From assembly GCA_030390025.1 (NCBI GenBank), contig CM059452.1, positions 10,044,001 to 10,108,000 on the forward strand: 64,000 bases of DNA, written 5' to 3'. Shown one piece after another: positions 1-64,000 of the stretch. How positions within the stretch are numbered: position 1 is the stretch's first letter; each line of letters begins with the position of its first letter. A program made the translations under genes and the position numbers. The stretch comes from Squalus acanthias (taxonomy: Eukaryota). Below the pieces are notes generated by a model. That model was given only the letters and a program-made list of their open reading frames with translations. It was not told where the DNA came from and made no database searches.

Positions 1-2
1 TC

Positions 3-461
3 TCCTCCATCCTCCTGAAACATCAGCAAGTTCACACTGACGAGAGACCGTTCAGTTGCTCTCATTGCGGGAAGAGGTTCACGCAGTCATCCCACCTCAT
101 TGCACACCAGCGAGTTCACACTGGGGAGAGGCCATTTACCTGCTCCGTGTGTGGGAAGGGATTCGCTAATTCATCCAACCTCATGGAACACCAGCGAGTT
201 CACACTGGGGAGAGGCCGTTCACCTGCTCCGTGTGTGGGAAGGGATTCACTTGTTCATCCAACCTGCTGACACACCAGCGAGTTCACACTGGGGAGAGGC
301 CGTTCACCTGCTCCGTGTGTGGGAAAGGACTCACTCGGTCATCCCACCTGCTGAGACACCAGCGAGTTCACACTGGGGAGAGGCCGTTCACCTGCTCCGT
401 GTGTGGGAAGGGATTCACTCAGTCATCCAACCTGCTGAGACACCAGGGAGTTCACATATAA
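3..461 (+). CDS. C2H2 zinc-finger gene, 3' end (5' part outside window)
   Basis: Open frame from position 3 to TAA at 459-461: five complete CxxC-x12-H-x3-H fingers with TGERPF linkers, plus the end of a sixth. Confidence 0.9.
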
Positions 462-600
462 CTACAGGGGTTGGATTCTGCAGTTGTTGCTGCTGTTAAT
501 CATATCCAGGACTGAACCATGTTCATTCTGACAGTTGGGGTTTGTTTCTGCTGGTGTTAATAACCGGTATAACTGGGCTGGAGTTTAAAATTCTCGAAAT
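462..600 (+). other. Conserved ZNF-family 3' UTR element
   Basis: The same ~140-bp sequence (ggggttggattctgc...aactgggctggagtt) follows the ZNF stops at 14204, 25429, 38073 and ~50195 (+) and at 33117, 42329, 46301 and 60151 (-). Confidence 0.85.
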
Positions 601-3600
601 TCTGGAGCAATCTAGAGTAAAAATACTTACTTGGAGGAAGGCAAATTTCAGTGGGTTGAGAATGGATCTGGCCCGGGTAAATTGGAATCAAAGATTGGCA
701 GGCAAAACTGTAATCGAACAATGGGCTGCCTTTAAAGAGGAGATGGTTCAGGCACAGTTGAGGTACATTCCCACGAGGGGGAAAGGTAGGGCAACTGAAG
801 CCAGAGCTCCCTGGATGACAAAAGAGATAGAGAGTAAGATGAAGCAGAAAAAGAGCGTCTATGACAGATGTCAGGTTGAGAATATAAGTGAGAATCCAGC
901 TGAATACAGAAAGTTCAGAGAGGAAGTGAAAAAGAAAATAAGAGGGGCAAAGAGAGAGTATGAGAATAGATTGGCAGCTAACATAAAAGGGAATTCAAAA
1001 GTCTTCTATAGACATATAAATAATAAACGGGTAGTAAGAGGAGGGGTGGGGCCGATTAAGGACCACAAAGGGGGGTTTGCTAGTGCTGTTGGGAAGGATA
1101 TAAACTAGTTTGTCAGGGGGCTGGGAACCTAAGTGTGGGCCCAGAACAGAGAGAAACAAAGCTGGAAGTGCAAGTTAGAAAAGTAGTCAGCAAAACTAGT
1201 AGGGAGCAGAAACAAAGGCCAACAGTAAAGAGGGTCATAGTACAGAAAAATATTAAACAGGCAAAGTTGAAGGCACTTTATCTAAATGCACGTAGCATTC
1301 GCAACAAGTTGGATGAATTAATGGCACTAATAGTAGTAAATGGGTATGATGTAATTGCCATTACAGAGACATGGTTGCAGGGTAACCAAAGCTGGGAACT
1401 GAATGTTCCAGGGTACTCAACATTTAGGAAGGACTGACAAAAAGGAAAAGGAGGTGGGGTAGCGCTGTTAATAAGGGATGAGGTCGGTACGGTAGAGATA
1501 AAAGATCTTGGCTTGGCAGATCGTGATGTAGAACTGGAATCAGTTTGGGTGGAGCTAAGAAACAGCAAAGGATGGAAAACATTGGTGGGAGTTGTGTATA
1601 GGCCACCAAACAGTAGTGGTAATGTAGGGCACAGTATCAATCAAGAGATTAGAAGTGCATGTAACAAGGGCAATACGGTAATCATGGGGGACTTTAATCT
1701 ACATATTGACTGGGCAAATCAAATTACCACTAATGGTGTGGAGGACGAATTCTTGGAATGCATGCAAGATGGTTTCCTGGATCAGTATGTGGAGGAACCA
1801 ACCAGGGAACAGGCTATTCTGGATCTGGTACTGTGTAATGAGAAAGGGCTAATCAATAATCTTGTGGTAAAGGGGCCTTTAGGGACAAGTGACCATAATA
1901 TGATTGAATTTTATATTAAGTTTGAGAGTGATGTAGTCCAATCTGAAACTACGGTCTTCAATCTAAACAGAGGAAACTACAACGGTATGAGGGACAAGTT
2001 GGCCATGGTAGATTGGGAGACTACACTAAAAGGTATGAAGGTGGACATACAATGGCTAACATTCAAGGAAATAAAGCATAATTTGCAACAAACATATATT
2101 CCTCTAGGCCATAAAAACCCAAAAGGAAAAGTGATCCAACCATGGCTAACAAAAGAAATAAAAGCTAGTATTAAGTCAAAGGAGGAAGCTTATAAAGTTG
2201 CCAGAAAAAGCGGTCAGCCTGAGGATTGGGATCTTTTTAGAAATCAGCAAAGGGGGACCAAGAAATTGATAAAGAAGGGGAAAATGGAATATGAGCACAA
2301 ACTAGCGAAAAATATAAAAACGGATTGTAAAAGCTTCTATAGGTATGTGAAAAGGAAAAGGCTGGTGAAGGTAAATGTAGATCCTTTACAGTCAGAGACG
2401 GGAGAATTTATAATGGGGAATGAGGAAATGGCTGAGAAATTAAATAAATACTTTGTTTCTGTCTTCACGGAGGAAGACACAAAAAACCTCCCAGAAATGC
2501 GAGAAAACCAAGGGTGTGGTGAGAATGAGGAACTTAAAGAAATTATTATTAGTAAAAAAACAGTACTAGCAAAATTAATGGGACTAAAAGTCGATAAATC
2601 TCAAGGACCGGATGACCTACATCCTAGGGTTTTGAAAGAGGTGGCCATTGGGATAGTGGACGCATTGGTTGTCATCTTCCAAAATTCTATAGATTCTGGA
2701 ACGATTCCTGCAGATTGGAGGATAGCAAATGTAATCCCGCTATTTAAGAAAGGAGGGAGAGAGAAAATGGGGAACTACAGACCTGTTAGCCTCACATCAG
2801 TAGTTGGGAAAATGCTGGAATCTATTATAAAGGATGCAATAACTGGGCACTTAGAAACTAATAGTAAGATTGGGCAGAGTCAACATGGATTTATGAAAGG
2901 GAAGTCCTGTTTGACAAACCTATTGGAGTTCTTTGAGGATGTAACTAGTAGAGTAGACAAAGGGGAACCGGTAGATGTGGTGTATTTAGATTTTCAGAAG
3001 GCCTTCGATAAGGTCCCACACAAGAGGTTGGTGAACAAAATTAGGACACATGGAATTGGGGGTAATATACTAGCATGGATTGAGAATTGGTTAACAGACA
3101 GAAAACAAAGAGTAGGGATAAACGGGTCTTTTTCAGGATGGCAGGCTGTGACTAGTGGGGTACCGCAAGGATCGGTGCTTGGGCCCCAGCTATTCACAAT
3201 CTATATCAATGATTTGGATGAGGGGACTAAATGTAACATTTCCAAATTTGCTGATGACACAAAGCTAGGTGGCAGTGTCAGTTGCGAAGAGGATGTGAAG
3301 AGGCTTCAAGGGGATCTCCACAGGCTCAGTGAGTGGGCAAGAACATGGTAGATGGAATATAATGTGGATAAATGTGAAGTTATCCACTTTGGTAGAAAAA
3401 ACAGAAAGGCCAAGTATTTCCTAAATGGTGAAAGATTGGGGAATACAGATGCTCAAAGGGACCTGGGTGTCCTTGTACATGAGTCACTGAAAGTGCTTGT
3501 GCTGGTGCAGCAAGCCATTAGGAAGGCAAATGGTATGCTGGCCTTCATTACAAGAGGATTTGAGTACAGGAGTAAAGAAGTCTTACTCCAATTATATAGG

Positions 3601-5922
3601 GCCTTGGTGAGACCACACCTGGAGTACTGTGTACAATTTTGGTCTCCTTACCTAAGGAAGGATATACTTGCCATAGAGGGAGTGCAACGAAGGTTCACAA
3701 GATTGATTCCTGGGATGGCGGGACTGTCATATGAGAAGAGATTGAGTAAACTAGGCCTGTATTCTCTTGAATTCAGAAGAATGAGAGGGGATCTCATTGA
3801 AGCATACAAAATTATTACAGGGCTTGATCGGGTGGATGCTGAGAGGATTTTTCCCTTGGCTGGGGAGTCTAGAACTAGGGGCCACAGCCTCAGGATAAGG
3901 GGTGGGCCATTCAGGACTGAGATGAGAAGAAATTTCTTCACACAGAGGGTGGTAAATATTTGGAATTCTCTACCCCAGAGGGCTGTGGAGACTCAGTCAT
4001 TGGGTATATTCAAAACAGAAGTCGATACATTTCTGACTAGTAAGGGCATCAAGGGATATGGCGATAGGGCCGGTGAATGGAGTTGAGGCAGAAGATCAGC
4101 CATGATCTCGTTGAATGGCAGGAGCAGGCTCGAAGGGCCGAATGGCCCACTCCTGCTCCTATTTCTTATGTTCTTATGAGACCTATGCATGGAGGCAGAG
4201 GCCATGCCTGAGGTACTAAATGAGTACTTTGCATCTGTCTTCACCAAGAAAGAAGATGCTGCCAAAGTCATAGTGAAAGAGGAGGTAGTGGAGATACTGG
4301 ATGAGATAAGAATTGATAAAGAGGAGGTACTAGAAAGGCTGTCTGAACTTAAAGTTGATAAGTCACCAGGACCTGATGGGATGCATCCTCGGATGCTGAG
4401 GGAGGTTAAGGATGAAATCACGGAGGTGCTGGCCATAATCTTCCAATCCTCCTTAGATACAGGGGTGGTGCCAGAGGACTGGAGAATTGCAAATGTTACA
4501 CCCTTGTTCAAAAGAGAATGTAAGGATAAACCCAGCAACTACAGACCAGTCAGTTTAACCTCGGTAGTGGGGAAGCTTTTGGAAACGATAATCAGGGACA
4601 AAGTTAACAGTCACTTGGACAAGTGTGGATTAATTAAGGAAAGCCAGCACGGATTTGTTGAAGGCAAATCGTGTTTAACTAACTTGATCGAGTTCTTTGA
4701 TGAGGTAACAGAGAGGGTTGATGAGACTAATGTGGTTGATATAGTGTCCATGGATTTCCAAAAGTTGTTTGATAAAGTGCCACATAATAGGCTCGCCAGC
4801 AAAGTTGAAGCCCATGGAATAAAGGGGACAGTGGCAGCACGGATATGAAATTGGCTAAGTGACAGGAAACAGAGAGTAGTGGTGAATGGTTGTTTTTCGG
4901 ACTGGAGGAAGGTGTTCCCCAGGGGTCGGTACTAGGCTCACTGCTTTTCTTGATATATATTAATGACTTGGACTTGGGTGTACAGGGCACAATTTCAAAA
5001 TTTGCAGATGACACAAAAATTGGAAGTATAGTGAACAGTGAGGAGGAGAGTGATAGACTTCAAGAGGACATAGACAGGCTGGTGGAATGGGCGGACACGT
5101 GGCAGATGAAATTTAACACAGAAAAGTGCGAAGTGATACATTCTGGTAGGAAGAACGAGGAGAGGCAATATAAACTAAAGGGTACAATTCTAAAGGGGAT
5201 GCATAAACAGAGAGACCTGGGGGTATATGTACACAAATCATTGAAGGTGGCAGAGCAGGTTGAGAAAACGGTTAAAAAAGCATACGGGATCCTGGGCTTC
5301 ATAAGTAGAGGCATAGAGTACAAAAGCAAGGAAGTTATGATGAACCTTTATAAAACACTGGTTCGGCCTCAACTGCAGCATTGTGTCCAATTCTGGGCAC
5401 CGCACTTTAGGAAAGATGTGAAGGCCTTCGAGAGGGTGCAGAAAAGATTTACAAGAATGATTCCAGGGATGAGGGACTTCAGTTACGTGATAGACTGGAG
5501 AAGCTGGGGTGGTTCTCCTTAGAGCAGAGAAGGTAGAGAGGAGATTTGATAGAGATGTTCAAAAGCAAGTGGGGTCTGGACAGAGTAGATAGAGAAAAAC
5601 TGTTCCCATTGGCGGAAGGGTCGAGAACCAGAGGACACAGATTTAAGGTGATTGTCAGAAGAACCAAAGGCGACATGAGGAAAAACTTTTTTACACAGCG
5701 AGTGGTTAGGATCTGGAATGCACTGCCTGAAAGGGTGGTGGAGGCAGATTCAATCACGGCTTTCAAAAGGGAACTGGATAAGGAGCTGAAGGAAAAAGAA
5801 TTGCAGGGCTATGGGGAAAGGGCGGGGGAGTGGGACTAGCTGAAGTGATCTTGCAGAGAGCCGGCACGGGCTCGACAGGCTGAATGGCCTCCTTCTGTGC
5901 TGTAACCATTCTATGATTCTAT
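601..5922 (+). mobile_element. CR1-clade LINE (host element, split into 601-1071 and 4179-5922), inserted in the ZNF 3' UTR
   Basis: ORF2 fragments ([28 protein letters not shown]) and an (attctatg)n tail; the halves join as gaccacaaagg|agacctatgc, as in the uninterrupted copy near 54050; the ZNF 3' UTR with AATAAA resumes at 5923. Confidence 0.9.
1072..4178 (+). mobile_element. CR1-clade LINE nested in another CR1; near-complete ORF2 (APE endonuclease + RT) with two premature stops
   Basis: LNARS, ITETW, GDFN and SDH endonuclease motifs, RT motifs, in-frame stops at 1435-1437 and 3349-3351, (ttcttatg)n tail. Confidence 0.95.
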
Positions 5923-7528
5923 ATATGTCAAATAAATCAGCTTTGTTTCAAACACAGTGTGTTGAGTCCTTGACGTCTCCAAGATAAGAGAAGACTATTT
6001 GATGTCCTGTTACAAACTGCTCCATTTTTGGGCCTTTTCTCCTTTCTAACTCTAGATTATTTCAGTTCTAATACCTTCGGTTACTCTCATGGACAAGTCC
6101 CAGCTCCCCATACCTTCCAGAGTGCCTCTCCCAGCCTTGGTATCCAGGGAAGGTATCGGTAACACGCCCGGGATCACTAAACACAAAACCCAGTCTGTTA
6201 ATCACTTTCAGCGACTGGACTTAGCGTCTGACCCACAGCATCTCTCTCACCTTCGATGTGTGAATAGAGCATCACGCCGCAGAACCTGGTTTTAAATTTG
6301 AATCCACTCAGAAAATGTATTGAACAAAATACGAACAAATAAACACGTCACGGCCCAATAATCCAGCTCTATGTTCACAGGAGGAACCCTGTTATCCAAC
6401 TCCTCGAGTGGGCAAAAGATCCCAAATGTAAGAGTCCCTCGAATCCTTTGTTAATACCTTTCAAATCCTGAACGGTTCCTGCCTTATTCTAGAATTCCCC
6501 ATCCCTGTGGGAGTCGACATTGGTCACAAACTGCTAATTGGACATTTTTAACTGATTTTTCAGCTGTTTCAAGCTGACCAGGTCCTTCACTCAGAGAATC
6601 TCCAAGGAGACTCTTTGATTTAAACACAGCTCTCCCCTCTTTCATATCCGGGATTAGATTACTGGGAATTTGAATACCTGACCACTCAAATTTAAAAGGG
6701 CCCGTCAGTGATATACAGACTGAACCAATCACACAGCTCTGGGTCAGTTTGAATGATTCCTCTCTCCAGCCTGTAACCGATTAAACTTGTAACACTGAGG
6801 CTGAAATTCCACTGCCGTGTCCCGGGGGTGGAGGCAGTGCTGGGCACAGAGGGAGCAGCAAACCGGGTTCAGAGTGGGCAGGCTGGGTTTACCCTTTCCC
6901 TGGGTTTTCCGATGAGCTTGTACTGGGGCCCAGTGGGCTTTCACTGCTCCGGGGTATTTACGGGCATGTCCTCGCTGCCCCTGGAATTCCCACACATTGC
7001 CCCCTGGGTGTGAGGCCAGCGCTCTGTGCCTTTAAACACTGGAGTGAAGCCGAGTCCTGCAGGCACACAGTCACCAGGAGGAGTTTCTAACTGTCCGGAC
7101 CGACCTTTTGGGGAGATTATCCCACTTTTGGGCCGGTTGTAGTTTCTTCCCATTGTCCCGTTGCTTGTTCCCTTGGATTGGATCTTTATTTGTTCCCTTT
7201 GGTTTGGTTTCAGTTTCACTGCTGGACCCACCACTCAAAGCACTTTGTCTGATCTGCCCCCGGGAATGAGCAGACTCCTCCCTCACCTCCCACACTGCAC
7301 CATCTCTCCTCCTCTTTCCCCCTTGGTTGTGTTCCACACTCTGGGCCTTGGGCCTTCCCCGGGGATTCTCAGTATGAACAGGTGGGATGTGTTTGGAGAC
7401 AGGGTGTCCCGGCTCTCCACCTTTAAAGGGACAAGGAGACGACCAGCTGGGCTGAATGGCCCTGCTTTATGACATCACTGCAGTGCCTAGCAACCAACCT
7501 CCCTGAGCCCTGCTCATTATGGGCTGGC
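5923..7528 (+). repeat. Duplicated ZNF 3'-flanking block
   Basis: Near-identical to 16665-18270; partial copies at ~25570-26357 (internally deleted) and ~50330-50960. Confidence 0.85.
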
Positions 7529-7529
7529 A

Positions 7530-7867
7530 GTGTTTGATGGGACAGTGTAGAGGGAGCTTTACTCTGTATCTAACCCGTGCTGTACCTGCCCTGGGAGTGT
7601 TTGATGGGACAGTGTGGAGGGAGCTTTACTCTGTATGTAACCCGTGCTGTGCCTGCCCTGGGAGTGTTTGATGGGACAGTGTAGAGGGAGCTTTACTCTG
7701 TATCTAACCCGTGCTGTGCCTGCCCTGGGAGTGTTTGATGGGACAGTGTAGAGGGAGCTTTACTCTGTATCTAACCCGTGCTGTACCTGCCCTGGGACTG
7801 TTTGATGGGACAGTGTAGAGGGAGCTTTACTCTGTATCTAACCCGTGCTGTACCTGACTGGAGAGTG
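7530..7867 (+). repeat. 67-bp minisatellite, ~5 units
   Basis: Unit tgtttgatgggacagtgtagagggagctttactctgtatctaacccgtgctgtacctgccctgggag. Confidence 0.95.
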
Positions 7868-7918
7868 CTTCAGGCAGACACTCGGTGCTCAGAACACCCC
7901 ATTCCCCAGCACTGACAT

Positions 7919-8053
7919 GTGAGAAGTCGCACAACACCAGATTATAGTCCAACAGCTTTATTTGAAATCACAAGCTTTCGGAGCGCTGCTCCTTTGTCAG
8001 GTGATTTCAAATAAAGCTGTTGGACTATAACCTGGTGTTGTGCAACTTCTCAC
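7919..8053. mobile_element. Penelope-like element terminal-repeat hairpin (53-bp inverted arms) around a degenerate minimal hammerhead on the minus strand
   Basis: Arms 7919-7971 and 8001-8053; the same sequence ends the GIY-YIG element at 52962; minus-strand loop reads cacCTGACAAaggagcagcgctccGAAAgcTTgtg. Confidence 0.75.
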
Positions 8054-8680
8054 TTTCATAAATAGAGGCATAGAGTACAAAAGCAAGGAAGTTATGATGA
8101 ACCTTTATAAAACACTGGTTCGGCCTCAACTGGAGTATTGTGTCCAATTCTGGGCACCGCACTTTAGGAAGGATGTGAAGGCCTTAGAGAAGGTGCAGAA
8201 AAGATTTACAAGAATGGTTCCAGGGATGAGGGACTTCAGTTATGTGGATAGACTGGAGAAGCTGGGGTTGTTCTCCTTGGAGCAGAGAAGGTTGAGAGGA
8301 GATTTGATAGAGGTGTTCAAAAGCAAGTGGGGTCTGGACAGAGTAGATAGAGAGAAACTGTTCCCATTGGCGGAAGAGTCGAGAACCAGAGGACACAGAT
8401 TTAAGGTGATTGGCAGAAGAACCAAAGGCGACATGAGGAAAAACTTTTTTATGCAGCGAGTGGTTAGGATCTGGAATGCACTGCCTGAAAGGGTGGTGGA
8501 GGCAGATTCAATCACAGCTTTCAAAAGGGAATTGGATAAGTATCTGAAGTAAAGAAATTTGCAGGGCTATGGGGAAAGGGCGGGGGAGTGGGACTAGCTG
8601 AAGTGATCTTGCAGAGAGCCGGCACGGGCTCAACGGGCTGAATGGCCTCCTTCTGTCCTGTAACCATTCTATGATTCTAT
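8054..8680 (+). mobile_element. CR1 3' fragment
   Basis: LVRPQLEYCVQFW and RTRGH motifs, attctatg tail. Confidence 0.9.
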
Positions 8681-8845
8681 AAAATATTAGAAAGTTTGTG
8701 CCACAGAAGCACGGGGTTTATCTGCTTTTATTCATGAATTTAAAAAGTCTGTATTAAAACCTGAGCCAGTGTGTTGTGAGACAAAGAGCCTTGTGTCCAA
8801 TAAGGGGAATAAAGGCCCACAGCTTCCCCTGGCCCGGGGCCCTGA

Positions 8846-11800
8846 ACTTCTGGGGAAGGTGGGACCTGTACAAACAGGACGGTTTGCACCTGAACCAGAG
8901 GGGCACCAATATCCTGGGAGGGAAATTTGCTACGGCTCTTCGGGGGGGTTTAAACTAATTTGTCAGGGGGATGGGAAAAAGGGCTGTAGTCCACGAGCCA
9001 GTGGTGAGTGTAGGGAGGTACTGAGGAGGGTATCAAGGTCGCAGGAATGTACCGGCAGACAGGAAGATGGCTTGAAGTGTGTCCACTTCAATGCAAGGAG
9101 CATCCGGAATAAGGTAGGAGAACTTGGAGCGTGGATTGGTACTTGGGACTACGATGTGGTGGCCATTACGGAGACATGGTTAGAACAGGGACAGGAATGG
9201 TTGTTGGAAGTTCCGGGGTATAGATGTTTCAGTAAGAGTAGGGAAGTTGGTAAGAAAGGTGGAGGAGTAGCATTGTTAATCAAGGGTAGTTTAACAGCGG
9301 CAGAAAGGCAGTTCGAGGAGGATCTGCCGTCTGAGGTAATATGGGCTGAAGTTAGAAATAGGAAAGGAGCGGTCACGTTGTTAGGAGTTTTCTACAGGCC
9401 CCCAAATAGTAATAGAGATGTGGAGGAAGAAATTGCAAAGCAGATTATGAATAGGTGTGGAGGTCACAGAGTAGTTGTCATGGGTGACTTCAACTTTCCA
9501 AATATTGATTGGAACCTTTATAGGACAAACAGTTCGGATGGGATAGTTTTTGCACAGTGTGTGCAGGAGGGTTTCCTGACACAATATGTGGATAGGCCGA
9601 CAAGAGGTGGGGCCACGTTGGATTTGGTACTGGGTAATGAACCGGGCCAAGTGTTTGATTTGTATGTGGGAGAGCACTTTGGAGATAGTGACCACAATTC
9701 GGTAACTTTCACGATTGCAATGGAGAGGGATAGGGCCATACGGCAGGGCAGGGTTTATAATTGGGGGAGGGGTAATTATGATGCGATTAGGCAAGAATTA
9801 GGGAGTATAAGATGGGAACAGAAACTATCAGGGAAAGGCACAAACGAAAAGTGGAGCTTTTTCATGGAGCAATTACTGCGTGTCCTTGATAGGTATGTCC
9901 CTGTCAGGCAGGGAGGAAATGGCCGAGTGAGAGAACCATGGTTCACAAAAGAGGTTGAATGTCTAGTCAAGAGGAAAAAGGAAGCGTATGTAAGGATGAG
10001 AAAACAAGGTTCAGTTGGGTCGATTGAGGGGTACAAGGTAGCAAGGAATGAGCTAAAAAAAGAGCTTAGGAGGGGGCATGAGAAGTCCTTGGCGGGTCGG
10101 ATCAAGAAAAACCCCAAGGCTTTTTACTCTTGTGTGAGAAATAAAAGAATGACCAGGGTGAGGGTAGGGCCGGTCAAGGACAGTAGTGGGAACTTGTGCA
10201 TGGAGTCAGAAGAGATAGGAGAGGTGATGAATGAATACTTTTCGTCAGTGTTCACCGAGGAGAGGGGCCATGTTCTTGAGGATGAGAGTGTGATAAAGGT
10301 GGATAGGCTGGAGGTGGTAGATGTTCTGAGGGAAGATGTTTTAGCAATTTTGAAGAACCTGAGGGTCGATAAGTCCCCTGGGCCAGATGGGATATATCCT
10401 AGGATTCTTTGGGAGGCAAGGGAGGAGATTGCAGAGCCTCTGGCTTTGATCTTTGGGTCCTCACTGTCCACGGGGATGGTGCCAGAGGACTGGAGAGTGG
10501 CGAATGTTGTTCCTCTCTTCAAGAAAGGAAATAGGAATGACCCTGGTAATTATAGGCCGGTTAGTCTTACTTCGGTGGTTGGTAAGATATTGGAAAAGGT
10601 CCTGAGGGATAGGATTTATGACCATTTGGAAAGGGGCAACTTAATCAGGGATAGTCAACACGGATTCGTGAAGGGTAAGTCTTGCCTAACAAATTTGATT
10701 GAATTCTTTGAGGAGGTAACTAAGTGTGTAGATGAAGGTAGAGCAGTTGATGTCGTATACATGGATTTTAGTAAGGGGTTTGATAAGGTTCCCCATGGTC
10801 GTCTCATGAAGAAAGTAAGGAGTTGTGGGATAGAGGGAAATTTGGCCGATTGGATAAGTAACTGGCTATCTCATAGAAGGCAGAGGGTGGTGGTGGATGG
10901 AACATTTTCGGACTGGAGATCAGTTACCAGCGGTGTGCCACAGGGGTCGGTGCTGGGTCCTCTGCTGTTTGTGATTTTTATCAATGACTTGGAGGAGGGG
11001 ACTGAAGGGTGGATCAGTAAATTTGCTGATGACACCAAGATTGGTGGAGTAGTGGATGAGGTGGAGGGCAGTTGTAGGCTGCAAAGAGACATTGATAGGA
11101 TGCAGAGCTGGGCCGAAAAATGGCAGATGGAATTTAACCCTGATAAGTGCGAGGTGATTCATTTTGGTAGGGCAAATTTGAATAAGGATTACAGGGTCAA
11201 CGGCAGGGTTCTGAGGAACGTGGAGGAGCAGAAGGATCTTGGGGTTCATATCCACAGATCTGGATAGAGCAGTAAAGAAGGCCTATGGTGTGTTGGCGTT
11301 TATTAACAGAGGGTTTGAGTTTAAGAACCGTGAGGTTATGCTGCAACTGTACAGGACCTTGGTGAGACCACATTTGGAATATTGTGTGCAGTTCTGGTCA
11401 CCTCACTATAGGAAGGACGTGGAAGCATTGGAAAGAGTGCAAAGGAGATTTACCAGGATGCTGCCTGGTTTGGGGGGGAGGTCTTATGAGGAAAGATTGA
11501 GGGAGTTGGGGCTTTTCTCTTTAGAGCGGAGGAGGATGAGAGGCGACTTAATAGAGGTTTATAAGATGATGAGGGGGATAGATAGAGTGGATGTTCAGAG
11601 GCTATTTCCTCAGGTAGAGGCAGCTGTTACAAGGGGGCATAACTATAAGGTGCATGGGGGGAGATATAGAAGGGATGTCCGAGGTAGATTCTTTACTCAG
11701 AGAGTGGTTGGGGTGTGGAATGGACTGCCTGCTGTGATAGTGGAGTCGGACACTTTAGGAACTTTCAAGCGGTTATTGGATAAGCACATGGAGCACACCA

Positions 11801-11908
11801 GAGTGATAGGGAGTGTGATAGCTTGATCTTGGTCTCGGACAATGCTCGGCACAACATCGAGGGCCGAAGGGCCTGTACTGTGCTGTACTGTTCTATGTTC
11901 TATGTTCT
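8846..11908 (+). mobile_element. CR1 LINE: end of ORF1 plus near-complete ORF2 with one frameshift
   Basis: ORF1 tail (WDLYKQDGLHLN) and APE + RT motifs; ~20-nt deletion near 11260 relative to the sister copy at 57355; (tgttcta)n tail. Confidence 0.95.
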
Positions 11909-11929
11909 ATGCCCGGAGCACTTCATGAA

Positions 11930-12510
11930 GGGTGGGCCTTTATTACAAGAGGATTTGAGTACGTTATATATCCAAGTTTTTTAAATGGTGAGAGATTGGG
12001 AAATGTTGGTGTTCAGAGGGACCTGGGTGTCCTTGTACACGAATCGCTGCAAGTTAACATGCAGGTACAGCAAGCAATTAGGAAAGCAAATGGTATGTTG
12101 GCCTTTGTTACAAGAGGATTTGAGTATAAGAGTAAAGACGTCTTACTGCTGTTATATAGGGCCCTGGTGAGACCACACCTGGAGTATTGTGTACAGTTTT
12201 GGTCTCCTTACCTAAGGAAGGATATACTTGCCATAGAGGGAGTGCAACGAAGGTTCACCAGACTGGTTCCTGGGATGGGGGGTTTGTCCTATGAGGAGAA
12301 ATTGAGTAGAATGGGCCTATATTCTCTGGAGTTTAGAGGAATGAAAGGTGATTTGATTGAAACATACAAAATTCTTACAGGGCTTGACAGGGTAGATGCA
12401 GGGAGGATGTTTCCCCTGGCTGGGGAGTCTAGAACCAGGGGTCACAGTCTCAGAATAAGGGGTCGGACTGAGATGAGGCCCACTCCTGCTCCTATTTCTT
12501 ATGTTCTTAT
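11930..12510 (+). mobile_element. CR1 3' fragment, internally deleted
   Basis: RDLGV and RPHLEYCVQFW motifs, ttcttatg tail; inverted duplicate at 34654-35230. Confidence 0.85.
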
Positions 12511-12930
12511 GAACCAGTGAGTGTAGAACTGAACCCAGCCAGAGTCAGCACCTTCAGGGGAGGAGAGGGAGGGGAACCAGTGAGAGTGTAACTGAACCCA
12601 GCCAGAGTCAGCACCTTCAGGGGAGGAGAGGGAGGGGAACCAGTGAGTGTGGAACTGAACCCAGCCAGAGTCAGCACCTTCAGGGGAGGAGAGAGAGAGG
12701 AACCAGTGAGTGTAGAACTGAACCCAGCCAGAGTCAGCACCTTCAGGGGAGGAGAGGGAGGGGAACCAGTGAGTGTAGAACTGAACCCAGCCAGAGTCAG
12801 CACCTTCAGGGGAGGAGAGGGAGGGGAACCAGTGAGGGCAGAACTGAACCCAGCCAGAGTCAGCACCTTCAGGGGAGGAGAGGGAGGGGAACCAGTGAGT
12901 GTGGAACTGAACCCAGCCAGAGTCAGCACC
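12511..12930 (+). repeat. 63-bp minisatellite, ~6.7 units, just upstream of the ZNF exon splice acceptor
   Basis: Unit gaaccagtgagtgtagaactgaacccagccagagtcagcaccttcaggggaggagagggaggg; acceptor ttttacag near 12997. Confidence 0.95.
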
Positions 12931-13360
12931 TAGAATTGTCTGTTCCGATTTTCTATCCTTGCTTTGCAATGATGACTTTTGTAAACTCCTTTTACAGGCT
13001 GTGAGAAAGGCAGCATTTACGGAATGCAAGCTCAAACCAAACATCACATCAAGATCTGACAGAGTCACTCCATTCATCAGGACCCGAATATCATCAGCCT
13101 TTGAATGTGGAAGGAGAAATGTTTGTCTGTTATGTCTGTGGTAAAAGATTTCAAACATCAGTGTGACTGGAAAAGCACCGAGACACACACACCCGAGTGA
13201 GAGTGTTCCAGTGCACTGACTGTGGAAAGAGCTTTAACCAGTTACACAGCCTGAAAAAAGTCGCATCATTCACTGTAGGAAGAAACCGTACACGTGTTCT
13301 GTGTGTGGACGAGGCTTCAACTGATCATCCAAGCTGGAGAGACACAAGAACACCCTCACC

Positions 13361-14203
13361 ATGGAGAAACCGTGGAAATGTGGGGACTGTGGGAAGGGAT
13401 TCAATTACCCGTCCCAACTGGAAACTCATCGGCGCAGTCACACTGGGGAGAGACCCTTCAGTTGCTCTCACTGCTTGAAGACTTTCAAAGAATCATCAAA
13501 CCTGCTGAAACACCAGCAAGTTCACACTGGGGAGAGGCCGTTCACCTGCTCATTGTGTGGGAAGGGATTTTCTGAATCCAACCACCTGCTGACACACCAG
13601 CGAGTTCACAGTGACGAGAGACCGTTCAGGTGCTCTCACTGTGCAAAGACATTTGCCCACTCATCCAACCTACTGAAACACCAGCGAGTTCACACCAGGG
13701 AGAGGTCGTTCACTTGCTCCGTATGTGGGAAGAGATTCACTCGTTCATCCAATCTGTTGACACACCAGCGAGTTCACACAGGGGAGAGGCCGTTCACCTG
13801 CCCTGTGTGTGGGAAAGGATTTGCTCATTCTTCCCATCTGCAGACACACCAGCGGGTTCACACTGAGGAGAAGCCGTTCACCTGCTCTGAGTGTGGGATG
13901 AGATTCACTCAGTCATCCAACTTCCGGACACACCAACTTGTTCACACAAATAAGAGACCTTTTAAATGTTCTGAGTGTGAGAAGTGCTTTAAAAGCACAA
14001 AGGATCTGCTGACACACCAGCGAATTCACACTGGGGAGAGGCCGTTCACCTGCTCTGAGTGTGGGAAGGGATTCACTAATTTATCCAACCTGCGGACACA
14101 GCAGCGAGTTCACACTGGGGAGAGGCCGTTCACCTGCTCTGAGTGTGGGAAGGGATTCACTCAGTCGTCCAACCTGCAGACACACCAGCGAGTTCACAAG
14201 TGA
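13361..14203 (+). CDS. KRAB-less C2H2 zinc-finger protein, 10 fingers (one with His-to-Gln)
   Basis: 280-aa [13 protein letters not shown]... with Kozak caccATGg; upstream degenerate fingers 13119-13360 carry two TGA and a 1-nt frameshift. Confidence 0.85.
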
Positions 14204-15447
14204 CTGCAGGGGTTGGATTCTGCTGTTATTGCTGCTGTTAATCACATCCAGGACTGAACCATGTTTATTCTGACAATTGGGGTTTGTTTCAGCTGATGTT
14301 AGTAACCCCTATAACTGGGCTGGAATTTAATCTGTATCAATGTCAAATAAATGAGCTTTGTTTCCCACACACGCAGTGTGTCGAGTCCTTGATATCTCGA
14401 CAATAAGATGAGCTGATTGAGGACTTGTTACAAACTGAGTGGCATCCATTTGAGAACTGATTTCCCACAACTTTCTAAAAGATGGATCTACAAGATGTCC
14501 AAGTCTGACAGGACAGAAAATTCTATTATATCACAGGGTCCACTTCAACCATCCAGGGCAGTGAGTCCCTGTCATATTGGATTTTAACCTATGGGAAATA
14601 TTCTGATAATCTGTTATTGTCACGGGGCAAAGCAGCCTTGTTACTTTAACATCAGTTTAATCAAACTCAATGGGCAATCCGATCTCCAAAGGGAAACGTC
14701 TCCTTAAAGCTGACGGTGTCGGCAGTTCTGCAGCTCATTTCTCAGTGTGAGGGTGTCAGAATGAAAAGCTTTAACAACAGCCGATGTTTCACAAAGGGAG
14801 ACCTCACCAGACCAAAGGCCATTGGTGGAGTTTAATGGGCTGTTTGTGTCACTGGGCTACAGGAGGCCATTTTTAACCGAAAGAAAACTGGTCACAGCAA
14901 ACAGAGAGTTTAACAGACTGTCCCTGGTCCACTCGAACCCCCACCTTCTCTCTCTCTCACTATTTATGGGCACTGCTGCAGTTATTGCTCCTCTGACCTT
15001 TCCTCTCTTGTCCCTCCTACACCCCTAATACACGGCCCGACACAATCTCCCTCCCCCTACATCCTCACTGTGCTGGAATCCACACCAGTCTCCCCATCTG
15101 CTCCTTGTTCTCTCCCTGGATCCTAAAACTACTGAACTCACTCTTCCCCTCCTGAAGTCTACAGGCTCTGAAACTGAAGCTTGGTGTCCCTCAGTCCCGA
15201 CTCCTTGATTTACCTCCCCTTCTCTCCTCCTCTTTCCCCCTTGGTTGTGTTCCACACTCTGGGCCTTGGGCCTTCCCCGGGGATTCTCAGTATGAACAGG
15301 TGGGATGTGTTTGGAGACAGGGTGTCCCGGCTCTCCACCTTTAAAGGGACAAGGAGACGACCAGCTGGGCTGAATGGCCCTGCTTTATGACATCACTGCA
15401 GTGCCGAGCAACCAACCTCCCTGAGCCCTGCTCATTATGGGCTGGCA

Positions 15448-15852
15448 GTGTTTGATGGGACAGTGCAGAGGGAGCTTTACTCTGCATCTAACCCATGCTG
15501 TACCTGCCCTGGGAGTGTTTGATGGGACAGTGTAGAGGGAGCTTTACTCTGTATCTAACCCGTGCTGTAGCTGCCCTGGGAGTGTTTGATGGGACAGTGT
15601 AGAGGGAGCTTTACTCTGTATCTAACCTGTGCTGTACCTGCCCTGGGAGTGTTTGATGGGACAGTGCAGAGGGAGCTTTACTCTGTATCTAACCCATGCT
15701 GTACCTACCCTGGGAGTGTTTGATGGGACAGTGTAGAGGGAGCATTACTCTGTATCTAACCCGTGCTGTACCTGACTGGAGAGTGTTTGATGGGACAGTG
15801 TCGAGGGAGCTTTACTCTGTATCTAACCCGTGCTGTACCTGACTGGAGAGTG
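15448..15852 (+). repeat. 67-bp minisatellite, ~6 units
   Basis: Same unit as at 7530. Confidence 0.95.
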
Positions 15853-15903
15853 CTTCAGGCAGACACTCTGTGCTCAGAACACCCCATTCCCCAGCACTGA
15901 CAT

Positions 15904-16038
15904 GTGAGAAGTCGCACAACACCAGGTTATAGTCCAACAGCTTTATTTGAAATCACAAGCTTTCGGAGCGCTGCTCCTTTGTCAGGTGATTTCAAATAAA
16001 GCTGTTGGACTATAACCTGGTGTTGTGCAACTTCTCAC
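15904..16038. mobile_element. Penelope-like hairpin, duplicate of 7919-8053
   Basis: 53-bp inverted arms with the same flanks; part of the 15220-16664 = 7300-8680 duplication. Confidence 0.75.
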
Positions 16039-16664
16039 TTTCATAAATAGAGGCATAGAGTACAAAAGCAAGGAAGTTATGATGAACCTTTATAAAACAC
16101 TGGTTCGGCCTCAACTGGAGTATTGTGTCCAATTCTGGGCACCGCACTTTAGGAAGGATGTGAAGGCCTTAGAGATGGTGCAGAAAAGATTTACAAGAAT
16201 GGTTCCAGGGATGAGGGACTTCAGTTACGTGGATAGACTGGAGAAGCTGGGGTTGTTCTCCTTGGAGCAGAGAAGGTTGAGAGGAGATTTGATAGAGGTG
16301 TTCAAAAGCAAGTGGGGTCTGGACAGAGTAGATAGAGAGAAACTGTTCCCATTGGTGGAAGGGTCGAGAACCAGAGGACAAAGATTTAAGGTGATTGGCA
16401 GAAGAACCAAAGGCGACATGAGGAAAAACTTTTTTATGCAGCGAGTGGTTAGGATCTGGAATGCACTGCCTGAAAGGGTGGTGGAGGCAGATTCAATCAC
16501 GGCTTTCAAAAGGGAGTTGGATGAGTACCTGAAGTAAAGAAATTTGCAGGGCTACGGGGAAAGGGCGGGGGAGTGGGACTAGCTGAGGTGATCTTGCAGA
16601 GAGCCGGCACGGGCTCGACGGGCTGAATGGCCTCCTTCTGTCCTGTAACCATTCTATGATTCTA
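16039..16664 (+). mobile_element. CR1 3' fragment, duplicate of 8054-8680
   Basis: Near-identical ORF 16025-16537. Confidence 0.9.
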
Positions 16665-18270
16665 TATATGTCAAATAAATCAGCTATGTTTCAAACACAG
16701 TGTGTTGAGTCCTTGACGTCTCCAAGATAAGAGGAGACTAATTGATGTCCTGTTACCGACTGCTCCCTTTTTGGGTCTTTTCTCCTTTCTAACTCTAGAT
16801 TGTTTCAGTTCTCATACCTTCGGTTACTCTCATGGACAAGTCCCAGCTCCCCATACCTTCCAGAGTGCCTTTCCTAGCCTTGGTATCCAGGGAAGGTATC
16901 GGTAACACGCCCGGGATCACTAAACACAAAACCCAGTCTGTTAATCACTTTCAGCGACTGGACTTAGCGTCTGACCCACAGCATCTCTCTCACCTTCGAT
17001 GTGTGAATAGAGCATCACGCCGCAGAACCTGGTTTTAAATTTGAATCCACTCAGAAAATGTATTGAACAAAATACGAACAAATAAACACGTCACGGCCCA
17101 ATAATCCAGCTCTATGTTCACAGGAGGAAGCCTGTTATCGGACTCCTCGAGTGGGCAAAAGATTCCAAATGGAAGAGTCCCTCGAATCCTTTGTTAATAC
17201 CTTTCAAATCCTGAACGGTTCCTTCCTTATTCTAGAATTCCCCATCCCTGTGGGAGTCGATATTGGTCAAACACTGCTAATTGGACATTTCTAACTGATT
17301 TTTCTCTTTCAGGTGTTTCAAGCTGACCAGTTCCTTCTCTCAGAGAATCTCCAAGGAGACTCTTTGATTTAAACACAGCTCTCCCCTCTTTCATATCCGG
17401 GATTAGAGTTACCGGGAATTTGAATACCTGACCACTCAAATTTAAAAGGGCCCGTCAGTGATACACAGACTGAACCAATCACACAGCTCTGGGTCAGTTT
17501 GAATGATTCCTCTCTCCAGCCTGTAACCGATGAAACTTGTAACACTGAGGCTGAAATTCCACTGTCGTGCGCCGGGGGTGGAGGCAGTGCTGGGCACAGA
17601 GGGAGCAGCAAACCGGGTTCAGAGTGGGCACTCTGGGTTTGCCCTTGCCCTGGGTTTTCCGATGAGCTTGTCCTGGGGCCCACTGGGCTGTCACTGCTCC
17701 GGGGTATTTCCGGGCATGTCCTCACTGCCCCTGCAATTCCCACACATTGACCCCTGGGTGTGAGGCCAGCGCTCTGTGCCTTTAAACACTGGAGTGAAGC
17801 CGAGTCCTGCAGGCACTCAGTCACCAGGAGGAGTTTGTAATCATCCGGACCGGGGAGATTATCCCACTTTTGGGCCGGTTGTGGTTTCTTCCCATTGTCC
17901 CGTTGCTTGTTCCCTTGGATTGGATCTTTATTTGTTCCCTTTGGTTTGGGTTCAGTTTCACTGCTGGACCCACCACTCAAAGCACTTTGTCTGATCTGCC
18001 CCCGGGAATGAGCAGACTCCTCCCTCACCTCCCACACTGCACCATCTCTCCTCCTTTTTTCCCCTTGGTTGTGTTCCACACTCTGGGCCTTGGGCCTTCC
18101 CCTGGGATTCTCAGTATTAACAGGTGGGATGTGTTTGGAGACAGGGTGTCCCGGCTCTCCACCTTTAAAGGGACAAGGAGACGACGAGCTGGGCTGAATG
18201 GCCCTGCTTTATGACATCACTGCAGTGCCTAGCAACCAACCTCCCTGAGCCCTGCTCATTATGGGCTGGC
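16665..18270 (+). repeat. Segmental duplicate of 5923-7528
   Basis: Collinear near-identity. Confidence 0.85.
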
Positions 18271-18271
18271 A

Positions 18272-18758
18272 GTGTTTGATGGGACAGTGTAGAGGGAGCT
18301 TTACTCTGTATCTAACCCGTGCTGTACCTGCCCTGGGTGTGTTTGATGGGACAGTGTAGAGGGAGCTTTACTCTGTATTTAACCCGTGCTGTACCTGACC
18401 CGAGAGTGTTTGATGGGACAGTGTAGAGGGAGCTTTACTCTGTATCTAACCCGTGCTGTACCTGCCCTGGGAGTGTTTGATGGGACAGTGTAGAGGGAGC
18501 TTTACTCTGTATCTAACCCGTGCTGTACCTGCCCCGGGAGTGTTTGATGGGACAGTGTAGAGGGAGCTTTACTCTGTATCTAACCCGTGCTGTACCTGAC
18601 CCGAGAGTGTTTGATGGGACAGTGTAGAGGGAGCTTTACTCTGTATCTAACCCGTGCTGTACCTGCCCTGGGAGTGTTTGATGGGACAGTGTAGAGGGAG
18701 CTTTACTCTGTATCTAACCCGTACTGTACCTGCCCTGGGAGTGTTTGATGAGACAGTA
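18272..18758 (+). repeat. 67-bp minisatellite, ~7 units
   Basis: Same unit as at 7530. Confidence 0.95.
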
Positions 18759-19139
18759 GAAACTTTCCCTGCCTGAAAGGGTGGTGGAGGCAGATTCAAT
18801 CACGGCTTTCAAAAGGGAATTGGATAAGTACCTGAAGGAAAGAAATTTGCAGGGCTACGGGGAAAGGGCGGGGGAGTGGGACTAGCTGAAGTGATCTTGC
18901 AGAGAGCCGGCACGGGCTCGACGGGCTGAATGGCCTCCTTCTGTGCTGGAACCATTCTATGATTCTATAAAATATTAGAAAGTTTGTGCCACAGAAGCAC
19001 GGGGTTTATCTGCTTTTATTCATGAATTTAAAAAGTCTGTATTAAAATCTGAGCCAGTGTGTTGTGAGACAAAGAGCCTTGTGTCCAATAAGGGGAATAA
19101 AGGCCCACAGCCTCCCCTGGCCCCGGGCCCTGAACAAGG

Positions 19140-19670
19140 GACTGGAGAAACTCGCTGCCCCGCGGATCAGACAATCAGCCGGCGCTAGTCCCGCCCCTCG
19201 GGCTCCCCGATTGGTTGGAGGACCCGCCGCCGGCTCGCTCCTCCAGCCCCGCCCCGCTCGCTCCCTATTGGTCGGAAGCTCCCGTCAATCAGGCCGCGGG
19301 CCCGGGTCACGTGACTCCGAGGAGATCACGTGCTCCGTCCAACTGACTCCGCTCGGTCCGGGGCCTCGCGGACTCTGAGGTTTTTCTATTTCTCTTTATT
19401 CTCTCCCGATCCACCCCTCCCCCCCACCCCGCGCGATTCACCACCCAATCGGAGCGGAGAAAACTCACTTTGCGTCACCGATCGCGACTCTGTAACCGAC
19501 ACCAAGGCCTTTCCCCGGAATGCCCCGCGCCGACTCCGTCCGGCAGGATCCGACCGCGCAGGCGCAGCTCCGAGTGGGGGAGGGGGTTTGGTCTCCTCTG
19601 GGCATGCGCGGTTGTTGCCCTTGGTGACCGGGAGGGGTCGCTGTGTCGCCGCTCCGTGTGCGCATGCGCC
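19140..19670. promoter_or_regulatory. CpG-island promoter-like region
   Basis: High CpG density, several CCAAT/ATTGG boxes, GC boxes, CGGAAG, GTCACGTGAC E-box and TGCGCATGCGC (NRF1-type); the core resembles 35800-35900 inverted. Confidence 0.7.
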
Positions 19671-20870
19671 TTATCTACCTGTCCTGCGACCTTCAGGGAT
19701 CTGTGGACATGCTCTCCAAGGTCCCTCTGATCTTCTGCACTTCTCAGTGTCCGACCATTTATAGTGTATTCCCAAGCCTTGTTAGACCTCCCCAAATGCA
19801 TTACCTCACACTTCTCCAGATTGAATTCCATTTCCCACTTGTCTGCCCACCTGACCAGTCCATTGATATCTTCCTGCAGTCTGCAGCTTTCTTCTTCATT
19901 ATCAACCACACGGCCAATTTTTGTATCATCTGCAAACTTCTTAATCATACTTCTTACATTCAAGTCCAAATCATTGATATATACCACAAAAAGCAAAGGT
20001 CCCAGTACTGAGCCCTGCGGAACCCCACTGGAAACAACCTTCCAGTCACAAAAATACCCTTCGACCATTACCCTTTGTTTCCTGCCTCTGAGACAATTTT
20101 GGATCCAACTTGTCACTTTGCCTTGGATCCCATGGGCTTTTACTTTCGTGACCAGTATCAAAAGCCTTGCTAAAATCAATATAGACTACATCAAACGCAC
20201 TCCCCTCATCGACCATCCTTGTTACCTCCTCATAAAATTCAATCAAGTTAGTAAGACACGACCTTCCCTTAACAAATCCATGCTGACTGTCCCTGATTAA
20301 TCCGTGTCTTTCTAAATGCAGATTTATCCTGTCCCTCAGAACTTTTTTCCAATAATTTTCTCACCACCGAGGTTAGGCTGACTGGCCTGTAATTACTCGG
20401 TCTATCCCTTTCTCCCTTTTTAAACAATGGTACCACGTTAGCAGTTCTCCAGTCCTCTGGCACCACACCTGTAGCCAGAGAGGATTGAAAAATGATGGTC
20501 TATTTCCTCTCTTACTTCTCTGAACAGTCTGGGATACATTTCATCCAGGCCTGGGGATTTATCCACTTTCAAAGATGCTAAACCCCTTAATACTTCCTCT
20601 TTCACTATGTTTATTTCATCTAATATTTCACACTCTTCCTCCCTGATTGCAATGTCTGCATCGTCCCTCTCTTTTGTGAAAACAGACGCAAAGTATTCAT
20701 TAAGAACCATACTCATGTCTTCCACTTCCACACACAGGTTACCTTTATGGTCCCTAATAGGCTCCACTCTTACTTTAGTTATCCTCTTGCTCTTAATGTA
20801 TTTATAAAACATCTTTGGGTTTTCCTTGATTTTACTTGCCAATATTTTTTCATGCCCTCTCTTTGCTTTT
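19671..20870 (-). mobile_element. CR1 internal fragment
   Basis: Minus-strand RT ORFs ([17 protein letters not shown]). Confidence 0.9.
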
Positions 20871-20874
20871 CTTC

Positions 20875-21100
20875 TTCAAAATAATGGCATAGGATCTTTG
20901 ACGTCCACCTGAGAGAGCAGACGGGGCCTCGCTTTAACGTCTACTCCAAAAAACGGCACCTCCGACAGTGCCACACTCCCTCAGCACTGCACTGGAGCGT
21001 CAGCCTGGATTCCTGTGCTCAAGTCTCTGGAGTGGGACTTGAACCCACAACTTTCTGACTCAAGAGGCGAGAGTGCTACCCACTGAGCCACTGGCTGACA
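20875..21100 (-). mobile_element. tRNA-derived SINE, probably Deu-domain type
   Basis: Minus strand begins gtggctcagtgggtagc (A box) ... gggttcaagtccc (B box); homologous to 55750-56138. Confidence 0.75.
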
Positions 21101-21113
21101 CTAACGAACAAGC

Positions 21114-21150
21114 AGTTCTGACGAAAGGTCATCGACCTGAAACGTTAACT
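21114..21150 (+). ncRNA. Minimal type-I hammerhead ribozyme motif in a Penelope terminal-repeat fragment (fragment extends to ~21215)
   Basis: agtt-CTGACGA-a-aggtc(atc)gacct-GAAA-cg-TT-aact: intact core, stems I and II, palindromic stem III. Confidence 0.7.
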
Positions 21151-21249
21151 CGGTTTCTCTCTCCACAGATGCTGCCTGACCTGCTGAGTATTTCCAGCAT
21201 TTTCTGTTTTTATTAAAGAAACGATGGAGTGATTGCTGACAGGAAGAAT

Positions 21250-21560
21250 GTTGGGTCGTCCTGCGCATGTGCACCTCCCTGGCGGCTGAGGTGAAACACC
21301 GACTCGCCCCCACCTGAGCCGCGCACACGTACCAGATGTTGCGGCTCCGCATGCGCGCCCGATGTTCCAACCGCGGGGTTTTGTGCGCTGAGCATGCGCG
21401 TTGTGGACTGATCGGGACGGGTGATTGTGGAGCAGGAGGGAGAGCGCGGGGGCCATGAGCACATGGGCGGGACTCAGAGTCAACAGAGCGCTTTCTGGAG
21501 CGCCGGGGCTTGTGGGTATTACAGCCGCCATTACTGCTGATCCTTTCAACCAACCTGTGC
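21250..21560. promoter_or_regulatory. CpG-rich promoter-like region upstream of a ZNF gene
   Basis: Several GCGCATG/GCATGCGC NRF1-like motifs, a GC box and gccgccat. Confidence 0.55.
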
Positions 21561-21770
21561 AGCAGCTGGAGCCTGAAAATCAGCTTCACTGCCCCTAGGT
21601 TCGGAAAAGGGAAAATTAAACAACAATTTGCCTCTGATCCTTTTCTAAACTCATTTTACAGGGTTATAGAAGTGGAGCAGTTACAGGCGGGAAGCTCAGA
21701 CCAAACAACACGTCAAGATCTGACAGAGTCGCTCGATTCATCCGGACCTGAACATCATCGGCCTTTGCAC

Positions 21771-22988
21771 ATGGAAGGAGAAAGCAGCGATCGCAGCGAT
21801 GACAAACCGCACAGGTGTTCGGTGTGTGGACGCGGATTCAGCCGATCGCCTGACCTGGCGAGACACGTGCACCGTCACACCGGGGAGAAACCGGGTAAAG
21901 GTGGGGACGGTGGGAAGGGATTCAGTTCCCCGTCTGCAATAGAAGTTCAACGGCGCAGTCACACCAGGGACAGTCCATTCACCTGCTCCGTGTGTGGAAA
22001 GGGATTTGTTTGTTCATCCCACCTGCAAACACACCAGCGAGTTCACACTGACGAGAGACCGTTTCAGTGTTCTGACTGTTGGAAGAGCTTTAAAAGCCCC
22101 CAGGATCTGAAGGGACACCAGCTTGTTCACACTGATGAGAGACCATTTCAGTGTCCTGACTGTGGGAAGAGCTTTAAAAGCCCCCAGGATCTGAAGGGAC
22201 ACCAGCGAGTTCACACTGATGAGAGGCCGTTTAACTGTCCTGACTGTGGAAAGATCTTTAAAAGCTCCGGGGATCTGAAGAGACACCAGCTTATTCACAC
22301 TGCGGAAAGGCTGTTCACCTGCTCCGTGTGTGGGAAGGGATTCTTGCAGTCCTGCAACCTGCTGAGACACCAGCTTGCTCACACTGATGAGAGACCATTT
22401 AACTGTTCTGACTGTGGGAAGAATTTTAAAAGCCCCCGGGAGCTGAAGGGACACCAGCTTGTTCACACTGATGAGAGACCCTTTAAATGTTCTGACTGTG
22501 GGAAGAGCTTTAAAAGCTCCGGGGAGCTGAAGAAACACCAGCTTGTTCACACTGACGAGAGACCCTTTAAATGTTCTGACTGTGGGAAGAGATTTAAAAG
22601 CTCCCAGGAGCTGAAGAGACACCAACACCTATACACTGGGGAGAGACCGTTCACCTGCTCAGTGTGTGGGAAGGGATTCACTGAATCATCCACCGTGCTG
22701 ACACACCAGCTTGTTCACACTAACGAGAGACCCTTTAAATGTTCTGACTGTGGGAAGAGATTTAAAAGCTCCGGGGAGCTGAAGAAACACCAGCGAGTTC
22801 ACACTGGAGAGAGGCAGTTCACCTGCTCAGTGTGTGGGAAGGGATTCATTAAGTCATCCACCCTCCTGTCACACCAGCTTGTTCACACTAACGAGAGACC
22901 CTTTAAATGTTCTGACTGTGGGAAGAGCTTTAAAAGCTCGAAGAGCCTTAAGGGACACCAGCGTCTTCACACTGATCACAGAATCTAA
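21771..22988 (+). CDS. C2H2 zinc-finger protein, 13 intact plus 1 degenerate finger
   Basis: Uninterrupted frame; splice acceptor ttttacag near 21661; first in-frame ATG at 21771 (cacATGg); the stop comes from an adjacent antisense CR1 tail. Confidence 0.85.
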   Translation: MEGESSDRSDDKPHRCSVCGRGFSRSPDLARHVHRHTGEKPGKGGDGGKGFSSPSAIEVQRRSHTRDSPFTCSVCGKGFVCSSHLQTHQRVHTDERPFQCSDCWKSFKSPQDLKGHQLVHTDERPFQCPDCGKSFKSPQDLKGHQRVHTDERPFNCPDCGKIFKSSGDLKRHQLIHTAERLFTCSVCGKGFLQSCNLLRHQLAHTDERPFNCSDCGKNFKSPRELKGHQLVHTDERPFKCSDCGKSFKSSGELKKHQLVHTDERPFKCSDCGKRFKSSQELKRHQHLYTGERPFTCSVCGKGFTESSTVLTHQLVHTNERPFKCSDCGKRFKSSGELKKHQRVHTGERQFTCSVCGKGFIKSSTLLSHQLVHTNERPFKCSDCGKSFKSSKSLKGHQRLHTDHRI

Positions 22989-23525
22989 CAGCACAGAAGG
23001 AGGTGATTCGGCCCATCGTGTCTGTGCCGGCTCTTTGAAAGAACTGTCCAATTTAGTCCCAAACCCCAGCTCTATCCCCAGAACTCTGCAAACTAGTCCT
23101 CTTCAAGTACACGTCCAATCACCGTTTGAAAGTTCCTGTGGAACCTGATTCCAGCATCCTTTCAGATGGTGCGTTCCAGATCTTAACAACCCTCTGTGTG
23201 AAAACAATTCTCCTCAGTTCACCTCTAGTTCTTTTAGCAACTATTTTAAATCTGTGACCTTTGGTTACCGACCCACTTGCCAGAGTGAACAGTTTCTCCC
23301 TACTTGCTCGATCAAAACCCCTCATCATTTTGAACCCCTCTATTAGGTCTCCTCTTAACCTTCTCTGCTCTAAGGGGAACAATCCCAGCTTCTCCAATCT
23401 CTCCACATAACTGAAGTCCCTCATCCCTGGTACCATCCTGGTCAACCTCCTCTGCACCCTCTCCAAGGCCTTGACATCCTTCCTAAAGTGTGGTGCCCAG
23501 AACTGTACACAAGACTCCAGCTGAG
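22978..23525 (-). mobile_element. CR1 3' fragment
   Basis: Minus ORF ERVQRRLTRMVPG...RRLRGDLIE. Confidence 0.85.
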
Positions 23526-23529
23526 GCCA

Positions 23530-24025
23530 AAACCCTGCAGCTGTACAAAACTCTGGTTAGACCACACCTGGAGTACTGTGAGCAGTTCTGGGCATCACAC
23601 CTTAGGAAGGATATATTGGCCTTGGAGGGAGTGCAGCGCAGGTTTACCAGAATGATACCCGGACTTCAAGGGTTAAGTTACGGGGAGAGATTACACAAAT
23701 TAGAAGGTTAAGGTGTGATCTGATCGAAGTTTTCAGGATATTAAGGGGAACAGATAGGGTAGATAGAGAGAAACTATTTCCGCTGGTTGGGGATTCTAGG
23801 ACTCGGGGCATAGTCTAAAAATTAGAGCCTGACCTTTCAGGATTGAAATTAGGAAACACTTCTACACACAAAGGGTGGTAGAAGTTTGGAACTCTCTTCC
23901 GCAAACGGCAATTGATGCGAGATCAGTTGTTAATTTTAAATCTGAGATTGATAGGTTTTTGTTACCCAAAGGTATTAAGGGATATGGGCCAAAGGCGGGT
24001 GTATGGAGTTAGGTCACAGATCAGA
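23530..24025 (+). mobile_element. CR1 3' fragment
   Basis: LVRPHLEYCEQFW and RTRGH motifs. Confidence 0.85.
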
Positions 24026-24029
24026 CATT

Positions 24030-24377
24030 TCGGCAGAACTGGAAAAAAGCAGGAAATAGTACAGTTTTAAAGCAAGTTTAGGGGCTGGGAAATGGGGGAG
24101 GGGATGAAAGAACAAAAGGGAAGGTCTGTGATAGGATAGAAGGCAGGAGAAGTAAAGAGACATTAAGAGATATTCAAGGCAAGAGGAGATGGTAATGGGA
24201 CAGGTTAAGAAACAAAGGATGGCTCGAGATGAAGTGTGAATTGCGCTGGCAGAATGAAAGACAGCTGCCATGTGGGAGAGAACAAAAGGCACAAACAAAA
24301 AGTGTGGATAAAAAATATATATATGACAGGGGCCGAGGTTATGATCTGAAATTGTTGAACTCTATGTTGAGTCCAGA
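24030..24377 (-). mobile_element. Penelope-like element 3' fragment
   Basis: Minus strand encodes SGLNIEFNNF (GIY-YIG C-terminus) followed by a pyrimidine-rich tail, as at 46660-47070. Confidence 0.6.
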
Positions 24378-24660
24378 GAGCTCAGGGAGCGGGTTAATAA
24401 ACCCCGGGGGGACGCGGGCTGCACACACCCCGAGTGCGGCCCCAGGCCCCATTATTAAAACACTCAACATTATCCGCTTCACAAACACCCGGGGTGGGCC
24501 TCAGGCCCCGAACAAGAGCCTCCGGGCCGGGCGTTTGCCCCGAGCGGGGCGGCAGCTGCGGGGCTTTCTCCCGGTGACAGGCCCGGGTTAACGGCCGCCA
24601 TCTTGACAGGCTCAGGGGGCAGCAGGGCGCATGCGCGGCCCCCTTAGCCAGGAACCAGGA
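24378..24660 (+). promoter_or_regulatory. Truncated duplicate of the ZNF promoter/first-intron CpG island
   Basis: Near-identical to 35982-36270; contains GGCCGCCATCTT (YY1-type) and GCGCATGCGC. Confidence 0.7.
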
Positions 24661-24844
24661 GGAGAGAATCTTGGCAATTTCTATCCTGGACTCTCAGTCA
24701 TGGCTTTTGGAAACTCCTTTTACAGGCTGTGAGAAGGGCAGCATTTACACACCGCAAACTCAAACCAAACATCACATCAAGATCTGAGAGTCACTCCATT
24801 CATCAGGACCCGAATATCATCGGCCTTTGAATGTGGAAGGAGAA

Positions 24845-25428
24845 ATGTTTGTCTGTTCTGTCTGTGGGGAAAGATTTCAAACATCAGTGTGACTGGAAAA
24901 GCACCGAGACACACACACCCGAGTGAGAGTGTTCCAGTGCACTGACTGTGGAAAGAGCTTTAACCAGTTACACAGCCTGAAAAAACATCGCACCATTCAC
25001 AGCGGGGAGAACCTGTACACGTGTTCTGTGTGTGGACGAGGCTTCAACTGATCGTCCAACCTGGAGAGACACAAGGACACCCACACCACAGAGAAACCGT
25101 GGAAATGTGGGGACTGTGGGAAGGGATTCAATTCCCCGTCCCGGCTGGAAATTCATCGACGCAGTCACACCGGGGAGAGGCCGTTCACCTGCTCCATGTG
25201 TGGGAGGGGATTCACTCAGTCATCCCACCTCGCTACACATCAACTTGTTCACACTGATAAGAGACCATTTAAATGTTCTGACTGTGAGCAGAGCTTTATA
25301 AGCACAGCTGATCTCCTGAGACACCAGCGTATTCACACTGGGGAGAGGCCGTTCACCTGCTCCGTGTGTGTGGGAAGGGATTCACTCGGTCATCCCACCT
25401 GCTGACACACCAGCGAGTTCACAGGTGA
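24845..25428 (+). pseudogene. C2H2 zinc-finger pseudogene, ~7 fingers
   Basis: In-frame TGA at 24890 and 25049, ACA instead of ATG at the EKPW linker, 2-nt insertion near 25368. Confidence 0.75.
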
Positions 25429-26859
25429 CTGCAGGGGTTGGATTCTGCTGTTATTGCTGCTGTTAATCACATCCAGGACTGAACCGTGTTCATTCTGACA
25501 TTTGGGGTTTGTTTCTTCTGATCTTAAACTCCAGCCCAGTTGCTGGAGTTATTAATATTGTGGATATCTGTCGAATAAATCAGCTTTGCTTCAAATACAC
25601 AGTGTGTCGAGTATTTGATTTCTCCAAGATAAGAGGAGATTAATTGATCTCCTGTTACTGACTGCTCCATTTTTGGGCCTTTTCTCCTTTCTAACTCTAG
25701 ATTATTTCAGTTCTCATACCTTCGGTTACTCTCATGGACAAGTTCCAGCTCCCCATACATTCCAGAGTGCCTCTCCCAGCCTTGGTATCCAGGGAAGGTA
25801 TCGGTAACACGCCCGGGATCACTAAACACAAACCCAGTCTGTTAATCACTTTCAGCTACTGGGCTTAGCGTGTGACCCACAGCATCTCTCTCACCTTCGA
25901 TGGGTGAATAGAGCATCACGCCTGTAAACTTTGTTTTGAATTTGCCCTTGCCCTGGGTTTTCCGATGAGCTTGTCCTGGGGCCCAGTGGGCTTTCACTGC
26001 TCCGGGGTATTTCCGGGCATGTCCTCACTGCCCCTGGAATTCCCACACATTGCCCCCTGGGTGTGAGGCCAGCGCTCTGTGCCTTTAAACACTGGAGTGA
26101 AGCCGAGTCCTGCAGGCACACAGTCACCAGGAGGAGTTTCTAACTGTCCGGACCGACCTTTTGGGGAGATTATCCCACTTTTGGGCCGGTTGTGGTTTCT
26201 TCCCATTGTCCCGTTGCTTGTTCCCTTGGATTGGATCTTTATTTGTTCCCTTTGGTTTGGTTTCAGTTTCACTGCTGGACCCACCACTCAAAGCACTTTG
26301 TCTGATCTGCCCCCGGGAATGAGCAGACTCCTCCCTCACCTCCCACACTGCACCATCTATGTTTAAATGAGGGGAGAGTGTAAACCCGGGGAGTCCGCCG
26401 GATTCACCGGGCGAAATGTACCAGTGGCAGCGATGGACCAGGAGTGGAGTTTCAGCCCCGATATCTCACTCCCTCCACACAAGTCCAGATCAGCATCAGC
26501 CCCCCGCCCCGGGTTCACCTCCTCCACCCCTTGAAGCCCAATCGGGTGAGAGAAGGACACCCCCTGTATAAAGAGACTCCTTGTGTTCTCTCCCACCACT
26601 CGAATCCCTCAGATATCTGGGGAAGTGCACAGACTCACAGCTAAGGGTTCGACAGTCAATGGAAACACCAGGGGGGCAATGGACCCCCTGCCCAGAACCC
26701 TGAACGGTTCAAAAGGGACCGACCCAATCCCATTGGTGATCATTAAAGGTGGAGGGTGAGAGCACAGTGAGGAGACCCACTGAGTGAATGTTTCAAACCC
26801 CATCGACTCCAGCACCATCTCCAGAGAGACTCTCAACTCGGGACAAAGTCTTCTGAGAA

Positions 26860-27210
26860 TGAACGGAGAGGGCAAGGGCTGGGATCTGCCACAGAACCTG
26901 CAGCCTGGGGAGCGTTTAATAGTCATCGGATCAAACCTTCCTCGCAAACAGTGGACAACCATCAACCGCCTCAGAAACGGTCATGGTAGATGCTGCCACC
27001 TTCTCCATAGATGGAAGATTAAAGCATCCCCATCATGTGACTGTGGAGCTCCTGATCAGACCCTGGAGCCCATCATTGAGCACTGCCCTCAGAGGAAATT
27101 CACAGGCAGCCGACAAGATACCCACGCTGTTACACAGGAAGCTTTGGCCTGGATATCTGACTTAGATATTGACATTTGATTTGCTACTATCATACGAAAA
27201 AAGAATAAGA
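26860..27210 (+). mobile_element. Ingi/Vingi-type LINE 3' fragment
   Basis: W..INRLR.GHG.C...LHRW....SP.CDCG...QT...I...C C-terminal zinc-knuckle region and a catacgaaaa tail. Confidence 0.6.
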
Positions 27211-27430
27211 TCGGACTTTATCTGAGAGTCTCCTTCAGACAGAGCCTGTCTGATCGGGTGGGGATCGGCGAATCAGACCCATTCAGGTGAAGGTTTACAC
27301 AATATCTTTGAATCACCATTGAGAGGGGAGGTGGGTCTGTGGGACCTGTCCCCAGGAACCCTGGTCTGTTACAGGATAAGGGAAATGGGTCTGTGGGGTC
27401 TGTCCCCAGGAACCCTGGTCTGTTACAGGA

Positions 27431-29250
27431 AAAGACTGGCGAAGGTAAATGTAGGTCCTTTACAGTCAGAGATGGGAGAATTTATAATGGGGAATGAGGA
27501 AATGGCTGAGAAATTAAATAAATACTTTGTTTCTGTCTTCACGGAGGAAGACACAAAAAACCTCCCAGAAATACGAGAAAATCAAGGGTGTGACGAGAAT
27601 GACGAAACTTAAAGAAATTATTATTAGTAAAAAAACAGTACGAGCAAAATTAATGGGACTAAAAGTCGATAAATCCCAAGGACCGGATGACCTACATCCT
27701 AGGGTTTTAAAAGAGGTGGCCATTGGAATAGTGGACGCATTGGTTGTCATCTTCCAAAATTCTATAGATTCTGGAATGGTTCCTGCACATTGGATGATAG
27801 CAAATGTAACCCCGCTATTTAAGAAAGGAGGGAGAGAGAAAACGGGGAACTACAGACCTGTTAGCCTCACATCAGTAGTTGGGAAAATGCTGGAATCTAT
27901 TATAAAGGATGCAATAACTGGGCACTTAGAAACTAATAGTAAGATTGGGCAGAGTCAACATGGATTTATGAAAGGGAAATCCTGTTTGACAAACCTATTG
28001 GTGTTCTTTGAGGATGTGACTAGTGGAGTAGACAAAGGGGAACCAGTAGATGTGGTGTATCTGGATTTTCAGAAGGCCTTCGATAAGGTCCCACACAAGA
28101 GGTTGGTGAACAAAATTAGGGCACATGGAATTGGGGGTAATATACTAGCATGGATTGAGAATTGGTTAACAGACAGAAAACAAAGAGTAGGGATAAACGG
28201 GTCTTTTTCAGGATGGCAGGCTGTGACTGGTGGGGTACCGCAAGGATCGGTGCTTGGGCCCCAGCTATTCACAATCTATATCAATGATTTGGATGAGGGG
28301 ACTAAATGTAACATTTCCAAATTTGCTTATGATACAAAGCTAGGTGGCAGTGTCAGTTGTGAAGAGGATGTGAAGAGGCTTCAAGGGGATCTCAACAGGC
28401 TCAGTGAGTGGACGAGAACATGGCAGATGGAATATAATGTGGATAAATGTGAAGTTATCCACTTTGGTAGAAAAAACAGAAAGGCAGAGTATTTCCTAAA
28501 TGGTGAAAGATTGGGGAATGCAGACGCTCAAAGGGACCTGGGTGTCCTTGTACATGAGTCACTGAAAGTGAATGTGCAGGTGCAGCAAGCCATTAGGAAG
28601 GCAAATGGTATGCTGGCCTTCATTACAAGAGGATTTGAGTACAGGAGTAAAGAAGTCTTATTCCAATTATATAGGGCCTTGATGAGACCACACCTGGAGT
28701 ACTGTGTACAATTTTGGTCTCCTTCCCTAAGGAAGGATATACTTGCCACAGAGGAAGTGCAACAAAGGTACACAAAATTGATTCCTGGGATGGCGGGACT
28801 GTTGTATGAGAAGAGATTGAGTAAACTAGGCCTGTATTCTCTTGAATTCAGAAGAATGAGAGGGGATCTCATTGAAGCATACAAAATTATTACAGGGCTT
28901 GATCGGATGGATGCTGGGAGAATGTTTCCCTTGGCTGGGGAGTCTAGAACCAGGGGCCACAGCCTCAGGATAAAGGGTAGGCCATTCAGGACTGAGATGA
29001 GAAGAAATTTCTTCACACAGAGGGTGGTGAATCTTTGGAATTCTCCAACCCAGAGGGCTGTGGAGGCTCAGTCATTGGGTATATTCAAAACAGAAGTTGA
29101 TAGATTTCTAACTAGTAAGGGCATCAAGGGATATGGCGATAGGGCCGGTGAATGGAGTTGAGGTAGAAGTTCAGTCATGATCTCATTGAATGGCGGAGCA
29201 GGCTCGAAGGACCGAATGGCCTACTCCTGCCCCTATTTCTTATGTTCTTA
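27431..29250 (+). mobile_element. 5'-truncated CR1, inserted in a ~55-bp tandem repeat (27330-27430, 29251-29305)
   Basis: 544-aa RT ORF close to 2355-4178; catalytic FADD mutated to FAYD. Confidence 0.95.
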
Positions 29251-29307
29251 TAAGGGAGATGGGTCTGTGGGATCTGTCCCCAGTAACCCTGGTCTGTTAC
29301 AGGATAA

Positions 29308-29742
29308 TACATTTTTCAAACACGATTTCCCTTTCATAAAACCATGTTGACTCTGCCTAATCATATTATCATTTTCTAAGTGCCCTGTTCCACTTCCTTA
29401 ACAATGGATTCCAGCATTTTCCCGATGACTGATGTCAGGCTAACTGGCCTGTAGATCCCTGTTTTCTCCCTCCCTCCTTTCTTGAATAGCGGTGTTACAT
29501 TTGCTACCTTCCATTCCACGAGGACCTTTCCAGAATCTAGTGAATTTTGGAAGATCACAACCAATGCATCCACTATCTCTGCAGCCACCTCTTTTAGAAC
29601 CCTAGGATGTAGGCCGTCAGGTCCAGGGGATTTGTCGGCTTTTAGTCCCGTTAGTTTCTCAAGTACTTTTTCTGGACTGATATGAATTACTTTAAGTTCC
29701 TCACTCTCATTAGCCCCTTGGTTCCCCACTATTTCTGGTATC
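29308..29742 (-). mobile_element. CR1 internal fragment
   Basis: [15 protein letters not shown]...YRPVSLTS. Confidence 0.9.
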
Positions 29743-29819
29743 TCAACCTTCTCCAGTGTAGCTCACGCGGCTCCAGCTCGCGCAGCCTAAGCCCGGGCTG
29801 TCCGCAGTGCGGCCTCAAC

Positions 29820-29953
29820 ATGCCCGTAGACTTGCACGAGTGGTCGGGACCTCTCGCCCTGACCGAGGTGGACGAGAAGCCTGTGCAGCCTCTCCGTGTC
29901 AATATGACAACGTGGACATAGATGTGCTGGGTAAAGTGCTGAGCCCGGCCCAG
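29820..29953 (+). pseudogene. PEBP1: PEBP1/RKIP first coding exon fragment with a 1-nt deletion
   Basis: Translates as MPVDLHEWSGPLALTEVDEKPVQPLRV-/-YDNVDIDVLGKVLSPAQ then GT, matching the vertebrate PEBP1 N-terminus (human [29 protein letters not shown]...DELGKVLTPTQ). Confidence 0.85.
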
Positions 29954-30034
29954 GTACTGACTGCAGCTGAGAGCTGAACACACAGGAACCGCTCCAGTGC
30001 CTGGAGCCAGCAACAAGAGGCAACAAAAGCAAGG

Positions 30035-30648
30035 AAGGCACAGAGTACAAAAGCAAGGAAGTTATGATGAACCTTCATAAAACACTGGCTCGGCCTCAAC
30101 TGGAGTATTGTGTCCAATTCTGGGCACCGCACTTTAGGAAGGATGTGAAGGCCTTAGAGAGGGTGCAGAAAAGATTTACAAGAATGATTCCAGGGATGAG
30201 GGACTTCAGTTACGTGGATAGACTGGAGAAGCTGGGGTTGTTCTCCTTAGAGCAGAGAAGGTTGAGAGGAGATTTGATAGAGGTGTTCAAAATCATGAGG
30301 GTTCTGGACAGAGTAGATAGAGAGAAACTGTTCCCATTGGCGGAAGGGTCGAGAACCAGAGGACACAGATTTAAGGTGATTGGCAGAAGAACCAAAGGCG
30401 ACATGAGGAAAAACTTTTTTACGCAGCGAGTGGTTAGGATCTGGAATGCACTGCCTGAAAGGGTGGTGGAGGCAGATTCAATCACAGCTTTCAAAAGGGA
30501 ATTGGATAAGTACCTGAAAGAAAAACATTTGCAGGGCTACGGGGAAAGGGCGGGGGAGTGGGACTAGCTGAAGTGATCTTGCAGAGAGCCGGCACGGGCT
30601 CAATGGGCCGAATGGCCTCCTTCTGTGCTGTAACCATTCTATGATTCT
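30035..30648 (+). mobile_element. 5'-truncated CR1 3' end
   Basis: ORF 30064-30567 and attctatg tail. Confidence 0.9.
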
Positions 30649-33117
30649 AAGCTTATATTGTGGTTAATAACAGACACACCCTGTTCTTTCCCCTGATCTG
30701 ATTACAGATTCCAACCAGTCGATTCAGTGAATGGAATGTCTTATCAGTGTTGCCATGGTGACCTGTCTGCAGTGAATCGCCTGTTTGAGTTTCTAACTCA
30801 GACTAAACTTCTCTTTCCCACAATACACATTATATCAGACATTTGATCTCAATGTATTTCAGCCATGTTATGTTAATATCTCTAAAATCTACAGGGAGAT
30901 CAGATACACAAATCTTTAAAAGTTGGAGGACAAGTTTATAAAGTGGTTTAAAAATGTTACCCGAGGTTTTTTATAAATGGGGCGTAGAAAACAAAACCAT
31001 CGGTTCGGCTGCAGTTAGAATAAGTTTTGGGAATCTTACACTAGGAAGGATGTCGGGGCCACAGAGAGGCTGCAGAATAAATTCACTGAGGTTATACCAC
31101 GGATGAGAGGCTTTAGTTATCAGAGAATCAGAGAACGATACAGCACAAAAGGTGGCCATTCGGCCCATCATGCTTGTGCCAGCTCTTTGGGAGAGCTATC
31201 CAATTAGTCCCACTCCCTTGCTCTTTCCCCATATCCCGGTAAATGTTTTCCCTTCAAATATTTATCCAATTCCCTTTGGAAAGTTACTCTTGAATCTGCT
31301 TCCTCCACCCTTTCAGGCAGTGCATTTCAGATCATCATAACTCGCTGGGTAAAGAAATGTTTCCTCATGATGACCTGTCTGCAGTGAAGCGCCTGTTTGA
31401 GTTTCTAACTGAGGCGAACTTCTCTTTCCCAGGAGGAGAGACGAGAGAAACTGGGGCACTTCTCATTAGAACAAAGCAGGGTGAGAGGAGATGTGAGCGA
31501 GGTGTTTAAACTTGATCAACGACACCGACCAAAATATCAGAGACACTCCCTGTCCTTCAGGACCTGTGTCCAGGGGAGAAGCTGATGGGTTTATCAGATC
31601 ATCTTTGGGTTAAATGTTGTGCTCATGGAGCTGAGCCCCTAGTGTCAGCATCAAACACTCTCCAGTCGGGTACAGCACGGGTTAGATACAGAGTAAACCC
31701 ATCAGCCGCTCCCCGACACAGATACTGAGGGACAGGGAGTGTCCGGGACAATGACATTTCTCACTCAATAAGGTATAAATTGATCCTGTACCTCTCCCCA
31801 TTAATCCTGGGCTCCACACGGGGCGAATCCTGCTCCTGTTTCCCTTCCTGTAACAGCACTGAGCTAAACCCAGCCCATAATGAGCAGGGCTCAGGGAGGT
31901 TGGTTGCTAGGCAGCTGCAGTGATGTCATAAAGCAGGGCCATTCAGCCCAGCTGGTCGTCTCCTTGTCCCTTTAAAGGTGGAGAGCCGGGACACCCTGTC
32001 TCCAAACACATCCCACCTGTTCATACTGAGAATCCCCGGGGAAGGCCCAAGGCCCAGAGTGTGGAACACAACCAAGGGGGAAAGAGGAGGAGAGAAGGGG
32101 AGGTAAATCAAGGAGTCGGGACTGAGGGACAACAAGCTTCAGTTTTAGAGCCTGTAGACTTCAGGAGGGGAAGAGTGAGTTCAGTAGTTTTAGGATCCAG
32201 GGAGAGAACAAGGAGCAGATGGGGAGACTGGTGTGGATTCCAGCACAGTGAGGATGTAGGGGGAGGGAGATTGTGTCGGGCCGTGTATTAGGGGTGTAGG
32301 AGGGACAAGAGAGGAAAGGTCAGAGGAGCAATTACTGCAGCAGTGCCCAGCCCATAAATAGTGAGAGAGAGAGAAGGTGGGGGTTCGAGTGGACCAGGGA
32401 CAGTCTGTTAAACTCTCTGTTTGCTGTGACCAGTTTTCTTTCGGTTAAAAATGACCTCCTGTAGCCCAGTGACACAAACAGCCCATTAAACTCCACCAAT
32501 GGCCTTTGGTCTGGTGAGGTCTCCCTTTGTGAAACATCGGCTGTTGTTAAAGCTTTTCATTCTGACACGCTCACACTGAGAAATGAGCTGCAGAACTGCC
32601 GACACTGTCAGCTTTAAGGAGACGTTTCCCTTTGGAGATCGGATTGCCCATTGAGTTTGATTAAACTGATGTTAAAGTAACAAGGCTGCTTTGCCCCGTG
32701 ACAATAACAGATTATCAGAATATTTCCCATAGGTTAAAATCCAATGTTACAGGGACTCACTGCCCTGGATGGTTGAAGTGGACCCTGTGATATAATAGAA
32801 TTTTCTGTCCTGTCAGACTTGGACATCTTGTAGATCCATCTTATAGAAAGTTGTGGGAAATCAGTTCTCAGATGGATTCCACTCAGTTTGTAACAAGTCC
32901 TCAATCAGCTCATTTTATTGTCGAGATATCAAGGACTCGACACACTGCGTGTGTGGGAAACAAAGCTCATTTATTTGACATTGATACAGATTAAACTCCA
33001 GCCCAGTTATAGGGGTTACTAACATCAGCTGAAACAAACCCCAATTGTCAGAATAAACATGGTTCAGTCCTGGATGTGATTAACAGCAGCAATAACAGCA
33101 GAATCCAACCCCTACAG

Positions 33118-33876
33118 TCACTTGTGAACTCGCTGGTGTGTCCGCAGGTTGGACGACTGAGTGAATCCCTTCCCACACTCAGAGCAGGTGAACGGCCTCT
33201 CCCCAGTGTGAATTCGCTGGTGTGTCAGCAGATCCTTTGTGCTTTTAAAGCTCTTCTCACACTCAGAACATTTAAAAGGTCTCTTATTAGTGTGAACAAG
33301 TTGGTGTGTCCGGAAGTTGGATGACTGAGTGAATCTCATCCCACACACAGAGCAGGTGAACGGCCTCTCCCCAGTGTGAACTCGCTTGTGTGTCAGCAGG
33401 TTGGATGAACGAGTAAATCTCTTCCCACATACGGAGCAAGTGAACGACCTCTCCCTGGTGTGAGCTCGCTGGTGTGCCAGCAGGTTGGATGAATGAGTGA
33501 ATCTCTTCCCACAAACGGAGCAAGTGAACGATTTCTCCCTGGTGTGAACTCGCTGGTGTTTCAGTAGGTTGGATGAGTGGGCAAATGTCTTTGCACAGTG
33601 AGAGCACCTGAACGGTCTCTCGTCACTGTGAACTCGCTGGTGTGTCAGCAGGTGGTTGGATTCAGAAAATCCCTTCCCACACAATGAGCAGGTGAACGGC
33701 CTCTCCCCAGTGTGAATTTGCTGGTGTTTCAGCAGGTTTGATGTTTCTTTGAAAGTCTTCAGGCAGTGAGAGCAACTGAACGGTCTCTCCCCAGTGTGAC
33801 TGCGTCGATGAGTTTCCAGTTGGGACGGGTAATTGAATCCCTTCCCACAGTCCCCACATTTCCACGGTTTCTCCGT
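33118..33876 (-). CDS. C2H2 zinc-finger ORF, 9 fingers, ACG in place of the start ATG (non-AUG start or pseudogene)
   Basis: Open frame from caccACGg (33876) to TGA (33118); paralog of 13361-14203. Confidence 0.6.
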
Positions 33877-34296
33877 GGTGCGGGTGTCCTTGTGTCTCTC
33901 CAGGTTGGACGATCAGTTGAAGCCTCGTCCACACACAGAACACGTGTACGGTTTCTCCTACAGTGAATGATGCGACTTTTTTCAGGCTGTGTAACTGGTT
34001 AAAGCTCTTTCCACAGTCAGTGCACTGGAACACTCTCACTCGGGTGTGTGTGTCTCAGTGCTTTTCCAGTCAAACTGATGTCTGAAATCTTTTACCACAG
34101 ATAAACATTTCTCCTTCCACATTCAAAGGCCGATGATATTCAGGTCCTGATGAATGAAGTGACTCTGTCAGATCTTGACGTGATGTTTGGTTTGAGTTTG
34201 CGGTGTGTAAATGCTGCCCTTCTCACAGCCTGTAAAAGGAGTTTGCAAAAGTCATCATTGCAAAGCAAGGATAGAAAATCGCGACAGACAATTCTA

Positions 34297-34653
34297 GGTG
34301 CTGACACTGGTTGGGTTCAGTTCTACACTCACTGGTTCCTCTCCCTCTCCTCCCCTGAAGGTGCTGACTCTGGCTGGGTTCAGTTCTACACTCACTGGTT
34401 CCCCTCCCTCTCCTCCTCTGAAGGTGCTGACTCTGGCTGGGTTCAGTTCTAAACTCACTGGTTCCTCTCCCTCTTCTCCCCTGAAGGTGCTGACTCTGGC
34501 TGGGTTCAGTTCTACACTCACTGGTTCCCCTCCCTCTCCTCCCCTGAAGGTGCTGACTCTGGCTGGGTTCAGTTCTGCACTCACTGGTTCCTCTCCCTCT
34601 CCTCCCCTGAAGGTGCTGACTCTGGCTGGGTTCAGTTCTACACTCACTGGTTC
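34297..34653 (-). repeat. 63-bp minisatellite, ~5.7 units
   Basis: Reverse complement of the 12511 unit, one unit shorter. Confidence 0.95.
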
Positions 34654-35451
34654 ATAAGAACATAAGAAATAGGAGCAGGAGTGGGCCTCATCTCAGTCCG
34701 ACCCCTTATTCTGAGACTGTGACCCCTGGTTCTAGACTCCCCAGCCAGGGGAAACATCCTCCCTGCATCTACCCTGTCAAGCCCTGTAAGAATTTTGTAT
34801 GTTTCAATGAGATCACCTTTCATTCTTCTAAACTCCAGAGAATATAGGCCCATTCTACTCAATTTCTCCTCATAGGACAAACCCCCCATCCCAGGAACCA
34901 GTCTGGTGAACCTTCGTTGCACTCCCTCTATGGCAAGTATATCCTTCCTTAGGTAAGGAGACCAAAACTGTACACAATACTCCAGGTGTGGTCTCACCAG
35001 GGCCCTATATAATTGCAGTAAGACGTCTTTACTCTTATACTCAAATCCTCTTGTAACAAAGGCCAACATACCATTTGCTTTCCTAATTGCTTGCTGTACC
35101 TGCATGTTAACTTTCAGTGATTCGTGTACAAGGACACCCAGGTCCCTCTGAACACCAACATTTCCCAATCTCTCACCATTTAAAAAACTTGGATATATTA
35201 CATACTCAAATCCTCTTGTAATAAAGGCCCACCTTTCGTGAAGTGCTCCGGGCACTTTATTAAACACACACACAGCAGAAGCACATTAATCTGATGGGAG
35301 ATCACTGACACATAAGCAGTCAGCGGTGTGGAGCCTCCTGAGAGTCCGGCCCTTTACAACCAGTATTTACAGGAGCTGGGACACAGAAAAAAGTCTCATT
35401 AAAATTACGGATATATTTGTTCACACAAACCAGCCCCCAAAACACTGAGTA

Positions 35452-35560
35452 ATTTATCCTCCATTGACAGACGCTCCCTGACCAGTCACCATTTCTCCTC
35501 CATTGACAGACGCTCCCTGACCAGTCACCATTTCTCCTCCATTGACAGACGCTCCCTGAC
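35452..35560. repeat. 39-bp tandem repeat, ~2.7 units
   Basis: Unit atttctcctccattgacagacgctccctgaccagtcacc. Confidence 0.85.
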
Positions 35561-35631
35561 TTCCTGTCTGTCCCGGAGTTTGGCGCGGGGCCCCTTTGCT
35601 GAGCGAATCGGGAGAAACCGGGAAGCGGCGG

Positions 35632-36083
35632 GCGGAAAATGTTGAGTGTTTTAATAATGGGGCCTGGGGCCTGGGGCCGCACTCGGGGTGTGTGCAGCCC
35701 GCGTCCCCCCGGGGTTTATTAACCCGCTCCCTGAGCTCTCTCACCTGATGTGTCAGCGGCTGCTGCCAAGGTCCGCGCATGCTCAGCTCACACTGCCCGG
35801 GTGATTGACGGGGGCTCCGGACCAATAGGAAGAGCGGGGCGGGACTGGAGGACCGAGCGTGCGGCGGGTCCTCCAACCAATCGGAGTGTGTGAGGGGCGG
35901 GGCTTGACCTTTAAACCTGAACAACAGAAGGTGAGCTGAGCATGCGCGGACCTTGGCAGCAGCCGCTGACACATCAGGTGAGAGAGCTCAGGGAGCGGGT
36001 TAATAAACCCCGGGGGGACGCGGGCTGCACACACCCCGAGTGCGGCCCCAGGCCCCATTATTAAAACACTCAACATTATCCGC
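35632..36083. promoter_or_regulatory. Bidirectional CpG-island promoter flanked by ~155-bp inverted repeats
   Basis: Arms 35632-35791 and 35931-36083; spacer holds CCAAT and GC boxes; each arm has an outward-facing cag|gtgaga donor; lies between divergent ZNF genes. Confidence 0.75.
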
Positions 36084-37313
36084 TTCACAAACACCCGGGG
36101 TGGGCCTCAGGCCCCGAACAAGAGCCTCCGGGCCGGGCGTTTGCCCCGAGCGGGGCGGCAGCTGCGGGGCTTTCTCCCGGTGACAGGCCCGGGTTAACGG
36201 CCGCCATCTTGACAGGCTCAGGGGGCAGCAGGGCGCATGCGCGGCCCCCTTGGCCAGGAACCAGGAGGAGAGAATCTTGTCAATTTCTATCCTGGACTCA
36301 CAGTCATGGCTTTTGGAAACTCCTTTTACAGGCTGTGAGAAGGGCAGCATTTACACACCGCAAACTCAGACCAACAACAACAACTTACCTTTATATAGCA
36401 CCTTTAAAATGTCACAGTAGCGCAGTCAGACAATAATCGACACACATACTTTGTTTGTGGTCCAGTGCACTGACACAAAGTTCCTTCACAACTGTAACAA
36501 TTTTATTGCGGTTGCTGTGAAGGCTGCGCTCACTCTGCTCGTACACCTGGTCTCCAAAGGAGGCAAAACAGGACTAATGCTGCCGAGCTCAGCTCTTTTT
36601 GATCAGAAAATATCAACTGTTTCACCTCAGCCAGGAAATGCACAAAAGAGGCAGCAGTGCTCATTGGCTGCCCAGGAAAGTCCTATTTAGATTAAACTCC
36701 TTCACCCAGAGAGTGCTGAGAATGTGGAACTTGCTGCCACAGGGAGTAGTTGAGGCGAAGAGCAGGGATGCATTTAATGGGAAGCTGGATAAACACATGG
36801 GAGAAAGGAATAGAAGGAGATGCTGATAGGGTGAGATGAAGAGAGATGGGAGGAGGCTCGTGTGGAGAATAAACACCGCATGGACCAGTTGGGCCGAATG
36901 GCCTGTTTCTGTGCTGTACAATCTATGTAATTCTATGTAATAAGAGAGGAAAGAATGTTCCATAGAAACTAGAATTATCTGTTCTGCATTTTAATCCTGA
37001 ACTTATAGTGATGTATTTTGTTATCTGCTTTTACAGGGAATATCATCGGCCTTTGAATGTGGAAGGAGAAATGTTTGCCTGTTCTGTCTGTGGGAAAAGA
37101 TTTCAAACATCAGTGTGACTGGAAAAGCACCGAGACACACACACCCGAGTGAGAGTGTTCCAGTGCACTGACTGTGGAAAGAGCTTTAACCAGTTACACA
37201 GCTTGAAAAAACATCGCACCATTCACAGCGGGGAGAAACCGTACACGTGTTCTGTGTGTGGACGAGGCTTCAACTGATCGTCCAACCTGGAGAGACAGAA
37301 GGACACCCACACC

Positions 37314-38072
37314 ATGGAAAAACCGTGGAAATGTGGGGACTGTGGGAAGGGATTCAATTACCCGTCTGAGCTGGAAATTCATCAACGCAGCCACACTGGG
37401 GAGAGGCCGTTCACCTGCTCCCTGTGTGGGAAGGGATTCACTAACTCCTCCAGCCTCGCTGCACACCAACTTGTTCACTCTAATAAGAGACCATTTAAAT
37501 GTTCTGACTGTGAGAAGAGCTTTAAAAGCAGAAAGCATCTGATGAAACACCAACGCACTCACACCAGGGAGAGGCAGTTCACCTGCTCCGTGTGTGGGAA
37601 CAGATTCACAAATTCATCCAACCTGCTGATACACCAGCGAGTTCACACTGGGGAGAGGACGTTCACCTGCTCTGTGTGTGGGAAGGGATTCACTCAGTCA
37701 TCGAACCTGCTGACACACCAGCGAGTTCACACTGGGGAGAGGCCGTTCACCTGCTCCGTGTGTGGGAAGGGATTCGCTTCTTCATCCCATCTCATTGAAC
37801 ACCAACTTGTGCATTCTGATGAGAGACCTTTTAACTGTACTGACTGTGAGAAGAGCTTTAAAAGCAGAACTGCTCTGTTGCAACACCATCACACTCACAC
37901 CCCACAGAGACCATTTGCCTGCTCTGTGTGTGGGAAGGGATTCACTCGATTATCCACACTGCTGAGACACCAGCGAGTTCACACTGGGGAGAGGCCGTTC
38001 ACCTGCTCCGTGTGTGGGAAGGGATTCACTCAGTCATCCCACCAGCTGAGACACCAGCGAGTGCACAAATGA
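37314..38072 (+). CDS. C2H2 zinc-finger protein, 9 fingers
   Basis: 252-aa ORF; three further in-frame fingers upstream (ATG 37071) are broken only by TGA at 37116 and 37275; acceptor near 37036. Confidence 0.85.
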
Positions 38073-38228
38073 CTGCAGGGGTTGGATTCTGCTGTTATTG
38101 CTGCTGTTAATCACATCCAGGACTGAACCCTGTTCACTCTAACAGTCGGGGTTTGTTTCTGCTGATGTTAATAACTCCTGTAACTGGGCTGGAGTTTTAA
38201 TACTCTGGATAGATGTCAAATAAATCAG

Positions 38229-38343
38229 AAATAAAAACAGAAAATGCTGGAGAAACTCAGCAGGTCAGGCAGCAACTGTGAAGAGAGAAACAGCGTTAAC
38301 GTTTCAGGTCGATGACCTTTCGTCAGAACTCATTTCGTCAGAA
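38229..38343 (-). mobile_element. Penelope terminal-repeat fragment with hammerhead motif (38294-38330), inserted at the ZNF poly(A) signal
   Basis: Reverse complement of 21114-21215; flanked by a 12-bp direct repeat caaataaatcag (38217-38228 and 38344-38355). Confidence 0.75.
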
Positions 38344-38772
38344 CAAATAAATCAGCTTTGTTTTAAACACATTGTTGTAGATTTTTGTCTTTCCCACCTG
38401 AGTGTTTAGCATCACCTGGCTGGAGCTCAGAAAGGACAATCTGGGGGAGGATCGTACGGCGGGAACAGAACTTCAGCCTGGACACAGTCCTTCAGGGCCA
38501 CACTGAGAGGGGCAAACGGCACTTTGGTCTTTCTCGTCTCTCTTCACTGACAGCAAAGGCCCCGTGTGGGTTAATCTCGAGGCGTGTGAGAAACGTGTCC
38601 CAGCCGCTCTCTGCCATGGTTCAGAGCTCCTAGGCACGGAACAGAAGGCTCCTTTAGGAATGTACCCCAGTGCTTTTTTTTAATGGCCTTATTAACGTGT
38701 GTCGCTACTTTTAGTGATTTGTGTATCTGTATCCCTGGATCCCTCTGCTCCTCCAGCCCATTTAGACTCTTA

Positions 38773-39420
38773 GGGGGAAAAATTCGGTGGCGCCCCCTTT
38801 GGGTCGCTAACGTCGCCGGGGCTAATTTTAGCGCCCCGAAAAAGTTAGCGCCCCTGCACATTAAATTCAGTGGTAGCGCCCCAAGCAGGAGGCGGGGTGC
38901 TACTGGAAGCGCTCCCCTCCCTCTTGAGGCGCTACCAGTGAATTTCGCGGCGCTTCGTGCAACAGCGCCACGCCCGTCGGCACATAGCACCGTGTCATAG
39001 CAGACCTCCCTCCCTGATTAAAGGGGAGGGGCCTAGCACTGCTCACACCGGGGCCCTGCTGGACCACCGGGGAGCGGGGTGTCGGATCAAGAGGAGCGCC
39101 GGGCTGAGCGATCGCGGCCGACACCCCGAAGAAGAAAGGGGAAGGGGGCAGGTGCTGGCAGTCGGCCAAAATAAAAAGTTGCCGCCCGACACCTGCCCTT
39201 TAAGTGGCGCCGCCGCGGCTGCAGGAACGACCCCTGACCCTGTCGGACATATCGTCCGGCGATAGGTCAGGGGTCGCAACCCAAGGTTGCAGCCGGGGTG
39301 CTGCGCATGGCGATGACGTCATTGCCGGCGGTGCAGTGCCGTGGGGCGCTACCGGCTACCGCCACCGCTAACCTCCCGCTGAATATCGCAGGAGGCACAA
39401 AGCAACCCAATTTCACCCCC
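38773..39420. mobile_element. Non-autonomous DNA transposon (PIF/Harbinger-like MITE) inserted in an old minus-strand CR1 (~38655-39770)
   Basis: Imperfect TIRs gggggaaaaattcggt / acccaatttcaccccc, 3-bp flanks TTA/TTG, CpG-rich non-coding interior; CR1 sequence resumes on both sides. Confidence 0.65.
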
Positions 39421-39788
39421 TTGTTGTCCAAGTAGTGAGTGGCCTCCTTATTCTTCCCACCAAAACACACCACCTCACACTGATCTACAGTGAAATTCAT
39501 TTGCCAATTACACGCACATTCTGAAATTTATTAATGTCTTCTTGCATTTTGTCTTCCTCAGTATTAACTCTACCTCCCAATTTGGTGTTATCGACAAACT
39601 TTAAAAATTGTACTTTCAATTCCCGAGTCCAAATCGTTTCTGTAAATGGTGAACAACAGTGATCCCAGCACCGATCCCTGTGGAACACCACTTCCCACCT
39701 TTTGTCAGTCTGAGTAGCTACTCCCAACCCCTACTCTCTGTTTCCTGTTCTGTGACCAGCTTGCTATCCATAACAGTTTGTAAGATCG

Positions 39789-39963
39789 ACAAGATGACCA
39801 AGGTCAGGCCGTGTGGAGTGAAGGGCCAGGCAGCAGAATGGATGGAAAGATGGCTACAAAACAGAAATCAGAGGGTTGGAGTTAAGGGAAGTTTGTAGCG
39901 ATCTTTCCATCCATTCTGCTGCCTGACCTTTGACTCCACACGGCCTGACCGTGGTCATCTTGT
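39789..39963. repeat. ~72-bp inverted repeat derived from a CR1 fragment
   Basis: Arms 39789-39860 and 39892-39963 with a few mismatches. Confidence 0.85.
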
Positions 39964-40439
39964 AGACCGTACATACTGCAGACACAGTGCACCAGTGGTG
40001 GAGGGGGTGGATATTGAGTCCTGTGGCAGGGGCGCTGATGAAGTGGATTTCTCTGTCCGTGAGTTTTGAGGCATCGCTAGTGGCGTTTTTCACCTCTTTC
40101 CACCTTTAAAAAAAACCTTGCTGCCAGTTTATTAAAGCCATTAACAGCCGCTCGGGTGGGACACACCAATAAATGAGGCCTCGTAAGTTTCCCTCAGAAT
40201 GACAGGCCTGAACCCGAGTTAGAAAACATTTAGTAATTAAACCAGACTGGGCGGGGCCTGAGGTGTGAGTTAGTAACGGAAAATTGGCGGCCAGCGTACT
40301 TCACACCAGGGCTGAGGACCCGGGGACTCGGGTTTCTGTATCATTTATTGATTAATTTTGTTTATTGCCCAATCTCAATCAGACTGGCGGGTCATCTTGC
40401 CGTCTGGCGGAGGCGAGGTTCCCCAATGGAGGGCTCTCT

Positions 40440-40960
40440 ACGCGGGGGTCCTTCCCTGCACCATTGGGGATCTGGGGTGGAGACTGTTGCAAGGAGCTGT
40501 CGTGTGCAACAGTATTTAAGCTCCTTTCCGGACTCCAAGGCCAGATGTGGTTTTTGCGGCCTAGAGGAGTCCACGGGCCGTGTATATATTCAGTGTGAGA
40601 GGTTGCAGCCCCTGTATAGTTACCTGAAGGGGCTGCTCCTCAACTCTTGGTTACACTTTAGCCCCACGCTCCTAATCTTTGGCCGCCCGGTGCGGAGGGG
40701 GGTGGGTAAGTCGGAGGATCTTCTCCTGGACCTGCTCTTGGGCCTGGCGAAAACAGCAATTTGTAGGTCCAGGATGGGCGGGGCCCATGGGGGGGTCACT
40801 CTGGCTGCCTGCCTCTCTCCCGTGGTCTTGTCCCTGCCCGGGTGGCCCTGGAGAGGGAGCAGGCGGTGTCCACCGGTTCACTTGATACCTTCCTCGACCG
40901 GTGGGCACGGAAGGTATCAAGAGGCGATAATCGATCCTCACAATCACATTGTGATTTAAT
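40440..40960 (+). mobile_element. Tx1/L1-clade LINE 3' fragment
   Basis: CGFCGLEES...C.RLQPL...L...L....LHFSPTLLIFG...LLGLAK.AI resembles a Tx1-type ORF2 C-terminus. Confidence 0.6.
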
Positions 40961-42329
40961 TATTAATTGTGTGTGTGTCACAAATACATTTCTTCTATTT
41001 TGATACAAAAGCTCTACTAGACATGTTAAACTACTAGTTATTTAATCAGGGCTGCAGCTGCTGAAAGGTTGACTGTACTGAGGTTTGTGGCCAGAGCTGG
41101 CAGACGTGTTGTTCTGAAGTCTGATGTCTCACACCTGAAGAGTCTGTTTATGTCGTGTTGTAATGACCTTTTTCTGTTGCCTGGTGTCAGAAATAGAAAT
41201 CAAAGGGAGATGATGCCTCACTCTGTTAATCAACTCTTTGACACATTTCCATGCATTTCCTTTCTTAATTTACAAAGATCACAACTCCATTAGTGAACAA
41301 TGGATTGCCAGTCTGCCACTTTTTAGTGAGGCTTGAAAGGATTCGCTGTGAAGCTACACCTGCCCATCTGTCTGTGTGTCACTGTGTTTGGATTGTGTTA
41401 GACAACAGTCCTAATATCTCGCCTACATCCATTACAATTTTTGAAGTGTTAGATTGTACTTGGAAGAAGTTGAGTTTGAATCTAACAATTCTGAAATTGG
41501 GAGCTGTTAATGATTTCTGTTTTTCACATAACTATATAGTGATGTGATCAGTCAAAGCAAATTAAAAGATGCTGCTATTTACTGAACACAACTGAATAAT
41601 TCTACAAGGATGCTATCACAATCTTCCTCAGTATTAACTACACCCCCCAATTTAGTGTCATCAGCAAATTTTGAAATTGTACCTCTGATTCCCAAGTCCA
41701 AATCATTCATGTAAATGGTGAACAACAGTGGTCCCAGCACCAATCCCCATGGAACACCACTTCCCACCTTCCGCCCATCTGAGTAAATACCTTTAACTCA
41801 TCCCGTTACTGTAACTGGACTTGTCTCCATTCCCGTGCCGAGGGGATTGCTGTACCAGATGGGAGGGGCAACATTTGGGGATTCACGATTCTCCACCAAT
41901 TCCCATTCCCCTTCTTTCTGGTGGATAATGGAGGTGCCACTGTGTGTAATGTGCAAGTCAGTAAGAATGGTCAGCGAGGATTAATCAGCACTTTCTAATT
42001 GGAGATGTTAATCAGTGGAACCTTTCAGGCACTGAATTGTAGATTTTGAACCAAAGATCAATTTAGGATTGAAGTAAAAGTTCATAATTTTATTGTAAAA
42101 TAATTCAGAGACTCTCATTATAAATTAAGGTGAAAGATCAGACAGCGGTTCTTAAACAAACACTGCAGCCCCGACAAGTCAATCAGCTATGTATCCAGAA
42201 TATTAAACTCCAGCCCAGTTATAGGGGTTATTAATATCAGCAGAAACAAACCCCAATTGTCAGAATGAACATGGTTCAGTCCTGGATGTGATTAACAGCA
42301 GCAATAACAGCAAAATCAAACCCCTGGAG

Positions 42330-43088
42330 TCACTTATGAACTCGCTGATGTTTCAGCAGGTTGCATGATAGACTGAATCCCTTCTCACACACGGAGCAGG
42401 TGAACGGCCTCTCCCCAGTGTGAACTCGCTGGTGTGTCAGCAGATTGGATGAACGATTGAATCCCTTCCCGCACAAGGAGCAGGTGAACGGCCTCTCCCC
42501 AGTGTGAATTTGCTGGTGTGTCAGCAGGTTGGATGAACGATCAAATCCCTTCTCACACACGGAGCAGGTGAACGGCCTCTCCCCAGTGTGAATTCGCTGG
42601 TGTGTCAGCAGGTGGGATGACCGAGTGAATCCCTTCCCACACACAGAGCAGGTGAACGGCCTCTCCCCAGTGTGAACTCGCTGGTGTGTCACAAGCTCGG
42701 ATGAATAAGCAAATCCCTTCTCACACATGGAGCAGGTGAACGGCCTCTCTCCGGTGTGAACTTGCTGGTGTGTCAGCAAGTGGGATGACCGACTGAATCC
42801 CTTCCAACACACGGAGCAGGTGAACGGCCGCTCCCCAGTGTGAACTTGCTGGTGCAGAATGAGGTTGGATGACTGCTTGAATCTCTTCCCACAGTGAGTG
42901 CAGCTGAATGGTCTCTCATCAGTGTGAACTCGCTGATGTGTTTGGAGAATGGACGAGCGAGTGAATCCCTTCCTACATATGGAGCAAGTGAATGGCCTCT
43001 CCCCGGTATGACTGCGCTGATGAATTTCCAGTTGGGACGGGTAATTGAATCGCTTCCCACAGTCCCCACATTCCCACGGTTTCTCCGT
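42330..43088 (-). CDS. C2H2 zinc-finger ORF, 9 intact fingers, ACG in place of the start ATG
   Basis: Open frame from caccACGg (43088) to TGA; upstream in-frame ATG at 43331 with TGA at 43286 and 43127; region 43010-44030 is an inverted duplicate of 36380-37400. Confidence 0.7.
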
Positions 43089-44586
43089 GGTGCGGGTGTC
43101 CTTGTGTCTCTCCAGGTTGGACGATCAGTTGAAGCCTCGTCCACACACAGAACACGTGTACGGTTTCTCCCCGCTGTGAACGGTGCGATGTTTTTTCAGG
43201 CTGTGTAACTGGTTAAAGCTCTTTCCACAGTCAGTGCACTGGAACACTCTCACTCGGGTGTGTGTGTCTCGGTGCTTTTCCAGTCACACTGATCTTTGAA
43301 ATCTTTTCCCACAGACAGAACAGGCAAACATTTCTCCTTCCACATTCAAAGGCCGATGATATTCCCTGTAAAAGCAGTTTACAAAAGACATCACTGTAAG
43401 TTCAGGATAAAAATGCAGAACAGATAATTCTAGTTTCTATGGAACATTCTTTCCTCTCTTATTACATAGAATTACATAGATTGTACAGCACAGAAACAGG
43501 CCAATCGGCCCAACTGGTCCATGCGGTGTTTATGCTCCACACGAGCCTCCTCCCATCTCTCTTCATCTCACCCTATCAGCATCTCCTTCTATTCCTTTCT
43601 CCCATGTGTTTATCCAGCTTCCCCTTAAATGCATCCCTGCTCTTCGCCTCAACTACTCCCTGTGGCAGCAAGTTCCACATTCTCAGCACTCTCTGGGTGA
43701 AGGAGTTTAATCTAAATAGGACTTTCCTGGGCAGCCAATGAGCACTGCTGCCTCTTTTGTGCATTTCCTGGCGAGGCGAAACAGTTGATATTTTCTGATC
43801 AAAAAGAGCTGAGCTCGGCAGCATTAGTCCTGTTTTGCCTCCTTTGGAGACCAGGTGTACGAGCAGAGTGAGCGCAGCCTTCACAGCAACCGCAATAAAA
43901 TTGTTACAGTTGTGAAGGAACTTTGTGTCAGTGCACTGGACCACAAACAAAGTATGTGTGTCAATTATTGTCTGACTGCACTACTGTGACATTTTAAAGG
44001 TGCTATATAAAGGTAAGTTGTTGTTGGTGTATAGAGTACTCTGTTAAATTTAGTGAAATGATCGATAACCAAGGAAGATCATTTCTTTGTTTGGTTCTGT
44101 TAGTTTTCATAGATTCATGGAAAAGTACAGCACCAAGGAGGCCATTCGGCCCATCGTGCCTGTGCTGGCTCTTAGAATGAGCAGTCGTGCTTAGTCCCAC
44201 ATCCCTGCTTGTTGTCCGTAACCCTGTAAATTCCTCATCCTCAAGTACCCGCCCAACTCCCTTTTAAAATCATTGATGGGATCAGCTCATGACCTTTTCA
44301 GGTAGAGCGTTCCCGATCCCGACAACTCTCTGAGTTTTATTCAATTGTTGCCACAGTTGCCTTCTGTGAAGGTTTAATATTAAATACATTTTGCTGTGAA
44401 AGCAATTAAAACATTTCCAGTATATAAATAGACAGATGCATCAAAATATTAAAATTGTGGGAGGGAGGGCAGTGCTCGCCCAGGGCCCAAAAAACAACGG
44501 AATTCTTGTTTCCCAACCCAATGTTTAGAAGATGAAGTCCCAGAGCTGCCTCTGGCTCGGTTGCCCTATTCTGACAAGCTGAGGTG

Positions 44587-44697
44587 TTGGTCAGTGCACT
44601 GTGATTGGTCAGTGCACTGTGATTGGTCAGTGCACTGTGATTGGTCAGTGCACTGTGATTGGTCAGTGCACTGTGATTGGTCAGTGCACTGTGATTG
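44587..44697. repeat. 18-bp perfect tandem repeat x6
   Basis: Unit ttggtcagtgcactgtga. Confidence 0.95.
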
Positions 44698-44959
44698 CCC
44701 TGTGGGCAGAAAATGGCAAATCTAGAAATATGACCAAAATAACACATTTTAACCCCAAAGCTGTAAATCCCCGTCCCACACACTCTCCCTCCTCCCTGTG
44801 CTGAAATCCAAACCCATCGCACCATCTCCAACATTTCTTTCCTCCACTCCCAGTTTTCTCCTCCCTCTACTCTGGTTGGGTTCAGTTCCACACCCGCTGT
44901 GTGCAGAGTGAGAATAAAATCAATGAGTCAATGATTGTCTCTCCTGGTCACTGGGACCC

Positions 44960-45260
44960 TGAAGCCCCGCCCACTCCCTGTTCCTGGCCAAGATGGCCGC
45001 GCATGCGCCGTGATCCCGGCCTGTCCAAGATGGCGGCCAGTGACCCCGCTGACCCGGGCGGCCGGGCCTGTCACCGCGGGGCAAACACGGGGCCTGTGGG
45101 CTCTTATTCGGGGCCTGAGGCCGACACCGGGTGTTTATGAAGCTTCCAGCCCAGCCGCGGGTCCAATTCCTCCCCGAGCCCATAATCTCCTACCGCCTCC
45201 CGGAAGCGTGTCTTCCTCATCAGCCCAAAGCCTCAACTGGCACTGCGCATGCTCAGAGCA
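44960..45260 (-). promoter_or_regulatory. CpG-island promoter-like region, probably for the 42.3-43.4 kb ZNF gene
   Basis: AAGATGGCGGC (YY1-type), GCGCATGCGC (NRF1-type), CCGGAAG, GC box; 44750-45030 matches 49760-50060 inverted. Confidence 0.65.
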
Positions 45261-46301
45261 CTGGGCTCCTGTAGTCATTGATAGGGCACATTCTCCCGCG
45301 CTGAGGATTCTGGGTAAACACCTCGTCATTGAAAACCCCAATTGTAAATATTTGTTTACCATAAACTGGACTCAGAAATTAGAGGTATATTGTCGCAATT
45401 TGAAGATGACGCCAAATTGGGTGATATATAGCTAATAATTTTGACTGCGCCAAAATACAGGAATACATAAACAGGCTTGCAGACTGTGCAGATAAATGGG
45501 AAATGAAATTCAATATAGTGAAATGTGAGGTGGTTCATTTTGGTGGGAGGATTAAGGAGGCCACCTATTCCTAAGAAGGTAAGAAACTAAATGGAGTAAA
45601 GGAGCAAAGAGATCTGGAAATACACACACATAAATTGCTAAAAGTAGTAACGCAAGTTGATAAGGCCATAAAGCATAGAAAGAAAGTGCTGGTGTTCATT
45701 TCTAGAGGAATATAATACAAATGCAGGGAGGTAATGTTACATTTATATAGAACCTTGGTTAGGCCACACTTGAAGTACTGTGGGCAGTTCTGGTCTCCAT
45801 ATAACAAAGGATATTGAAGCACTGAAGAAAGTGCAGAATAGATTTACAAAGGTGTCACCAGAGAGGATGCAACTAGCAAGCAAGATTGAGCAAGCTGGGG
45901 CTCTTTTCTCTGGTAAAGAGAAGTCTAAGAGGAGACCTGTTAGAGGTCTTTAAAATTATGTCAGGGTTCGAAACGGTGGAGAAGGAGAAACTTTCCATTT
46001 ATCGGTGAGTCTGATAGTAGCTGCATTGTGGTCGTTTTCAGTATTTGAAGAAAGTCCTTTAAAACATGAAGGATTTGGCAAAAGTAAAAATAAACTCCAT
46101 TGGAGGTAAACACAATCAGCAGAATTTTTACCTGACCCTTCACCCTTTGATTAATTTGATATATACCCAGAATATTAAACTCCAGCCCAGTTATAGGGGT
46201 TATTAATATCAGCAGAAACATACCTCAACTGCCAGAATGAACATGGTTCAGTCCGAGATTTGATTAAGAGCAGCAATAACAGCAGCTTCCAACCCCTGCT
46301 G

Positions 46302-46541
46302 TCACATGTGAACTCGCTGGTGTGTCAGCAGGTTGGATGAACGAGTAATTTATTTCCCACACATGGAGCAGGTGAACGGCCTCTCCCCTGTGTGAGTGCG
46401 TTGGTGTGTCTGCAGATTGTTTTTGCTTTTGAAGCTCTTCTCACAGTCCGGACATTTAAAAGGTCTATCACCAGTGTGAACCAGCTGGTCTATCAATGTG
46501 AAAACATTGGTGCATGACTGAGTGAATCGCTTCCCACACAC
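46302..46541 (-). pseudogene. Degraded C2H2 zinc-finger remnant with the family 3' UTR
   Basis: About 3 damaged fingers, stop and frameshift. Confidence 0.8.
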
Positions 46542-46659
46542 GCTCTTTAAAAAACGACCTCAATCCCACAGGCAAGCAGAGGCACTCTACCTTTACCAAC
46601 AAAAACAACACAATATAGAGAAGGGTTAATTCTCCACCCCACTATAACAGTGAACTCTC

Positions 46660-47072
46660 CGTCCTCTGCCTCCTACACTGTTCTAATGAAGCTCAACGTA
46701 AGCTCGAGGAACAGCACTTCATCTTTCTATTAGGAACTCTACAGCCTTCCGGACTCAACACTGAGTTCAAAAATTTCAGGTCATAACCTCTGCCCCCATT
46801 TTTTCGGATGGCAGTTGTTGCTGATGATTCTGATATTCCCATTTACACCTCCTCTAGACCCATCTTTTGTTTCTTTACTTGTCCCTTTACCATCTCCTTT
46901 TGGCTTGCACCAACATCCCTTTTGTCATTTAATCTCTCCTGTCTTCCATCCTATCTCAGACCTTCCATTTTGTTCTTTCCTCCCCTTTCCCTGCCTCTGT
47001 AATTTCATAAAACCTGTTACATCTCTAACTTTTTCCAGTTCTGACGAATGTTCATTGACATGAAACGTTAAT
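46660..47072 (+). mobile_element. Penelope-like 3' fragment ending in a hammerhead motif (47037-47072)
   Basis: RKLEEQHFIFLLGTLQPSGLNTEF GIY-YIG C-terminus; agtt-CTGACGA-atgttcattgacat-GAAA-cg-TT. Confidence 0.7.
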
Positions 47073-47545
47073 AGAATCATAGAAATTTACGGCACAGAAG
47101 GAGGCCATTCAGCCCATCGTGTCTGTGCCGGCCGAAAAAGAGCTACCCAGCCTAATCCCACTGTCCAGCTCTTGGTCCATAGCCTTGTAGGTTACAGCAC
47201 TGCAAGTGCATATCGAGGTACTTTTTAAATGTGATGAGGGTTTCTGCCTCTACCACCCTTTCAGGCAGTGAATTCCAGACCCCCATCACACTCTAATTTT
47301 ATACACCTCAATTAAATCTCCCCTCAGCCTCCTCTCTATTCCAAAGAAAACAACCCCAGCCTATCCAATCTTTCCTCATAGCTAAAACTCTCCATTCCTG
47401 GCAACATCCTCGTAAATCTCCTCTGTACCCTCTCTAGTGCAATCACATCTTTCCTGTAATGTGACCAGAACTGTACTCAGTATTCTAGCTGTGTCCTAAC
47501 TAGTGTTTTATACAGTTTTAGCATAACCTCGCTGCTCTTTTGGGA
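47073..47545 (-). mobile_element. CR1 3' fragment
   Basis: Reverse attctatg tail, LYKTLVRTQLEY. Confidence 0.8.
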
Positions 47546-48209
47546 CATACAATGACAGGAAGGGAACCTTCCTCCACAAAGCAATGCAGATAATTTAATC
47601 AGTGATGCTGCACCATATTTTGTGCATAAAGTCACACTTGCTTTTTTTAATGGGAACAGGTGCATAAAGCAGTTCAATGATCATGTTAACATCAAATATG
47701 AAATAAACTAAATACAGCCCTTCATGTTCGCTGACACAACATAAACAGCCTTGTAAAGTGGCTGGAAACTAAACCCGAGGTTATGAGGATTTCAAACAGC
47801 AAGCTGTGAGAGTGACTGGCAATGATGTGACAACATGGGAATTTTGGCTACAGATATAGTGGCCCTGTGGGAGACTAATAACCAAATGTAATGTTGCTAG
47901 AAGGAGGAGTGAACACCCACAGGACCACTGACTACTGGTGACCGAACAAGGCAAATTCTATTTTTACTACATGGGATTCTGGGAATGTTACCAGAGTTTT
48001 CGAGGCTGAATTCTGTAATTCATCCATTTTTTTCTGTGAAAACTATAAAATCGTTTGTTATAATGTTCTTATATTTAGACAGATGGTGCACATTGGCTAT
48101 TAGCAGCTTTAAGAAGATGCCTGACTTATTGGCATCTAAAGCAAACAATAGTTTATCTTTTACAATTCCTGGTGGAATATTCTAGAGTTTGTTGGAAGAT
48201 CACAGGATA

Positions 48210-49355
48210 GGTTTGGATGAAGATGGCCCTTCAGCCCATTTAATCTCCTTCTAGAATACCAACCTTACCATCTTTCCATTACAGCATCTGTTTCTTCATT
48301 ACTCCAGTGTCCTGGCATAAACCACCCTGCTGGCAACCCATTTCAGCTGTTGATCACCCTCTGAGTAAAGAAAGATTTCCTGCCGTCTATCCTAAATTTG
48401 CTCTCCACACCCATGAACCCTGTGCCCTCATGTCCTGCTGCCCAGATGTATCTGAAAGTATTGTTCCAGATTTACTTTCTCTATCCAGGTAAGTATTTAT
48501 ATACCTCTATTAATGTTGCTTCTAAGACATGTCTTCTTGAGGTTGAAGAAGAGGACTTGCTGATCAAGTTGTGCATCATAACTCTTCCCTCTAACACCAT
48601 GGATCAGGGTTTGTTGCTTTCTTCTGGATTGCCAGTAAGACCTGGATGGCTCCTATAATATCACGGTGACCAGGACTATATGCAGCATACCAAGTGCAAT
48701 GTGACCAGGGCAGCTTCGGCATTAGCTCTAGGTATTTGAACTGAACTGATTTGACAATATGATCCAGCATGCTATTTCCTTTGTTTATTGATGAGCCACA
48801 CCTTTTAGGAATGATGAGTGGTGACTCATCTAACACCCTAAGGTTTGTCTCAACTTTCCACTTGACAAGTTCTATCCCACCCATTTCTATTTTTCCCTAA
48901 TAAACAGTATCTTGCCTTTTTCTATATTGAGTTTCATTTGCCAATGGTCATTCTTTGAAAGCTCCCTTTGTAAGATCTTGTTGCCTTATCTGAATTCACA
49001 TTCTTTCCTAGCTTGGTGTCATCTCCAAATTTAACTGTTTTATATTCTGATTCTGATTCCAGGTCACCTTTGTAGACCAAGACCAGGAGGGATTCCCAGC
49101 ATGGACCCCTGGGGCAACCCACTCAGTATCCTCCCTTTGCAACCTAGCTTCACCTCGATAGTAATTAATCAATATGCAAGTTTCAGCTTGAAACCTACGG
49201 ACCTTAGTTTGTAAAGAAGTCTGTGATGCAATACTTTATCAAAGGCCTTTTGGATGTCCAGGTACACTACATCATTTAATTTGGGATACGCCCCATTTAA
49301 TTCGGGACGTCATCTCTTTCAAAAAAGTCTAAGAAGTTGGTTAGGCAAGATCTAT
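48210..49355 (-). mobile_element. Old degraded CR1
   Basis: SCLTNFLDFF and KFGDDTKLG remnants. Confidence 0.65.
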
Positions 49356-49539
49356 CTATTAACTCTGATTCTCTCTCCACAGATGCTGCCTGGCCTGCTG
49401 AGTATTTCCTATTTTTATTTATAACAGAGAAGGGTGAAGCTATGTCTGTGCCTTTAACGGCAGCTGCCCAGACACAGGGTGCTGTCCCTTTAAGAATGAG
49501 TGACGAGAACAATCCAGATTCCTCTTTTAGGTTTTCTGG

Positions 49540-49870
49540 GGAGGATGTCAGGAGCCCCGTGCGCAGGCGCGGGACAGGCTCTGCGCGGTCGCCGGGCGGA
49601 GCTGCAGGAGCGGGGTCGGGAGATTAATAAACTGCGGGTAGGCCGCGACGCAGTGTTTATAAAGTTGGAGAATGGCCTCAGGCTCGAATGAGATCCAGCG
49701 GCCCGGTCTGTGTTCAACCAGACGGCAGCGGTGAGGCTTTTTCTCGGTAATAGGCCCGGGTTACGCGCCGCCATCTTGGTGGAGGAAAGACGGACCGGTT
49801 TCACCTGCAGTACGGCGCATGTGCGGCCATCTTTGTACAGGAACAAAGAGTGGGCGGGGCTTCAGGGTCC
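49540..49870 (+). promoter_or_regulatory. CpG-island promoter-like region of an internally deleted ZNF copy
   Basis: GCCGCCATCTT, GCGCATGTGC and GC box; homologous to 44960-45260. Confidence 0.6.
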
Positions 49871-49928
49871 CAGTGACCAGGAGAGACAATCATTGACTCA
49901 TTGATTTTATTCTCACTCTGCACACTGA

Positions 49929-50249
<321 letters not shown>

Positions 50250-50969
50250 ACCATGTTCATTCTGGCAGTTCAGGTTTTTTCTGCTGATGTTAATAACCCC
50301 TATAACTGGGCTGGAGTTTAATATTTTGACATGTCAAATACATCAGCTTTGTATCAAACACACAGTGTGTCAAGTCCTTGATTTCTCCAAGATAAGAGGA
50401 GACGAATTGATGTCCTGTAACCGACTGCTCCATTTTTGGGCCTTTCCTCCTTTCTAACTCGAGATTATTTCAGTTCTCAGACCTTCGGTTACTCTCATGG
50501 ACAAGTCCCAGCTCGCCATACATTCCAGAGTGCCTCTCCTAGCCTTGGTATCCAGGGAAGGTATCGGTAACACGCCCGGGATCACTAAACACAAAACCCA
50601 GTCTGTTAATCACTGTCAGCTACTGGACTTAGCGTGTGACCCACAGCATCTCTCTCACCTTCGATGTGTGAAGAGAGCATCACGCCTGCAAACCTGGTTT
50701 AGATTTTAATTCCCTCAGGAAATGTATTTAGCAGAAGATGAACAAGTAAACAGATCATGGCCCAATAAGCCAGCTCTATAGTCACAGGAGAAAATCTGTT
50801 TTCTAACTCCTTGAGTGAACAGAATAAAGATAGATCGTAAATGTACGAGCCCTTCGTATCTGTTGTAAATAAATTTTAAATCCTGACCGATTCTGTGCTT
50901 ATTATAGATTTCCCCATCCCTGTGGGAGTCGAATTTGGTCAAAAACTGCTTCTTGGAAATTTCTTTCAA

Positions 50970-51660
50970 ATGTAACCCTGCTATTCAAGAAAGGAGGGAG
51001 AGAAAAAACAGTGAACTATAGGTCAGTTAGCCTGACATCAATAGCAGCGAAAATGCTAGAATCTATTATTAAGGACATGGTATCAGGGCACTTGGGAAAT
51101 CACAATATGATTAGACAGAGTCAACACGGATTTATAAAAGGAAAATCGTGTTTGAAAAATCTGTTAGAGTCTTTTGAGGGTGTAACTAACTGGGTAGATA
51201 AGGGGGAACCAGTGGATGTAGGATATTTGGATTTTCAGAAGGCATTTGATAAGGTGCCACACAATAGGTTGTTACACAAGGTTAGGGCTCATGGGTTTGG
51301 GGGTAATATCTGAGCATGAATTGAGGATTCGTTAACGGACAGAAAACAGAGAGTAGGGATAAACGGGTCATTTTCAGGGTGGCAGGGTGTAACTAGTGTG
51401 GTACCACAAGGATCAGTGCTTGGCCCTCAGCTACTTCAATGAGTTAGATGAGGGATCCGAGTGTAATAGGTGGGAAAGTAAGCTGTGAGGAGGACGTAAA
51501 TAGGCTGCAAAGAAATATAGACCGGTTCAGTGAGTGGGCAAGAAGGTGGCAGATGGAGTATAATGTGGAGAAATGTGAAGTTATCCACTTTGGTAGGAAG
51601 AATGGAAAAGCAGAATATTTTTTAAAAGGTGAGAGACCAGTAAAGGTTGGGATTCAGAGG
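50970..51660 (+). mobile_element. CR1 internal fragment
   Basis: NYRSVSLTS and [13 protein letters not shown]. Confidence 0.85.
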
Positions 51661-52961
51661 ATTTCACAGAATCATAGAATGGTTACAGCACGGAAGAAGG
51701 CCATTCGGCCCGTCGAGCCCGTGCCAACTCTCAGCTAGTCCCACTCCCCCGCCCTTTCCCCTGCAAATTTTATTCCTTCAGATATTTATCCAACTCCCTT
51801 TTGAAAGATAAGATTGAGTTTGCCATTCCAGATCTTAACCACTCGCTGCGTAAAAAAGCTTTTTCTTACATCACCTTTGGTTCTTTTGCCAATCACCTTA
51901 AATCTGTGTCCTCTGGTTCTCGACCCTTCTGCCAATGGGAACAGTTTCTCTCTATCTACTCTGTCCAGACCCCTCAGGATTTTGAACATCTCTATCAAAT
52001 CTCCTCTCAATCTTCTCTGCTCCAAGGAGAACAACCCCAGCTTCTCCAGTCTATCCACGTAACTGAAGTCCCTCATCCCTGGAATCATTCTTGTAAATCT
52101 TTTCTGCACCCTCTCTAAGGCCTTCACATCCTTCCTAAAGTGCGGTGCCCAGAATTGGACACAGTACTCCAGTTGGGGTCGAACCAGTGTTTTATACAGG
52201 TTCATCATAATTTCCACACTTTTGTACTCTATACCTCTATTTATGAAGCCCAGGATCCCGTAAGCCTTTTTAACTGTTTTCTCAACCTGCCCTGCCACCT
52301 TCAACGATTTGTGCACACATACCCCCAGGTCTCTCTGTGCACTCCCTTTAGGATTGTACCATTTAGTTTATATTTCCTCTCCCCATTCTTTCTACCAAAA
52401 TGTATCACTTCACACTTTTTTGCGTTAAATTTCATGTACCATGTGTCCGCACATTTCACCAGCCTGCCTATGTCTTCCTGAAGTCTATCACTCTCCGCCT
52501 CACTGTTCACTATACTTCCAAGTTTTGTGTCATCTGCAAATTTTGAAATTGTACACCCGCATCCAATTAATATGTATCAAGTAAAGCAGTGGTCCTGGAA
52601 CCGACCCCTGGGGAACACCACTGTATACCTTCCTCTAGTCCGAAAAACAACCGTTCACCACTATTCTCTGTTTTCTGTCACTTAGCCAATTTTGTATCCA
52701 TGCTGCCACTGTCTCTTTTATTCCATGGGCTTCAACTTTGCTGGCAAGCCTATTATGTGGCACTTTGTCGAACGCCTTCTGGAAATCCATGTACACAACA
52801 TCAACTGCATTACCCTCATCAACCCTCTCTGTTACCTCATCAAAAAACTCAGTCAAGTTCGCTAAACACGATTTGTCTTTAATAATATTATGGCCGGTAC
52901 CTCCGCGATTTCCTCCCTCAGCATCCCATCTGCTCCTGGTGATTTATCTACTTTAAGTACA

Positions 52962-53891
52962 AAAATGAGAAGTCGCACAACAGCAGGTTATAGTCCAACA
53001 GTTTTATTTAAAATTACGAGCTTTCGGAGCTCTGCTCCTTCGTCAGGTAAAGGTACAGTGAGGGAATCTAATACACAGTATATACACAGAGAACAAATTG
53101 TCTGCAGAGATACAATCTGTTAGGGAGGCATTACATCAAAGACACAGCAGAGTACAGCTAAGACAATGAGGTGGGTCACAGGGGGTCGAACGTGTCAAAT
53201 CCTGCCATCTGCAGTTAAGCTTTTAACTTTTTTTTGGTGTTTTTTTTTAAAAACTGGAAAGATAGACAACGATGTCGAGTCACGTTCTGTAGCGTGACAT
53301 GAACCCGATATCCCTATTGAGGCCGTCCTCATGGGTGCGGAACTTGGCTATCAGTTTCTGCTCGATGATTTTGCGTTGTCGTGTGTCTCGAAAGCCGCCT
53401 TGGAGAACGCTTACCCGCAGATCCGAGGCTGAATGTCCTTGACAGCTGAAGTGTTCCCCGACTGGGAGGTAACAATCCTGCCTGGCGATTGTTGCGCAGT
53501 GTCCGTTCATACGTTGTCTCAGTGTCTGCATGGTCTCGCCGATGTACCATGCCGCGGTGCATTCTTTCCTGCAACGTGTCAGGTAGACAACGTTGGCCGA
53601 GTCATATGAGTATGTACCATGTACCTGGTGGGTAGTGTCCTCACGTGTGATGGTGGTATCTGTGTTGATGATCTGGCATGTCTTGCAGAGTTTCCCGTGG
53701 CAGGGTTGTGTGGTGTCGTGGTCGCTGTTCTCCTGACAGCTGGGTAATTTGCTGCGAACGATGGTACTTCTGAGGTTAGGCGGCTGCTTGAAGGCGAGTA
53801 GTGGAGGCGTGGGGATGGCCTTAGCGAGGTGTTTGTCGTCATCGATGACATGTTGAAGGCTGCGAAGAACATGGCGTAGTTTCTCCTAAAA
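52962..53891 (-). mobile_element. Penelope-like retroelement (GIY-YIG endonuclease region plus 3' terminal repeat)
   Basis: Minus strand NVVYL..C....YIGETMQTLRQRMNGH...PVGEHF...GLNRD; 8-bp direct repeat taagtaca at 52954-52961 and 53892-53899. Confidence 0.85.
53014..53050 (-). ncRNA. Minimal hammerhead ribozyme motif
   Basis: ttac-CTGACGA-a-ggagc(aga)gctcc-GAAA-gc-TC-gtaa, all core nucleotides intact. Confidence 0.75.
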
Positions 53892-55749
53892 TAAGTACAG
53901 CCAGCCTTTCTAATACCTCTTTATCAATTTTTATCCCATCCAGTGTCTCCACTACCTCCTCCTTCACTATGTCTATGGCAGCATCCTCTTCCTTGGTGAA
54001 GACAGATACAAAGTACTCGTTTAGTACCTCAGCCATGCCCTCTGCCTCCATGCATAGGTCTCCTTTTTGGTCCCTAATCGGCCCCACCCCTCCTCTTACG
54101 ACCCGTTTACTATTTAAATGCCTATAGAAGACTTTTGGATTACCTTTTATAGTGGCTGCCATTCTATTCTCATACCCTCGCTTTGCCCCTCTTATTTTCT
54201 TTTTCACTTCTCCTCTGACCTTTTTATATGTAGCCTGATTCTCAGTTGTATTTGCAACCTGACATCTGTCATACGCACTCTTTTTCTGCTTCATCATATT
54301 CTCTAACTCTTTCGTCATCCAGGGAGCCCTGACTTTCCCCCTAGTGGGAATGTACCTCAACTGTACCTGAACTATTTCCTCTTTAAAGGCAGCCCATTGT
54401 TCCATTACAGTTTTGCCTGCCCATCTTTGATTCCAGTTTACCCGGGCCAGATCCGTTCTCATCCCACTGTAATTGGCCTTCCCCCAGTTAAACATTTTTA
54501 CTCCAGACTGCTCCCTGTCCTTTTCCATAGCTAATCTAAACCTTATGATACTATGAACACTGTTCCCTAAATGTTCCCCTACTGACACTTGCTCCACTTG
54601 ACCTACCTCATTCCCCAGAACCAGATCCAGCAATGCCTCCTCCCTCGTCGGGCCGGAAACATACTGATCAAGAAAGTTCTCCTGAACACACTTCAGAAAT
54701 TCTTCCCCTTCTCTGCCCTTAATACTATTACGATCCCAGTCTATATTAGGATAGTTGAAGTCCCCCATTATCACTACTCTATAGTTCTTGCACCTCTCTC
54801 TAATTTCTCTGCAAATTTGCTCCTCCATATCTTTCCCACTATTTGGTGGTCTATAGAATACACCTAGTAGTGTAATGGCACCTCTATTATTTCTTAACTC
54901 TCGCCATGTAGATTCTGTCCTTGACCCCTCCAGGACATCCTCCCTCTCCAGCACTGTAACATTCTCCTTGACCAATACTGCCACACCACCTCCGACCTTT
55001 CCTTCCCTATCTTTCCTGAACACTCTATAACCAGGAATATTTAATACCCAATCCTGCCCTTTTTTGAGCCAGGTCTCAGTTATTGCCACAACATCATATT
55101 GCCATGTGGCTATTTGTGCCTGCAGCTCACTTACCTTGTTTACTACGCTTCGTGCGTTCACATACAGACACTGTAAACCCATCTTAGACCATCCTGTATT
55201 CTCTCTTAGTTTGACCTCACCTAATACCTTACTATCTCTTACTTTAGTGCTCTCTGCCTATCCCAATCCTGTGAGCACTTTATTTCCCCTTTCTAATGTT
55301 TCATCCTGGTGCCCACCCCCCTGCCAAATTAGTTTAAACCCTCCCCAACAGCACCAGCAAACCTCCCCGTGAGGATATTGCTTCCGGCCCTGTTGAGGTG
55401 CAAGCCTTCAGGCCTGTACAGGTCCCACCTCCCCCAGAACCAGTCCCAATGCCTCACGAATCTAAAGCCCTCCCTTCTGCACCTTCTCTCCAGCCACACA
55501 TTCATCTGCTCTGTCCTCCTATTTCTATACTCACGAGTGCGTGGCACCGGGAGTAATCTGGAGATTACTACCTTTGAGGTCCTGCTTTTTAATCTCTCCT
55601 AGCGCCCTAGAATCTGCCTGCAGGACCTCATCCCTCTTTCTACCTATGTCGTTGGTACCGATATGGACCACGACCTCTGGCTGTTCACCCTCCCCCCTCA
55701 GAATGTTCAGGGACCGGGGCCAGGGGAGGCTGTAGGGCTTTAAAAGAAA

Positions 55750-56138
55750 AAGAAAGACTTGCATTTATATAGCGCCTTTCACGACCACCGGACGTCTCAA
55801 AGCGCTTTACAGCCAATGAAGTACTTTAGAAATGGAGTCAGTGTTGTAATGTGGGAAACGCGGCAGCCAATTTGCGCACAGCAAGGTCCCACAAACAGCA
55901 ACGTGATAATGACCTGATAATCTGTTTTTGTTATGTTGGTTGAGGGATAAATATTGGCCAGGACACCGGGGATAACTCCCCTACTCTTCTTTGAAATAGT
56001 GCCGTGGGATCTTTTACATCCACCTGAGAGAGCAGACGGGGCCTCGGTTTAATGTCTCCGCCGAAAGACGGCACTTCTGACAGTGCAGCACTCCCTCAGC
56101 ACTGCACTGGAGTGTCAGCCTAGCTTTATGTGCTCAAG
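55750..56138 (-). mobile_element. tRNA-derived SINE (3' part; the 5' part lies at 58016-58062), split by a CR1 insertion
   Basis: Homologous to 20875-21100; tgctcaag|...|aagtccctggagtgggac rejoins across the LINE. Confidence 0.75.
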
Positions 56139-58015
56139 CTAAAAAAAGAGCTTAGGAGAGCTAGGAGGGGGCATGAGAAGTCCTTGGCGGGTCGGATCAA
56201 GAAAAACCCCAAGGCTTTTTACTCTTATGTGAGAAATAAAAGAATGACCAGGGTGAGGGTAGGGCCGGTCAAGGACAGTAGTGGGAACTTGTGCATGGAG
56301 TCAGAAGAGATAGGAGAGGTGATGAATGAATACTTTTCGTCAGTGTTCACCGAGGAGAGGGGCCATGTTCTTGAGGATGAGAGTGTGATAAAGGTGGATA
56401 GGCTGGAGGTGGTAGATGTTCTGAGGGAAGATGTTTTAGCAATTTTGAAGAACCTGAGGGTCGATAAGTCCCCTGGGCCAGATGGGATATATCCTAGGAT
56501 TCTTTGGGAGGCAAGGGAGGAGATTGCAGAGCCTCTGGCTTTGATCTTTGGGTCCTCACTGTCCACGGGGATGGTGCCAGAGGACTGGAGAGTGGCGAAT
56601 GTTGTTCCTCTCTTCAAGAAAGGAAATAGGAATGACCCTGGTAATTATAGGCCGGTTAGTCTTACTTCGGTGGTTGGTAAGATAATGGAAAAGGTCCTGA
56701 GGGATAGGATGTATGACCATTTGGAAAGGGGCAACTTAATCAGGGATAGTCAACACGGATTCGTGAAGGGTAAGTCTTGCCTAACAAATTTGATTGAATT
56801 CTTTGAGGAGGTAACTAAGTGTGTAGATGAAGGTAGAGCAGTTGATGTCGTATACATGGATTTTAGTAAGGCGTTTGATAAGGTTCCCCATGGTCGTCTC
56901 ATGAAGAAAGTAAGGAGTTGCGGGATAGAGGGAAATTTGGCCGATTGGATAAGTAACTGGCTATCTCATAGAAGGCAGAGGGTGGTGGTGGATGGAACAT
57001 TTTCGGAATGGACACCAGTTACCAGCGGTGTGCCACAGGGGTCGGTGCTGGGTCCTCTGCTGTTTGTGATTTTTATCAATGACTTGGAGGAGGGGACTGA
57101 AGTGTGGATCAGTAAATTTGCTGATGACACCAAGATTGGTGGAGTAGTGGATGAGGTGGAGGGCAGTTGTAGGCTGCAAAGAGACATTGATAGGATGCAG
57201 AGCTGGGCCGAAAAATGGCAGATGGAATTTAACCCTGATAAGTGCGAGGTGATTCATTTTGGTAGGGCAAATTTGAATAAGGATTACAGGGTCAACGGCA
57301 GGGTTCTGAGGAACGTGGAGGAGCAGAGGGATCTGGGGGTTCATATCCACAGATCTCTGAAGGTTGCCACTCAAGTGGATAGAGCAGTAAAGAAGGCCTA
57401 TGGTGTGTTGGCGTTTATTAACAGAGGGTTTGAGTTTAAGAACCGTGAGGTTATGCTGCAACTGTACAGGACCTTGGTGAGACCACATTTGGAATATTGT
57501 GTGCAGTTCTGGTCACCTCACTATAGGAAGGACGTGGAAGCATTGGAAAGAGTGCAAAGGAGATTAACCAGGATGCTGCCTGGTTTGGGCGGGAGGTCTT
57601 ATGAGGAAAGATTGAGGGAGTTGGGGCTTTTCTCTTTAGAGCGGAGGAGGATGAGAGGCGAATAAATAGAGGTTTATAAGATGATGAGGGGGATAGATAG
57701 AGTGGATGTTCAGAGACTATTTCCTCGGGTAGAGGCAGCTGTTACAAGGGGGCATAACTATAAGGTGCATGGGAGGAGATATAGAAGGGATGTCCGAGGT
57801 AGATTCTTTACTCAGAGAGTGGTTGGAGTGTGGAATGGACTGCCTGCTGTGATAGTGGAGTCGGACACTTTAGGAACTTTCAAGCGGTTATTGGATAAGC
57901 ACATGGAGCACACCAGAGTGATAGGGAGTGTGATAGCTTGATCTTGGTCTCGGACAATGCTCGGCACAACATCGAGGGCCGAAGGGCCTGTACTGTGCTG
58001 TACTGTTCTATGTAT
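56139..58015 (+). mobile_element. 5'-truncated CR1 with intact RT core
   Basis: 511-aa ORF nearly identical to 10051-11908. Confidence 0.95.
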
Positions 58016-58159
58016 AAGTCCCTGGAGTGGGACCTGAACCCACAACCTTCTGACTCAGAGGTGACTTATTCCCCTTATTGGACACAAGGCTCTTTGTCTC
58101 ACAACGCACTGTCTCAGATTTTAAAGATGTTTCAATCACCAGAAAAAGATGAAGTACAA

Positions 58160-58470
58160 TATTAAATAAATCTGGAATGAAAAGTTTGTATCAGTAATGG
58201 TGACCATGAAACTATCGGATTGTCGTAAAAACCCATCTGGTTCACTAATGTCCTTTAGGGAAGGAAATCTGCCGTCCTTACCTGGTCCGGCCTATCGGTG
58301 ACTCCAGACCCACAGCAATGTGGTTGACTCTTAACTGCTCTCTGAAATGGCCCAGCGAGTCACTCAGTTGTATTCAGAAGGCGGCTCACCACCACCTTCG
58401 AGGGCAATTAGAGATGGGCAATAAATACTGGCCTTGCTGGCGATGCCCACATCCTGTGAATGAATAAAAA
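58160..58470 (+). mobile_element. SINE-like repeat with an L2-type (tgaa)n tail
   Basis: Recognised from memory as a recurrent vertebrate SINE body, ending gcccacatcctgtgaatgaataaaaa; family not assigned. Confidence 0.45.
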
Positions 58471-58484
58471 CACACAGTGGTCAG

Positions 58485-58880
58485 CTTAAGAACATAAGAA
58501 TTAGGAGCAGGAGTGGGCCATACGGCCCCTCGAGCCTGCTCCACCATTCAATAAGATCATGGCTGATCATCGACCTCAACTCCACTTTCCTGCCCGATCT
58601 CCATATCCCTTGATTCCCCAGAGTCCGAAAATCAATCTCAGCCTTGAATATACTCAACGATTCAGCATCCACAGCCCTTTGGGGCAGAGAATTCCAAAGA
58701 TTCACAACCCTCTGAGTGAAGAAATTCCTCCTCATCTGTCTTATATGGCTGAGCCCTTATCCCGAGACTATGCCCCTAGTTCTGGACTCTCCAGCCAGGG
58801 GAAACAACCTGTCAGCATCTACCCTGTCAATCCCACTCAGAATCTTATATGTTTCAATGCGATCACCTCTCATTCTTCCA
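58485..58880 (-). mobile_element. CR1 3' fragment
   Basis: MRRNFFTQRVVNLWNSLP, reverse ttcttatg tail. Confidence 0.85.
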
Positions 58881-58889
58881 AGTCCCATT

Positions 58890-59466
58890 AAACACTCCCA
58901 GGGCAGGTACAGCACAGGTTAGATAAAGAGTAAAGCTCCCTCTACACTGTCCCATCAAACACACCCAGGGCAGGTACAGCACAGGTTAGATACAGAGTAA
59001 AGCTCCCTCTACACTGTCCCATCAAACATTCCCAGGGCAGGTACAGCACGGGTTAGATACAGAGTAAAGCTCCCTCTACACTGTCCCATCAAACACTCCC
59101 AGGGCAGGTACAGCACGGGTTAGATACAGAGTAAAGCTCCCTCTACACTGTCCCATCAAACACTCCCAGGGCAGGTACAGCACGGGTTAGATATAAGAGT
59201 AAAGCTCCCTCTACACTGTCCCATCAAACACACCCAGGGCAGGTACAGTACGGGTTAGATACAGAGTAAAGCTCCCTCTACACTGTCCCATCAAACACTC
59301 CCAGGGCAGGTACAGCACGGGTTAGATACAGAGTAAAGCTCCCTCTACACTGTCCCATCAAACACTCCCAGGGCAGGTACAGCACGGGTTAGATACAGAG
59401 TAAAGCTCCCTCTACACTGTCCCATCAAACATTCCCAGGGCAGGTACAGCACAGGGTTAGATACAG
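58890..59466 (-). repeat. 67-bp minisatellite, ~8.5 units, followed by a ~48-bp repeat x3 (to ~59600)
   Basis: Reverse complement of the 7530 unit; then cagtcactgacaccaatctcctccagtctgatataaaccaacccca. Confidence 0.95.
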
Positions 59467-60151
59467 TCACTGACACCAATCTCCTCCAGTCTGATATAAA
59501 CCAACCCCACAGTCACTGACACCAATCTCCTCCAGTCTGATATAAACCAACCGCACAGTCACTGACGCCAATCTCCTCCTGTCTGATATAAACCAAACCC
59601 ACAGGCCCAGAAAGATTAAACTCAGCCGTTATTTCGATTGGACTTGTCTCCATTCCCGTGCCGAGGGGGTTGCTGTACCAGACGGGAGGGGCAACATTTG
59701 GGGACTCTCGATTCTCCACCAATTCCCATTCCCCTTCTTTCTAGTGGATAATGGAGGTGTCACTGTGTGTAATGTGCAAGTCAGTAAAAATTGTCAGCGA
59801 GGATTAATCAGCACTTTCTAATTGGAGGTGTTAATCAGTGGAAACTTTTCGGACAATAAATTGTAGATTTTGTACCAAAGGTCAATTTAGGGTTAAAGTA
59901 AAATTCATAATTTTATTGTCAAATAATTTCTTCTGAAAGTCCTGAATTAAGGGGAAAGGTCACAGACAGCGGTTCTTAAAGGGATACTGCAGCCCCAACA
60001 AGTCAATCAGCTATATATCCAGAATATTAAACTCCAGCCAGTTATACGGTTATTAACATCAGCAGAAACAAACCCCAACTGTCAGAATGAACACGGTTCA
60101 GTCCTGGATGTGATTAACAGCAGCAATAACAGCAGAATCCAACCCCTGCAG

Positions 60152-60600
60152 TCACTTGTGAACTCGCTGGTGTCTCAGCATGCTGGACGATCGAGAGAAA
60201 CCCTTTCCACACACGGAGCAGGTGAACGGTCTCTCCCCAGTGTGAATTCGTTGGTGTGTCAGCAGGCTGGATGATCGAGTGAATCCCTTCCCACACACGG
60301 AGCAGAGTGAACGGCCTCTCCCCAGTGTGAACTGGCTGGTGTGTCAGCAGGTTGGATGACTGAGTGAATCCCTTCCCACATACGGAGCAGGTGAACGGCC
60401 TCTCCCCAGTGTGAGTGCGCTGGTGTACAATGAGATTGAATGACTGCCTGAAGCTTTTCCCACAGTGAGAGCAACTGAATGGTTTATCGTCAGTGTGAAC
60501 TCGCTGGTGCTGAATCAGTTCCTCAGAGCTTTTAAAGCAGTTCACACAGTCGGAGCATTTAAAAGGTCTCTCGTCAGTGTGAACTCGCTGGTGTCTCAGA
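60152..60600 (-). pseudogene. C2H2 zinc-finger 3' end running into the assembly gap, with a 1-nt frameshift near 60306
   Basis: About 5 fingers and the family 3' UTR; flank 59625-60150 duplicates 41800-42330; the frameshift could be a sequencing error near a contig end. Confidence 0.7.
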
Positions 60601-60800
60601 NNNNNNNNNNNNNNNNNNNNNNNNNNNNNNNNNNNNNNNNNNNNNNNNNNNNNNNNNNNNNNNNNNNNNNNNNNNNNNNNNNNNNNNNNNNNNNNNNNNN
60701 NNNNNNNNNNNNNNNNNNNNNNNNNNNNNNNNNNNNNNNNNNNNNNNNNNNNNNNNNNNNNNNNNNNNNNNNNNNNNNNNNNNNNNNNNNNNNNNNNNNN
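60601..60800. other. Assembly gap (200 N)
   Basis: Run of n. Confidence 1.
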
Positions 60801-60924
60801 GGCACCAGTTGAACTGAAAGGAAATGAAAGTCAGTTGTTGTGAATGTGGGTTGTTGTTGTTTTTGTGCAGTTCAGAAAGGGTCAAATCTGCCAGCAGAAA
60901 CTGTGAATTTCCAAACTCCAATTC

Positions 60925-61360
60925 ATAGAATCATAGAATGGTTAAAGCACGGAAGAAGGCCATTCGCCCCGTCGAGCCCGTGCCGACTCTCAGCTGGTCC
61001 CACTCTCCTGCACTTGCCCCGTAAATTTGCCAGTATCTCCGCAATTTCTTCCCTCAATTCCGTCAGCATCCGAGGATGCATCCCATCCACTCCTGGTGAT
61101 TTATCTACATTAAGTACAGCCAGCCTGTCTAATACCTCGTCTTTATCAATGTTTATCTTATCAAGTGTCGACACTACCTCCTCCTTCGCTGTCTATGTCA
61201 GCATCCTCTTCCTTGGTGAAGACAGATGCAAAGTGCTCGTTTAGTACCTCAGCCATACCCTCTGTCTCCATGCATAGGTCTCCTTTTTGGTCCCTAATCG
61301 GCCCCACCACCCCTCTTACTCCCCTTTTACTATTTATATGCCGATAGAAGACTTTCATCT
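60925..61360 (-). mobile_element. CR1 fragments
   Basis: Reverse attctatg tail; DKSPGVDGMHPR and VLNEHFASVFT. Confidence 0.85.
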
Positions 61361-62695
61361 GATTGATGTTTCTGTCCCTGTAAGTGTTGATGTACAAGGC
61401 TCTACATTCGCCATCAGCCTCAGTGTAACACATCGCATCATTAACGCGCGCTGGAAACGTCCCCATAGATACACTTGCTGTCTCTTTTCACTCAGTATCC
61501 GAACAGTGTAAAAGTTCTCATTGTATCCGCCAGAGGGCACTCTGGTCCCATGTTACTCGCTGCTCCCTCGGGACTCGCTCCCGTGTTCTCCCTGATTTAT
61601 GTAAATCCGTCAAAATTTGAAACCTGTTTATATCTGTATTTGTGTTCCCCCCTCCCTTTTGTTTTGGCAGTTATTCATCGCCACAATCTCTACCACGCTT
61701 TTGAATTATTTCCTGATACTGAAACTCTTAAAGAAACTGCGAGTGAAGTTTTTAGTAGTTGTGCAAAGCTACCGTTTGATAAAAAATATCTAATATATTA
61801 AAATAGGCAATTTAGGGCGCAGTGGTAGAGACAGGACTGTACCCTGGGTGAAGAGTTTCTCCCGTGTCACTAACCATCATTTCCCTTCCCATGTGATTAA
61901 TTTCAGCACAGTGGGATGGCGCCTCCTGTTCGTTTCGGTCAGACAGTATTCTAACGGTTCAACAGATATTCGGGGAAGGGGCTTCCTATTGCCCTCCGAG
62001 AAATTGCCAACGCCGTCAAATGATGGCGGGAAGACATTATCTGGGTGACAAAGTATCGGTTTGAATATAAATGAAGATGTTCAGTTTATTTCACCGACTG
62101 TCACTAATCAGACTGAGGTGGTTGACGGGGGTCGGGTTTGGTTAACATTCTGCTGGGGACACACAAGGGGAAGATTTCCGCTGGTCTCTCTGTGAAAATC
62201 TCCTCTGATAGTTGCTTTAGCGAAAACGTAAACGCATTTACAGTTTGGATAGAAATAGCGAGCAGAGGAAATATACAGCACAGAGCGGAGAGTTCAGTGT
62301 AAAATGTTTGAGGAGCATGAACCTAATGCTCTCGGTGAGCCGTCACACACCGACAGAAATTAAACAAACACTCAGTGTGAGCGATTCGGTCCCATTAAAT
62401 AAATCCCTAAACCTCAGCAAAGCTGAAGCTTTCCTCACACCCGAGACTCCGCTCACTGAGTGACTGATTCCACCCTCAGATACGTCAAGCTGTGGCTCAA
62501 AGGGCTTCAGGTGACCCATGACGCTCATTTGAATCTCAACTGAATATATCGGCGGGTGGATTGGAGATTGCGTCATTGGAGGGAAACAATGAGAGCAGGA
62601 AGTGACGGTGAACTAATAGAAGCCTCTGCCGGGGTCTATTCCGGTTAGGGATTGGACTTTTAACGGGACCGACAGGTTCGGGCTCGGCAGCGGCC

Positions 62696-62741
62696 ATGCG
62701 GATATTCAGCGCCTGGGTTGTGTTCGGGGTGTTTATTGTTG
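62696..62741 (+). CDS. TCR V gene leader exon
   Basis: gccATG; hydrophobic MRIFSAWVVFGVFIV; phase-1 donor g|gtaagc; 105-nt intron to ttacag at 62846. Confidence 0.85.
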
Positions 62742-62846
62742 GTAAGCATGAGTCCAATCATGTCGTGTTCAAACTAAAGTGTTAATATTATTTCACTAAC
62801 ACCATTTGATACTTGATCTTATCTTGTGCCTGAACACATGTTACAG

Positions 62847-63156
62847 ATCAGAGTGATGGAGATTCTGTTACTCAGTCCCAGTCTTCAGTGATCATCAGAG
62901 AAGGTGAAGCGCTGACTATAAGATGTACCTATAGTACCGCAGCCAACTACTATTATTTATATTGGTACCGGCAGCAGCCAGAGAAGGAGCCCCAGTTTGT
63001 TGTGTGGAGACGGTCTTCGGACACACGGAAAGAGAATGGAGAAGGTTTCAGACGCCGTTTTTATGCAGAGCTCCAGACCTCGACTAAATTCATCAGTTTA
63101 ACCATCTCGGGGCTGCAGCTGACTGACGCTGCCGTGTATTACTGCGCCCTGAGACT
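62847..63156 (+). CDS. T-cell receptor alpha/delta-type variable gene segment (V exon)
   Basis: DSVTQ...LTIRCTY...LYWYRQ...LTISGLQLTDAAVYYCALR V-set hallmarks, in frame with the leader, no stops. Confidence 0.9.
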
Positions 63157-63195
63157 CACAGTGATGGAAAGCAGTCTCAGCCCTGTACAAAAACT
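63157..63195 (+). promoter_or_regulatory. Recombination signal sequence, 23-bp spacer
   Basis: CACAGTG + atggaaagcagtctcagccctgt (23 nt) + ACAAAAACT. Confidence 0.95.
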
Positions 63196-63439
63196 GCCAA
63201 TGGACTGTAGGGCTAAGCTCCTGTCTGTTGAGGTTGTGTGGAATCGCGGCAGATGCAGCCACAATGTGCAGCGCGCTGTCAGGCGCTCAAACACACGCCG
63301 AGAGGAAACCAAATTAACCTCGGATCAAACTGTCATCCAACTGTTTCCAGGAGCGGCCGAGAAAACAAACAGCAGAATCCAATCGGCCCGAAAGATCGAT
63401 CACAGAATGAACCGACCGGTTAAACTGTCCTTTCTGGTT

Positions 63440-63810
63440 TGATCTTTAGACGTAGAGAAGATGTTTCCACTTGCGTGCAAGACAAGAACACGAGGCCATG
63501 AATTAATCACTGATAATTCCAAAAAGGGAATTCAGGTGAAACCTCTTTACCCAGAGAGGGGTTAGAATGTGGAACTCGCTCCACTGGGAGTGGTTGAAAC
63601 AAATCGGAAGATTCGAGTCATCCTTACCGGCAATAAATAGAATGGATTCATTTAAGCTGATGCTCGGTAAGCACATTAGGGAAGAAAGGAACAGAAATAT
63701 ATGTTGATGCGGTTAAATGAAGCGGGATGGGAGGACGCTCGTGTGGAGCATAAACACCGACACGGACCTGTTGGGCCGAATGGCCTGTTTCTGTGCAGTA
63801 AATACTTTCT
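63440..63810 (+). mobile_element. Old CR1 3' fragment
   Basis: TRTRGH and FTQRGVRMWNSL remnants with a CR1-type 3' UTR. Confidence 0.7.
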
Positions 63811-64000
63811 TATACTTTATAAACAGAGACATGTTCTAGTTCAGCAATAACTGAGACTGAGTCTAATGTAATGTAAACAGAGACTTGGTCCAGTGTTGTA
63901 ATAACAGAGACTGTGCTGCTGCAATATATACAGAGACATGGTCTAGTGCAGTAAAAACTGAGTCAGGACCGAGCATAATATAATCAGTGCCATGCATATA

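Follow-up and report, generated by a model that had tools for sequence, protein, structure and literature searches.

Paired in-frame TGA codons in a shark zinc finger subfamily are probably inherited stops in a three-finger leader without a coding signature

A 64,000-nucleotide stretch of the Squalus acanthias genome (the window, on contig C29 of the 3.71-Gb genome) contains C2H2 zinc finger (ZNF) genes in which a leader of three fingers, placed before the main finger array, is interrupted by two in-frame TGA codons. Both TGAs are very probably inherited stops, likely produced by CpG decay, and lie in a leader that resembles non-coding DNA, occurs in about 2,000 copies and likely forms an untranslated 5′ leader. 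This agrees with one of the options in the original prediction, namely that the copies descend from an already damaged ancestor.

Reading the codons in the window confirmed all ten predicted TGAs, at 13164 and 13322, 24890 and 25049, and 37116 and 37275 on the forward strand, and at 34072 and 33915, and 43286 and 43127 on the reverse strand. The leaders of the copies at 24845, 37071 and 43331 are in register and interrupted by the two TGAs alone, as had been reported. The leader of the 13.1-kb copy has one −1 indel, and that of the 34-kb copy has indels of −9, −1 and −1 together with a third stop. In standard C2H2 finger numbering the Leu is +4 and the His +7 of the helix, and by this numbering the stops do fall at recognition-helix positions +3 (TGA 1) and −1 (TGA 2). 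In the majority of copies the last His of finger 3 is missing (at codon 91 the majority has CGC, Arg), and in the 37-kb copy the first His is missing instead. The sharing of the leader by five copies is indeed not due to chance, but the copies are not five independent retentions: since the leader is present family-wide, they represent one inheritance.

In the 37-kb copy the sequence alone predicts a splice acceptor AG at 37035-37036 (+), and the exon would begin with the dead three-finger leader (37037..37313, +), which appears to change neutrally and is likely 5′ UTR. TGA 1 (37116..37118, +) lies in finger 1 and is fixed in about 98% of copies; TGA 2 (37275..37277, +) lies in finger 3 and is still polymorphic with CGA. 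The main ORF (37314..38072, +) starts with ATG and has nine C2H2 fingers. A second paralog (13086..14203, +) has a frameshifted leader, an open array and an ATG at 13361. At 24812..25405 (+) an in-register leader is followed by ACA at the start position and by an array that is broken after three fingers. The paralog at 33118..34141 (−) combines the frameshifted leader and third stop with ACG at the start position and an open array of nine fingers, and the one at 42330..43364 (−) has an in-register leader, a nine-finger open array and again ACG, its first Met being 120 codons in. Thus the array-start ATG is found in two of the five window copies (13361, 37314), and the other three have ACG, ACG and ACA. 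A divergent ZNF paralog (21459..22988, +) has an ATG of its own and a first finger that is intact, and its second site is CGA, as predicted. The ZNF copies stand among ORFs of the CR1-like LINE type. Beside the cluster, at 62834-63442 (+), there is an immunoglobulin V-set exon (Pfam E 1.5e-17) that ends in YYCAL and has a CACAGTG heptamer at about 63163; it is likely a T-cell-receptor or antibody V segment.

The absence of a coding signature in the leader was observed directly. In 11 independent paralog pairs pN/pS is 1.20 for the leader and 0.46 for the arrays, or 1.58 and 0.59 with kappa 3. Outside CpG sites the leader diverges by 1.9% at third positions and by 2.0% at first and second positions, and its changes in 158 copies are spread evenly across codon positions and affect Cys and His ligands. 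Among the distinct leader indels in these copies, 34/38 shift the frame. Genome-wide, 42 of the 43 copies with a length change of 1-5 nt in codons 38-55, between the stops, are frameshifted, alongside 1,413 copies in register. Additional stops occur at 10 other leader codons, and of the 37 variants that have a sense codon at site 1, not one of the 20 fetched stays open across the two sites. Among copies sampled by an anchor downstream of the two stops, 69/136 full leaders are otherwise broken, and open arrays follow 45/69 of these broken leaders and 34/67 of those in register. The original prediction had stated that a dN/dS near 1 and random frameshifts would argue against a coding role, and the leader has both. 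An apparent scarcity of frameshifts after stop 2, seen in the 158 copies, failed to hold genome-wide. In the arrays, purifying selection acts on the finger framework and variation falls at the contact residues; 81/146 arrays are open. When omega was calculated from distinct alleles of all copies except L040 and L041, it was 1.21 for the leader and 0.65 for the first array finger alone, a difference that is not significant (p=0.13).

The samples behind these numbers were drawn in different ways, and because paralogs share mutations the counts are not fully independent. Loci L001-L030 were chosen because they resemble the 37-kb copy, and the majority of the later ones by exact leader anchors, so that leader damage is understated; anchored sampling also lowers the measured leader divergence. 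Out of 171 distinct matches, 159 were full-length and retained, or 158 after de-duplication, and 42 of these 158 copies, being without a 3′ UTR match, were excluded from the array-intactness tables. The corrected sample was selected by an exact match to the start-region 31-mer within the contig range listed (99 ACG and 47 ATG copies), and 10 truncated leaders were omitted from its leader counts, giving the 136 above.

Copy number and codon states can be read directly from the genome. With exact flanks, a 24-mer search at site 1 finds 2,029 copies with any codon, of which 1,982 have TGA; the other 47 have TGG (18), TAA (10), TCA (7), AGA (4), TGC (3), CGA (2), TTA (2) and GGA (1). This variant rate of 2.3% is similar to that of neighbouring codons. 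A 33-mer at site 2 finds 861 TGA vs 167 CGA. Stop 1 would have been essentially fixed before the family expanded, with stop 2 segregating with CGA still. The leader is also found in runs under eight organism labels, with 62-95% of the sampled words present. The TGAs likely arose by deamination of CpG in arginine CGA codons, because CGA is present at both sites in the divergent pair L040 and L041 (84% identity) as well as at the second site of the 21.8-kb paralog, and because three other leader CGA codons have decayed to TGA in 14/453 cases. CpG decay had been proposed as the origin from the 21.8-kb paralog, and the divergent pair now strengthens that proposal. Arginine is common at finger contact positions. 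Among the copies with TGG at site 1, 10 of the 17 fetched (L163-L165, L167, L168, L170-L174) are 5′-truncated and have GC-rich DNA resembling a promoter joined on near finger 1; these ten are one rearranged lineage across many contigs. An isolated piece of the 5′ exon at L063:1300-1525 (G000:C13), which is missing the usual end of the intron and breaks off soon after TGA 1, may be a truncated retrocopy with the stop unedited.

The leader is uniform compared with the rest of the cassette. Across the same 79 genes, these being the copies with all segments (L031, L032, L040 and L041 excluded), diversity is 2.0% in the leader, 9.2% in the intron end, 3.4-6.6% in the 5′ part of the exon and 4.1-17.8% in the 3′ UTR. 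Low leader diversity fits a young or homogenised leader together with anchored sampling. Outside CpG sites the leaders differ from the family majority by 2.0%, in a star-like manner, and common leader variants have almost no linkage, a pattern that fits a burst from one founder and then, as we infer, recombination. The leaders would all go back to this burst and have changed since then about as fast as the DNA that flanks them, and the arrays would diverge, likely by finger shuffling and recombination. Leader and flank divergence are 1.9% vs 2.4% in 54 upstream pairs and 2.7% vs 2.0% in 30 downstream pairs. In close pairs the leader tracks its flanks about 1:1 up to 3% and reaches a plateau near 3% once the flanks exceed 4%. 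Variation along the leader is uneven (p=0.001, L040 and L041 excluded) with a minimum at codons 37-45, and there may be weak nucleotide constraint on the leader.

Programmed readthrough of both UGAs, by which three N-terminal fingers with variable base-contact residues would be added, is highly unlikely. Passages of Jungreis et al. (2016, PMC5100048) describe double readthrough in insects, and the leader resembles the readthrough genes treated there in having UGA stops, a C at +4 of the first stop and an in-frame continuation; its two stops also lie in frame and at contact positions. In those genes the region between the stops is biased towards synonymous change and free of frameshifts; the leader shows neither feature. 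The leaky UGA-C context put forward in the original prediction applies to TGA 1 and not to TGA 2, which reads UGA-U. Even the UGA-CUG context of stop 1 is merely the invariant leucine codon of the finger, because a stop at +3 necessarily precedes the invariant Leu codon CTG. Neither the identity nor the context of the stops is conserved above background: the 47/2,029 site-1 variants include the 10 TAA copies, site 2 is polymorphic and has TAA in 7/136 copies, and in finger 3 a zinc ligand is mostly missing. With no coding signature, a predominance of frameshifts and the extra stops at 10 other codons, the idea that readthrough or editing toggles three extra fingers is unsupported. Opening of the frame by A-to-I editing (UGA to UGG) or by selenocysteine insertion is exceedingly unlikely. 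UGA is a substrate for both, but the stops align with contact residues and not with Cys, no SECIS is present among the 9 Rfam matches (E<=1) of the region 35500-40000, and three presumed RNA runs (contigs, with RNA status guessed) contain no A>G at or above 2% at 37118 or 37277. The RNA check proposed earlier therefore found no UGA editing of at least 2%, at a resolution, that of contigs, at which rare editing may remain. Four runs have no variants of at least 2% at 37116-37118 or 37277. A C at site 2 makes up 2-6% in the three presumed RNA runs and 11% in the fourth run, which is of unknown kind; run X22 (organism J, raw DNA reads) supplied 6 partial reads. Leader depth is of the same order as that of the array start in the three presumed RNA runs, and no canonical splice joint removing the leader was seen among the best 15 of 26 joints listed and 3 others, in contigs from which proof is impossible. 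When the leader, read through with X at the stops, was used as a protein query, no match among those listed (120 of 126; 120 of 2,075), which were crowded by generic finger proteins, had >60% identity; this is weak evidence that an intact-leader protein is missing from the annotation.

It is also quite improbable that the leader is kept as a regulatory RNA or DNA element which damps the translation or stability of new ZNF copies and thereby aids the spread of the subfamily. Being the least diverse segment of the cassette, having an identical majority sequence under four organism labels and occurring in a horn-shark gene model, the leader could give this impression. However, close pairs diverge about 1:1 with their flanks, both upstream ATGs change at the background rate, there is no structure behind stop 1 (z −0.09) and no Rfam match lies within the gene. 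In addition, passages of PMC10587355 give a slow shark mutation rate of 7e-10 per base per generation, so a neutral leader 2% deep could be very old. Rfam matches near 38.9 and 39.8 kb were rejected as being below gathering thresholds and outside the gene.

Inherited stops in an untranslated leader would imply the following route to protein. Transcription would start at a GC-rich promoter and the transcript would be spliced into the finger exon. Two short upstream ORFs would be bypassed by ribosomes or would end their translation, and synthesis of the working protein would begin, in copies that have it, at the ATG immediately preceding the first intact finger. The out-of-frame upstream ORF (37057..37152, +; 31 codons) is that of the family majority sequence, and its ATG precedes by 14 nt the in-frame leader ATG, with which the other upstream ORF begins (37071..37118, +; 15 codons, ending at TGA 1). 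According to passages of PMC3105428, scanning can resume after short upstream ORFs. The earlier suggestion of a family-wide 5′ UTR with a 15-codon upstream ORF holds for the 5′ UTR and fails for preservation of the upstream ORF: upstream-ORF ATGs are not specially preserved, and that of the 15-codon ORF is altered in 16/158 copies, no less often than neighbouring codons. Tolerance of untranslated fingers may have a reason in the stalling of ribosomes on tandem fingers during translation that is reported in PMC11620358. At 35665..36057 (no strand assigned), between the head-to-head 34-kb and 37-kb genes, a perfect inverted repeat of 127 nt encloses a GC-rich core; the element is likely a shared promoter to judge from its layout. 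Among the matches listed, head-to-head pairs 1.3-3.3 kb apart recur along C29, which suggests an inverted-duplication unit with a symmetric promoter. In two inverted paralogs the intron immediately 5′ of the finger exon also holds tandemly repeated units of about 63 nt (12500-12930, 34300-34650).

The simple model of inherited stops does not explain the majority of ACG at the array start. Genome-wide ACG is found in 972 copies vs ATG in 398, about 70% of copies are without ATG, and open arrays are nearly as common behind ACG (53/99) as behind ATG (28/47). Near-cognate initiation at ACG or at an upstream CUG is possible. As an addition compatible with inherited stops, the ACG copies could be translated from a near-cognate codon with low output, which would rise when CpG decay makes an ATG; this is unlikely, if not strongly so. 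The candidate starts are the ACG itself, in ACC-ACG-G, and an in-frame CUG nine codons upstream, in AAC-CUG-G, both in a strong near-cognate context (−3 A, +4 G). Some 16 nt beyond the CUG a hairpin is predicted to begin (z −2.2), a spacing said in passages of PMC3105428 to favour non-AUG starts, and ACG makes up 73-83% of contig depth in the three presumed RNA runs. Decay is also milder in ACG arrays than in their own leaders, with CGA to TGA in 5/359 vs 11/255 cases (p=0.037) and zinc-ligand loss in 47/1,904 vs 49/986 (p=0.0006); in the first sample, ligand loss in fingers upstream of any Met was 3/700 vs 30/413 in the same leaders. On the other hand, ligand loss is lower in ATG copies (0.8%) than in ACG copies (2.5%), and the ORFs of ATG copies hold more fingers (6.9 vs 4.8, p=0.022). 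A further 60 ACG copies, taken by themselves, had as much nonsense decay in the array (4/221) as in the leader (2/122), and 19/60 arrays reached their natural end. Open arrays are also found behind ACA, ACC and AGG, no frameshift-free boundary follows the CUG or ACG (29/1,331 vs 43/1,456 upstream), and no compensatory pair in the hairpin is present among the five commonest states per pair. Because ATG and ACG differ in 8/36 close pairs and are unlinked to other variants, conversion events that toggle the codon, or repair from fingers that still work, could mimic the pattern and could explain the ACG data equally well. An ATG:ACA imbalance of 73:7 was rejected as a signal of selection, CpG at codons 61-62 being equally lopsided. 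The ACG codon is predicted to pair, as one hairpin arm, with the KPW codons downstream (window 43088-43060 (−); family codons 90-100). The ancestral linker has Gly at the ACG position, and judging by the sequence ACG may stem from templated quasi-palindrome repair.

Related sequences are found in gene models of the horn shark. The Heterodontus francisci model XP_067868056.1 holds a frameshifted copy of the leader, whose off-frame peptide implies T at site 2; site 1 is undecidable from the peptide. ZNF genes with an intact first finger in models from this species (an N-terminal gene and an internal segment, in P0244 and P0014) have the same linker and the same array start region, with an ATG before the intact first finger. 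The present subfamily departs from these genes by an insertion of two fingers at this place, by the two stops and by the GTG that mostly stands where they have the ATG. The subfamily belongs with the lineage-specific tandem C2H2 expansions, as canonical linkers, clustering and birth-and-death turnover are all found. Passages of Wells et al. (2023, PMC10547256) describe such expansions, the tetrapod KRAB-ZNFs and about 700 zebrafish FiNZ-ZNFs, with similar clustering, very high copy number, 28-residue fingers, canonical linkers, variable contacts on a conserved framework and many decayed copies. The shark genes differ in that the shared 5′ part consists of dead fingers and not of an effector domain, in their number of about 2,000 copies and in the fact that most of these are without an array-start ATG. 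Neither KRAB nor FiNZ was among the best 25 families for the finger exon, the part covered by this search, and even if one of them lay in upstream exons, stop 1 would uncouple it from the array. In human ZNF252, passages of PMC2865497 report eleven finger motifs in the 3′ UTR, likewise cut off by an in-frame stop; the shark fingers are instead 5′ of the ORF and amplified across a family, not confined to one gene. No description of this shark subfamily was found in the literature searched, and the matching passages of the whale shark genome paper (PMC8455134) do not cover it.

The outcome is mostly one of ordinary gene-family evolution, not of a recoding signal. In-frame stops that are shared by paralogs can mimic recoding when they are merely inherited, and a context that looks leaky can be the finger consensus. 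Sharks have here a very large ZNF subfamily, and the 5′ ends of its gene models are likely annotated wrongly. It is distinctly unlikely that this subfamily of about 2,000 genes has a default near-cognate start behind its leader of fossil fingers, with CpG mutation flipping copies between a weak ACG and a strong ATG. If the ACG majority were translated, this would mean non-AUG initiation in about 1,000 genes with the strength of the start set by CpG decay, and mutation would act as a volume control on new DNA-binding proteins throughout the gene family.
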